Origin: Eubacteriales bacterium
GTDB lineage: Bacteria > Bacillota > Clostridia > Oscillospirales > CAG-272
Reading direction: 5' to 3'
Length of the DNA: 32,970 bases
Assembly (NCBI GenBank): GCA_045129715.1
Contig: JBGVKA010000070.1
Span: 1 to 32,970 of the forward strand
In this document: piece after piece, positions 1 through 32,970 of the stretch
Layout of the letters: each line of letters opens with the position of its first letter
Numbering within the stretch: position 1 is the stretch's first letter
Notes under the pieces: model-generated
The model's database searches: none
Seen by the model: the letters and a program-made list of their open reading frames with translations, nothing else
What the model was told of the DNA's origin: nothing
Translations under genes and position numbers: made by a program

Positions 1-160
1 CACTCCCGTGTCGTGAGCTGTTTGCTATTCGTCGGTCGGACACGACGAATGACGCAATATACCGCGAGCGGTATGCGCAAATCAGATTATTTAGGAACAA
101 TCCAATCCCTTTGCCAACTCGCGTGCGTGGGACTTCGCTTCGAAAAACGTTTATGTGCGC
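1..160 (+). other. Unidentified structured sequence, probably the 3' part of an inserted element or ncRNA (left end outside the window)
   Basis: Nested stems: 27-34/43-50 (perfect 8 bp), 59-64/69-74, 18-25/77-85 (1-nt bulge) and 4-17/118-132 (G-U rich on the + strand). Homology to the 28250 peptide gene stops abruptly at about 161. Confidence 0.4.
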
Positions 161-229
161 TCACCCGGAACCGAGACTCCTTGGTACGAGGAGAATGACG
201 GAAGCTGGGAGATCAGCGCAAAGGCGTAA
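161..229 (+). pseudogene. 3' half of a small peptide gene paralogous to 28250..28384 (SPGTETPWYEENDGSWEISAKA*), leader half missing or interrupted
   Basis: 16/22 aa identical to the C-terminus of the 28250 peptide, with synonymous changes (gga/ggt, gag/gaa, act/aca, atc/ata, agc/agt). The upstream frame does not encode the leader and has a TAG at 92-94. Confidence 0.7.
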
Positions 230-325
230 GGCTTTGCGCGGTGAGATCCATTTCTGTGAAATGGAATAGATCCAAACAGGTTTGGATGAAATCGCTATGC
301 GATGAAATCCCGCTTTGCAGGATTT
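216..325 (+). repeat. Five-hairpin array, copy A (paralog of 28371..28477)
   Basis: Stems at 216-239, 247-265, 270-287, 291-303 and about 305-325, joined by TGAGATC/TAGATC/TGAAATC linkers. Confidence 0.8.
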
Positions 326-335
326 TATGAAAACG

Positions 336-372
336 AAGGGCTTAGCCAAAGAGAATCGGCTAAGCCCTTTTT
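336..372 (+). terminator. Rho-independent terminator, possibly bidirectional
   Basis: AAGGGCTTAGCC (336-347) / GGCTAAGCCCTT (358-369) followed by a T-run. Confidence 0.85.
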
Positions 373-467
373 GATTTGTCATAATATACGGAAAAACTTT
401 TCCGCCCTTTTGTGTTGATTTTATATAGTAAAAGCAGTAACTTGTAAACAGCTTGAAAATGGTTCTT

Positions 468-653
468 TTAGCGTTTTTTCTTTTTATCAATGATGAAACA
501 AATAATATCAACAATAAGTACCACAATATTGACAATCAAAAAGACAGTAAATATTGTCTTAGAGTGCTGCAACATAGATATAGCAGACCAATAAATTGCA
601 CCTATAACGGTTATAATGCAAACAATCCAAAAGAAATTTTTATTCTCTCCCAT
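468..653 (-). CDS. Small two-TM membrane protein (61 aa), hypothetical
   Basis: RBS AAAGGAG upstream of the ATG, two hydrophobic segments and a basic KKKKR tail. Confidence 0.7.
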   Translation of the reverse strand: MGENKNFFWIVCIITVIGAIYWSAISMLQHSKTIFTVFLIVNIVVLIVDIICFIIDKKKKR

Positions 654-664
654 AGTCTACTCCT

Positions 665-763
665 TTACCCGAAAAAGCGCATAAACAACATCGCCATAAC
701 AGTAAACATCGAAACAAGTGTAGCTAACATAGCAACAATAACGTGAACATCTGCTTTTTTCAT
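665..763 (-). CDS. Small single-TM peptide (32 aa, MKKADVHVIVAMLATLVSMFTVMAMLFMRFFG), not in the ORF track
   Basis: GAAAGGCGG RBS 7 nt upstream of the ATG. Its stop overlaps the RBS of the 61-aa gene, and a promoter lies directly upstream. Confidence 0.6.
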   Translation of the reverse strand: MKKADVHVIVAMLATLVSMFTVMAMLFMRFFG

Positions 764-793
764 AATAATACCGCCTTTCGTGTTGTTAGGTTA

Positions 794-822
794 ATTATAC
801 CACAAAACCTCTCACCTTTCAA
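794..822 (-). promoter_or_regulatory. Sigma-A promoter for the two small membrane ORFs
   Basis: TTGAAA-17bp-TATAAT with extended -10 TG. Confidence 0.7.
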
Positions 823-825
823 CCT

Positions 826-863
826 ATAAAATAAAAATGCTTTTCGACCAACGGGCGAAAAGC
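826..863 (-). terminator. Terminator-like hairpin downstream of the tRNA
   Basis: Minus strand GCTTTTCGCCC-GTT-GGTCGAAAAGC followed by ATTTTTATTTT. Confidence 0.55.
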
Positions 864-960
864 TACCTTACCTTTTCACTATTCACTCTTACCTATTACT
901 TTCCAAAAAATCCGTACACGCCGAATTAGTGAAAAGTGAAGAGTGAAAAGTGAAAAAGTA
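863..960. repeat. Degenerate heptamer repeats (AGTGAAA/AGTGAAG/AGTGAAT) in two oppositely oriented blocks
   Basis: TTTTCACTATTCACTCTTAC at 873-892 and AGTGAAAAGTGAAGAGTGAAAAGTGAAAAAGT at about 928-959. Confidence 0.7.
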
Positions 961-994
961 AAAAATTCCGCACACTTGCGTGTACGGAATTTTT
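961..994 (-). terminator. tRNA terminator
   Basis: Minus strand AAAAATTCCGTACAC-GCAA-GTGTGCGGAATTTTT immediately after the CCA end. Confidence 0.75.
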
Positions 995-1068
995 TGGAGG
1001 TTCCACCCAGATTTGAACTGGGGATAGAGGTGTTGCAGACCTTTGCCTTACCACTTGGCTATGGAACC
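995..1068 (-). tRNA. tRNA-Cys (GCA)
   Basis: Reverse complement GGTTCCATAGCCAAGTGGTAAGGCAAAGGTCTGCAACACCTCTATCCCCAGTTCAAATCTGGGTGGAACCTCCA: 7-bp acceptor stem, D-loop GG, CT-GCA-AC anticodon loop, TTCAAAT T-loop, U discriminator and encoded CCA. Confidence 0.97.
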
Positions 1069-1080
1069 GAATGCCCATAT

Positions 1081-1109
1081 ATTATATCAAAGCAAAAACG
1101 GTTTGTCAA
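1081..1109 (-). promoter_or_regulatory. Consensus sigma-A promoter of tRNA-Cys
   Basis: TTGACA-17bp-TATAAT with extended TG. Confidence 0.85.
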
Positions 1110-1171
1110 GTCTTTTTGCAAAGTTTATTTAAACTTTTTTCGTTTCATTCCTTTTCTTTTTGTATCCCGGG

Positions 1172-1259
1172 TTGCAAATCGGGTATTTTTATGCTATAAT
1201 TAAAAGCCGTGTGTTAATAGCGTTTTTCTATTTACAAAATTCGTTTTTTGTGGTAGAAT
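1172..1259 (+). promoter_or_regulatory. Two tandem sigma-A promoters for the DUF3737 gene
   Basis: TTGCAA-17-TATAAT (1172-1200) and TTTACA-17-TAGAAT (1231-1259), both with extended TG. Confidence 0.6.
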
Positions 1260-1295
1260 TGTAGCGTATATATGATAAAAAGCATAGGAAAAGAA

Positions 1296-2141
1296 ATGAA
1301 AGAAATTAGAAACCAAGTTTTTGATAGCGAAAGAGCGTTGTACGGAAGCGTTGGACTTAGCGTTATTGATTGCCGATTTGAAGGCGAGGGGGACGGTGAG
1401 AGCGCGCTTAAGGAGAGCCGCGACGTTAGTGTCAGCGGTTGCTTTTTCGATTTGAGATACCCCTTCTGGCACGACGAGGGGCTTGCCGTTCTTAATAGCG
1501 AGCTCAGTGAAAATTGCCGTGCGCCGTTTTGGTATTCGCGCGGAATAAAAATAGAAAATTCGAAGCTTCACGGAGTGAAGGCTCTTCGCGAATGCGGTGA
1601 GGTCGAGATATCGGGCTGTGATATCGTTTCCACCGAGTTTGGTTGGTCTGTTGACGGTATCCGTATGACCGATACCACCGCTGTGGGCGAGTATTTTATG
1701 ATGCGCTCGTCGGGACTTCAATTTTCCGGCGTAGAGCTTTCGGGCAAATATTCCTTCCAATACGTGACGGATGCGGTCTTTGAGGGGTGCGTTTTTAATA
1801 CCAAGGATGCGTTCTGGCACGCGAAAAACGTTACCGTCAGAAACTCCGTCGTAAACGGAGAATATCTCGCTTGGTATGCCGAGAATATTACGTTTGAAAA
1901 CTGTAAGATCTCGGGCACTCAGCCCTTCTGCTACTGCCGTGGTCTTAAGCTTATAAGCTGCGAAATGACAGGTGCCGATTTCAGCTTCGAAAAATCCGAG
2001 GTAGAGGCAACTCTGACGACTCCGATCATAAGCATTAAAAATCCGAGGAGCGGTTATATCACGCTACCCTCGGCAGAGGAGATAATAATCGACGAGCCTA
2101 CGACTTGTATAATAACCGAGACGGAAAAGGCGTTGGTTTAA
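1296..2141 (+). CDS. DUF3737 family protein (beta-helix-like repeats)
   Basis: Motifs ERALY, DGESALKE, LRYPFWH, GKYSFQY, TKDAFWH, GEYLAW and GTQPFCY. Start placed at MKEI; 1272 is an alternative. Confidence 0.85.
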   Translation: MKEIRNQVFDSERALYGSVGLSVIDCRFEGEGDGESALKESRDVSVSGCFFDLRYPFWHDEGLAVLNSELSENCRAPFWYSRGIKIENSKLHGVKALRECGEVEISGCDIVSTEFGWSVDGIRMTDTTAVGEYFMMRSSGLQFSGVELSGKYSFQYVTDAVFEGCVFNTKDAFWHAKNVTVRNSVVNGEYLAWYAENITFENCKISGTQPFCYCRGLKLISCEMTGADFSFEKSEVEATLTTPIISIKNPRSGYITLPSAEEIIIDEPTTCIITETEKALV

Positions 2142-2173
2142 CCTTGCGAGCTTCGGCGTTCAATTTAATAAGT

Positions 2174-2231
2174 AAAACGGAGAGCGTTTAGCTCGTGTCC
2201 GACTTGGCACGGGGCTATGCTCTCCGTTTTT
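2174..2231. terminator. Long bidirectional terminator hairpin between convergent genes
   Basis: AAAACGGAGAGC ... GCTCTCCGTTTT with an inner stem and A/T tails on both sides. Confidence 0.8.
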
Positions 2232-2255
2232 ATTGTATTTTTTTTGAAATTTGCG

Positions 2256-4067
2256 TTATACGAGCGGAAGCTCGGTCATTCTGAGCTTTGCCGCGCCGTA
2301 TGGGTAAAGCTCTATTTCCTCTTCTTCGCCGAGGGGCTCTCTTGATTCGGGGATCTTCGCGCATACGGTCTCAAAGCCATCCTCAAGGCCCCAATTGATC
2401 CTTTTGACTTTCGCTTTTACCGCGACGGGCGGATTCTCGGAGCTAAAGGGAATATCCGAGATCTCGCGAGCTTCAAGCGAAAGCTCACGCGAGGAGTATG
2501 CGTAGCTCCAATCGGATACGGGGATATACTCATAGTCGCAATAGGGGAATTTCCTTTCAATGCCCTTGGCGGTGTATTCGTGCATCCTCTTTTCGTATTT
2601 GATGGGAAGAGAGAAGACGAGCGAGCCGCATTTTACGGTCTTGAGATCGTTCGGGCGGTCAATAAGCTCGGGTGCGGTCTTAAAGGAGAGCGTTATCACG
2701 GTGCTTTCGCCCTTCGGAATACGGAAGGAAAGCGAGGCGGTTTTTTCGCGAGGCATACCGCAAACGGTAAGTTCTTTCGCAAACGAGGGGATATTCACAC
2801 GAAGCGTGATATCCTTTTTTGATTCGACCGTATAGGTGAAGGTGTTTTCGAAGGGGTAGCTCGTTTCAAGTCTGATCGAAAGCTCGCTTGTCGTCAGTGA
2901 CGAGGGGATAGGAACTGCGGATACGATCTCCTCACCGTTATACATAAACGTAGAGAGCGCGAGCTTTGGCCATCCCTGATTGAAATTCGCTGTGCAGCAT
3001 CCGAAATGCGGCTCAAGTCCGAAGAGGTGCGCCTCGTTGTTGTTGGTTCTGAATATCGACCTTCCTGGGAGCTTTTGGCAGGCGATCTGATTACTCATCT
3101 GAACGTATTGGTGAGCCCACATATCGTCACTTATCGTCGCAGGAAGGGCGTTGAAGGCGAGCGTTTCAAGTCTCTCTATCCATTTTGCATCACCCGTTGC
3201 GGCAAAAAGGTGCTCATATGAATACATCTGCTCGGTTACCGCGCAAAGCTCGGTGCCTTGAATGGGGCTGAGTCCCGAAAGGCACTCGTCACCCGTGAAA
3301 AGACCGACGGCGGTGCCGTTGTGATTTTTTAGTATACTGCCGAGCCTTTCAGCCGCGTCGGTGTAAGTCTCTCCGAGGATATCCGAGGATACCGCTTCGT
3401 ATTTGAGCATCATCACGAGGTTAACTATATGAGTGTCAAGAGTCCATTTGTTGAGAGGTCTTTTCCAAAGGTCAGTGATGCCGTTGTAATCCACGCCCTG
3501 CTCTTTAAGGATTCTCGCAAGATCGGTTATCCAAGGCTCGTTGAATCTTCTGTTCAAGAAATCTATAGCAATGAATCCCTCAAACCAACGGTATTTGCCC
3601 CAAGCGAAAAGCTTGACGGTGCCATTGGTGAGAAGCTCGTAGTAATTCTTCATTACTCGGTAAAGAACGTCGGGGATCCTCTCATCAGCGGAGCAATCGT
3701 AATAAACGGTGAGCACCTTCGATATAAGCAGGATAGCCCAAGTGTCGTAGGTGGGGATCTTTTCGTCGGGGCAGGGGCAGATCCAACCGCTCGGCTTCTG
3801 ATAAGAGAGGATAGCGTCTATATATTTCTTCGCTCTTGCGATCATATCCTCGTTTTCGAGGAGGTATGCGAGAGGGATAAAGCCGTCGAGCCAATAGGGA
3901 ACTCTTTCCCAGCCTTCAGCATCTCCGCCTATCCAGGCACTGTCACGAACGTCGCGCCAGACCTTGTCGAGACTTCCACTGAGTCCCTTCGCCTGTATTT
4001 CAAGCTGACGCTTGAGCCAACCCTGAGGCTTTATTTCCTTTGACGTGTAAAAATTCCAAGTGCGCAT
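2256..4067 (-). CDS. Beta-L-arabinofuranosidase-like glycoside hydrolase (GH127/GH146 type, DUF1680)
   Basis: IKPQGWLKRQL, WERVPYWLDG, GTELCAV, ERLETLAFNALP and CCTANFNQGWPK motifs. No signal peptide. Confidence 0.85.
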   Translation of the reverse strand: MRTWNFYTSKEIKPQGWLKRQLEIQAKGLSGSLDKVWRDVRDSAWIGGDAEGWERVPYWLDGFIPLAYLLENEDMIARAKKYIDAILSYQKPSGWICPCPDEKIPTYDTWAILLISKVLTVYYDCSADERIPDVLYRVMKNYYELLTNGTVKLFAWGKYRWFEGFIAIDFLNRRFNEPWITDLARILKEQGVDYNGITDLWKRPLNKWTLDTHIVNLVMMLKYEAVSSDILGETYTDAAERLGSILKNHNGTAVGLFTGDECLSGLSPIQGTELCAVTEQMYSYEHLFAATGDAKWIERLETLAFNALPATISDDMWAHQYVQMSNQIACQKLPGRSIFRTNNNEAHLFGLEPHFGCCTANFNQGWPKLALSTFMYNGEEIVSAVPIPSSLTTSELSIRLETSYPFENTFTYTVESKKDITLRVNIPSFAKELTVCGMPREKTASLSFRIPKGESTVITLSFKTAPELIDRPNDLKTVKCGSLVFSLPIKYEKRMHEYTAKGIERKFPYCDYEYIPVSDWSYAYSSRELSLEAREISDIPFSSENPPVAVKAKVKRINWGLEDGFETVCAKIPESREPLGEEEEIELYPYGAAKLRMTELPLV

Positions 4068-4237
4068 TTTTCGTCTCCAAACGCTTGCTTTTTAAGTTTT
4101 TTCGGGCGTTTTTGGGGTGAACCTCAAACGGCTCGCACACCCTATCCGCCACGGGTTTATTATAGCACAAAGAAAAAGGAAACTCAATGCTTTTTTGAAA
4201 TTGAGCTTCCTTTTTATATAAATATTACGTTTTAAAA

Positions 4238-5035
4238 TTACTTGGTTGCGGCTTCCTTGATTGCCTTGTTTGCGGTCATTTTAGCCATTATCTTTATCCA
4301 GCCGAAGTAGATGCCGTAGACACAGAGCACCGTGCCGTAGATAGCCGCGATGGAGAGGAAGGGCATAACGTAGGGAGAGATACCGAAGGTTGAGCCGGTG
4401 AGGAAGAGCCAATCGTAGTGGTGGTTTCCGTCTCCGCCTGCATAAGAGGTGTTGTAAGCAAAATTGCCTAAGGTCGCCCATACCGCGAGGATCGCGAGAA
4501 GAACGAGGGGCTTATAGCAATTCTTGAACTTGGGAGTGAATTTACCCGATGCGATAGCGCATATAGACCATGCCAAGAGTATACCGTGGAAAACGAAGGT
4601 CTGGAGTATTTTGTAGCAGAAGGGAGATATCTCACCGATCGCACTGCCGGGATATACGAGGTACATAAGAGGTGCCGCTACTGCAAGGAACGCTACGGGC
4701 TCTATGAATTTTTCGAACTTCTTGTTGAACTGAACGAATGCAACGATAGGACAAAGCACGGTGCACAAATGGAAGGGGAGCTTGTCAATGTTCATCGTAA
4801 AGTCGCTTGAAACGAAGGGCTGAAGGAATATATCGGCAACGTAAACGGCAATGAGCGCGTATGCGAGCTTACGGAGTACCGATTCGCTTTTTTCGGAATG
4901 CTTTCTGATGTAGAATGCAAGTCCTATCGAAAGAGCTAAAATAATTACGAGATACAAAATGTGGAATACGTTTAAAAATGCGATCTCAAAGGGTTCTTCC
5001 TTTTTTTCCAAGAGATTAATTAAAAAGTTATGCAT
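4238..5035 (-). CDS. YwaF/TMEM164 (TP0381-like) integral membrane protein
   Basis: Multiple TM helices, N-terminal FH, LPFHLC motif and FVFHG. Confidence 0.8.
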   Translation of the reverse strand: MHNFLINLLEKKEEPFEIAFLNVFHILYLVIILALSIGLAFYIRKHSEKSESVLRKLAYALIAVYVADIFLQPFVSSDFTMNIDKLPFHLCTVLCPIVAFVQFNKKFEKFIEPVAFLAVAAPLMYLVYPGSAIGEISPFCYKILQTFVFHGILLAWSICAIASGKFTPKFKNCYKPLVLLAILAVWATLGNFAYNTSYAGGDGNHHYDWLFLTGSTFGISPYVMPFLSIAAIYGTVLCVYGIYFGWIKIMAKMTANKAIKEAATK

Positions 5036-5097
5036 TGTGCTTCTCCTTTTATTTCTTTATTTTTATCGTTTATGCTTATACGTTTTTGAGCGAAGTC

Positions 5098-5877
5098 TTA
5101 TTCGGTGACCTCGGAGTCGGCCTTCTCCTCCTCGGAGAATCTCGCCTTAAGGAGCGAATACCATCTTTCCTCCTTCGGAAGCGCGAGGGCTTCGTAGGTA
5201 GCGGTGATGGCGAATGCTACGATAACTCCCATAAGTCCCATAACGGGGGTGATGAGCCAAGGCATATCGGCAAAGGGTGCTTCAAGAAGGTACATAGAGT
5301 TGCAGGGCTCAAGACCGCATATAGCGTAGAGCGTGTTGATGATCGTTCCGTCGACGTAGAATATCAAAAGTCCGATAACGACCGAGATAACGTTCTTAAC
5401 GCGGATCTTAACGTATCCCGCAACGAGAAGATATATAATTCCTATAAGCATCGTGGAATGGCTGAGAAGTCCCTTTAAAACGTCGTAGTCGAGAAGGCTC
5501 GGCGTTGCATCGTAGTTGGCGTTAAGAATGATTCCGATCGATCCGCAGACCGTACCGCCAAGCACGAGAAATTCACTGAGAACGCGGAATACCGGACCGT
5601 TTTTGTTCTTCATAAACGCTACCGCAACGAGAAGCCACATACAAACGTTGCACGGATGTATCGGGAAGAGCATCGGGCTTTCAACCTCGGCGGTGTTATC
5701 TCTGAGATAATCTACCCAGAGCGAGCTGTAATGGATAATTACGGTGATGATCGCGAAGAATTTCAAGCCTGCGGCCTTTTTTCCCTCGGTCTTGAAATAC
5801 TTGTGCATCAGATAAAGCAGTGCGGCACTTACAAGTGCCGATATTACCATATATAGAATATGAGTTAAATCAAACAT
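5098..5877 (-). CDS. YwaF/TMEM164 (TP0381-like) integral membrane protein
   Basis: Multiple TM helices, FPIHPCN motif, LLSHS and NSMYL. GGAGG RBS and a TTGATT-17-TACAAT promoter at 5907-5935. Confidence 0.75.
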   Translation of the reverse strand: MFDLTHILYMVISALVSAALLYLMHKYFKTEGKKAAGLKFFAIITVIIHYSSLWVDYLRDNTAEVESPMLFPIHPCNVCMWLLVAVAFMKNKNGPVFRVLSEFLVLGGTVCGSIGIILNANYDATPSLLDYDVLKGLLSHSTMLIGIIYLLVAGYVKIRVKNVISVVIGLLIFYVDGTIINTLYAICGLEPCNSMYLLEAPFADMPWLITPVMGLMGVIVAFAITATYEALALPKEERWYSLLKARFSEEEKADSEVTE

Positions 5878-6057
5878 AAAAGTATAGTTCCTCCGTTGAC
5901 ATTAGCATTGTATCAAAAAATGTTTTAAAAATCAACAAAAAATGACACTTTTATTTATTAATTATTATTAAATGCCCTTTAATAATATGCGTTTTCGGAG
6001 CTTTAGTTGTCGCTTTTTGGGTATGCGAGAGGGAAAGAAACGGCTTTTTCGGGATAT

Positions 6058-6093
6058 AAAAAAGATCGCGAAAAAGCTTCCGCGATCTTTTTT
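6058..6093 (-). terminator. Terminator of the GH2 gene
   Basis: AAAAAAGATCGCG / CGCGATCTTTTTT inverted repeat. Confidence 0.8.
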
Positions 6094-6155
6094 ATGTATT
6101 TATCCGGTACGCAGTGTGCGTTTAACTGATACGCAGTAACGTAGGAGCTATGCTA

Positions 6156-7904
6156 TCAATCCTCGATAGCCGCCTTCTTCTTGTTGACCTTGCTGATTAT
6201 CTCCATATCGAACTTGGGCTTTCTCGTTTCGAACTCGAAAAGACCGTTGACCTCCTGCTCAACGTCGGTGAGCTGGGTGTAGCAGAAGCCGAAGATCTTG
6301 GGGTTATCAAGCATAGCGGTGGTGAGTCCGTCGTATCTTGCGTAGAACTCCTCGTAGCTTGAGGGAGCCTGACCGTAGCTCCAAGCCTTCTTGCTGTCGT
6401 TCTTCATAGCCGCGCTGAGATCAAGACCGATTCCTCCGTACTCGGAGATGAAGAAGGGCTCACCGCGCCAGGTCTGTCTGTCAAGGTATGCTCTCGCACC
6501 CACAAGCTTGTTTTCCTTGTAGATCGTGTCGTATCTCTCCTTGAAGGTCTCGGGGTTCTGATCGTAGTCGTGAAGATCGAAAATATCGGTGATAACGTGG
6601 AAGTTTCCGCTCGTATCGATGCAGGGACGGGTGGGATCGAGACGCTTGGTCTCCTCGTAAACTATACGGAGGAGGGAGTTGTCCTGACGCTTTTTCTGAT
6701 TACCGAAGTCCCAGGTCTCGTTGAAGGGGCACCAGCCTATGATGGAGGGATGGTTATAGTCGCGCTTTACGGAGCTGAGCCAGTCGGGAAGGAAGGTCGC
6801 AAGGTTTGCGATGTTGGAGTGATCAAGTCCCCAGTTTCCGTACTCTCCCCATACCATATATCCCATCTTATCGGCGTGATAGAGGAAGAGGGGCTCGAAT
6901 ACCTTCTCGTGAAGTCTTGCACCGTTGAAGCCTGCCGCAAGGGAGCACTCAATGTCCTTAACGAGAGCCGCCTCGGAGGGCGCGGTCCAAACGCCGTCGT
7001 GATAATATCCCTGATCGAGAACGAGTCTCTGAAATACGCTTCTGCCGTTGAGAAGGAACTTGCCGTCCTTCATCTCAATGTGACGCAGACCAAAGTAGCT
7101 CGTTACAACGTCCTCACCAAAGGTGAACTTAACGTCGTAGAGATTGCCCTGTCCGAGATCCCAAAGGTGAGTCTCGGAGAGCTGTACCTCAAGGTTTCCG
7201 GTAACGGAAAGATTGTTTTTCTTAGCCTCGCCGACCTTCTTGCCCTCGTAGAATACCTCTGCGGTAAGGTCGCCCGAGCCAACGAGCTCAAGGCTTACGG
7301 AAACGGAGGAGTTGTTAGCGTCGGGAGTGATGCGAGCGTACTTGATATAGCTTTCGGGAACGGACTCGTACCAAACGGTCTGCCAAATACCCGTGGTTCT
7401 CGTATAGCAGCAGCCAACGGAATAGAATTTCTTGGACTGCTTTCCGAGTCCCTGCTTGGTGGAGAGGGTGTCGTCAAAGCAACGGATGGTTATATCGTTT
7501 TCGCCTGCGACGAGAAGCTTCGTAATATCGTATTCGAAGGAAACGAAGCCGCCAACGTGGGGAAGACCTGCCTCAACGCCGTTTACGTAAACGGTGGTCT
7601 CAAAGTCTGCCGCACCGACGTGGAAGATTATTCTTCTTCCCTTAAGCTCCTCCTCGGTGAAGGTGAGAACCTTCTTGTACCATACCTGAAGCATAAAGTC
7701 CTTTTCTCCAACTCCCGAGAGCGAGCTTTCGGGACAGAAGGGAACGTTTATCTTAAGGGGGAGCTCCTTAGCCTTATGAAGATTTCTGTCAAATCCGCTT
7801 GCGGACTTGTCTATTTCAAACATCCATTCGCCGTTAAGATTGACGAAGGATTCTCTTTTCCATTGGGGATTCGGATGCTCGGGACGGGGGATTGTGTTAA
7901 ACAT
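6156..7904 (-). CDS. Glycoside hydrolase family 2 (beta-galactosidase/glucuronidase-like)
   Basis: PRPEHPNPQ, NLNGEW, INVPFCPES, TGIWQTVW, LVLDQGY, NHPSIIGWCPFNETW (acid/base Glu), SEYGG (nucleophile) and CYTQLTDVEQE. Confidence 0.92.
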   Translation of the reverse strand: MFNTIPRPEHPNPQWKRESFVNLNGEWMFEIDKSASGFDRNLHKAKELPLKINVPFCPESSLSGVGEKDFMLQVWYKKVLTFTEEELKGRRIIFHVGAADFETTVYVNGVEAGLPHVGGFVSFEYDITKLLVAGENDITIRCFDDTLSTKQGLGKQSKKFYSVGCCYTRTTGIWQTVWYESVPESYIKYARITPDANNSSVSVSLELVGSGDLTAEVFYEGKKVGEAKKNNLSVTGNLEVQLSETHLWDLGQGNLYDVKFTFGEDVVTSYFGLRHIEMKDGKFLLNGRSVFQRLVLDQGYYHDGVWTAPSEAALVKDIECSLAAGFNGARLHEKVFEPLFLYHADKMGYMVWGEYGNWGLDHSNIANLATFLPDWLSSVKRDYNHPSIIGWCPFNETWDFGNQKKRQDNSLLRIVYEETKRLDPTRPCIDTSGNFHVITDIFDLHDYDQNPETFKERYDTIYKENKLVGARAYLDRQTWRGEPFFISEYGGIGLDLSAAMKNDSKKAWSYGQAPSSYEEFYARYDGLTTAMLDNPKIFGFCYTQLTDVEQEVNGLFEFETRKPKFDMEIISKVNKKKAAIED

Positions 7905-7946
7905 TGACGAGGTTCTCCTTGTAAAATGAAATATTTTAAATTAGTG

Positions 7947-8047
7947 TTGATATTTGTTTTGCGGTGTAGTATAATATAGCTGTGCCGAACGCACGCCGCG
8001 AACGGTCACTCTTCTTATATTATAACAACAATTTACGGTAAATGCAA
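7947..8047. promoter_or_regulatory. Face-to-face sigma-A promoters between GH2 and the acetyltransferase
   Basis: Plus strand TTGATA(7947)-17-TATAAT(7970-7975); minus strand TTGCAT(8047-8042)-17-TATAAT(8024-8019). Confidence 0.55.
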
Positions 8048-8211
8048 TACGTATTTTGCTTTTTATAATAATTCGTATAGGTATATGATAGCATAAAATC
8101 TCGCACCGCGTATGACATCTTATACCGAGTTGTATGACAAAAGGTTACCTTTTTGTCTCTATTTATGATTTTTGGCAGGAGCACCCTTCGTGCGCTCCGA
8201 GGAGTTTTATT

Positions 8212-8832
8212 ATGACGCTTGAAGAAACCAAACAGAGAATGCTTTCGGGTAAGGTCTACTATCCTTCGGGAGACGATCTTATGGCTGAGCAGAGTGAGGC
8301 TCTTGAGAAGCTTTACGATTACAACGCTACCCGTCCCTCCGAAAAGGAAAAACGCGAGGAGCTTCTTCGCGAGATGTTTGCCGAGATCGGTACGGGTTGC
8401 TATATCGAGCCGCCTCTTCACGCCAATTGGGGCGGAAGACACACTCATTTCGGTGATAACGTTTACGCGAATTTCAACCTGACGCTCGTTGACGATGCTC
8501 ATATATACGTCGGTGACGGAACTATGTTCGCGCCAAACGTCGTGGTATCCACCGCGGCACATCCCATCGATCCAACGCTCAGAGCGGGCGCGTATCAGTT
8601 CAATCTTGACGTGCATATAGGAAAGAACGTCTGGATCGGCGCAGGTGCCTTGATAATGCCGGGCGTTACGATAGGTGATAACAGCGTTATCGGTGCGGGA
8701 AGCGTGGTCACGCGCGATATTCCTGCGGGAGTGGTAGCGTTTGGAACGCCCTGCAGAGTTATCCGCGAAATAGGAGAGCACGATAAGATATATTATCACG
8801 GTGATAAGAAGATAGACTACGAGAATTTATAA
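8212..8832 (+). CDS. Sugar O-acetyltransferase (maltose/galactoside acetyltransferase, Maa/LacA family)
   Basis: RMLSGKVY, IEPPLHANWG, VYANFNLTLVDD, hexapeptide repeats and GAGSVVTRDIP. GAGGAG RBS before the ATG at 8212. Confidence 0.93.
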   Translation: MTLEETKQRMLSGKVYYPSGDDLMAEQSEALEKLYDYNATRPSEKEKREELLREMFAEIGTGCYIEPPLHANWGGRHTHFGDNVYANFNLTLVDDAHIYVGDGTMFAPNVVVSTAAHPIDPTLRAGAYQFNLDVHIGKNVWIGAGALIMPGVTIGDNSVIGAGSVVTRDIPAGVVAFGTPCRVIREIGEHDKIYYHGDKKIDYENL

Positions 8833-8948
8833 CACGGTCGGAGTCGTTTTCGGGATCCCGTGGCAAAGCTGCGTTGACAACGGCTTTAAAATGCCACATT
8901 TCGCCAAAAAGATCACACAAATTATACGGTTTATACGGTAGGTTAAAT

Positions 8949-10172
8949 ATGGAATCGATCAGAAGCTTATATAAAATAGGAAGAGGTCCTTCGTCCTCAC
9001 ATACGATGGGGCCTGAGCGCGCGTGCAAGATAGCAAAGGAAAGATATCCCGAGGCTACCTCGTTTGCGGTTACACTCTTTGGCTCGCTTGCCCTGACGGG
9101 TATAGGACACGGTACGGACAGAATAGTCCGCGAGACCTTTGCCCCCACCCCGTGTGAAATTATAGTTGATAAGGAGTCGCATACTCCCGTGCATCCCAAT
9201 ACGATGAATATTGAGGCTAAGCGCGGCGGCGAGGTGCTCGGTGCCATGACGGTATACAGTATCGGCGGCGGCTCGATCGAGATCGAGGGGGAGGGAAAGG
9301 CGGCAAGTGCCCCCGAGATATACCCTCACTCAAGCTTCAGCGAGATCGCAGAGGTGTGCAGAAGGGAAAACGTAAGACTTTACGAGTACGTGCTCAAATA
9401 CGAGGGCGAGGATATATACGACTATCTTAACGAGGTATGGGACGTTATGAAAAACTCCATACACGAGGGACTCTCGACCACGGGCACACTTCCCGGCGGT
9501 CTCGGTACGAAAAGAAAGGCGAGAATACTCTTCGAGAAGAACCACATAGACGAGTCGGCACAGACGAGAGAAAACCGTCTCGTATCGGCTTACGCCTTTG
9601 CTGTGAGTGAGCAGAATGCAGGTGGCGGAACTATTGCAACGGCTCCAACCTGCGGATCGTGTGGAGTTTTGCCCTCGGTTCTTAAGTATATGCAGGATTC
9701 TCGCGGCTTTAGTGACAAACAGATATACAACGCGCTCGCAACCGCGGCACTTATCGGAAACCTGATAAGGACCAACGCATCCATCAGCGGTGCGGAATGC
9801 GGATGCCAGGCGGAGATAGGCTCGGCTTGTTCTATGGCGGCTGCGGCTCTCGGTGAGCTTTTCGGCATGGGACTCGATCAGATAGAATACGCCGCAGAGG
9901 TTGCTATGGAGCATCACCTCGGTCTTACCTGCGATCCCATTTGCGGACTCGTGCAGATACCCTGCATCGAGAGAAACGCGGTTGCGGCAATGAGAGCAAT
10001 AAACGCGCTTTCTCTTGCAAACTTCCTTTCCGATTCAAGAAAGATCACCTTCGATCTTATCGTAAGAACGATGTATAACACCGGTCTTGATCTTCCTCTC
10101 GGATACAGAGAGACGTCGGTCGGCGGTCTTGCAAAATACTATCCTGTAGAGACGGGACTCGACGTTGATTGA
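8949..10172 (+). CDS. sdaA: L-serine ammonia-lyase, Fe-S dependent, single chain
   Basis: GPSSSHTMGP, GSLALTGIGHGTD, SIGGG, TAPTCGSCG, SISGAECGCQAE and HHLGLTCDP..GLVQIPCIERN. Confidence 0.95.
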   Translation: MESIRSLYKIGRGPSSSHTMGPERACKIAKERYPEATSFAVTLFGSLALTGIGHGTDRIVRETFAPTPCEIIVDKESHTPVHPNTMNIEAKRGGEVLGAMTVYSIGGGSIEIEGEGKAASAPEIYPHSSFSEIAEVCRRENVRLYEYVLKYEGEDIYDYLNEVWDVMKNSIHEGLSTTGTLPGGLGTKRKARILFEKNHIDESAQTRENRLVSAYAFAVSEQNAGGGTIATAPTCGSCGVLPSVLKYMQDSRGFSDKQIYNALATAALIGNLIRTNASISGAECGCQAEIGSACSMAAAALGELFGMGLDQIEYAAEVAMEHHLGLTCDPICGLVQIPCIERNAVAAMRAINALSLANFLSDSRKITFDLIVRTMYNTGLDLPLGYRETSVGGLAKYYPVETGLDVD

Positions 10173-10196
10173 CGAAAAATGTAAATAATAATTAGC

Positions 10197-10243
10197 AAAA
10201 ACCGTATCATTCAAAGCCCTGCGCTTGAAAGGATACGGTTTTT
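10197..10243 (+). terminator. Terminator of sdaA
   Basis: AAAAACCGTATC ... GATACGGTTTTT. Confidence 0.8.
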
Positions 10244-10570
10244 AGCTTGGGATTTAAAAGACGGAGCTCATAAAAAATACGGCTGCGCAAAGCTCTTTTT
10301 TGCGTAGCTTGGAGCTATGGCTTTCCTTTTTTGCGCGTGAAATGAAGCTCGCTTTTTTCGTTTTCGGTGCTTTGTGCGGTGCTTTTTGGTTTCGGAGCGC
10401 TCTGGGGGTGTGCCTTTGTGATTTCGGCTCGCGGTGGACCGTGTCTTTTTGTTTTTTGAGTGCGCTTCGGGTGTCCCAAAAAATACCACTTGATTTTTTT
10501 GACAAAATGGTGTATAATGTAACGGTATTGCGCGTTTTTTCGACATTTCAATTTTGAAAAGGTAAAAAGT

Positions 10571-11884
10571 ATGGACGTTAATTATAAAAACCCAAAAAGG
10601 TATAAAACCGCTAAATATCCCATTCGTCAGCCGCTCTTCTTCGTGTGGCTTATACGCGTGCTCTCAAAGATAATGCTTATCGGCAAAAAGAAGAAGATCG
10701 AGAAGATCGGTATGGACGGCTTGAAGGGACCTTATATCCTTCTCAGTAACCATATGTCCTTCATTGACTTTGAGCTCGTTGCTATGGCTACGGGGTACAG
10801 AAGAGTTAACAACGTCGTAAACATTGACGGCTTCTACCGCCGTCCCTGGCTTCTCGAGCTTATCGGTGCGATCTGCACGAGAAAGTTTACGATGGATATA
10901 CATCTCATAAGATCGATACACAAGGTGCTCGAAAGAGGAGACGTTCTTTGTATGTATCCCGAGGCGAGATATTCTCCCTCAGGCACCACCTCGTATCTGC
11001 CCGACTCTCTCGGAATTTTGCTCAAGAGATGCAAGGTTCCCGTAGTCGTTGCGATACACCGCGGAAATTATCTTCATTCTCCCTTCTGGAACTTCCGCAA
11101 AAAGCGTAAGGTTCCGCTCTACTCGACCTTCACTAAGGTGTTTACTCCCGAGGATCTTGAATTCCTTTCGGTTGATGAAATAAATGCAAGACTCAGAGCT
11201 GCGTTTGAGTACGACGAGTACGCTTACCAGAAGGATAACGGTATACTTATCACCGAGCCCTACAGAGCAGAGGGAATACACAAGATACTTTATAAGTGCC
11301 CCCACTGTAAGTGTGAGTCGAATATGACCTCGTCGGGAAGTGAGATATATTGCCCCGATTGTAAAAAGATCTGGACTCTCAACGAGGACGGAAGCATCTC
11401 TGCGAATAACGGCGAGACCGAGTTTTCCCGCGTGCCCGATTGGTTTGAGTGGGAAAGAGCCGAGGTCAGAGCCGAGATCGAGAGAGGCGAATATTCCTTC
11501 TTCGACGAGGTTGAGGTCTACTCGATGCCTCGTTGCTGGAAATTCGAGGATCTCGGAAAAGCAACTCTTAAGCACGATACGGAAGAAGGCTTCGTTCTCG
11601 AGGGCTTCTACAGAGGCAAGGATTACCGCATTCAGAGAACTCCCATGCAGACGAACAGTCTTCACGTTGAGTACGATTTCTTGAGATACAAGCCCTTCGA
11701 CTGTATCGATATATCCACCGAGAACGATTCGTTCTATTGCTATCCCAAAAAGAAGAACGTTATCACGAAGCTCGGCTTTGCGACCGAGGAGATATTCAAG
11801 ATCGCCCATGAAAACGCAAAGAAGAAGAGAGCTCATATCGTTCGCGAAAATAAGAATAATGAGATCAAAGTAGCAAATATGTAA
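10571..11884 (+). CDS. Lysophospholipid (PlsC-like) acyltransferase with a C-terminal CxxC..CxxC domain
   Basis: NHMSFID (HX4D) and MYPEAR motifs, plus YKCPHC and YCPDC. Promoter TTGATT-17-TATAAT at 10490-10518. Confidence 0.85.
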   Translation: MDVNYKNPKRYKTAKYPIRQPLFFVWLIRVLSKIMLIGKKKKIEKIGMDGLKGPYILLSNHMSFIDFELVAMATGYRRVNNVVNIDGFYRRPWLLELIGAICTRKFTMDIHLIRSIHKVLERGDVLCMYPEARYSPSGTTSYLPDSLGILLKRCKVPVVVAIHRGNYLHSPFWNFRKKRKVPLYSTFTKVFTPEDLEFLSVDEINARLRAAFEYDEYAYQKDNGILITEPYRAEGIHKILYKCPHCKCESNMTSSGSEIYCPDCKKIWTLNEDGSISANNGETEFSRVPDWFEWERAEVRAEIERGEYSFFDEVEVYSMPRCWKFEDLGKATLKHDTEEGFVLEGFYRGKDYRIQRTPMQTNSLHVEYDFLRYKPFDCIDISTENDSFYCYPKKKNVITKLGFATEEIFKIAHENAKKKRAHIVRENKNNEIKVANM

Positions 11885-11914
11885 ATAAAAGTTATATTAT
11901 TTGTTATAAAAAGA

Positions 11915-11978
11915 AAAAAGCAGGAGCAGCGGCGTGATGTTTCGTTATAATCTCACGTTGGCAGAGCTCCTGCTTTTT
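11915..11978. terminator. Bidirectional terminator hairpin
   Basis: AAAAAGCAGGAGC / GCTCCTGCTTTTT with an inner stem, between convergent genes. Confidence 0.75.
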
Positions 11979-11991
11979 GACTGTATTCGGT

Positions 11992-12942
11992 TTAAACGTT
12001 CCACTCGTTTTCAAAATCCCTAAGGGCGTTAACGTAGAGGTCTCTTCCAACGGGGAAGGCAAGGCCGTGTCCCGCACCTGAGATCTTAACGTTTCTTTTG
12101 TGCTTGGATACGCACGCCTCGTAGAGCTCGTCACTCATTGAGTCCGGCACGAAGGCATCGGTGTCTCCGTGGATGAATATTATCGGGATAGAGCATCTTT
12201 TCATAGCCTCGATGGGAGTGTCCTCCTCAAGATCAAAGCCTCCGAAAATTCGTGCTCCGAGCTTAACGAAGGGATACAGTATCCGGTCGGGAAGCTTCAT
12301 ATCGCGAATGACCTTTTTTATGATATCCTTCTGCGAGGAGTAGGGACAGTCCGCAAGCGTGCATACGACGTTTTCGGGGAGTTTTTCGCCCGATGCCATA
12401 AGAACGGTTGCCGCGCCCATTGAAACTCCGGTAAGAACGAGCTTAACGTCCTCTCCAAAGTGCTTCACTGCAAAATCTATCCAGCTTAAAACGTCACGCT
12501 TTTCGCGTACTCCAAAGGTGATAACGCTTCCGTCACTTTTGCCGCTCGCGCGGTTGTCGATAATAAGCGCGTTTCTTCCAAGAGAAAAGCAACGCTCGAT
12601 ACCGCCCGAGAGATCCCTCTCGGCATTTCCTTGATATCCGTGGAAAAGAAGCTCGGTTATAGCGCCCTTTTTGTATTCGTAATATTTGCCTCTGAGGGTA
12701 AGACCGTCGTACGAGGTGATGCTGAAGTCCTCGTGGGGAAGAGTTCTTACCTCTTTTGTCCAGGCGATGATATCGTCCCTGAAGACCTCGTATATCTCGC
12801 CTTTTGGTATCTCGTATTCGTCCTCACCGAGCACTTTTCTTTTCGGAGAGTAAAAGACCTTGATGAAGCAAATAAAAGATACGAGAAGAACGAGAACGGC
12901 GAATCCGAAAAGGACTGAAAAGATCCAAAGAAAAGGATTCAT
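11992..12942 (-). CDS. Membrane-anchored alpha/beta hydrolase (YqkD-like)
   Basis: N-terminal TM helix, FHGY, GVSMG nucleophile elbow, HGDTDAFVP and GAGHG. Confidence 0.9.
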   Translation of the reverse strand: MNPFLWIFSVLFGFAVLVLLVSFICFIKVFYSPKRKVLGEDEYEIPKGEIYEVFRDDIIAWTKEVRTLPHEDFSITSYDGLTLRGKYYEYKKGAITELLFHGYQGNAERDLSGGIERCFSLGRNALIIDNRASGKSDGSVITFGVREKRDVLSWIDFAVKHFGEDVKLVLTGVSMGAATVLMASGEKLPENVVCTLADCPYSSQKDIIKKVIRDMKLPDRILYPFVKLGARIFGGFDLEEDTPIEAMKRCSIPIIFIHGDTDAFVPDSMSDELYEACVSKHKRNVKISGAGHGLAFPVGRDLYVNALRDFENEWNV

Positions 12943-12998
12943 CGAAAATTCCTCTTTCGCTTTATGTGTGAAATGATTAAAAACAAATGAAAATAAAC

Positions 12999-13040
12999 AA
13001 GCCGAGTTTGAGCTGTTTTTTGAGGCTCAAACTCGGCTTT
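12999..13040 (-). terminator. thrS terminator
   Basis: AAGCCGAGTTTGAGC / GCTCAAACTCGGCTT inverted repeat. Confidence 0.8.
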
Positions 13041-13064
13041 ATGTCTTGAAATGTAAATGTTAGA

Positions 13065-14843
13065 TTACAATCCCAATACGTTTGCTCTGTTGGAGTTCTC
13101 GTCTTTGATCTTGGCAAGGAATTCGTCAAGAGGCATGGTGGTTGTCTGCGCGGTGTCGCGGTTACGGATAGCAACGGTGCCGTTCTCAGCCTCCTGCTGA
13201 CCGATAATTACCATGTAGGGAACTCTTCCGACGACCTGAGCCTCACGGATCATATATCCGATCTTCTCGTTTCTGTCGTCAAGCTCGCAACGGATCTTAG
13301 CATCCTTGAGTGCCTCGTAAACCTTGCTTCCGTACTCTGCCGCCTTCTCGGAGACGAGAAGAACCTTTGCCTGAGTGGGAGCGAGCCAAAGCGGGAACTT
13401 ACCTGCGAAGTGCTCGGTGAGGATACCGATGAAGCGTTCGATGGAGCCGTAGCAAACTCTGTGGATCATAATAGGTCTCTGCTTCTCATTGTTTTCGTCG
13501 GTGTACTCAAGACCGAAGTTGAGAGGAAGCTGGAAGTCGAGCTGGATGGTGCCGCACTGCCAGGTTCTTCCGAGAGTGTCTTCGAGGTGGAAGTCGATCT
13601 TGGGACCGTAGAACGCTCCGTCACCCTCGTTGATGATGTAGGGAAGACCGAGCTTATCGAGAGCTGCCTTAAGACCTTCGGTAGCTGCATTCCAATCCTC
13701 GTCGCTGCCCATACTGTTTTCGGGTCTTGTGGAAAGCTCAACGGTGTACTTGAAGCCGAACTTGGTGTATACCTCGTTGATAAGGTCAACGACCGCGATG
13801 ATCTCGTCGGTGATCTGCTCGCGTCTCATAAATACGTGAGCGTCGTCCTGTGTGAAGCAACGAACACGGAACAAGCCGTGAAGAGCACCCTTGAGCTCGT
13901 GACGGTGAACGAGACCGAGCTCGCCTACTCTAAGGGGAAGCTCACGGTAGCTGTGGGGCTGATTCTTGTATACGAGAACTCCGCCGGGGCAGTTCATAGG
14001 CTTAACGCAGAAGGTCTCGCCGTCGATCTCGGTGGAATACATATTGTCCTTGTAGTGATCCCAGTGTCCGCTCGTTTCCCAAAGCTGACGGTTCATGATA
14101 AGGGGAGTGGATACCTCTACGTAATTCTCACGGGAGTGGATCTCTCTCCAATAATCGATAAGAGCGTTCTTAAGAAGCATACCCTTGGGAAGGAAGAAGG
14201 GGAATCCGGGAGCTTCGTCACGGAACATAAAGAGTCCCATTTCCTTACCTATTCTTCTGTGGTCGCGCTTTTCAGCCTCCTCGAGAAGCTTAAGATAATC
14301 GTCAAGCTCCTGCTGAGTCTTGAAGGCGGTTCCCTTAACTCTTGTGAGCATCTTGTTGTTCTTGTCGTTCTTCCAATAAGCACCGGAAACGCCGGTAAGC
14401 TTGAACGCCTTGAGGGCTTTGGTATAGCAGAGGTGAGGTCCGGTACACATATCAACGTACTCGCCCTGAGTGAAGAAGCTGATCTCAGCATCGGGAGCGA
14501 GGTCACCGATGTGCTCGACCTTGTACTTTTCTCCTCTGGATTCCATAAGAGCGATAGCCTCTCTACGAGGAAGAATGGAAGGTCTTATGGGAAGGTTTTC
14601 CTTGCAGATCTTCTTCATCTCCGCCTCGATCTTGGGAAGATCCTCTTCTGCGAGAGTCTTGTCACCGAGATCTACGTCGTAGTAGAAGCCCTTCTCGTTT
14701 GCGGGGCCGTAAGCAAAATCAGCCTCGGGCCAAAGTCTTTTGATTGCCTGCGCCATAATGTGCGCGGCAGTGTGACGGAGTATATGGAGCTCCTCCTCGG
14801 GAGCACACTCGCCTGCCACACCGTTTGCGTAAATTACTTTCAT
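13065..14843 (-). CDS. thrS: Threonine--tRNA ligase (short form without the TGS/N1 domain)
   Basis: RHTAAH, DMCTGPH, GAYW, KRDHRRIG, KPMNCPG, GLFRVRCFTQDDAH, GAFYGPKID and QCGTIQLDF. Confidence 0.98.
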   Translation of the reverse strand: MKVIYANGVAGECAPEEELHILRHTAAHIMAQAIKRLWPEADFAYGPANEKGFYYDVDLGDKTLAEEDLPKIEAEMKKICKENLPIRPSILPRREAIALMESRGEKYKVEHIGDLAPDAEISFFTQGEYVDMCTGPHLCYTKALKAFKLTGVSGAYWKNDKNNKMLTRVKGTAFKTQQELDDYLKLLEEAEKRDHRRIGKEMGLFMFRDEAPGFPFFLPKGMLLKNALIDYWREIHSRENYVEVSTPLIMNRQLWETSGHWDHYKDNMYSTEIDGETFCVKPMNCPGGVLVYKNQPHSYRELPLRVGELGLVHRHELKGALHGLFRVRCFTQDDAHVFMRREQITDEIIAVVDLINEVYTKFGFKYTVELSTRPENSMGSDEDWNAATEGLKAALDKLGLPYIINEGDGAFYGPKIDFHLEDTLGRTWQCGTIQLDFQLPLNFGLEYTDENNEKQRPIMIHRVCYGSIERFIGILTEHFAGKFPLWLAPTQAKVLLVSEKAAEYGSKVYEALKDAKIRCELDDRNEKIGYMIREAQVVGRVPYMVIIGQQEAENGTVAIRNRDTAQTTTMPLDEFLAKIKDENSNRANVLGL

Positions 14844-14871
14844 AGTTTTATCTCCTGAAATTTATTTTTAA

Positions 14872-15120
14872 AATAAAAATTCCCTCGGGGGCACTTGCCT
14901 CCAAGGGTGCATAAAATTATACACGGTTCCACCTTGAATTTAACTCACGGATAAAATCCAATCTCTTAACGCGAGACAGACGGCACGGCTTTATGCAAAA
15001 TGCGGTTCGCCGGCGGCTCGGGAGTGGTCTTCATAAAACGGACTGCAAGGAAGCTTCCAGCAAACGCTCCCCTCTCTGTATACCCTTCGTTTTACTACTC
15101 TTTCCGTCGTAGCCTTTGGT
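14872..15120 (-). promoter_or_regulatory. T-box riboswitch (Thr)
   Basis: AGAGA and GCTG stem-I motifs, specifier GAAG-ACC (15028-15026, a Thr codon), T-box AAGGTGGAACCGTG (14935-14922) and terminator CCCTTGGAGGCA..CCCCCGAGGG with a U-rich tail. Confidence 0.93.
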
Positions 15121-15126
15121 GATGAT

Positions 15127-15155
15127 ATTATATCATCAAAGCGTCTTTTTGTCAA
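15127..15155 (-). promoter_or_regulatory. Consensus sigma-A promoter of thrS
   Basis: TTGACA-17bp-TATAAT with extended TG. Confidence 0.85.
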
Positions 15156-15275
15156 TACGTAAAGCTTAAAAGCTTAAAAGTTTTTTGTAAGCGGCAGGGG
15201 AGGCGAGCTTTTGCCTGCATTTTTGGTGCGCGTGAGATATTTTTTCTCGCGCGGTGACATTTTTGGACTTCAAGA

Positions 15276-15304
15276 TTGACAACGCCTCTTTTATATGATA
15301 AAAT
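15276..15304 (+). promoter_or_regulatory. Sigma-A promoter of the ThyX-like/pth/mfd operon
   Basis: TTGACA-17bp-TAAAAT with extended TG. Confidence 0.8.
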
Positions 15305-15340
15305 ATATATTCGTAAAATAAAAAAATATGGAGAATTTTT

Positions 15341-15976
15341 ATGTTAAAGGTTGAGAGAATTTCCGTAATGAATATGGAAAACGCCATAAGAGGCGCGAGA
15401 AATCCCATGAACAGCTGGGCGCGTATGGACAGCTATTACGATGAAAAGGGCAATTTCGTGCTCGGCGAAAACGATCTTTCTCTTGCGAGCCGCCTTGCCG
15501 CCGCAGGAAGCGATCACAGAAAGTTTTTGCGCCAGATCATAGTTTCTATGGATATCACGGCTCCGCTTTATTGGTGGAAGGAGTTTGATACCTACAAGGT
15601 AGGCACCGTTGCAAACTCCTGCTCGACGATGCATAAAATTCAGGCTAAAGAATTTTCAAGAGAGGATTTCTCCTGCGATAGAATGACGGACGAGGCTCTT
15701 GCGGTTCTCGATTCCGTAATAGCCTTCCTTGAGGCTGAGAGAATTAAGTTCAACGAGACGAAGGAAAAGGCACCCTGGCACAATATGATCCAGCTCCTCC
15801 CCTCATCCTTCAATCAGATGAGAACGGTGAGCTTGAATTACGAGGTGCTTATCAACGTATATTATGCAAGACGTCATCATAAGCTTGCAGAGTGGCATAC
15901 TCTTTGCGATGCCATCGAGAGCCTTCCTTATGCTAACGAGCTCATTCTCGTCAAGAAGGAAAAGAGTGCGGAATAA
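15341..15976 (+). CDS. Conserved hypothetical protein, divergent ThyX-like family (often phage-encoded)
   Basis: GARNPMNSW, HRKFLRQI, APLYWWKEFDTYK, NSCSTMHK, QLLP and RRHHKLAEW. Layout resembles ThyX but lacks the RHRxxS motif. Confidence 0.6.
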   Translation: MLKVERISVMNMENAIRGARNPMNSWARMDSYYDEKGNFVLGENDLSLASRLAAAGSDHRKFLRQIIVSMDITAPLYWWKEFDTYKVGTVANSCSTMHKIQAKEFSREDFSCDRMTDEALAVLDSVIAFLEAERIKFNETKEKAPWHNMIQLLPSSFNQMRTVSLNYEVLINVYYARRHHKLAEWHTLCDAIESLPYANELILVKKEKSAE

Positions 15977-16602
15977 TGGCGAATATATTCGATTTGTTTA
16001 AGAAGATAGAGTCGTCCTCCTCCTCCGCGCTCCCCGTGACGCATATCGTCGTAGGACTCGGAAACGTAGGCAAGGAATATGAGAACACCCGTCACAACGC
16101 AGGCTTTATAGCTATTGACGCGCTTGCTGAAAAATGCGGGGTAAGGATCGACCGTGTGAAGTTTCACGCGCTTGTCAGTGAGGCTACCGTCTCGGGAAAA
16201 AGAGTCTTACTTATGAAGCCCACGACGTATATGAACAACTCCGGCGTTGCTATAGGCGAGGCGGCAGCTTTTTATAAGATACCGCCCGAGAACGTTATAG
16301 TTCTTCACGATGAGATAAGCTTTGACGTCGGCGTTATCAGAATAAGAAGAAAGGGCTCTGCGGGAGGTCATAACGGACTTAAGAGCATCATAGCGCATCT
16401 TTCGTCCGATGCGTTCCCGAGGATCAAAATAGGAGTCGGAAAAAAGCCCTCTCCCGATTACGATCTGGTTGATTTCGTGCTTGGAAGATTTTCCGAGGGG
16501 GATCTTAAGGCTCTTAAGGAAAAGAACTCCGAGATCATTTCCGCTACCGAGCTTATGGTGGACGGTAAGATCGAGGAAGCAATGAATAAATTTTCAAAAT
16601 AA
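15976..16602 (+). CDS. pth: Peptidyl-tRNA hydrolase
   Basis: VGLGN, TRHNAGF, KPTTYMNNSG and GSAGGHNGLKS. TAATG overlap with the upstream gene. Confidence 0.97.
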   Translation: MANIFDLFKKIESSSSSALPVTHIVVGLGNVGKEYENTRHNAGFIAIDALAEKCGVRIDRVKFHALVSEATVSGKRVLLMKPTTYMNNSGVAIGEAAAFYKIPPENVIVLHDEISFDVGVIRIRRKGSAGGHNGLKSIIAHLSSDAFPRIKIGVGKKPSPDYDLVDFVLGRFSEGDLKALKEKNSEIISATELMVDGKIEEAMNKFSK

Positions 16603-16636
16603 ACTGTTTTTGTAAACAATAATTTGCAAAAGCACC

Positions 16637-19600
16637 ATGAAGGAGCTTATGAGAAAGCTAACGTCTCTCATAACGGCTGACAAGGAATTCGAGTCGCTCG
16701 TTTCCTTGGCGAAGGAAGAGCTGAAAAAGGGCGAGAGGCTTCCTATTGCGGTTAACGGACTGTCGGGAGGTGCTCATTACGCCTTTATTGCCGAGGCTTC
16801 AAGACGGCTTTTTGCCGAAACGGGAGCCCCCGTTCTTATCCTTGCGGGTAGTGACGCGGAGCGTGACGCAATACTGGCAAGCCTTCTTTCGTCGGGAGTC
16901 CGTGCCGCCGTTTACAAAAAGCGTGATTTCGTATTTCATAACATTTCTGCCTCCCACGACGTCGAGCGTGAGAGGCTTTCGGTGCTTCTTGCAATTGCAG
17001 AATGTGAGCTTGAGGCGGTCGTCACCACGCCCGATGCCGCGATAAGCAGAACTATTCCGTACGCCTCGCTCGTAAGACTTGCAACGACGCTTGAGCTTGG
17101 CGCGACTCTTTCTCCCGAGGTGCTCTCCGAAAGGCTCTCGACTATGGGCTTTAAAAGAGTTGAGTCGGTTGAGTCCGCAGGTCAGTACGCTCGCCGCGGA
17201 GGTATCGTGGATTTCTTCGTGAACTCTGACGATAACCCCATCCGTGTGGAGTTTTTCGGTGATGAAATAGACAGAATAGTCTCCTTTGACGTCATTACGC
17301 AAAGGGCGGTAGAGGTGAAAAAGACCGTTAAGCTTCTTCCTGCCGTTGAAATTATGATAGACGGTGGCGGAAGAGAAAGAATAAAAAAGGAGCTTGAAAG
17401 GCTTATCTCAAGAGCCTCGGGTGACGAGGCACTCTCCACCTTGAAGGAGGAGCTTGCCGCCATCGAGGGAGATCTTATCCCTAACTCAAGAGATAAATTC
17501 TTAGGACTTATATACGAGGAGCACGAGACTCTCCTTTCCTACTTCACGAAGGCGTCGGGAAGCGTGGTTCTTACCGTAGGCACGAACGAGGGCGAGGAGC
17601 TTCTCAGAGGCTTTATCGGTGAGATCGCGGAGAGAGTAAGGCTCCTTACGGATAATTCGCTTATAAGCGAGAAATATACGAAATATACCGCAACGGCGGA
17701 CGAATACGGTAAATTTCTTGAGTCCGCGCTTGCCATTCACATAAATCCCTTCTCGGGAGCCGGCGGACTTTCGAGGCTTTCGGGACTCTTCTCCTTCAAA
17801 ACGAGAAGGACCGTCGGATACGGAAAAAATCCGAAGATGCTCCTTGAGGACGTTGCTACGCTCTCAAAGAGCGGATACAGAATAGTCATAGCCTGCCCGA
17901 ATAACGCGAGTCTTGATTCGGTGAGGGGGCTTCTCACCGATGCGGGATACGTTTCTACCGTTAGCGAGGGCGAGAGCCTATCGATCGACGGCAAGGGCGG
18001 TATCACGCTTACCGTGGGTGATTTTGCAGGCTTTGAGCTTATAGGACCGAGAATAGCTTTACTTTCTATGGCTGAGGATGAGGGGCGCGCGGTGATGGCT
18101 CACAGACGCCGTCAGCGTATTCTTCGTCGCTCCGGCGGAGCAGGACAGAAGATAATGAGCTACGCGGAGCTTGAGATAGGCGACTACGTTGTTCACGCCA
18201 ATTACGGTATAGGTCTTTTCGAGGGTATACAGAGCGTTCGCATAGACGGAGTTACAAGAGATTATATAACGATAAAATACGCCGGCACCGACAAGCTCTT
18301 CGTTCCCTGCGACAGACTTGAGATGATCGGAAAATATATGGGCGCGAGAGAAAACGACGGAAGCGTTAAGCTCTCGAAGATGGGCGGCACCGATTGGCAT
18401 AAGACAAAGAGCCGCGCAAAGGCCTCCGCCAAGGATATGGCGGCAAAGCTCATAAAGCTTTATGCGGAGCGCGAAAGACTCCCCGGCTTTGCCTTCCCGA
18501 AGGACTCCGAGCTTGAGGAGGAATTCGCGGCAAGCTTTGAGCACGAGGAGACCGACGCTCAGCTTCAGGCAATAGCGGAGATCAAGGCGGATATGATGAA
18601 GCCGATCCCCATGAACCGTCTTCTTTGCGGAGACGTTGGCTTTGGAAAGACCGAGGTGGCACTGAGAGCCGCGTTTAAGGCTATTATGGGCGGTAAGCAG
18701 GTCGCGATCCTCGTCCCGACTACGATACTCGCGCTTCAGCATTACAGCACCGCGGTATCGAGAATGCGAGGCTATCCCGTCAATATAGAAATGCTGACGA
18801 GATTCAAAACTCCGAAGCAGCAGGAAAAAATAAAAAGTGATATAAAGAGCGGAAAGATAGACGTTCTTATCGGTACGCATAAGCTCTTCGCCAAGGACGT
18901 GGAATTCAGAAATCTCGGCTTGCTAATAGTTGACGAGGAGCAGAGATTTGGCGTTGCACAAAAGGAAAAGCTTAAGGAAATGTCAACAAATATTGACGTT
19001 TTAACTCTTAGTGCAACCCCTATACCGCGAACGCTCAATATGGCGATCAACGGAATAAGTGATATGTCCGTGCTCGATGAGGCACCGGAAAACCGCAGAC
19101 CTATTCAAACCTACGTTCTTGAGCACGACGACGTTATTATCGAGGACGCTATCAAAAAGGAGATTGCAAGAGGCGGTCAGGTCCTCTATCTTTTCAACAA
19201 CACTGACACTATTTCTTACGTTGCGGGAAAGATATCGAGAGCTATCCCCGAGGCTCGAGTGGCGTATGCTCACGGAAAAATGGAGCGTGACGAGATAGAG
19301 GATATATGGCAGGCTCTCGTTGCGGGCGAGATAGACGTTCTCGTATGTACCACGATAATCGAGACGGGCGTGGATCTGCCGATGGCAAACACTCTGATAA
19401 TAGAAAACGCGGACAGAATGGGACTCTCCCAGCTTCACCAGATAAGAGGACGAGTCGGAAGAAGTGAGCGTCAGGCTTACGCCTTCTTCACCTACCGCGC
19501 AGGCAAGGTGCTGAGCGAGATAGCCACGAAGCGACTTTCTGCAATAAGAGAGTACGCGGAATTCGGTGCAGGCTTCAAGGTTGCTCTTCGCGATCTTGAG

Positions 19601-20167
19601 ATACGCGGAGCGGGAAATCTTCTCGGCAAGGAGCAGCACGGATATATAGACAGCGTTGGATACGACCTTTACGTAAAGCTTCTTAACGAGGCGGTGCTTG
19701 AGGAAAAGGGCGAGGAGGTGCCGAGGCTCTTTGAGTCCACGATAGACTTCAAGGTAGACGCGCATATTCCAGAATTTTATATAACGTCGAGCGCGCTCAG
19801 AATGGACGTTTACAAGAAGATATCTCTCATCAGAACTCCGAAGGATAAGGATGAGGTATACGACGAGCTTATAGACAGATTCGGTGATATGCCAAAGTCG
19901 GTATCGAGACTCCTTAGCGTTGCGCTTTGCAGAGCTATTGCGGAGGAGGCGCGCATTCCGAGGATCGAGCATAAGGGCTCATCGATACTGTTCTATATGG
20001 ATAAGCCCGATCTTTCGATCTGGTCGGGAGTTCTTGCAAATCATCAGGGTAAGCTTATCGGCGGTGCAGGTCCCGCTCCGATAGTTTACCGATTGAGAAG
20101 CGGTGAGGAGCCGCTTGGGGCACTGCTTTCGGTGCTCACCGATTATTACGCTGAATTAAAGTCTTAA
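16637..20167 (+). CDS. mfd: Transcription-repair coupling factor
   Basis: RGGIVD, GDYVVHANYGIG, GDVGFGKTEVA, DEEQRFG, TLSATPIPRTL, QIRGRVGRS and DLEIRGAGNLLG. Confidence 0.98.
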   Translation: MKELMRKLTSLITADKEFESLVSLAKEELKKGERLPIAVNGLSGGAHYAFIAEASRRLFAETGAPVLILAGSDAERDAILASLLSSGVRAAVYKKRDFVFHNISASHDVERERLSVLLAIAECELEAVVTTPDAAISRTIPYASLVRLATTLELGATLSPEVLSERLSTMGFKRVESVESAGQYARRGGIVDFFVNSDDNPIRVEFFGDEIDRIVSFDVITQRAVEVKKTVKLLPAVEIMIDGGGRERIKKELERLISRASGDEALSTLKEELAAIEGDLIPNSRDKFLGLIYEEHETLLSYFTKASGSVVLTVGTNEGEELLRGFIGEIAERVRLLTDNSLISEKYTKYTATADEYGKFLESALAIHINPFSGAGGLSRLSGLFSFKTRRTVGYGKNPKMLLEDVATLSKSGYRIVIACPNNASLDSVRGLLTDAGYVSTVSEGESLSIDGKGGITLTVGDFAGFELIGPRIALLSMAEDEGRAVMAHRRRQRILRRSGGAGQKIMSYAELEIGDYVVHANYGIGLFEGIQSVRIDGVTRDYITIKYAGTDKLFVPCDRLEMIGKYMGARENDGSVKLSKMGGTDWHKTKSRAKASAKDMAAKLIKLYAERERLPGFAFPKDSELEEEFAASFEHEETDAQLQAIAEIKADMMKPIPMNRLLCGDVGFGKTEVALRAAFKAIMGGKQVAILVPTTILALQHYSTAVSRMRGYPVNIEMLTRFKTPKQQEKIKSDIKSGKIDVLIGTHKLFAKDVEFRNLGLLIVDEEQRFGVAQKEKLKEMSTNIDVLTLSATPIPRTLNMAINGISDMSVLDEAPENRRPIQTYVLEHDDVIIEDAIKKEIARGGQVLYLFNNTDTISYVAGKISRAIPEARVAYAHGKMERDEIEDIWQALVAGEIDVLVCTTIIETGVDLPMANTLIIENADRMGLSQLHQIRGRVGRSERQAYAFFTYRAGKVLSEIATKRLSAIREYAEFGAGFKVALRDLEIRGAGNLLGKEQHGYIDSVGYDLYVKLLNEAVLEEKGEEVPRLFESTIDFKVDAHIPEFYITSSALRMDVYKKISLIRTPKDKDEVYDELIDRFGDMPKSVSRLLSVALCRAIAEEARIPRIEHKGSSILFYMDKPDLSIWSGVLANHQGKLIGGAGPAPIVYRLRSGEEPLGALLSVLTDYYAELKS

Positions 20168-20180
20168 AAAGAGGAAAAGT

Positions 20181-21506
20181 ATGGCAAACAAAAAGAATTT
20201 TAAAAAAGGAACGGCATCTGCCGTTAAAACCAAAAAGAAGCCCTTGACAGAGGAGGAGCGCGCAAAAAGAACGCGCCGCACGGTCATTATCGTGCTCAGT
20301 GCAATACTTGCCGCCGCGATCGTTTTCGGCATAGTGCTCGGAGTTGTGACGCTCGTCAGAAGTGCCTCGTACGTTATGACGCTTGACAGAGTCGGCATCG
20401 ACAAGGGCGTTGCATCCTTCCTTATAAGTATTTATAAGCACGACTATATTGAAACGCTTCTCAACAACGGGATAGATGCCTCCGATTCGAATGAATTCTG
20501 GCTTAAAAAACGTTACACGGGTACCGAGGGAGACCTCTTTAACTACGAGGTTACCGAGTATCTCAAGGGCATAGTTGCGGCAAACGTTTTGTTTGACGAG
20601 TACGCAACGCTCACCGACGAGGATATTTACAAAATCGATTTTGCCGTTCAGGAGGTGCTTAACTTCCAGGCGGGAGGCAGTAAAAAGACCTTCAACGAGC
20701 TCACAAGCTCCATGGGCTTCGATTTTAAGGATTTTAAGCGCGGAACAGAGATGCTTTATAAGCTCAGAGTCGTTTACAATACCGTATTCGGTGAGTCGGG
20801 ATCGAAAATGCAGACGAGCTTTGCCGATTACTGCGATACCTATTACAATGCGAATTATATAAGAGCAAAGATACTCATAATAAGAACTCAGGATACCTAT
20901 AAGTTTGACGAAAACGGCGAGATGATAAAGGGCGAGGACGGAAAATACGAGATCCGTACTCTCACGGAGGAGGAAAAGCTTGAGAGAGCGGATTATATCG
21001 CAAGACTCGACAGCTGTGTTGCTCAGCTTAAAAACAATCCCGATAATACCATAGCATTTAACGACTTCAACAACCTTCTTGACGAGGTGGCGGAAAAGTA
21101 TAAGGAGAACGTGACGTCTGCGGTCAAGAACGGATATTACTTGGCTAAGGGCTCCGATTATACAACGAAGCTTTCGCTTGACGGTATTATCAACGAGGCA
21201 TTTAATCTTGAGGTTGGCGAGATATACACCTGTGAGACGGGTGTTACCGTTGCTGAGGACAACGATAAATCTACCGGATTTTCCTATAAGTGCTACGTTT
21301 ACAAGATGGAGAAGGAGGCTCGCGCGTATAAAAATTCTTCCCTTGAGCATTTCTTCGTGGATTTCAATGCGTTGGCATCCGTTTCGCTTTACGGCGAAAT
21401 CGTTGACGAATATTCTAAGAATGTAGAAATCAAGGATAAATGGGATGCAATAAACCCCGTTGCAATTCCGAGAAACTACAATTATAGAGTTAAGAGCTTT
21501 GTTTAA
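20181..21506 (+). CDS. Membrane-anchored extracytoplasmic protein, probable degenerate PrsA/SurA-like foldase
   Basis: Basic N-terminus plus one TM helix, helical body and YIRAKILI resembling parvulin VRAxHILI. Position after mfd matches clostridial prsA. Confidence 0.5.
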   Translation: MANKKNFKKGTASAVKTKKKPLTEEERAKRTRRTVIIVLSAILAAAIVFGIVLGVVTLVRSASYVMTLDRVGIDKGVASFLISIYKHDYIETLLNNGIDASDSNEFWLKKRYTGTEGDLFNYEVTEYLKGIVAANVLFDEYATLTDEDIYKIDFAVQEVLNFQAGGSKKTFNELTSSMGFDFKDFKRGTEMLYKLRVVYNTVFGESGSKMQTSFADYCDTYYNANYIRAKILIIRTQDTYKFDENGEMIKGEDGKYEIRTLTEEEKLERADYIARLDSCVAQLKNNPDNTIAFNDFNNLLDEVAEKYKENVTSAVKNGYYLAKGSDYTTKLSLDGIINEAFNLEVGEIYTCETGVTVAEDNDKSTGFSYKCYVYKMEKEARAYKNSSLEHFFVDFNALASVSLYGEIVDEYSKNVEIKDKWDAINPVAIPRNYNYRVKSFV

Positions 21507-21572
21507 CCATTGGCAGCGCTGTGCTCTATGCATTCTCAAAAAACGAGTAAAAAAGTAAACAAAAATAGTCAA

Positions 21573-21641
21573 AAAAGTAAAAGAACGCATCACTCTCGGT
21601 TATCAAATGGGATAAAAGAGCAGATGTGTTCTTTTGCTTTT
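21573..21641. terminator. Long bidirectional terminator hairpin
   Basis: AAAAGAACGCATC (21579-21591) / GATGTGTTCTTTT (21623-21635) with inner stems, between convergent genes. Confidence 0.7.
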
Positions 21642-21684
21642 GTTCGTGAGGTGCCGTTGGATTGCGTTTGTGCCTATCCTCGGC

Positions 21685-22503
21685 TCAGATGTCATTATTT
21701 GATTTAAGGGTGGTGTATTCCTTTGGCGAATATCCCGTAAGAGCCTTGAATACCCTGTAAAAATTACGGTCACTGCCGAAGCCGCATTCAAGCGCAATGC
21801 TCAGCATATTGAAATTCTTTTCGGCCATAAGCTTCTTTGCGTATTCGACTCGAAGGGAATTGATGAGCATAGAAAAGCTCGTTCCGGGCAGGTCCTCGAT
21901 AACGTGTGAAATATAGCTTGGACTGTACCCGAGCTCAGCACCGACCGAGGAGCGTGTTAGGTTTTCACGGAAATGCTCGGCTACGTACATTATTATCTCG
22001 GTCAAGGCGTTGTTCTTGATCTCTCTTTTTATCTGCGGCACCTTCTCGGTGTATTCGTTGAGTATGGCGTAGGCGAGAGCCTTTATTTTCATCATAAGGC
22101 GGTGGTTTGCTTCGAGGTCAACGACCTTATCCCCCATGTCCAAAAGATTTTCGCGAACGAAGGATGCGAGTCCAAACGAAGCGGTAAATCCGCAGCACTC
22201 ACCATTTATCAGCGCCATATCGTTCGAAATAAAGTCGGATACAAACGTGTTCGAGGGGATGAGTATCCACCTTTTAGTGCCTTCCTTCGTTTTGAAGCTA
22301 TGCGCTCGGAAGGGGCTTATAACGATAACGTCACCCTCGTGCAGTATTTCGGTCTTTGAATCGACCGTCAGCTCGACCTCGCCCTCAAGGATAAACTGTA
22401 TCTCGGTAAATTGGTGTATTCTCGTCGGAAAATCGTAAATGCCGTCCGCGATGAAGCATTTGACGGAGTTATTAAAGCCGAAGTTTTGTATTGAAACGTA
22501 CAT
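21685..22503 (-). CDS. AraC family transcriptional regulator (cupin + double HTH), no. 1
   Basis: RIHQFTEI cupin, LGYSPSYISH, LRVEYAKKLM and IALECGFGSDRNFYRVFKALTGYSPKEY. Start moved to 22503 because of a GGAGG RBS. Confidence 0.95.
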   Translation of the reverse strand: MYVSIQNFGFNNSVKCFIADGIYDFPTRIHQFTEIQFILEGEVELTVDSKTEILHEGDVIVISPFRAHSFKTKEGTKRWILIPSNTFVSDFISNDMALINGECCGFTASFGLASFVRENLLDMGDKVVDLEANHRLMMKIKALAYAILNEYTEKVPQIKREIKNNALTEIIMYVAEHFRENLTRSSVGAELGYSPSYISHVIEDLPGTSFSMLINSLRVEYAKKLMAEKNFNMLSIALECGFGSDRNFYRVFKALTGYSPKEYTTLKSNNDI

Positions 22504-22539
22504 AAACGTCCTCCGAATAAAAAAGCTTATAGCACTATA

Positions 22540-22593
22540 TGGCACAAATTATACCACATTTGGCACACTTTGTCAATGATTATATGTTAAAAT
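22540..22593. promoter_or_regulatory. Overlapping divergent promoters with candidate AraC direct-repeat sites
   Basis: Minus strand TTGACA(22576-22571)-17-TATAAT(22553-22548). Plus strand TGnTAAAAT (22585-22593) with no good -35. TGGCACA at 22540 and 22561 (21-bp period). Confidence 0.7.
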
Positions 22594-22637
22594 TGAGATA
22601 CTCAAACTAATTTTAATAAATATTTAAGGAGAATTTT

Positions 22638-25600
22638 ATGAAAAGTCGAATTAACGCATTAACTAAGATCACGTTGATCGTGCTTCTCGTTGCTCTTGTC
22701 GTTGCCTCCGTAGCGTTTTCTACGGGCGCGGCTTCCGAGATAGGAGAGAGCGCCTCGGAGGGTAGAACCTTCAAGGATATAACAAAGCTTGACCAAAGGC
22801 TTGAGCTTACAAGACCTCTTGAGGATATCCCACTCACATGGGAGGCAGAGATCAAGGTTGAAGGAACCTCAGACGAGCTTTGCAAGGGTACGCTTTTTGG
22901 TCAGTACGGCGGAAACGGAAAGAACGTTTTCTTCAATTTTGAAATATTCACGGTAAACGGTGTTCCTTCACCTGCTTTGGTATACGTGAATGACTATACG
23001 CCAAAGAGTCAGAACTCGGTCGTGTTCGACAAGAACTCAACTCCTATCAAGGATGCGGACGGAAAAACCAATACCATTGCCGATCACATAGGTGAGTGGG
23101 TACACGTTGCAATCACCACGACCTTGGTCGACGCTTCAACCAATACGTATGATTTTAATTGCTACATAAACGGAAAAAAGGCATACGAAACCGTTCAGAG
23201 AAAGAACGTGATATTCACCGAGTCAAACCTCGAAACAGCACAGAACTCCAACAGATTCGCTCTTGGATCTAATGCTGTTCCCACCGATCCCGTAGAGTTC
23301 CCCGGCTCGATCAGAAAATTAGCCCTTTACGGTAACTCTCTCACCGAAGAGGAGGTGGCTTCGTCTTATAAAAACGGCGTAAACAAAAACGGAACCGATC
23401 TTATCGCATACTACGATATGAGCACGGTTGACGATCTTTGGTACGAGGAGGATCTCTCGGGCAACGGTTATCACCTTGCAAGAGCAGATAAGGTATACAA
23501 CGTCAACAGCGAGGGAAGAGGCGGCTTTGACAAGGCCAACAGACTCACTCTTACGAAAAAGCTCACCGAGACACCTCTTACCGTGGAGGCTGTTATTAAG
23601 ACAACGTCAACGGGATGCACTGTTTTCGGAAATACCACTACTTCCACCGTCGGATGCCTTAATTTTGAGATATACAAATCCCAGCCTGCGCTTTGCTTCC
23701 CCATAGATGCTACGGGAAAGAGAGGCTCGGTGATCTTCTCAACTCCCCTTGAGGGAGTGCAGGGCTTCACTCCCAACGCGAACGAGAAGGACGGTTTTAC
23801 TTATATTGCTATCACCGCTACGCCTACCGGTGTTGAAAACACCTATAATTTTGATTGCTACGTAAACGGTGTTAAGGCTTATGATACGATCACCAATAAG
23901 GTTGCTTATCTCGACGCGGAGCTTATTCAGGCGGCAGGTAATCTTGTTATCGGCGGAAACGGAGGAAGCTCTCAATTCTCAGGAACCATCAGAAGCGTAA
24001 ATCTTTACAACCGCCCGTTGACAGCGGCGGAGATCAGAGCTTCGTATATCTTCGAGAGCACCTTTGACGGTATGATAGCGGGTTATGATATGTCCGATTA
24101 CTCGCATATCAGAAATCCTCAGTTTGAGGCTGATATTTCCGGTAACGGATACCACGCGCAGAAGGCTAATAATACCAACACCGGCAAATGGTTTGACACT
24201 ACCTCGGGCGGTGACAAGGTTGCTGCTTCCGCGGATGCCGCAAAGCCGTATTTCGTTTATAATACGATCGAGCAAATGCCGAGAACCTACGAAATGACCG
24301 TATACGTTAACGGAAACGCCAGTAACGAGGTCTTTTCGAGCACCGTATTCGGCAACTATCCCAATGCGGCTAATTCCTGCATAAACCTTGAGTTCTTCAA
24401 CAAGGGAATCGCGCTCTGTCTTTGGGATTACGACGCAAGTGGAAAGCTTGTGAAGGATACCGTTCAATTCACTTATAAGCCTACGGCTAATCAGTGGCTT
24501 CACCTCGTAGTTACCAACGAAGTCGCCGCGGGCAAGAGCATATATAAGCTTTACATCAACGGCGAGCACGTTGACACCGTAACGAGTAAGCCGAACGTTC
24601 ACGACATAATCGATTCGCAGACCGCAACTCGTTTGTTCTCTCTTGGCGGAAGCGGTGCAAAGAGCTTCAACGGAGGTCTTATAGACTTTGCTCTTTATTC
24701 CGATCCTCTTACCGCTGAGGAGGTAATGGACTCCTTCAGAAACGGTGTTAACAAGTATGATGAGTCTCTTATAGCTTACTACGATCTTAAGACCGTAGCC
24801 GGTGACGACTTCATTCAGGATCTTTCCGGTAACAATCATCACGCATCGAGAAACGATTACACTCTCGCAGAGGGCGGAAGATGGTTCAATATCGACGAGG
24901 AAAGACTTGCGGTATCTAAAAATTACAAAGATGCTCCTCTTACGATTTCGGCAGAGATCTATATCCCCGAAAGCGTAAATAAGGCAAATACCATTTTCGG
25001 TAATTTTTACGCGAGAGACTACATCAACTTTGAGATCACCTCTAATAATAAGGCGGCTCTCGTTATCAACGAGCTCCCCGAAAATCTTATAACCTCGAAC
25101 AGCACTGCGTATATCCACTCTATCGTCTTCAACGAGGAGATCCCTCGCGGAGAATGGACCACCCTTACCGTAGTATACGATAAGTATTGCACCACCGACG
25201 ACAGATACGCTCTTTACGTTGACGGCGTTAAGTCCACCGCAGGATACACCTTCGGCGGTATTCACAACGATAAGAACAGTGCGGGAAACAAGATAGTTTC
25301 TCACACCTTCGAGCTTGATATGGAATGGATCCAGAGAGCTATTCCTTTCACTCTCGGAAGAGACGCAACCAAGTGCTTCCAGGGTAAGATAAAGAATCTC
25401 GCTCTTTACTCCGAGCCTCTTTCGGAAGAGCAGATCGCAAGCATTACGGCAAACGGCGTTGATATGACAAGCCGCGAGCTCTTTGCTTACTACAACCTCG
25501 ATAACCCCGAGAACACCAAGACCTTCGTTAAGGACGAGACCGGCAACGGCTACGACTTTACCTACAGATTCTTCGAGAGCGAGAACGAGGAGACCTACGA

Positions 25601-28214
25601 TTACTCCTTCGCATTCCTCGGAGACACTCAGTTCCTCATCTATAAGGACATTAACGAGGGTACCACTAAGTATACCAAGGCTATTTACGATTGGCTTATC
25701 GAGAACAAAGACGAGAAGAAGCTTCAGTACGTATTTGGTCTCGGTGATATCAGTGACAAGGATATGATAGCCGAATACGAATACGCGGCTTATCTCTACA
25801 GCACTCTCGGTGATGCCGGAATCAAATACGCGGCTATCCCCGGTAACCACGACGGACAGACCGCATACGTCAAGTACGATTCCGTATTCTCTCAGGATGC
25901 ATACCTTACTGACGGTGTCGTCAGCTACAAGGATGGAAGCGTTGCTAACTACTACAAGACCTTCGAGGTTGGCGAGTACAAGTATATGGTAGTAGTTCTT
26001 GAGTTCGGTGCTCCCGATGCGGTTCTTGAGTGGGCAAACAATGCCGTTGCATCGAATCCCGACAGACAGGTTATCGTTCTTACTCACGGTTACATAGGCT
26101 ACGACGGAGGCTTCCTCAGTGAGAAGGAGCTTCACGCACCTAACGCAAACAACGGTCTTAACAGCGGTGAGGAGATCTGGACAAAGTTTGTTTCTCAGCA
26201 CTCCAACATCATAATCTCCGCTTGCGGACATATCGATCCCTATAACATCAAGCAGAGATCTGACGTAGGCGTGAACGGAAATACCGTTCAGCAGTTCCTT
26301 ATCGATCCTCAGGCTCTCGATAAGACCTGGAGCTACGACACCGGTATGGTGGCTATGTTCTACTTCTCGGACGGCGGTAAGGACGTAAGAGTTGAGTACG
26401 TTTCCACGACCAAGACTCAGAGAGCAAAAGAAACCGATCCCAACGCTAAGGACGTTCTCTTCGGCGAGGCTAATCAGTTCAGCTTTACTCTCGATATCCC
26501 CACCGCAGAGAAGGTAGTTACCGCTTACGGTGAGCTCCCCTATATCAATACTAACCTTGATCTTAACGCAGCGGTTCTCTTTAAGAATAACGCAGACGGA
26601 ACCTATTCCTTCGTTGGCGGTTATGCGAGCGTTGACCTTGCGTTTGCGGAGGTTATAAAGGACGCGAGCGGAAGCTTTACCGTTCTTCTTCGCGACAACG
26701 CGAGAATGTCCTCTAAGGTATCCTTCAATAATTTCAAAGGCGATCTTACCCTCGATCTTGGCGGATACGAGCTTAAGGTTGACCAGAGCGGCAATTATCT
26801 CTTCGATATTTACAGAAATAACGCGACCTCGATAAATGCGACCTACACCGTTAAAAACGGTAGCATTACTAAGGCTCACGGAAGAGGTCTCAACTGCATT
26901 AACTACGGCACCTCTATTGCCGCAGACAGCAGCATCTCCTTCACCTACGATAACGTAACTTTCAAGTCGTTGACCTCATCCCTCGTTAACAACGTTATCT
27001 TCTGCAACTGGGAAAACGGTTACTCAAGTGCTATCACCAACAAGATGTACGTTAACGCAGTATTCAACGACTGTACGTTCGATCTTAAGAACTCTATAAA
27101 CGGCGCGCTTATGCTTTCTATGACCAACACCTCAAACGGCGGTAACGTGGTGGTTTACGACGTTACGGTCAACGGCGGTGTTATAGCGGTTAAGGACGGT
27201 GCGGACATTGAAGGTCTTTACACTCAGGACGCACTTGATAAGATCACCTTCGGCAAGACCGAGGACGGAAATTATACCGCTCTCGTAGCTCCTTACGGCT
27301 CGACCGAGCCCACCGTAGTTTATAACGGACTTGAGTTCGTTAAGGTATCCGAGAATGCAGACGAGGTAATTTACAGACTTAGACCCGTCGAGGTTGCAGA
27401 TGTAAATTATGCGCCCAAGATGAGCATAACTCTCGCTACCGAGTTCGTTATGAACGTATACGTTCCCGTAAATTATACACAAAAGTTTACATTTAACGGT
27501 GTAACCTACGATTCCGCAAACTCCTTCGGCGGTAAGGTCACCACTCTTGATGACGGATATAGCTACTACGTTATCTCCGTAGCTCTCGGCTCCTCCGAGG
27601 CTGCAAGCGAGCTCAAGCTCGTAGCTACCGTTAACGCTGAGGACACCGTTGCAACCGCTACCTTCACCTTCTCCATTCCTAAGTACGCAAAGAAGGTCAT
27701 CGCAGGCGGCAGCGAGGTGGAGAAGACTCTTGTCAAGGACGTTCTTGCTTACGTAAGAGCGGCTTACGAGTACTTCACCGAGCACAACGATAAGGCAGAG
27801 ATAGAGAGAGTTGTTGCTCTCGTTAACTCCATTATCGGAGAGGATCACGTAAGCGTTCCCACCTCGAGCGGTGTTACCGCAAAGGATAACGCAGGCATCG
27901 TTACCGACGTAACTCTTAACCTCAGCGCAAATCCCACCGTTCGCTTCTACGTGACCGATACTGCTCTTGAGTTCTATGCGAACGGCAAGAAGCTTAATAC
28001 CGTAGCATCCGCTGACGGCGGCTACGTTGAGCTTGACGTATACGCATATGCACTCGCTGAAACCATCACCTTTGGTGAGGGCGGAAGCTACCACGTCTCC
28101 GATTTCGTAAACGGTGCTAAGGGTACCGATCACGAGGCGGTTGTGAATGCGTTCGTTAAGTACGTTGAGGCGGCAGCCGATTACAGAAATGCTGTAATCG
28201 GAGGTAATAAGTAA
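22638..28214 (+). CDS. Giant secreted protein (1858 aa): signal peptide, 4 LamG/concanavalin-A-like domains, calcineurin-like metallophosphoesterase, about 290-aa unknown module, tandem C-terminal domain
   Basis: Signal peptide ending ..STGA/A. Four repeats with WxHV, YINGx, FxGxI..LALY..PLTxEEI and D.SGNGYH. GDTQ/GLGDISD/GNHD/THGY/GHID phosphoesterase motifs at about 25600-26490. Confidence 0.85.
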   Translation: MKSRINALTKITLIVLLVALVVASVAFSTGAASEIGESASEGRTFKDITKLDQRLELTRPLEDIPLTWEAEIKVEGTSDELCKGTLFGQYGGNGKNVFFNFEIFTVNGVPSPALVYVNDYTPKSQNSVVFDKNSTPIKDADGKTNTIADHIGEWVHVAITTTLVDASTNTYDFNCYINGKKAYETVQRKNVIFTESNLETAQNSNRFALGSNAVPTDPVEFPGSIRKLALYGNSLTEEEVASSYKNGVNKNGTDLIAYYDMSTVDDLWYEEDLSGNGYHLARADKVYNVNSEGRGGFDKANRLTLTKKLTETPLTVEAVIKTTSTGCTVFGNTTTSTVGCLNFEIYKSQPALCFPIDATGKRGSVIFSTPLEGVQGFTPNANEKDGFTYIAITATPTGVENTYNFDCYVNGVKAYDTITNKVAYLDAELIQAAGNLVIGGNGGSSQFSGTIRSVNLYNRPLTAAEIRASYIFESTFDGMIAGYDMSDYSHIRNPQFEADISGNGYHAQKANNTNTGKWFDTTSGGDKVAASADAAKPYFVYNTIEQMPRTYEMTVYVNGNASNEVFSSTVFGNYPNAANSCINLEFFNKGIALCLWDYDASGKLVKDTVQFTYKPTANQWLHLVVTNEVAAGKSIYKLYINGEHVDTVTSKPNVHDIIDSQTATRLFSLGGSGAKSFNGGLIDFALYSDPLTAEEVMDSFRNGVNKYDESLIAYYDLKTVAGDDFIQDLSGNNHHASRNDYTLAEGGRWFNIDEERLAVSKNYKDAPLTISAEIYIPESVNKANTIFGNFYARDYINFEITSNNKAALVINELPENLITSNSTAYIHSIVFNEEIPRGEWTTLTVVYDKYCTTDDRYALYVDGVKSTAGYTFGGIHNDKNSAGNKIVSHTFELDMEWIQRAIPFTLGRDATKCFQGKIKNLALYSEPLSEEQIASITANGVDMTSRELFAYYNLDNPENTKTFVKDETGNGYDFTYRFFESENEETYDYSFAFLGDTQFLIYKDINEGTTKYTKAIYDWLIENKDEKKLQYVFGLGDISDKDMIAEYEYAAYLYSTLGDAGIKYAAIPGNHDGQTAYVKYDSVFSQDAYLTDGVVSYKDGSVANYYKTFEVGEYKYMVVVLEFGAPDAVLEWANNAVASNPDRQVIVLTHGYIGYDGGFLSEKELHAPNANNGLNSGEEIWTKFVSQHSNIIISACGHIDPYNIKQRSDVGVNGNTVQQFLIDPQALDKTWSYDTGMVAMFYFSDGGKDVRVEYVSTTKTQRAKETDPNAKDVLFGEANQFSFTLDIPTAEKVVTAYGELPYINTNLDLNAAVLFKNNADGTYSFVGGYASVDLAFAEVIKDASGSFTVLLRDNARMSSKVSFNNFKGDLTLDLGGYELKVDQSGNYLFDIYRNNATSINATYTVKNGSITKAHGRGLNCINYGTSIAADSSISFTYDNVTFKSLTSSLVNNVIFCNWENGYSSAITNKMYVNAVFNDCTFDLKNSINGALMLSMTNTSNGGNVVVYDVTVNGGVIAVKDGADIEGLYTQDALDKITFGKTEDGNYTALVAPYGSTEPTVVYNGLEFVKVSENADEVIYRLRPVEVADVNYAPKMSITLATEFVMNVYVPVNYTQKFTFNGVTYDSANSFGGKVTTLDDGYSYYVISVALGSSEAASELKLVATVNAEDTVATATFTFSIPKYAKKVIAGGSEVEKTLVKDVLAYVRAAYEYFTEHNDKAEIERVVALVNSIIGEDHVSVPTSSGVTAKDNAGIVTDVTLNLSANPTVRFYVTDTALEFYANGKKLNTVASADGGYVELDVYAYALAETITFGEGGSYHVSDFVNGAKGTDHEAVVNAFVKYVEAAADYRNAVIGGNK

Positions 28215-28241
28215 GAGTGAATAGTGAAGAAGTGAGGTTAG
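28204..28241 (+). repeat. Heptamer-type repeat shared with the tRNA trailer (875-899, minus strand)
   Basis: 28204-28228 matches the reverse complement of 875-899 at 24/25 nt. Confidence 0.7.
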
Positions 28242-28249
28242 AAAAGAAA

Positions 28250-28384
28250 ATGAAGAATTATATTAACCCCGAAATTGAGGTTGTAGAGCTTAAGATAAAC
28301 GATATTCTTACTACATCATCAGGTACCGAAACACCTCCTTACGAGGAGACAGACGGAAGCTGGGAGATAAGTGTAAATCCTTGA
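28250..28384 (+). CDS. 44-aa acidic peptide with a lasso/RiPP-like leader (MKNYINPEIEVVELKINDILTTSSGTETPPYEETDGSWEISVNP), not in the ORF track
   Basis: ATG 35 nt after the giant gene stop, GAGGT RBS-like site, and a paralogous fragment at 161-229 with synonymous changes. Confidence 0.8.
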   Translation: MKNYINPEIEVVELKINDILTTSSGTETPPYEETDGSWEISVNP

Positions 28385-28477
28385 TCGGATTTACACAATG
28401 AAATCCATTTCGGTGAAATGGAATAAATCCACTAAGGTGGATGAAATCGCTATGCGATTAAATCCGACTTTGTCGGA
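28371..28477 (+). repeat. Five-hairpin array, copy B
   Basis: Stems at 28371-28396, 28404-28422, 28427-28442, 28446-28458 and 28463-28477, joined by TGAAATC/TAAATC linkers. Confidence 0.8.
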
Positions 28478-28485
28478 CGAAAAGC

Positions 28486-28523
28486 AAAAGACTTAGCCGG
28501 AAAAATACGGCTAAGTCTTTTTT
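28486..28523 (+). terminator. Rho-independent terminator closing the giant gene/peptide unit
   Basis: AAAAGACTTAGCCG / CGGCTAAGTCTTTT followed by a T-run. Homologous to 336-372. Confidence 0.88.
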
Positions 28524-28600
28524 GCGTGGTTTTAAATTATATAAAAGCGGTCTGTGTGACGGTGGCTTTGATGGGTAGTGTTTGATAAAAACACAGATTT

Positions 28601-28654
28601 TGGCGGTTTTGTGTATGCTTTTGGCAAGACAAAAAACAGTGTAAATGTTATACT
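28601..28654 (+). promoter_or_regulatory. Candidate orphan AraC-type promoter, antisense to AraC no. 2
   Basis: TGGC at 28601 and 28622 (21-bp period) and ATGT-TATACT with the -10 27 bp after the second repeat start, the same geometry as 22540-22593. Confidence 0.45.
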
Positions 28655-28709
28655 AAAATAAACAAACGTATCAAAATGGGAAAATAGGCGCGACCGTCCT
28701 TGGTGTCGA

Positions 28710-29525
28710 TCACTCAAAAAAGCTCGTTTTGGGCTGCTCCTGCGGACCTGCAAAGAACTTTTTTCTGTACTCCGAAGGTGAGAATCCCATAATGCTTCTG
28801 AATTGCCTTAAGAACGTTCGTTCGCTTCCGAATCCGCATTCGTAACCGATCTCGGTCGTGGTTTTGTCACTTGAGGTGATAAGATATCTTGCGCGCTCGA
28901 TCCTGAGGCTTGCAAGAATGGTACAGAAATTGAGTCCGTAAAGCTTTTGTATACAGTGGGAGAGATAATTCGCACTGTATCCGAGTGCACCTGCCACGCT
29001 ATCGAGTGTGATAGGCTCGGTAAAGTGCTCGTTCATATAGGTTATCACCTTAGAAACTACACTCGTTCCGCCCATACTTTTATGTAAAGGCGTCGTGGAA
29101 ACGTAGTCGTTAAGAGCAAGATAGAGAAATCCCTTTACGTTGTAAAGGGAAAGGTCCTCACCGTTAAGTATCTTCTCGCGGAATACCGCGAGAGTTGACT
29201 CGCTCGGCTTGAACACCGCGCGCTCACCGACGTTGCCCTCGTGCTTCTTCATAAAGCTGACCGTCGTTGCAGGGGAGAAGAGGTACATTGCGAGCTTGTT
29301 TACGCCTTTGGAGGACATATTGTGGGTTTGGTAGGGGAAGATGAATGCCGCCTCGCCCGCCCTTATGTATTCCTGCTTGTCGTCAACAGTGATACGCATC
29401 TCGCCCTCAAGCATAAATATGAGCTCTGCGTATTGGTGGATATGGTTCGATACCTTATACACCTTGTTATATATCTGATGCTGAAAGGCGGCTTTTGAGC
29501 CGAAATTGTTTCCCATTATACGCAT
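28710..29525 (-). CDS. AraC family transcriptional regulator, no. 2 (paralog of no. 1)
   Basis: HIHQYAEL cupin, LGYSANYLSH, LRIERARYL and IGYECGFGSERTFLRQFRSIMGFSPSEY. GGAGG RBS. Confidence 0.95.
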   Translation of the reverse strand: MRIMGNNFGSKAAFQHQIYNKVYKVSNHIHQYAELIFMLEGEMRITVDDKQEYIRAGEAAFIFPYQTHNMSSKGVNKLAMYLFSPATTVSFMKKHEGNVGERAVFKPSESTLAVFREKILNGEDLSLYNVKGFLYLALNDYVSTTPLHKSMGGTSVVSKVITYMNEHFTEPITLDSVAGALGYSANYLSHCIQKLYGLNFCTILASLRIERARYLITSSDKTTTEIGYECGFGSERTFLRQFRSIMGFSPSEYRKKFFAGPQEQPKTSFFE

Positions 29526-29551
29526 ATCACGAACCTCCGTTTCTCGATTAC

Positions 29552-29602
29552 ATTATACACCGTTTATCACAATTTGTCAATAATGCCAAACGGCTTTAAA
29601 AT
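29552..29602. promoter_or_regulatory. Divergent promoters sharing an overlapping -35 region
   Basis: Minus strand TTGACA(29580-29575)-17-TATAAT(29557-29552). Plus strand TTGTCA(29574-29579)-17-TAAAAT(29597-29602). Confidence 0.7.
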
Positions 29603-29638
29603 ATACAAAACACACCAAACGTAAAAAGGAGAATAAAA

Positions 29639-32600
29639 ATGAAGAAATCAAGACTTATAGCACTTTCGCTCAGCTTGATAATGCTTATCTCGGCTCTCTT
29701 TGCCTTTACCGTGCCCACAGGTGCGGCAGGTGAAGAAAAGGAGCAATCGGGATTCTTTGAAAGGGCTGACAAGGATGCAAGCACCTATGCCTATTCAATC
29801 GCGGTTATCGGTGACACGCAGTCACTTTCCGATAGCGATTACGATAATAGGAATAACGATAATTATGTAAAGAGAATGGATACTCTCTATTCTTGGGTTC
29901 AGAACAATATCGAAGCAAAGAAGATCGGTCTTGTAATGGGACTTGGCGATATCGTTGAGAATTGGGAGCATCCTCTCGATTGGCCCGAGTATAAAGATAC
30001 CGACAAGGGTAATCAGAGCATTTGGGAGTGGGAGAATGCGACTCGCATTTTCAATACCTATCTTGACGGCGAAAACGGAGTAAACGTTCCTTACACTCTC
30101 GTTCGCGGTAACCACGATAGCGCGAATGCGTATAACGCCTTTGTCACAAGCGAAAATATGTCGGCATACAGAGAACAGTTCGCCTCCGATAACGCAGGCT
30201 TCTACGTTGATTCAAATGGCGTTATCAAGTATGATAACTCCTATATGAAGCTTACTCTCGGAACAACCAAGTGGCTCGTTATGACTCTCGATTACGGAAT
30301 TACCGAGCGTGAGCTTGACTGGGCGGGTGACGTGATTGCCGAGAACCCCGATTACAGAGTTATTCTCTCTATGCATAGCTATCTCTATCACGATAAGACG
30401 ATAGATGGAGAGGGCGATACGCAAAGCACAGCATTCCCCAATCCTAACTGGGATTATACTATGGATATGCGAGGCAACAACAAGACCGATGAAAACCCCG
30501 AGGGTCCTGTTTACAATCCCGACGGTATCTGGGAAAGACTTGTTTCGAGACATTCCAATATCGAGATCGTGCTTTCGGGACATATTCCCAACAGCGCTAC
30601 TCAGATGTCACAGCTTGTCGGTGATAACGGAAATACCGTGACTCAGATTCTTGTCGACCCTCAGTCTATGGATCTCCCCGCTAACAACACCAGTGGATGC
30701 GGAATGGTAGCTATGCTCTATTTCAACGAGGACGGCACGCTCCAAGACTCTCAGTGGGATGAAAAGACTATTGATCTTGAATGGTATTCGACTATTAAGC
30801 AGAAGTACTTTAAGGAAGCTAACCAGTTCACCATCGACGTTAATTTGTATGACGGCGGTATTAAGACCGAAAATTACGGTACTATCCCCGCAAAATATGC
30901 TGACACGGAAAAATATCCTTTTGTAACCTTTGGTTACGATAGAGATATCGACGAATACTTCTTCCTTGGCGCATACAGCAGCTGGTCGGATTCGAGCACG
31001 GGTGCATATCCTGCTCTTTCGACAATTTCGGGTGCTGCTAAAAAGGTTCCCGCTTACGTTCTTCTTCGCCGTGATTACACATCTGAAATAAGTAAGTCTT
31101 ATGCGATGGGTAAGCTCACGCTTATGGAGGTCAACCTCGACCTTAACGGATTTACCGTAACCACGGGCAACAACGCCTTCTTCAGCACCAATCTCGGAAC
31201 CGCTAATGCAAAAACGACGCTTAACGTATTCGGAAAAGAGGGATCGAAGATTCTTAACGGAAGTTCCTACCGATCCTTTATAGTTCTCGGAGCTACCAGC
31301 TCGGGCTCGGGCGCAAGCTTTACTTATAATTTTAGCGGCATTACCTTTGGATTTGCCGAAGGAACGACCACAACGAAGCTTGTAGCAGAAACCTTTGATA
31401 TGGCTTCGAGCAATAATTCTCCTATAACTATTTCACAAAGCCTCAACTTTGAAAATTGCACGTTTGATCTTAAGACGAACAAGCCGAGCAATTCCGTGGT
31501 CCTCTTCAAGCTTAATGAATCCGTGGGAGCAGGATTTAACGTTTGCTCGACGGGCGTTAAGGTAGACGGCGGAAAGATTATCGCAAACGATATGACCTCT
31601 GTCGAAATCTGCAAGAAGAATGCAACCGACACGATAACCTTCAACGAGGGCAAGTCGGGTGAATATACCACCTTTGAGCTTTCCTCGGGTGCCGCGGCTC
31701 CCACCGAGGCTCTCAAGAACTCGCTTGGCGAGGATCTTGAATACGTAAGCCGCGGAAACGGAGTTTACGGCTTGGAGAAGGCTACCGAAAAGCGCGGAGT
31801 TATCGACGTTTGGCTCATCGGCGGACAGTCCAATGCCGCAGGATACGGCAGTGACGGACTCACCGATGCTAAATACGATTCAAGATATACGAACGGCTTT
31901 GACAATATCCTTTACTACGGTGCAGGTGACAATAACGCGAAGGATTCCTTCGTTCCCCTGACCGTAGGTCTCGGAAACAAGGCAACCTCCGTTGGTGCCG
32001 AGGTCGGAATTGCCAAGATGCTCGGTGACACGGACACTATGAACGCGGTCATCAAGCTCGGACGCGGTGCATCCTACCTCTATCCCAACACCACGGCAAG
32101 TGCATCCCAGAATTACGGAACGTGGACGTCTCCCACCTATATAAAGACTCACGGTATCGATACCGACGGAACTCTTATCGGTGCGCTTTATAACGATTTT
32201 ATCGAGACCGTTGCCGATGCGATAGCAATCCTTAAGGCACAGGGCTACACACCCGTCATCCGCGGTATGTGGTGGATGCAGGGCGAGGCGGAGAGCTCCG
32301 ATGCGACCACCGCTGCGGCTTACCCCGAGCTTCTTGAGTGTCTTATCAACGACCTCAGAAGAGATATCGAGGCGGCGTGCGGTGTTGAAAGCTCGGATAT
32401 GCCCTTCGTTGCAGGCAATATTCTCAGAAATCCCGCAAAGGATGCTGACGGAAACTTCGTTTATTCCCAGCCCGCATTCCTTGCAGACATCAATGCGGCT
32501 CAGGCGAGCGTTGCCAAAAAGCTTAATAACGTTTACACCGTGGCTACCGCTCATCTTCCTCAGATAGATAACTGGCACTTCACGGCAGACGCTCAGCAGT

Positions 32601-32970
32601 ATCTCGGCGAGCAGTTCGTCAAGAACGTGGTATATTCGTCGGGTAAATACAGCGTATCGATTGACGGTATCGCGGCAGAGGGAACCGGCTTCGGAGCCTA
32701 CGCTCCCGGTGAAACGGTTACCGTAACCGTTTCGGGCAGAGACGGTTGGCTTGTTAAAAAGGCTTATTACACCATTTCGGGTGCGACTCCTATTGAGATC
32801 GCCGTAGCCTCCGGTAACGTTACCTATACCTTCACGATGCCCACGTCTGACGTTACGATCTCGGTAGATACTGAGGATACCGGTGCGGTAAGCACGAAAT
32901 ACGGAAGCATTCCCGCAGTGTTTACCGATGCACAAAAATATCCCTTCGTTCTCTTCAAGAACGGTGAATT
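29639..32970 (+). CDS. Giant secreted protein (partial, at least 1110 aa, runs off the window): signal peptide, metallophosphoesterase, about 290-aa module, SASA/CE6-type SGNH acetylesterase, small beta repeat, start of another module
   Basis: AAGGAG RBS and MKKSRLIALSLSLIMLISALFAFTVPTGA signal. GDTQ/GLGDIVE/GNHD/MHSY/SGHIP motifs, then GGQSNA (about 31820), WWMQGEAE and DNWH (32567-32578). No in-frame stop found by manual translation. Confidence 0.88.
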   Translation, partial: MKKSRLIALSLSLIMLISALFAFTVPTGAAGEEKEQSGFFERADKDASTYAYSIAVIGDTQSLSDSDYDNRNNDNYVKRMDTLYSWVQNNIEAKKIGLVMGLGDIVENWEHPLDWPEYKDTDKGNQSIWEWENATRIFNTYLDGENGVNVPYTLVRGNHDSANAYNAFVTSENMSAYREQFASDNAGFYVDSNGVIKYDNSYMKLTLGTTKWLVMTLDYGITERELDWAGDVIAENPDYRVILSMHSYLYHDKTIDGEGDTQSTAFPNPNWDYTMDMRGNNKTDENPEGPVYNPDGIWERLVSRHSNIEIVLSGHIPNSATQMSQLVGDNGNTVTQILVDPQSMDLPANNTSGCGMVAMLYFNEDGTLQDSQWDEKTIDLEWYSTIKQKYFKEANQFTIDVNLYDGGIKTENYGTIPAKYADTEKYPFVTFGYDRDIDEYFFLGAYSSWSDSSTGAYPALSTISGAAKKVPAYVLLRRDYTSEISKSYAMGKLTLMEVNLDLNGFTVTTGNNAFFSTNLGTANAKTTLNVFGKEGSKILNGSSYRSFIVLGATSSGSGASFTYNFSGITFGFAEGTTTTKLVAETFDMASSNNSPITISQSLNFENCTFDLKTNKPSNSVVLFKLNESVGAGFNVCSTGVKVDGGKIIANDMTSVEICKKNATDTITFNEGKSGEYTTFELSSGAAAPTEALKNSLGEDLEYVSRGNGVYGLEKATEKRGVIDVWLIGGQSNAAGYGSDGLTDAKYDSRYTNGFDNILYYGAGDNNAKDSFVPLTVGLGNKATSVGAEVGIAKMLGDTDTMNAVIKLGRGASYLYPNTTASASQNYGTWTSPTYIKTHGIDTDGTLIGALYNDFIETVADAIAILKAQGYTPVIRGMWWMQGEAESSDATTAAAYPELLECLINDLRRDIEAACGVESSDMPFVAGNILRNPAKDADGNFVYSQPAFLADINAAQASVAKKLNNVYTVATAHLPQIDNWHFTADAQQYLGEQFVKNVVYSSGKYSVSIDGIAAEGTGFGAYAPGETVTVTVSGRDGWLVKKAYYTISGATPIEIAVASGNVTYTFTMPTSDVTISVDTEDTGAVSTKYGSIPAVFTDAQKYPFVLFKNGE

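Follow-up and report, generated by a model that had tools for sequence, protein, structure and literature searches.

The constant core of this locus, as judged from sequence comparison, is a C-terminal domain (CTD) at the end of a giant exported protein together with the gene for a small peptide that trails it, a core narrower than the module proposed in a first-pass annotation of the same DNA. This pairing has no described counterpart. The conserved C-terminal half of the peptide is predicted, by structural modelling, to dock into a groove of the CTD, and we would put at roughly even the chances that the two genes form a module in which an exported, CTD-bearing enzyme and a small peptide adaptor act together for assembly or retention at the cell surface. 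The window, that is, the whole stretch of 32,970 nucleotides analysed, is one complete contig (C70).

1..145, +, 3' part of spacer D, a repeated element of ~190 nt (bases 1-141 equal the end of contig C75, minus strand)
146..229, +, start-less partial peptide gene, 3' half (..VRSPGTETPWYEENDGSWEISAKA*), by homology to the full copy
216..327, +, left hairpin array, Gut-1-like, first hairpin over the stop codon (fold z = -5.9)
338..372, +, left intrinsic terminator (GGGCTTAGCC..GGCTAAGCCC, then a T run), by folding
21685..22545, -, AraC-family regulator 1 (cupin and HTH_18), divergent from giant 1 (ORF, Pfam)
22638..28214, +, giant secreted enzyme 1, 1858 aa (ORF call, Pfam, hydrophobicity)
25569..27314, +, stretch common to both giants, Metallophos plus ~390 aa matching no Pfam family (protein alignment, Pfam)
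27393..28211, +, CTD of giant 1, aa ~1586-1858, predicted peptide-binding module (alignment, HMM match, AF2 model, complex prediction)
28250..28384 including stop, +, 44-aa peptide gene (MKNYINPEIEVVELKINDILTTSSGTETPPYEETDGSWEISVNP), an ORF with its own Shine-Dalgarno motif
28371..28477, +, five hairpins with AAATC linkers, the first including the peptide stop codon, by folding
28486..28527, +, intrinsic terminator of the complete unit, by folding
28710..29525, -, AraC-family regulator 2 (cupin and HTH_18), divergent from giant 2 (ORF, Pfam)
29639..32968, +, giant secreted enzyme 2, first 1110 aa (ORF call, Pfam)

All the parts that had been listed previously, namely two AraC/giant units, a 44-aa ORF, five hairpins and a terminator, are indeed present, with two coordinates needing correction. 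Giant 1 runs from a signal peptide through four Laminin_G_3 stretches, a Metallophos domain and an unnamed module to the CTD, and the peptide gene starts 35 nt beyond its stop codon; giant 2, whose ORF is open at the 3' end because the contig ends there, has a signal peptide, Metallophos, the shared module, a SASA esterase and Flg_new_2. Each has a single N-terminal hydrophobic signal segment. The Metallophos domain (PF00149) scores 35.0 and 32.7 bits in the two proteins against a gathering cut-off of 21.5, and residues 978-1559 of giant 1 align with residues 39-689 of giant 2 at 29% identity over 682 columns (E 3e-49), in keeping with the earlier claim of a common phosphoesterase subtype and a common module. 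Although giant 2 is cut short, it is collinear over all 1110 aa with orthologues at L032 (60% identity, 2253 aa) and L029 (48%, 2512 aa), both of which terminate in the CTD followed by a peptide gene. The giants were suggested to be a family of mix-and-match enzymes, and this is supported: the CTD stands behind Metallophos, SASA, GDPD, GH95, GH29, GH78, F5/8-C and other modules. It is the names of these Pfam families that point to a possible removal of phosphate and acetyl groups from glycans.

A third unit had been postulated to the left of the window and is now supported, since window bases 1-141 are identical to the final 141 nt of contig C75 (minus strand) in an overlap comparison of contigs, and on C75 there is a giant ORF with this CTD, along with a full peptide gene. 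The same search of the genome's contigs found none overlapping the right end. Spacer D sits between the full peptide gene of C75 and the start-less partial copy; it recurs in C129, with diverged versions in L008 and L017. As for the homologous tail described at the left end, the homology was confirmed, at 146-372, but the peptide gene there is only a 3' half that has no start codon, and its differences from the full copy lie mostly at synonymous sites.

The pairing of peptide and CTD is seen most clearly across genomes. A tblastn search with the peptide in its own genome (2.04 Mb, 82.8% complete) gave 33 matches on 28 contigs, 25 of them full length; where at least 300 nt of contig lay upstream of a full-length copy (22 copies), a same-strand large ORF preceded the peptide by 13-157 nt in 21. 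Other metagenome-assembled genomes (MAGs), whose records are labelled Clostridia, have the same layout, with a large ORF directly upstream at 30 of 31 loci with upstream DNA, and 28 of those 30 ORFs are at least 849 aa long. Overall the gap between giant and peptide is 12-160 nt, and in most copies 12-42 nt. The peptide gene is tied to the CTD, as the earlier annotation had supposed: 46 of 54 upstream ORFs end in a common stretch of ~300 aa that includes this domain, and four more carry it internally. The converse is looser, since of 30 genes whose product ends in the CTD about 12 have no peptide gene behind them, so the pairing is not strictly one to one. Groove residues are kept in CTDs lacking a peptide (114/120 identities) much as in those with one (173/180), and co-evolution between the peptide and its adjacent CTD is weak (Mantel r 0.14-0.28).

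The CTD comprises ~270 aa, is present on at least 55 ORFs of this ~2-Mb genome, and has no Pfam match; indeed, neither it nor the peptide matches a Pfam or NCBIfam family, which agrees with the initial impression that no described system was involved. AF2 models it confidently in the absence of the peptide (pLDDT 87.4, pTM 0.85) as two beta-sandwiches, a three-helix bundle and a long terminal helix, a fold for which structure comparison gave no informative relative. The C-terminal domain of the type 9 secretion system (T9SS) bears some likeness, in that it too is a beta-sandwich kept at the C-terminus of numerous large secreted enzymes, but the resemblance is weak (Z 5.5-5.7 over 67 aligned residues, values within the aligner's noise), the CTD described here is three times longer than the ~80 aa of its T9SS namesake, which a type IX translocon recognises, its hosts are labelled Clostridia, and we know of no peptide partner for the T9SS domain.

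The peptide itself is acidic, with ~44 aa, an N-terminal half of the form MKKYxNPEIEVVE...DILTTS, a junction of S-[PS]-G in this subfamily, and a C-terminal half (residues ~23-42) of the form SxGTETPxYEExDGxWE; the final three to five codons differ by tail type. When the peptide and the CTD were modelled together, on alignments of our own making, the median ipSAE was 0.79 against 0.00 for the best control, on a mark calibrated such that 58 of 80 solved complexes reach it as against 2 of 110 mismatched pairs; these are model outputs, and the runs have at least 56% of contacts in common with a partner pLDDT of at least 53. The predicted contacts join 16-22 with 27-32, placing the peptide as an added edge strand on the first beta-sandwich of the CTD, with its Tyr and Trp in a groove of invariant CTD Tyr, Ser, Thr and Asn, while the N-terminal half lies outside the interface. 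The interface comprises 41 of 280 residues and includes 12 of the 24 invariant CTD columns (hypergeometric P = 1.6e-5). This pose presumably resembles the strand complementation of Ig-like domains, as in chaperone-usher donor strands or SpyTag/SpyCatcher, where a peptide also extends a beta-sandwich by one edge strand; the differences are that there is no sequence or clear fold relation, that the CTD folds without the peptide, and that no isopeptide chemistry is indicated.

Because the C-terminal half is predicted to lie on the CTD and the N-terminal half is common to thousands of peptides, we read the peptide as an adaptor. A large, Sec-exported, multi-domain and presumably glycan-active enzyme would bear the non-catalytic CTD of ~270 aa; the separately translated gene of the ~44-aa peptide would follow on the same transcript; the C-terminal half of the peptide would hold the CTD by adding a beta-strand to its first beta-sandwich; and the N-terminal half would perform a function common to the whole superfamily, our best guess being that through it a shared partner exports the peptide or docks with it, so that many enzymes might be assembled at the cell surface or kept there. 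A retention role would fit the finding that familiar means of attachment did not appear where we looked: sortase (PF04203) in none of six peptide-bearing genomes, SLH or Dockerin_1 (PF00404) nowhere in the genome under study (at 82.8% completeness, its absences are weak evidence), dockerin and cohesin in none of the giants scanned (16 for dockerin), and a further hydrophobic segment in none of the complete giants, save for a weak stretch (score 1.62) in L029. The peptide has no signal sequence, whereas the CTD would be exported by Sec, and six genomes showed no C39-peptidase exporter, which sits awkwardly with an adaptor.

A bolder form of the adaptor idea, in which 50 or more giants of an uncultured gut Clostridia lineage each grip a peptide tail with the CTD in a tag-and-catcher fashion while the head of the peptide engages a common partner for export or anchoring, strikes us as rather doubtful; were it true, it would amount to a sortase-free, dockerin-free route to the Gram-positive surface for enzymes. 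Docking, if real, would provide a first function for two orphan families, the CTD (at least 55 ORFs) and the peptide superfamily (4,333 clusters in public data), and would point to an unrecognised handling of very large secreted glycan-active enzymes in gut anaerobes that have neither sortase nor dockerins, and a natural pair of 20-residue tag and binding domain would be of interest to protein engineers. A close comparison is with the cohesin-dockerin assembly of the cellulosome, where dozens of unlike secreted glycan-active enzymes from one organism also bear a common non-catalytic module, with docking between proteins as the role proposed here; the differences are that no dockerin was found in this genome, that each enzyme has the gene of its 44-aa partner next to it in place of a scaffoldin, and that the CTD fold is one of two beta-sandwiches plus helices.

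The absent signal sequence, and our finding no dedicated exporter, would be explained if the peptide, produced by coupled translation straight after the C-terminus of the enzyme, stayed inside the cell as a pilot or holdase, holding the CTD briefly ahead of or in the course of its Sec export and governing export competence or the timing of release. Substrate-specific secretion chaperones bind C-terminal regions, and such a pilot would resemble them; the short gaps (mostly 12-42 nt) and separate Shine-Dalgarno motifs fit production in the same place at the same time, and the predicted binding to the CTD is equally in its favour. We nevertheless think it unlikely, as the CTD is already folded in the predicted complex and SecYEG does not let folded domains through, 12 of 30 CTD-ending genes lack a peptide of their own, and an N-terminal half conserved over 4,333 clusters would be left with no role.

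That conservation at depth could instead suggest a leader-plus-core peptide, akin to a bacteriocin, pheromone or RiPP precursor, with the N-terminal half as leader up to the invariant S-x-G, the acidic tail as product, and proximity to the enzymes arising from common regulation. A profile of the peptide finds 4,333 peptide clusters at E <= 0.001, with the N-terminal half in common and differing tails, there are many paralogues per genome, and the spacing L(-12), D(-8), I(-7), [PS](-2), G(-1) recalls, as we take it, that of double-glycine leaders. The likeness extends to the short length and variable acidic tail, but where double-glycine leaders end in GG, GA or GS the junction of this subfamily reads [PS]-G (SGG in many remote members), six genomes yielded no C39 peptidase exporter (PF03412), neither maturase nor transporter genes lie beside the copies read, the neighbours being secreted proteins, and in this subfamily the two halves are equally conserved, the tail being the exact part predicted to fit the neighbour's conserved groove. 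We accordingly regard a leader-plus-core peptide as quite unlikely.

The adaptor reading also agrees with where the remote relatives lie: among ten sampled, six follow a large secreted ORF at 11-30 nt and three come just before one, and in one case the ORF that goes with the remote peptide contains a distant homologue of the CTD (hhalign 95.7%, E 1e-8, 247 columns). This arrangement, in which remote peptides go with remote CTDs, counts against a selfish or recombining 3' cassette of peptide ORF and mosaic tail, spreading among gene ends with the link to giants as a target preference. Such a cassette would account for several oddities, including the mosaic make-up of the tails from repeated elements, half copies lacking a start behind full ones, spacer ends that resemble the gene's S-P-G-T codons, a spacer in tandem at one locus, the many copies at contig ends, and public short contigs that join unrelated genes to a half copy. 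However, purifying selection on the protein is strong, with synonymous sites saturated, no REP-associated transposase was found, and mobility of the tails is compatible with a function for the peptide, making the cassette very improbable as an explanation.

The peptide gene is, on the evidence of its codons, translated, because third-position variation dominates and a Shine-Dalgarno-like motif stands ahead of 57 of 58 copies. Summed entropies by codon position are 17.2/9.7/41.7 for 24 copies of this genome and 19.0/12.3/47.6 for 30 from elsewhere, and at residues 21-29, where the amino acid is invariant or almost so, third positions still show 0.2-1.9 bits of variation, with at least 0.9 at eight of the nine. 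That the ORF goes untranslated and its conserved sequence acts as RNA with the hairpins is barely credible, for although the first hairpin contains the stop codon and the final codons depend on the type of tail, position 3 varies 2.4-4.3 times as much as positions 1 and 2, residues 21-29 are kept as amino acids, the Shine-Dalgarno motif is all but universal, and Rfam matches the hairpin part only.

The hairpins themselves had been proposed as a structure dedicated to the cassette, a suggestion that is not supported. The array of the complete unit folds at -67.4 kcal/mol (z = -10.1, with none of 200 shuffles as stable), and both window arrays have the layout of the Gut-1 RNA motif (RF01706), hairpins of variable sequence with UGAAAU linkers in a three-hairpin consensus. 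Their scores of 28.8 bits (28420-28488, E 0.0014) and 27.2 bits (270-323) fall below the 50-bit gathering score, whereas three other arrays of the genome exceed it (69.3, 56.2 and 51.1 bits). Of 19 Gut-1 model matches in the 2.04 Mb, 13 lie away from peptide genes, and the seven with an upstream gene read follow housekeeping genes, judged from translations to be a sugar kinase, PFL activase, MBL hydrolase, ABC ATPase, GuaA, acyl-CoA synthetase and UxaC. In animal-gut MAGs such arrays occur, in both orientations, behind the stop codons of many genes and ahead of their terminators. The terminator at the left end closes many other copies as well. We conclude that the array belongs to or resembles the catalogued Gut-1 motif, and its presence in the 3' untranslated regions of many genes argues for a generic REP-like 3' element and not a free-standing small RNA. 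With REP/BIME elements it shares clustered short palindromes in 3' untranslated regions, genome-wide repetition and occasional inverted pairs; it differs in that the linker is conserved and not the stem, and in that no Y1 (RAYT) transposase (PF01797) was found in this 82.8% complete genome. Gut-1 is listed as a likely non-coding RNA known only from human-gut sequence (Weinberg et al. 2010, PMC2864571). This orphan motif is now placed in identifiable genomes and contexts.

The AraC regulators were likewise counted as part of the module, yet a divergent, adjacent AraC gene occurs in only 7 of 22 related loci, making these regulators frequent but optional neighbours. The two in the window are paralogous (32% identity over 263 aa, E 3e-47), score above the cut-offs for HTH_18 (64.0 and 69.5 bits) and Cupin_2 (39.2 and 37.8 bits), and are preceded by a sigma-70-like promoter matching at 12 of 12 positions (22576-22548, AraC 1) and a promoter-like site, also 12 of 12, at 29580-29552 (AraC 2).

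The real, and apparently undescribed, feature of this stretch is the pairing of a protein domain with a small peptide, to which the hairpins and the AraC genes are accessories; the observation made in the first-pass annotation is confirmed, and its interpretation is partly right. The domain, which we call the CTD, has no Pfam match and makes up the last ~270 residues of a family of giant ORFs, and the 44-aa peptide is encoded just behind it (its N-terminal half is called the head here, and residues ~23-42 the tail).

Principal features of the window
22638-28214, plus strand: giant 1, 1858 aa, with the CTD at aa ~1586-1858
28250-28384, plus strand: peptide gene, 44 aa
216-327 and 28371-28477: hairpin arrays
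29639-32968, plus strand: giant 2, open at the contig end, 1110 aa read
22548-22576 and 29552-29580, minus strand: perfect 12/12 TTGACA-17-TATAAT promoter-like sites for the two AraC genes, overlapping weaker sites on the plus strand that point towards the giants
468-653 and 665-763, minus strand: two short, highly hydrophobic ORFs of 61 and 32 aa, back to back, just past the terminator of the left tail
998-1068, minus strand: tRNA gene (62.2 bits)
20181-21506, plus strand: ORF of 441 aa, basic at its N-terminus and with a single transmembrane segment; its large outer part is unnamed

The window is one whole contig of a 2.04-Mb genome (277 contigs, 82.8% complete) whose relatives, labelled Eubacteriales, Ruminococcaceae or Clostridia bacterium, come from animal guts, and the stretch is found again in gut metagenomes, bovine and other. 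Every part listed in the first-pass annotation is there. Two AraC genes (both cupin plus HTH_18) are present, 32% identical and each divergent from a giant ORF with one N-terminal signal segment, and the two giants have in common a Metallophos domain and ~390 unnamed residues (29% identity over 682 columns, E 3e-49). Downstream of giant 1 come 35 nt, the peptide gene, five hairpins and a terminator, the hairpin and terminator fold being one that none of 200 shuffles equalled in stability (z = -10.1). A third unit does lie to the left, as had been supposed, since the 3' end of a further contig of the same genome (C75, minus strand) is identical to the window's first 141 nt, and this contig carries a giant ORF with the CTD, a complete peptide gene and the beginning of a spacer that runs on into window 1-145. 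The tail at 146-372 is indeed homologous to that of the complete unit, though what it holds is the 3' half of the peptide gene, without a start codon, and not a complete gene. No overlapping contig was found for the right end. Giant 2 has two orthologues, collinear with it along all 1110 residues (60% and 48% identity), both of which extend more than 1,100 residues further as far as the CTD, with the peptide behind it. At Rfam gathering thresholds the tRNA gene is the sole match in the window; the 441-aa ORF gave a 19-bit match to AgrB, below cut-off and resting on its basic, transmembrane N-terminus, which we judged spurious.

The peptide gene is multi-copy and translated, to judge from how it varies. 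There are 33 tblastn matches (E <= 1e-3) on 28 contigs of its own genome, comprising 25 full-length copies, one divergent relative and seven partial ones (two of these cut by contig ends), and a species collection yields 34 further loci, 25 of them from a single other metagenome-assembled genome, JAZRDI01. Roughly 28 contig breaks fall at the cassettes. Most of the variation falls at third codon positions, the entropy summed by codon position being 17.2/9.7/41.7 for 24 own copies and 19.0/12.3/47.6 for 30 copies from elsewhere; at residues 21-29, where the amino acids are invariant or nearly so, eight of the nine codons show 0.9-1.9 bits of third-position variation. Of 58 copies, 57 have a Shine-Dalgarno-like motif upstream. 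Neither Pfam nor NCBIfam has a match for the peptide, nor NCBIfam for the giants, and the ESM Atlas offers only clusters titled 'hypothetical protein' for peptide and CTD. Peptide strings such as GTETPWYEE, NPEIEVVE, SPGTETP and PEIEVVE are absent from the searchable literature, in which further motif strings (ITTSGG, DVITTS, DIITTS, EDVITT, EDIITT) bring up nothing relevant.

The proposal that the peptide is tied to the domain is borne out across loci: 21 of the 22 full-length own copies with enough upstream DNA sit downstream of a large ORF on the same strand, at a distance of 13-157 nt, and the layout recurs in 30 of 31 loci elsewhere, where 28 of these ORFs have at least 849 aa. The upstream ORFs are also mix-and-match, as had been suggested, in that their catalytic parts differ (Metallophos, SASA, GDPD, GH95, GH29, GH78, F5/8-C, DUF4962 and others), while the last ~270 residues are common to 46 of 54 by BLAST, and a CTD HMM finds the domain internally in four of the remainder. 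That HMM matches 55 ORFs in the genome of the window; at least this number carry the module, many of 1,200-2,700 aa and about 11 with the module internal rather than terminal, so giant secreted enzymes must make up a large share of a ~2-Mb genome. The reverse association, from CTD to peptide, is looser. Among the genome's genes that end in the CTD with at least 200 nt of DNA downstream, our reading of the HMM table gives 18 followed by the peptide and 12 that run straight into a terminator, and conserved residues are kept equally in the latter (114 of 120 identities, against 173 of 180 with the peptide). Fused CTD-peptide forms were also sought, and the seven hits among 7,999 candidates scored, none with a CTD, were ORFs extended upstream or unrelated genes entering a half copy on short contigs.

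How might the two partners meet? An AlphaFold2 model of the CTD is confident (pLDDT 87.4, pTM 0.85) and gives, in order, a beta-sandwich, a three-helix bundle, a second beta-sandwich and a long terminal helix. No fold could be assigned, Foldseek against the PDB returning only matches of TM ~0.2 (IsdB/IsdH, Fc) and a wide VIA-align search a best Z of 6.7 (CBM56, 73 residues). The tail of the peptide is predicted to bind the CTD: the complex scored ipSAE 0.79, 0.80 and 0.74, with all three controls at 0.00, on a mark reached by 58 of 80 solved complexes and 2 of 110 mismatched pairs, a calibration only roughly valid here because our own alignments were used. At least 56% of contacts are common to the runs, partner pLDDT is at least 53, and the contacts come from peptide residues 23-33 and 35-42; the strand pairing of 20 with 27, 18 with 28-30 and 16 with 31-32 would make the peptide an antiparallel edge strand. 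The head is not placed. Of the 24 invariant CTD columns, 12 fall within the 41 interface residues (P = 1.6e-5), a check that is not fully independent since the same alignment fed the model. Mirror-tree correlations between peptide and CTD are weak, both in the own genome (r = 0.20-0.28, with 58-109 of 2000 permutations as high) and in JAZRDI01 (r = 0.14-0.18, 35-66 of 2000). At residue 37 of the peptide (window 28358-28360), 20 of 24 own copies have Ser and 27 of 30 from elsewhere have Ile, with synonymous sites saturated, and no CTD column tracks the change (best score 0.41 against 0.77), a pattern that hints at a shared third partner or short-tract gene conversion.

The pairing seems to be older than the 44-aa subfamily, going by remote homologues. 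A peptide profile matches 11 of 121 sampled genomes of the GTDB family, the matches beyond the window's own genome spanning only positions 1 to about 29, and the head, MKKYxxPxIExxxxxxxDIxTTSxG, recurs in ten of these remote ORFs, which are 36-55 aa long and have unrelated acidic tails; six lie 11-30 nt downstream of large secreted ORFs and three just upstream of one. The C-terminal 300 residues of one such neighbour are a remote CTD homologue (hhalign 95.7%, E 1e-8, 247 columns), and a second matches the first half of the CTD only (63.9%). With the remote ORFs included, the profile finds 4,333 clusters (E <= 0.001) among 1.84 billion representatives. Strong CTD matches among the 121 genomes are confined to the window's own and one of its two sampled congeners, which marks its subfamily as narrow and expanded.

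The gene association and the coding status of the peptide can be taken as shown and the binding as predicted; what follows is inference. We favour the idea that the peptide may be an adaptor, its tail gripped by the enzyme's CTD and its head serving some purpose that the whole superfamily shares. The enzymes' signal peptides look cleavable, they have no further hydrophobic segment, no sortase was found in six genomes searched (the window's own being 82.8% complete), and SLH and dockerin were not detected in that genome, SLH being present on one or two proteins in three of five relatives; together these make a role in surface assembly or retention attractive. The weak point of the adaptor is topology, for the peptide has no signal sequence and a C39-type exporter was found in none of the six genomes, so that export by a C39 peptidase was rejected. 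One rival would keep the peptide inside, as a cytoplasmic pilot, which suits the missing signal sequence.

A second rival, the selfish recombining cassette, draws on the half copies, start-less 3' parts of the gene that are set apart from a full copy ahead of them by a spacer of 130-250 nt; at least three genomes have them.

Half copies of the peptide gene
Window: 146-229
Own genome: contigs C129, C266, C22 and C183
Related locus L008: ~650-735
Related locus L033: 31-108
Related locus L017: 8130-8480

In one spacer type both ends resemble the peptide gene's TCACCCGGAACC (S-P-G-T) codons, and L017 carries this spacer as a tandem duplicate. The pattern points to site-directed recombination or to a small mobile element; for the half copies themselves the candidates are recombination scars, silent cassettes or such an element. 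Against the cassette stand the coding constraint on the full copies and the conservation of the arrangement among remote peptides and CTDs. The remaining rival, export of the peptide as leader plus core, has against it that none of the six genomes yielded a C39-type exporter. The DNA behind the gene also has a second, AT-rich form, which follows peptides ending ..ISAKA (C45, C99, C129, C171, C183, C191, C203, C211) and has strings of CATTATTCATCATTCATTAAAC-like repeats ahead of the same terminator; on C211 it occurs without a peptide gene. In four public proteins (P0147-P0150) from short metagenome contigs, unrelated ORFs (PGM, PFL, an HD-domain protein and an LRR protein) enter a half copy in frame, and these are likely to be assembly chimeras at the repeat or real cassette insertions.

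Neither accessory proved constant. AraC, taken at first as a fixed part of the module, is divergent and adjacent in only 7 of 22 related loci with enough upstream DNA, and the hairpins are not dedicated to the cassette. They match the Gut-1 motif (Rfam RF01706), in which UGAAAU linkers join hairpins whose sequence is free. The two arrays of the window score 28.8 and 27.2 bits, short of the 50-bit cut-off; Gut-1 was listed by Weinberg et al. (2010, PMC2864571) as a likely non-coding RNA, known there from human-gut sequence only. Our array counts rest on its covariance model, as simpler hairpin scanners were too strict or too loose, the loose ones giving 54 arrays where shuffled sequence gave 20. 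At E <= 0.01 the model matches 19 places in the genome, three of them above cut-off, and just six sit behind peptide copies; others follow housekeeping genes, some as inverted pairs. Gut-1 here behaves like a REP-type 3' element, resembling REP elements in its 3' placement and differing in that no Y1 (RAYT) transposase was found in this 82.8% complete genome. Bona fide or near-threshold arrays, of up to 69.3 bits, occur on C269, C197, C29, C97, C100, C55, C260 and C245, between housekeeping stop codons and terminators and sometimes as inverted pairs, and an orphan metagenomic motif is thereby given a genome and a 3'-UTR context. Just downstream of one array pair, at 414-501 of locus L041 (C97 ~16113-16200), lies a purine riboswitch aptamer of 47 bits (cut-off 37).

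Follow-up and report, generated by a model that had tools for sequence, protein, structure and literature searches.

A 44-residue peptide encoded behind a giant secreted-protein gene, a probable Clostridial relative of LPP precursors

A gene of 44 codons from a rumen-type Eubacteriales bacterium (Oscillospirales, CAG-272) probably encodes a precursor peptide of the LPP type, belonging to a Clostridial branch of these systems. The gene lies in a window of 32,970 nt, i.e. the whole stretch of DNA analyzed here (assembly GCA_045129715.1, contig JBGVKA010000070.1, positions 1 to 32,970), directly downstream of the gene for a giant secreted protein. LPPs, or linear polyphosphorylated peptides, are specified in Bacilli, including Paenibacillus alginolyticus DSM5050, by the gene set lppA-K-B-S-D-N (Popov et al., Nat Commun 2026, PMC13381572). 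What is new here is a family of putative precursors in Clostridia, which has expanded and whose members are strictly paired with genes for exoproteins. The features on which the analysis relies are listed in the table.

Features of the window around the 44-codon gene and at the contig start (positions on the 32,970-nt stretch).
Feature	Position	Strand	Remarks
Partial copy of the peptide gene, tail half only	146..229	+	At the contig start; without ATG or SD; repeat element before, hairpin array after
AraC-family regulator, divergent from the giant gene	21685..22545	-	Pfam HTH_18, HTH_AraC, Cupin_2
Consensus promoter	22576-22548	-	Regulator side
Promoter-like site	22560-22588	+	Giant-gene side
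Giant secreted protein, 1858 aa	22638..28214	+	Signal-peptide-like N-terminus, four Laminin_G_3 stretches, Metallophos
GAGG, ribosome-binding-like motif	28234..28237	+	12 nt upstream of the ATG; weak and long-spaced in this copy
44-codon gene, putative LppA-like precursor peptide	28250..28384, stop included	+	No Pfam or NCBIfam match
Leader-like conserved N-terminal region, residues 1-23	28250..28318	+	Ends Asp18 ... Thr21-Thr22-Ser23
RRE-binding-type leader motif, Tyr4-x-x-Pro7-x-Ile9 codons	28259..28276	+	Conservation among paralogs
Acidic tail, residues 24-44, presumed core of the mature peptide	28319..28381	+	dN/dS
Five consecutive short hairpins directly 3' of the peptide gene	28371..28477	+	First one spans the stop codon
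Predicted terminator hairpin, then T run	28484..28525 (also listed as 28486-28521)	+	Would end the giant-peptide transcription unit

The frame runs from its ATG at 28250 through 44 codons to a TGA at 28382-28384, and its translation is exactly the peptide quoted in an earlier, sequence-only reading of the window. That reading took the frame for a gene, which is borne out by 25 full-length copies and by selection at the codon level. Most other copies carry AAGGAGG 6-9 nt before the ATG, and the weaker GAGG form is common to the contigs C120 and C129. The YxxPxI leader that had been claimed, a motif of the type bound by lasso-type RREs, is truly present: among the full-length paralogs Tyr4 and Pro7 are found in 25/25 and Ile9 in 23/25. 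M1, D18 and S23 did not vary across an alignment of 40 diverse family members, in which P7, E10 and G25 were almost invariant. The leader cleavage point and a phospho-acceptor role for Ser23 are assigned here by likeness to LppA. Cleavage after Gly25, following the -3/-1 rule of signal peptidases, was our first guess and was given up in favor of the LppA analogy, which has experimental grounding. A search of the ESM Atlas returned only clusters named "hypothetical protein" (0.92), and a literature search on the motif strings yielded nothing relevant.

The genome (2.04 Mb) contains 33 matches to the peptide, of which 25 are full length and all 25 of these unique in DNA. Over the 300 pairs among the full copies, pooled Nei-Gojobori dN/dS was 0.126 with dS of about 1.2, a value not near 1 and in keeping with the purifying selection proposed by the sequence-only reading. 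Within the genome the tail (residues 24-44) is the most constrained part, with a dN/dS of 0.083 versus 0.164 for residues 1-23; between species the tails are quite different, despite this near-identity. The partial copy at the contig start is identical to peptide residues 18-41 at 16 of 24 positions (window 146-217), and at 16 of 19 over the stretch S-P-G...E-I-S. Its codons differ from those of the peptide by 5 synonymous and 8 non-synonymous changes; the five synonymous changes noted earlier were thus correct, whereas the identity of 16/22 given with them was only approximately right. Similar partial copies come after full copies on C129 and C266.

The copies are located among repeats and break the assembly: a contig end is within 300 nt of many of them, and they have several families of repeats as well as partial copies at their sides, as would be expected if the frame were a by-product of a repeated DNA element and not a functional gene. 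This explanation, which we consider hardly credible, is already refuted by the codon-level pattern. Indeed, entropy by codon position over the 25 full copies was 0.42/0.23/1.03 bits for positions 1/2/3, so that the third position is 2.4-4.4 times as variable as the other two, and both AGC and TCT occur as codons for Ser37. The dN/dS and dS values given above point the same way. Start codon, SD site (strong in most copies) and length are all kept across copies, and the sequence is preserved as a peptide in many genera. An HMM search retrieved 1026 related clusters at E<=0.001, the peptides being of 30-60 residues; among the matches listed, nearly all were of 31-85 aa. The family was found in 48 of the 399 genomes of the class that were sampled and in 30 of the 217 genera sampled, 29 of these genera being carriers other than the source genome. 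Its members share a conserved N-terminus, YxxPxI ... D ... TTS, followed by species-specific tails.

The gap between the stop codon of the giant gene and the ATG of the peptide is 35 nt, and no promoter-like or terminator-like site was found between 28214 and 28250. The two genes are probably co-transcribed. The hairpin array behind the peptide gene has a predicted fold of -65.6 kcal/mol (z = -10.1 against 200 shuffles); hairpins are kept behind other copies, with differing stem sequences. This arrangement is general in the genome, since 22 of the 25 full copies begin 13-42 nt downstream of a large or giant secreted-protein gene. Nineteen of the 23 upstream proteins preceding a copy have a common C-terminal module ending ...Y-R-x-x-V..., and those on C35, C19, C77 and C219 differ in having C-termini and domains that are unrelated, which is also true of many upstream proteins elsewhere in the class. 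Pairing with secreted proteins was also observed in other genomes of the class, at 31 of 40 loci and, in addition, in 9 of 9 full operons.

These full operons come from nine other genomes (eight genera) and have the order secreted protein, family peptide, HprK-like protein, PqqD-type protein and SpI-like (SipW-like) peptidase. An HprK-like protein was present in 8/9 and a PqqD in 6/9; PqqD was not detected in loci L093, L095 and L100, nor was the HprK-like gene in L100. PF14907 nucleotidyltransferase genes came next in L092 and L099, and an ABC-type ORF in L099. Among the neighbors scanned with Pfam in these loci, a subset of the ORFs, there was no cyclase-like ORF. In one sample of 400 genomes, in which kin are not independent, the SpI-like peptidase occurred in 45 of 47 carriers and in 111 of 351 non-carriers (Fisher 3e-18). 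Being present in 32% of non-carriers too, the SpI-like gene is not confined to the peptide family as defined by the HMM.

The cassette proteins were compared with known families and structures. The SpI-like proteins gave weak matches to archaeal-type and SipW signal peptidase models, and a structure model (pLDDT 81.6) retrieved SEC11, LexA, lambda repressor and SpsB folds (best E 1.1e-3, TM 0.51). Ser28, His66 and Asp81 are invariant in the SpI-like family; the catalytic residues reported for LppS are S29, H68 and D93 (PMC13381572). The kinases of the cassette matched the HprK_rel_A, HprK_rel_B and ScmC models weakly. When the RRE family profile was run against solved structures, TbiB1 (1e-9), TfuB1 (8e-9) and 9x90_B (9e-8) were retrieved, followed by LppB (9x8z_B, 6e-6), while true PqqD reached only 0.81. 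The profile is thus stronger on lasso B1 proteins than on LppB, which counts against the LPP reading.

Parts of such a maturation set are also present in the source genome, on three separate contigs. An RRE gene (C218:71-334(-), 88 aa) matched PF05402 with an E of 7e-15, an HprK-like gene (C214:1428-2225(-)) matched the profile of the cassette kinases with an E of 3e-43, and a PF14907 nucleotidyltransferase (C107:8185-9378, 132 bits) lies inside a polysaccharide locus. Both C107 and C214 carry such loci, and the placing of part of the gene set in polysaccharide loci is a point in common with LPP systems. The SpI-like peptidase gene was not found in this assembly, which is 82.8% complete. No copy of the precursor was seen beside the RRE, kinase or nucleotidyltransferase genes on their contigs; the RRE gene lies 70 nt from the end of C218, where just a 22-codon open frame runs off. 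The proposal of an orphan RiPP matured in trans fits these genes on other contigs and the nine operons elsewhere.

Binding of the peptide by this RRE was examined by complex prediction with purpose-made alignments. The pair scored 0.42 and the best of 3 controls 0.02; in the benchmark, 116 of 157 solved complexes attained the mark, as did 2 of 215 mismatched pairs, and scores of 0.60 or under accounted for just 18 of those 157 complexes and for both of the passing mismatches. Contact agreement across the runs was at least 96% and partner pLDDT at least 52. Similar complexes have already been solved, so the pass may reflect structures known to the predictor, and the prediction lends weak support to RRE-peptide binding. 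Two other routes of maturation were considered and rejected. Export through a C39 peptidase exporter acting on a double-glycine leader would call for PF03412, which was not found in the genome. For a graspetide/ATP-grasp or radical-SAM route, the sole RRE-bearing radical SAM enzyme is a SCIFF maturase (TIGR03974, 756 bits); SCIFF maturases act on Cys-rich peptides, and the peptide is without Cys.

The sequence-only reading had likened the peptide to lasso precursors. With a cut after T-T-S, the window copy indeed has Thr at -2 and Glu at position 9, behind a YxxPxI leader, and the RRE is closest to lasso B1 proteins. Moreover, in rumen Firmicutes genuine lasso clusters come with genes for an HPr-kinase, a PqqD and a nucleotidyltransferase, as described in PMC7533575. 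A true lasso precursor would require that the B2 protease and an Asn-synthetase-like cyclase be encoded in the unassembled 17% of the genome. The ring pattern, however, does not extend across paralogs: in 24 of the 25 full paralogs the proposed core residue 1 is Pro, so that a ring from residue 1 to Glu9 is not conserved, and a Gly/Ala/Ser/Cys start with Asp/Glu at 7-9 is seen only in the window copy. In other genomes the family tails are often without Asp or Glu at positions 7-9. PF13471 (lasso B2) was found neither in the source genome nor in any of the 5 carriers tested, and in the 400-genome sample a bona fide B2 over the cut-off occurred in 7 genomes, all of them outside the 47 carriers. 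The search for lasso B1, B2 and C or other RRE proteins suggested with the lasso reading thus returned an RRE, and neither a B2 nor a lasso cyclase. The only PF00733 match in the genome (24.6 bits over 40 profile positions) falls in an ORF of 336 aa for a PP-loop protein whose sequence resembles GMP synthase, and the operon neighbors scanned elsewhere add no candidate cyclase. As had been stated, the window itself holds no lasso cyclase, peptidase or RRE, its 18 larger ORFs and the peptide giving no PF00733, PF13471 or PF05402 match. Without B2, cyclase or a conserved ring, the lasso assignment does not hold, and we regard it as extremely improbable.

The motif [Y/W]xxPx[L/V/I/F/A] is bound by the RREs of both lasso and LPP systems (PMC13381572). 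Paeninodin-type and rumen Firmicutes lasso clusters resemble the present genes in the [Y/W]xxPx[L/V/I] leader and the discrete B1 RRE that binds it, in tailoring genes of the HPr-kinase-like and nucleotidyltransferase kinds, and in an ABC exporter (PMC7533575, PMC13381572). They differ in that here there is no macrolactam cyclase, no transglutaminase-like B2 and no Gly1 ... Asp/Glu7-9 ring, and a serine peptidase takes the place of B2. The gene set of the nine operons, by contrast, is the LPP gene set of Bacilli. The precursors are partly alike as well: an N-terminus conserved around YxxPx[V/I], with a Ser kept where the motif ends, precedes a C-terminus that varies strongly. According to PMC13381572, LPP precursors have a YxxP leader ending in a conserved Ser, and undergo RRE-dependent cleavage and phosphorylation of Ser+3; multiple Ser phosphorylation near the core N-terminus together with RRE-dependent leader cleavage is shown there for P. 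alginolyticus LppA only.

The Clostridial family also departs from the LPP pattern. Against the published logo, the Tyr-to-Ser spacing is 19 residues here and 18 there; the leader has no H-Q, and D-V-I/L-T-T-S replaces F-E-T-x-x-S. The Clostridial precursors are short (about 31-60 aa) and lie directly behind secreted-protein genes. LPP precursors are encoded inside the biosynthetic cluster, whereas the approximately 25 precursors of the source genome are dispersed far from the enzymes; family members inside a cluster were seen in the nine other genomes and not in this one. Supplementary Data 1 of PMC13381572 contains SpI homologues from Clostridia (SSN clusters 4 and 9), and in those of their rows that were consulted "ND" appears in columns that we take to be the precursor columns. 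The main text of that paper, which is on Bacilli and gives the biological role of LPPs as unknown, contains 0 occurrences each of Clostridia, secreted proteins and orphan precursors. The present family supplies candidate precursors for these Clostridial SpI and RRE clusters. Where they are scattered by the dozen far from the enzymes, they would be missed by cluster-centered genome mining.

If the LPP assignment holds, the peptide would be made and matured as follows. The peptide gene would share a transcript with the gene of the giant secreted protein, and translation would take place in the cytoplasm, where the Tyr4-x-x-Pro7-x-Ile9 leader may be bound as a beta-strand by the PqqD-type protein from C218. 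By analogy, the HprK-related kinase-like protein (C214) would phosphorylate a Ser just past the leader, most likely Ser23, and a soluble SipW-type Ser-His-Asp peptidase would cut the leader off within Asp18-Ser23. Leader removal by an enzyme of this type was shown for LppS in Paenibacillus (PMC13381572). The PF14907 nucleotidyltransferase may further decorate the acidic tail, and an MsbA-like ABC pump may export the peptide. A single maturation set would serve the approximately 25 dispersed precursor genes. Comparable numbers are known from prochlorosin-type systems, where tens of scattered precursor genes in a small genome are served in trans by one enzyme through a shared leader, and where the cores are hypervariable within one genome. 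Here, in contrast, tails from the one genome are nearly identical (dN/dS 0.08), those of different species are unlike, and every precursor gene is coupled to one for an exoprotein.

The LPP model does not explain why the copies follow exoprotein genes. Their position behind large secreted-protein genes, in this genome as in others, is what a small unmodified partner of the upstream exoprotein (a chaperone or strand donor, as also suggested by the sequence-only reading, or an anchor or secretion helper) would show, and the narrow spacing, together with the strong SD sites, points to matched expression. The C-terminal module common to most of the upstream proteins could be read in the same way; in that case the RRE, kinase and peptidase encoded elsewhere would serve something else. 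However, the peptide has no signal peptide, whereas its partners have Sec-type N-termini, and the four upstream proteins with unrelated C-termini, together with many elsewhere, leave no single docking domain. Moreover, what is conserved in the peptide is a leader motif of the RRE type, and the peptide's co-occurrence and adjacency with maturation genes would go unexplained. We therefore judge an unmodified partner to be unlikely, and retain the LPP-type precursor as the preferred reading.

An LPP-type product could nevertheless act beside the exoproteins. Since each copy is tied to one exoprotein gene, we think that the mature peptide works with or for exoproteins at the cell envelope. A more specific version of this idea, which we put forward as speculative and would not expect to hold in full, is that the phosphopeptide is a dedicated exoprotein companion, each gene for a giant secreted enzyme or adhesin having its own LPP precursor, made in step with it. 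The matured peptide, possibly sugar-linked or joined to a capsule polymer, would tether, escort or report exoproteins at the cell surface, and the species-specific tail would fit a species-specific receptor or docking site. If so, this would be the first biological role for LPPs and a new way of organizing wall-less-anchor exoproteins in gut Clostridia. The gene-by-gene tie to large secreted proteins turns the role of LPPs into a testable question on exoprotein handling and surface organization in rumen and gut Clostridia. In the present genome, the large secreted proteins paired with peptides account for about 5% of the 2 Mb.

The frame proposed by the sequence-only reading is confirmed: it translates into exactly the 44 residues quoted there, and no Pfam or NCBIfam model matches this peptide. 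The protein encoded by the giant ORF in front of it has an N-terminus resembling a signal peptide, together with four Laminin_G_3 stretches and one Metallophos domain. Between 28214 and 28250, neither a promoter-like nor a terminator-like site was found; judging by this layout, the giant gene and the peptide gene are likely to form one transcript.

Features of the window (contig C70) and of three further contigs of the same genome
Feature	Contig	Position	Strand	Remarks
Peptide gene	C70	28250-28384	+	ATG at 28250, 44-codon frame
Upstream giant ORF, 1858 aa	C70	22638-28214	+	Stop 35 nt before the peptide ATG
Strong terminator hairpin	C70	28484-28525	+	3' of the peptide gene
Free-standing PqqD-type RRE, 88 aa	C218	71-334		Second PF05402 match; 70 nt from contig end
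HprK-like gene	C214	1428-2225		Between a 997-aa membrane-anchored protein gene and a chain-length-determinant-like gene
PF14907 (nucleotidyltransferase) gene	C107	8185-9378		Within a glycosyltransferase, flippase, epimerase locus

A tblastn search of the genome with the window peptide gave 33 matches at E<=0.001, and the family HMM also gave 33. Twenty-five copies are full-length, all distinct in their DNA. Over these, codon-position entropy is 0.42, 0.23 and 1.03 bits at positions 1, 2 and 3; Ser23 is encoded by all four TCN codons and Ser37 by AGC and TCT. Pooled Nei-Gojobori analysis of 300 pairs gave dN 0.154, dS 1.227 and dN/dS 0.126 (0.164 for residues 1-23, 0.083 for residues 24-40), clearly away from the ratio near 1 that had been named as speaking against the peptide. 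From their sequences, the individual copies each look to be under maintenance. Most carry AAGGAGG 6-9 nt 5' of the ATG; a weaker GAGG, 12 nt away, takes its place in the window copy and in those on C120 and C129. The paralog fragment at 146-217, previously credited with 16/22 identical residues, is identical at 16 of 24; its five synonymous differences stand, beside eight non-synonymous ones. Partial copies with the tail half only, lacking ATG and Shine-Dalgarno (SD) site, occur at window 60-229, in loci L010 (C266) and L011 (C129), and on C22 and C183, about 130-280 nt behind full copies. They are joined to two different repeat elements, one of about 130 nt and present inverted on C99 and C191, and both junctions lie immediately 5' of the S-P-G-T-E-T-P codons.

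In this genome, pairing with a large gene holds for most full copies. A same-strand ORF ends 13-42 nt before the start in 22/25 full copies, of which C191 and C45 reveal just 77-84 C-terminal residues upstream, where the contig begins. Of the other three, the C120 copy has a 157-nt gap, the C203 copy lies where its contig starts, and the C136 copy has no large gene before it. Upstream ORFs are often cut by contig starts; complete ones encode 1553-2733 aa, and those seen sum to 4.7% of the genome. A basic-then-hydrophobic signal-like N-terminus was recognized by eye in 8/10 ORFs starting inside their contig, the short C136 ORF being counted among the ten. A C-terminal module ending ...Y-R-x-x-V... 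is common to 19/23 upstream proteins preceding a copy; those on C35, C19, C77 and C219 have other C-termini and GDSL lipase, DUF4886 or LRR_5 domains. The module (for example window 27900-28214), which no Pfam model matches, reads ...Y-x-L/V-x-x-Y... and then a helix L-V-x-A-x-x-K/N-Y-x-x-S-A-x-x-Y-R...; it also occurs in loci L018, L022, L046, L048, L050, L057, L068 and L069, other genera included.

The absence of lasso and RRE genes from the window was borne out among its 18 larger ORFs scanned, which matched none of PF00733 (Asn-synthetase-like cyclase), PF13471 (lasso B2 protease) and PF05402 (PqqD-type RRE). Lasso enzymes elsewhere in the genome, as that reading allowed, did not materialize: PF13471 has no match, and the only PF00733 match is a GMP-synthase-like PP-loop protein. 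PF13471 was likewise found in 0/5 other carriers of the family peptide tested, nor was an Asn-synthetase-like cyclase detected among the scanned operon neighbours. The lasso reading is therefore rejected.

The five other carriers pointed to a different cassette. Each has a free-standing RRE, its gene followed, often with overlap, by one for a 138-177-aa soluble protein that weakly matches signal peptidase I models, both archaeal-type and SipW. In most of the five, a 220-237-aa P-loop protein with weak matches to HprK-related kinase and ScmC models precedes the RRE. The peptidase-like protein has invariant Ser28 (G-x-S-M-x-P), His66 and Asp81. The fold of its AlphaFold model (pLDDT 81.6) is closest to human SEC11 (catalytic subunit; E 1.1e-3, TM 0.51), with LexA, lambda repressor, UmuD and SpsB ranking next. 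The RRE profile matches the solved lasso B1 proteins TbiB1 (1e-9) and TfuB1 (8e-9) and the 2026 entries 9x90_B (9e-8) and 9x8z_B (6e-6); true PqqD gives 0.81. In loci L077 and L078, ABC exporter genes adjoin the RRE.

In a 400-genome class sample, the peptidase-like profile was present in 156 genomes. It was found in 45/47 peptide carriers (own genome excluded; absent from genomes G203 and G365) and in 111/351 non-carriers (32%; one-sided Fisher test, 3e-18). That test treats relatives as independent, which they are not, but the carriers span 29 genera. Same-strand adjacency is more telling than this co-occurrence: in nine genomes, from eight genera, the peptidase gene has a family peptide encoded 0.1-2.2 kb away on its own strand, and the genes run secreted protein, peptide, HprK-like protein, PqqD, SpI-like peptidase. 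Three of the nine operons (L093, L095, L100) gave no PqqD match, L100 gave no HprK-like match either, and L094 has a rearranged order. PF14907 nucleotidyltransferase genes come next in L092 and L099, the latter also having an ABC-type ORF downstream.

The cassette itself is already known, because its gene set (lppA-K-B-S-D-N) was defined for the linear polyphosphorylated peptides (LPP) of Bacilli by Popov et al. (Nat Commun 2026, PMC13381572). According to its main text, precursors are 35-200 aa long, with the motif YxxPxVLxHQxIxFETxxS at the N-terminus and C-termini that vary; leader residues Tyr-16 and Pro-13 are bound by the RRE, the kinase adds up to four phosphates to Ser+3 in a heterologous host, and the SpI-like LppS cleaves after Thr-1, depending on the RRE and on LppS residues S29, H68 and D93. 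The authors describe the biological role as unknown, and that main text mentions neither Clostridia, secreted proteins nor orphan precursors. In its Supplementary Data 1, SSN clusters 4 and 9 include SpI homologues of Desulfosporosinus, Dehalobacter, Anaerocolumna and an uncultured Ruminococcus; these have neighbouring RREs and, in their rows, 'ND' in what we take to be the precursor columns. The present system is most likely a new variant of this kind; as far as literature searches reach, neither the Clostridial precursor family nor the way its genes are arranged is in print.

A leader-bearing precursor matured in trans, the broader proposal of the sequence-only reading, is supported for the family and partly for the own genome, where RRE, HprK-like and PF14907 genes are present and no SpI-like gene was found in the assembly (277 contigs, 2.04 Mb, 82.8% complete, the window being the entire contig C70). 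A search for RRE proteins, as had been suggested, gave two PF05402 matches. One is a SCIFF radical-SAM maturase (TIGR03974, 756 bits; L012:2289-3662, C77); a giant-peptide pair lies some 2.5 kb away on the opposite strand, but as the peptide lacks Cys, a connection is improbable. The other is the free-standing protein of C218; 3' of its stop, a 22-codon frame running off the contig end resembles cassette peptidase N-termini only loosely. The HprK-like and PF14907 genes stand in cell-envelope polysaccharide contexts (C214:3-5133, C107:185-11220), which echo the capsule-locus setting described for Bacilli LPP clusters.

The 44-mer would most likely be bound via Tyr4-x-x-Pro7-x-Ile9 by the RRE of C218. 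Counted from Tyr, its invariant Ser23 lies one residue beyond the phospho-acceptor Ser of the published LPP logo and its invariant Asp18 aligns with Glu-2; we therefore infer that cleavage would fall within Asp18-Ser23 and that Ser23 is the likely phospho-acceptor. The predicted complex of own RRE and peptide, both entered as alignments, scored 0.42 (best of three controls, 0.02) and passed a mark reached by 116/157 solved complexes and 2/215 mismatched pairs; with scores of 0.60 or under, only 18/157 solved complexes reached it, as did both passing mismatches. Between runs, contacts agreed to at least 96%, with partner pLDDT of at least 52. The alignments were self-made, and with like complexes already solved, the pass may echo known structures; the model lends weak support to this binding.

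A word-indexed search returned 24 close relatives, all on short contigs, and searching 1.84 billion representatives with a profile gave 1026 clusters at E<=0.001 (43 at E<=1e-10). Nearly all of 150 listed matches are 31-85 aa long, with outliers of 107 aa and 401 aa (P0042). The 46 sequences retrieved share a conserved N-terminus, M-K-K-Y-x-x-P-E-I/L-E ... D-V/I-I-T-T-S, and have short, very different tails. Whole genomes contain the family in 18/24 other species of the genus and, in the class sample, in 48/399 genomes and 30/217 genera, with 1-11 matches per genome against 33 here. Tails are similar inside one genome and dissimilar between species; G014 has six copies with one common tail, unrelated to that of the own genome. 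In other genomes, a long same-strand ORF ends at most 47 nt before the peptide start in 31/40 loci, and the whole ones encode proteins of 347-1900 aa that carry signal peptides and a variety of domains. The nine excepted loci include L062, behind a GHMP kinase gene, and a Cys-containing M-K-Y-E-x-P-x-C-E subfamily standing alone (L017, L021, L023). Together with L006:9419-9547 (C53), which adjoins an IS3-type transposase pair, these subfamily members lie >100 nt from any upstream gene. In the database protein P0042, a signal peptide and LRR-like repeats are followed directly, at the C-terminus, by family-peptide residues 8-42; either the two are fused or a stop or start between two genes has been lost.

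The LPP model leaves two features unaccounted for: the pairing with secreted-protein genes, in the own genome, the nine operons and most other loci, and the roughly 25 pairs with almost identical tails in one species. Tails identical within a genome and divergent between species would fit a single partner specific to the species, for instance a receptor or docking site; strong SD sites behind short gaps would fit output matched to each exoprotein.

The layout of the first pair recurs downstream in the window, where a second AraC regulator (28710-29525, minus strand) stands divergent to a second gene for a giant secreted protein (29639-32968) with Metallophos, SASA esterase and Flg_new_2. The contig ends before this gene does, and a further peptide copy might follow its 3' end. 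Five short hairpins, each with (G/A)AAATC in front, form an array at 28371-28477 (RNA fold z = -10.1), the first covering the peptide stop codon. At 28420-28488, the whole Rfam model of Gut-1 RNA (RF01706) is matched below threshold, with 28.8 bits (E 0.0015) where the gathering score is 50. Similar arrays occur at window 230-300 and behind copies on C147, C35, C120, C252, C53 and C52; among copies, pairing is kept and stem sequences vary.

Follow-up and report, generated by a model that had tools for sequence, protein, structure and literature searches.

The window analysed here is the whole 32,970-nt stretch of contig JBGVKA010000070.1 from an Eubacteriales bacterium (Oscillospirales, CAG-272). 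It carries two copies of one hairpin array, copy A near its start and copy B near its end. A repeat search of the window gave three two-copy direct-repeat families with a spacing of about 28,155 nt, and pairwise alignment of the two copies gave a mean column identity of 80%. In both, folding predicts five short stem-loops (H1 to H5) and then a terminator. The features of the locus are as follows.

1..160, + strand: spacer X, a repeated, strongly folding segment (blastn; MFE -47.7 kcal/mol)
95..229, + strand: start-less C-terminal fragment of the peptide gene, ending in SPGTETPWYEENDGSWEISAKA and a stop codon (translation, family listing)
161-222 and 28316-28377: direct-repeat family 1, 79% (repeat search)
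230-281 and 28387-28438: direct-repeat family 2, 79% (repeat search)
283-322 and 28438-28477: direct-repeat family 3, 88% (repeat search)
216..239, + strand: H1 of copy A, GCGCAAAG / CTTTGCGC, arms 216-223/232-239, stop codon TAA (227-229) in the loop (fold, sequence)
240..326, + strand: array core of copy A, with H2 247-265 (arms 247-254/258-265), H3 270-287 (270-276/281-287), H4 291-303 (291-295/299-303) and H5 304-326 (fold of 210-375)
335..375, + strand: terminator-like hairpin of copy A, GGGCTTAGCC / GGCTAAGCCC, arms 335-347/358-370, plus T run (fold, scan)
22638..28214, + strand: giant ORF of 1858 aa, upstream of the peptide gene of copy B (ORF list)
28250..28384, + strand: complete peptide gene of copy B, 44 aa (translation)
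28371..28396, + strand: H1 of copy B, GTGTAAATCC / GGATTTACAC, arms 28371-28380/28387-28396, loop TTGATC with stop codon TGA (28382-28384) (fold, sequence)
28397..28477, + strand: array core of copy B, with H2 28404-28411/28415-28422, H3 28427-28432/28437-28442, H4 28445-28450/28454-28459 and H5 28463-28468/28472-28477 (fold of 28365-28527; R1 and Gut-1 matches)
28486..28527, + strand: terminator-like hairpin of copy B, after H5, GACTTAGCCG / CGGCTAAGTC (fold)
28710-29525, - strand: AraC-family gene downstream of copy B and convergent to it (ORF list, Pfam)

The initial annotation had described five stems and a terminator in the same order in both copies, and the folds bear this out. Copy A (210-375) folds at -67.2 kcal/mol against -42.8 +/- 4.2 for its shuffles (z -5.78), and copy B (28365-28527) at -66.8 against -30.7 +/- 3.4 (z -10.49); 0/200 shuffles equalled the real sequence in either case. 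The stems that it quoted are present as written: H1 as GCGCAAAG/CTTTGCGC in A versus GTGTAAAT/ATTTACAC in B, H3 as ATCCAAA/TTTGGAT versus ATCCAC/GTGGAT, an identical H4, and the terminator arms as given. Where they differ between the copies, the quoted stems do so by compensating changes. In both copies the stop codon does sit in the H1 loop, and in copy B the 5′ arm and loop of H1 are the last four codons and the stop codon of the peptide gene. An (A/U)(G/A)AAAUC-type linker stands before each of H2-H5 in copy B (AUGAAAUC, AUAAAUC, UGAAAUC, UUAAAUC); the linkers of copy A are GAGAUC, AUAGAUC and GAAAUC. The terminator-like hairpin of copy B has an A run on one side and a T run on the other, which gives it a two-directional form (the scan flagged it on the - strand, and the + strand T run was read from the sequence), while that of copy A also closes most peptide-gene 3′ regions of the genome (28 downstream regions listed). 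By folding, both window copies are one-orientation 'solo' arrays. They lie on the sense strand between stop codon and intrinsic terminator, and from this position they would be transcribed as the 3′ UTR of a giant-protein/peptide operon.

A complete peptide gene precedes copy B only; upstream of copy A the frame is interrupted by a stop at 92-94, lacks an ATG and codes just a start-less C-terminal fragment. The giant ORF shows four Laminin_G_3 stretches and a Metallophos domain in Pfam. Of 23 full peptide genes in the genome, 19 lie 13-157 nt behind a giant-type ORF, and these 19 ORFs all match one another by blastp as a paralogous family. The 44-aa peptide itself has no Pfam or NCBIfam match, and its homologues number 24 among 5.8 billion proteins, none informatively named. 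The genome holds 28 peptide-family ORFs with the motif YEE.DG.WE, whose copies differ by AGC/TCT swaps of serine codons, and the last peptide codons that form H1 occur in two sequence versions, SVNP and SAKA. Spacer X joins the complete peptide gene of contig C75 to the fragment before copy A; by blastn it is 100% identical over 141 nt to the end of C75 (an identical overlap with the start of the window) and 94% identical over 149 nt to C129. When the locus 1-1872 was searched, positions 1-229 gave no Rfam match at E<=1, the nearest being Gut-1 at 270-323. Two such spacers, X and Y, separate full from start-less peptide copies; they fold strongly, recur on several contigs and have no Rfam match. 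The less ordinary part of the window is the peptide system, with its roughly 20 giant secreted-type proteins and a 44-aa peptide gene behind each.

The array itself is a generic repeat and is not special to the adjoining small-peptide gene. R1, a covariance model built from 36 arrays, matched copy A at 232-331 (81.5 bits) and copy B at 28389-28486 (85.2 bits). Across the 2.04-Mb, 83%-complete source genome it gave 23 matches at E<=0.01, and 17 of these scored more than 50 bits; the two window loci are thus not the only copies. Eight of the 23 follow peptide genes and 15 lie elsewhere. Arrays were found in 68/100 other genus genomes (1-30 matches per genome) and in 48/150 other genomes of the order, where 20/30 of the families sampled had a match; near-identical arrays are shared by different families of the order, with scores up to 103.6 bits. 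Their neighbours are unrelated to one another: tRNA genes, a ribosomal-protein gene and assorted ORFs lie upstream. The array family is a modular repeat dispersed through an order of uncultured gut Clostridia, which ThrRS neighbours mark as Oscillospirales/Acutalibacteraceae-like MAGs. The initial annotation had reasoned that many copies in unrelated contexts would speak for a generic repeat and not for a part of the peptide system, and this is the distribution found. The peptide family was detected by tblastn in just 8/100 other genus genomes. In G070 no array lies downstream of a peptide gene, and a pattern search for peptide genes in G070, G108 and G098 gave just one true case. Conversely, at least 11 peptide-family ORFs have other, array-less 3′ regions, and H1 lies over the stop codon of unrelated genes as well (C260, L039).

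Comparison with Rfam, which the initial annotation had suggested, did find a known relative. The nearest known family is RF01706, Gut-1 RNA, from which the window copies diverge as a variant with AUGAAAUC-type linkers. At gathering thresholds the sole Rfam match in the whole window is a tRNA at 998-1068; the Gut-1 relation of the window copies is seen with E-value thresholds and through relatives only. These copies score 28.8 bits (28420-28488) and 27.2 bits (270-323) against a curated gathering score of 50 bits. The cmscan alignment of 28420-28488 nevertheless spans the full 77-position model. In the source genome RF01706 gave 19 matches at E<=0.01, three of which exceed 50 bits: C269 (69.3), C197 (56.2) and C29 (51.1). 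The C197 array bridges both models, with 85.6 bits for R1 and 56.2 for Gut-1, and arrays of relatives reached 47.1, 45.4 and 43.9 bits against Gut-1 (E down to 1.8e-8). Like Gut-1, the window arrays consist of consecutive short hairpins with a conserved, purine-rich, single-stranded linker containing UGAAAU between them, and in both cases the hosts are gut bacteria. At least three adjacent hairpins, conserved linkers between them and covarying stems are all present in the window. The differences lie in the linkers (AUGAAAUC, UAAAUC or GAGAUC in the window, GUGAAAU in Gut-1), in the hairpin number (four or five versus three) and in the position. For Gut-1, Weinberg et al. (2010, Genome Biol 11:R31; PMC2864571) judged RNA status certain, a cis-regulatory role improbable and expression separate from mRNAs most likely, whereas the window arrays lie inside a predicted 3′ UTR with H1 over the stop codon, a position that argues for a 3′ UTR element and not for an mRNA-independent ncRNA. 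The type given in Rfam is 'Gene; sRNA'. The mentions of Gut-1 found were the 2010 discovery paper and a 2026 structure-prediction benchmark; the main text of the former is silent on multi-copy dispersal, inverted composites and tRNA linkage.

The stems of the array covary strongly. In A2, a plain MAFFT alignment built on 36 arrays taken from 13 genomes, 92.5% of cells were paired versus 80.4% in shuffles, and in a model-fitted alignment of 106 matches (A3) 95.4% versus 74.1%; such shuffle-based pairing statistics are inflated by kinship among the sequences. For A2 0/500 shuffles reached the observed value, and slid controls paired at 33-53%. Both-side changes were seen in 16/26 pairs (110 cells) in A2 and in 21/24 pairs (448 cells) in A3. 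This upholds the view that the structure has been conserved through compensating changes. Among the 36 arrays, conservation of the linker columns is complete or no lower than 90%. Identical stems (TCCGAC, TCTGCC, TCCAAAC) are reused in different slots; with so limited a vocabulary, some of the 'compensatory change' from A to B is an exchange of entire units and not covariation in place. The loops are strand-specific: among 302 hairpins C(TTC)G was counted 57 times, C(TTT)G 19 and C(TAC)G 14, and their reverse complements 0-2 times. Two further signatures were set aside. Tetraloop enrichment (UNCG or GNRA) was rejected as an RNA signature, with UNCG in just 4/302 hairpin loops and U-first triloops predominating. 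Wobble pairs, at G-U 119 versus A-C 36 overall, gave no strand signal once two stem-base positions were removed (35 versus 29) and were uninformative on RNA versus DNA.

What, then, do the arrays follow at other loci, and in which direction? They are sense-oriented at gene 3′ ends. Of 64 strong matches, 44 have a co-oriented nearest upstream feature, 12 an opposite one and 8 none; ORFs in this tally were called crudely, and at least two anti-oriented cases are artefacts (L035, L006). Downstream, the 52 matches having a feature divide into 31 convergent and 21 co-oriented. In the source genome a terminator-like hairpin follows 11/16 arrays and precedes 0/16; downstream-terminator counts are unreliable for composites, where right-half hairpins followed by ATTTCAT score as terminators at about 60 nt, so the tallies used are those of the source genome and, for relatives, the upstream ones. 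In relatives a terminator-like hairpin with a T run stands ahead of 21/48 arrays, which would thus be transcribed by read-through only. There most arrays form the left half of an inverted composite, with the right half GAUUUCAU on the same strand; the source genome has inverted composites at C97, C197, C245 and C269. Such composites are easier to explain at the DNA level. Eleven arrays of relatives lie 26-38 nt behind a co-oriented tRNA gene. Behind tRNA-Trp the array has been kept at the same locus in three genomes (G019, G070, G053), and the corresponding locus of G002 is without the element and offers no clean empty site. At another tRNA locus (L037) a 235-nt unit of terminator plus array is bordered by an 11-nt repeat of the tRNA 3′ end, and similar repeats were seen at 4/15 tRNA loci.

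Several known element types can be compared with this arrangement. The REP/BIME elements of enterobacteria and pseudomonads are intergenic palindromes at gene 3′ ends, associated with RAYT transposases, and a REP consists of a GTAG motif plus a hairpin. The array resembles them in that a short palindromic unit recurs in numerous scattered extragenic copies at gene 3′ ends, in the conserved short motif beside an imperfect palindrome in each unit, in the clustering of units, at times inverted (in the composites; the window copies have one orientation), and in a location suited to stabilising the upstream mRNA. Of the three options proposed at first, the REP/BIME-like one fits best. Yet the linker is GAAAU(C) and not GTAG, the copies number 1-30 per genome and not hundreds, and the units run head-to-tail within a half where REP units alternate. 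The expected RAYT/HUH partner did not appear either: the PF01797 profile gave 0 matches in the 83%-complete source genome, where no Y1 (RAYT/IS200-type) gene was thus found, and in the genus arrays occur in 21/30 genomes with a Y1 gene and in 47/70 without one, so there is no association. A separate GTAG-plus-palindrome repeat family exists in the source genome. With regard to MITE criteria, the composite halves are inverted and one unit (L037) lies inside 11-nt direct repeats. A CRISPR array, in which unique spacers of like length separate repeats of 25-40 nt, was rejected because the units abut without spacers; a k-mer scan of the genome for periodic repeats of 50-90 nt found GTAG-type palindromes only and no CRISPR-like array that the units might mimic. 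Stem-loop stabilisers of 3′ UTRs and intrinsic terminators are stable, G+C-containing hairpins. The hairpins of the window likewise stand between stop codon and terminator, and the last one, together with the T run behind it, is a terminator of the ordinary kind. For stabilisation, however, a single hairpin would do, whereas the window type is modular, has invariant linkers and covarying stems, and is common to unrelated genes across the order.

Both copies are solo arrays made up of hairpin units of the Gut-1 type, and on balance we consider it probable that the array is a generic, REP/BIME-like 3′-end cassette that acts as a transcribed 3′-UTR structure. Each unit comprises a conserved single-stranded linker, (A/U)GAAAUC in the window copies and GUGAAAU in canonical Gut-1, followed by a stem of 4-8 bp with a U-first loop of 3-4 nt. 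As RNA, the array would form stable stem-loops one after another, H1 being folded over the stop codon, and the invariant linkers could dock a protein. The stack may shield or process the 3′ end of the upstream transcript, as REP/BIME elements do in enterobacteria. The arrays have probably spread by duplication and recombination of 3′-end cassettes and not by a RAYT transposase, because fragments of gene 3′ ends travel with them. On this explanation the array plays no part specific to the peptide system.

How far do other readings account for the same observations? A purely DNA-level selfish repeat of REP/BIME or MITE type, whose hairpins and linker a trans-acting single-strand transposase or recombinase would recognise and cleave and whose RNA effects would be incidental, seems to us doubtful. 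The scatter of copies through unrelated contexts, the near-identical arrays across families and the direct repeat around the 235-nt unit would all be expected of it, as would the conserved 5′ motif with a variable palindrome, which recalls the REPs. The composites speak for it further: their linkers are exact reverse complements (ATGAAATC left, GATTTCAT right), and their centre is complementary to the first unit. Nevertheless, the source genome gave no PF01797 match, high-copy genomes (G053, G107, G078, G096) lack a Y1 gene and arrays are indifferent to its presence in the genus. Moreover, the copy number is low for REPs, the tRNA-Trp locus has been kept, and the sense-orientation bias at gene ends is strong. 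On the RNA side, the array might by analogy be a stand-alone small RNA gene whose UGAAAU linkers titrate an RNA-binding protein, a sponge of the CsrB/RsmZ type. The rating of Gut-1 as a separate RNA (PMC2864571), the repeated invariant linkers, which resemble multiple putative binding sites, and the many arrays of relatives that lie behind a terminator, outside the upstream transcript, would suit such a gene. In the source genome, though, no array has a terminator ahead of it, H1 overlaps the coding end, and in both window copies the scan found no promoter-like site in the stretch from the peptide stop codon to the array; we regard this reading as improbable.

It is more improbable still, to a marked degree, that the array is a barrier to opposite-direction transcription, which would protect the upstream gene from a convergent neighbour and make two-way insulators of the composites. 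On the other strand AUUUCAU follows each hairpin, which would give a row of weak terminators, the scan called H2 terminator-like on the - strand (28422-28404), the AraC-family gene converges on copy B and most downstream features are convergent. But the U tract consists of three U's only, a strong two-directional terminator already separates the array from its neighbour, and the downstream feature is co-oriented in 21 of the 52 matches. Hardly credible, finally, is the idea, which the initial annotation had entertained, that the array serves the peptide system as a dedicated regulatory 3′ UTR. It could call on the eight genome matches that follow peptide genes and on an H1 made from the last peptide codons in both the SVNP and the SAKA version. 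Against it stand the other genes that precede 15 genome matches and hundreds in relatives, the array-less members of the peptide family, the unrelated genes with H1 over their stop codon, and the presence of the peptide in 8/100 other genus genomes against 68/100 for the array.

The 3′-end cassette that we favour can be taken further, to a version that is tentative and, as a whole, unlikely. Gut-1-type arrays may be RAYT-independent, order-wide mobile cassettes that carry the 3′ end of a host gene (the 3′ end of a tRNA or the C-terminal half of the peptide gene) and are inserted by homology at the ends of genes. Their UGAAAU-linked hairpins would dock a putative RNA- or ssDNA-binding protein that governs the finishing of tRNA and mRNA 3′ ends in these gut Clostridia. 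The first unit might serve as a switch between pairing with its own 3′ arm and pairing with the centre of the composite.

For the peptide system, the array gives no evidence of a special regulatory RNA. Gut-1 has stood in Rfam since 2010 as a small RNA of the 'human gut only', with no host or function given. Gut-1 and the divergent variant with AUGAAAUC linkers can now be placed in a definite group of uncultured gut Clostridia, where the motif behaves as a modular, multi-copy 3′-end repeat, often behind tRNA genes and often as an inverted composite. The question thus shifts from a single trans-acting sRNA to the protection or processing of 3′ ends and to a putative linker-binding protein.

The two hairpin arrays of the window, copy A (near 216-372) and copy B (near 28371-28523), belong to regions in which a repeat search found three two-copy families with 79-88% identity and about 28,155 nt between the copies.

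Features of the window around the two arrays
1-160: spacer X
95-229: start-less C-terminal peptide half
161-222 and 28316-28377: repeat family 1
230-281 and 28387-28438: repeat family 2
283-322 and 28438-28477: repeat family 3
998-1068, minus strand: tRNA gene (Rfam tRNA, 62.2 bits), about 630 nt downstream of copy A and not array-adjacent
22638-28214: giant ORF with Laminin_G_3 and Metallophos domains
28215-28240: hairpin-less direct repeats AGTGAA / GTGAAA and complement TTCAC, upstream of peptide gene B
28250-28384: complete 44-aa peptide gene, with copy B on its 3′ side

The remainder is ordinary chromosome (ThrRS, Pth, Mfd, glycosidases). Folded separately, both copies gave five stem-loops (H1-H5) followed by a long G+C-rich hairpin with a T run, as the initial annotation had described. 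The minimum free energy was -67.2 kcal/mol for copy A (200 dinucleotide shuffles, -42.8 +/- 4.2; z = -5.78) and -66.8 kcal/mol for copy B (shuffles -30.7 +/- 3.4; z = -10.49), and in neither case did any shuffle equal the native energy. At a mean column identity of 80% in pairwise alignment, the copies differ in H1, H3, H5 and the terminator with pairing kept, while H4 is identical, so the compensating changes claimed earlier are present. The peptide stop codon was likewise said to lie in the H1 loop of both copies. A stop is there twice, but the frame upstream of copy A has no ATG and contains a stop at 92-94, which leaves a C-terminal fragment lacking a start.

Selection on structure, proposed from these co-varying stems, was evaluated in two alignments, whose pairing figures are both inflated by kinship and paralogy. 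In a MAFFT alignment of 36 arrays, fitted to no structure, 92.5% of 890 cells of the four-hairpin structure were paired against 80.4% in shuffles (0/500 as high); both sides had changed in 16 of 26 pairs (110 cells), and slid controls paired at 33-53%. The set of 106 model-aligned matches, which leans towards the structure because it is model-fitted, gave 95.4% against 74.1%, with both sides changed in 21 of 24 pairs (448 cells). Not all of the difference between A and B is compensatory. The stem vocabulary is limited and recurs across slots (TCGC 45, TCCACC 28, TCCTGC 20, TCCGAC 17, TCTGCC 12, and others), so part of this difference is whole-unit exchange, as in H3 (CCAAAC versus CCAC) and H5 (CCCGC versus CCGAC). 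Among the 36 arrays the linkers vary little or not at all.

How far does the array extend beyond the peptide gene? The blastn search of copy B against 40 relatives matched only the H3-H5 part, never beside a peptide gene; these arrays stand directly after intrinsic terminators of tRNA genes, the end of an rpsI-like gene and other ORFs. ARAGORN placed a tRNA gene of the same orientation (Val, Trp, Ala, Ser, Leu or Gln) 26-38 nt ahead of 11 arrays in relatives. Relatives' arrays usually form the left half of a composite of about 190 nt, in which the left linker ATGAAATC reappears as its reverse complement, GATTTCAT, after hairpins of the inverted right half; both window copies are solo arrays. 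A covariance model, R1, was built from the 36 arrays (10 from the window's own genome, G000, and 26 from 12 relatives). It found 23 matches in G000 at E<=0.01, 17 of them above 50 bits. Only eight are peptide-linked; the other 15 (contigs C97, C197, C233, C100, C55, C260, C29, C245, C269 and C117) follow unrelated ORFs, and their first hairpin, which varies, stands at the stop codon or shortly after it. R1 also matched 68 of the 100 further genus genomes searched (1-30 matches each) and, at the level of the order, 48 of 150 further genomes, from 20 of 30 sampled families. These counts identify a generic repeat and speak against the earlier suggestion that the array is part of a peptide system.

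After many arrays (C100, C55, C29, C117, C52, C164, C233, C260) there is a further common 3′ module, GAAATGTCGCTTTCAGGTTCGCGACATAG..AATCATTAGGAATATTAAA and then terminator GGCTTGACCGATGAAAATCGACCAAGCC, so entire 3′-end cassettes, beyond the hairpins, are common to unrelated genes. A second, classical-looking REP family of G000 consists of GTAG plus the palindrome GGGAGGAT-ATC-ATCCTCCC in tandem with a 62-63 nt period (C117, about 14900-15166; C231, about 450-640; C260, about 6190-6611). It often adjoins Gut-1-type arrays, and a Y1 transposase gene was not found in G000.

Comparison with Rfam revealed a known relative, Gut-1 (RF01706; curated cut-off 50 bits, search run with E-value thresholds). 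Relatives' arrays scored 47.1, 45.4 and 43.9 bits (E down to 1.8e-8), and composite right halves matched on the opposite strand. Copy B (28420-28488) reached 28.8 bits with the whole 77-position model aligned and copy A (270-323) 27.2 bits; both fail the curated score, so we file them as a divergent variant of Gut-1 and not as members. G000 had 19 matches at E<=0.01, three of them over the cut-off (C269, 69.3; C197, 56.2; C29, 51.1 bits). Because the C197 array also scores 85.6 bits with R1, the two models form one continuum. The Gut-1 consensus in the cmscan output is three GUGAAAU-joined hairpins, as in its supplementary seed alignment (PMC2864571), whereas the window arrays carry AUGAAAUC-type linkers. 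Weinberg et al. 2010 rate Gut-1 as RNA 'Y', cis-regulatory 'n', riboswitch 'n' and 'Human gut only', and consider it most likely expressed apart from mRNAs (PMC2864571). In the portions of the literature available, its only mentions are in the discovery paper and a 2026 structure-prediction benchmark, and no functional study was found. The window array is thus very probably a divergent AUGAAAUC-linker variant of Gut-1, a generic, order-wide, multi-copy 3′-end repeat, rather than part of the peptide system.

The peptide genes of G000 (2.04 Mb, 277 contigs, 83% complete) have 3′ regions of several kinds, so the array cannot be counted as a fixed element of the gene.

Peptide-gene 3′ regions in G000
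With hairpin array: C22, C35, C70 (twice), C120, C147, C252
With array variants: C52, C53, C164
A-rich, without array hairpins: some copies
Spacer, then start-less half peptide gene: some copies

Start-less halves, present also on C129, C266, C22, C183 and C120, come in the order complete gene, strongly folding spacer of about 150-170 nt, half gene. Spacer Y occurs on C266, C22, C183 and C120. Upstream of copy A lie spacer X and the half gene; the complete gene is on contig C75, and 141 bases at the end of this contig are identical to the window start. This layout, which has no Rfam match, resembles the orphan C-terminal cassettes that recombination leaves behind. The AGTGAA / GTGAAA / TTCAC repeats recur in array-less (type-2) 3′ regions (C45, C99, C171, C183, C191, C203) and at the tRNA-Trp locus L103 of G002, a genome without arrays; the Gut-1 linker may have arisen from such repeats or decayed into them.

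The YEE.DG.WE motif occurs in 28 ORFs of G000 (32 tblastn matches), with the peptide consensus MKKYMNPEIEVVEI..DVLTTSPGTETPWYEE.DGSWEI... Serine is encoded by AGC in some copies and by TCT in others, so the reading frame is selected at the protein level. Neither Pfam nor NCBIfam has a family for the peptide, and the 24 homologues in a collection of 5.8 billion proteins bear no useful name. A giant ORF ends 13-157 nt before 19 of the 23 full copies; the remaining four are at contig ends. The giant ORFs (213 to 2779 aa, many cut by contig ends) all matched one another by blastp, and most have a common C-terminal module of about 110 aa. This two-gene module, giant ORF and then acidic 44-aa peptide gene, is present about 20 times in G000 (window 22638-28384 and 18 other contigs). 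Beyond G000, only 8 of the 100 genus genomes searched contained the peptide family, with expansions in G070 (18 matches) and G108 (11).

At what level might the array act? It is found at the 3′ ends of genes, in sense orientation. By crude ORF calls, the upstream feature of 64 matches was co-oriented in 44, opposite in 12 and absent in 8, and in G000 a terminator came after 11 of 16 arrays and before none. Loops are strand-specific (C(TTC)G 57, C(TTT)G 19, C(TAC)G 14 of 302; reverse complements 0-2). The array is predicted to be transcribed as a 3′ UTR and to act as RNA: the row of stable hairpins could stop 3′-to-5′ decay, the invariant single-stranded linkers would be putative protein-binding sites, and H1 would fold over the stop codon. 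Enterobacterial REPs near stop codons reportedly affect translation. We tentatively favour an RNA-level role at 3′ ends. A purely DNA-level repeat, which we consider rather unlikely, would make the inverted composites more natural, and 21 of 48 relatives' arrays have a terminator-like hairpin upstream, which goes against a 3′-UTR role. G-U versus A-C counts did not discriminate between RNA and DNA. For composites, RNAalifold predicted a 10-bp long-range helix of the first linker and first 5′ arm with the centre, covarying at two positions (UA 18 / CG 14; CG 15 / UA 11) and competing with the local first hairpin.

The initial annotation had also advised looking for a RAYT/HUH transposase. PF01797, the Y1 family, had no match in G000 (83% complete) and was present in 30 of 100 other genus genomes; arrays occurred in 21 of these 30 and in 47 of the 70 without it, a tally which assumes, as the genome handles suggest, that both searches drew the same 100 genomes. 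These figures lend no support to a RAYT-type partner.

Cassette-like spread is hinted at by three arrangements. Four of 15 tRNA loci have repeats of the tRNA 3′ end close to the array; at L037, a terminator-plus-composite unit of 235 nt is bounded by an 11-nt repeat of the 3′ end of tRNA-Ala. The tRNA-Trp locus has the ATGAAATC type in G019, G070 and G053, the canonical GTGAAAT type in G004 and only hairpin-less TTCAC...GTGAA repeats in G002. The third is the start-less half at copy A. Downstream of tRNA-Trp (L035, L085, L087, L032) we also observed a block of terminator, composite array and four-helix-bundle protein gene, nearly identical between G019 and G070 despite different tRNA-Trp genes and promoters, which points to horizontal transfer of the block or to an element integrated at the tRNA.

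The finding is real and largely explained. No new mechanism is demonstrated; Gut-1 gains a host group and a genomic behaviour.
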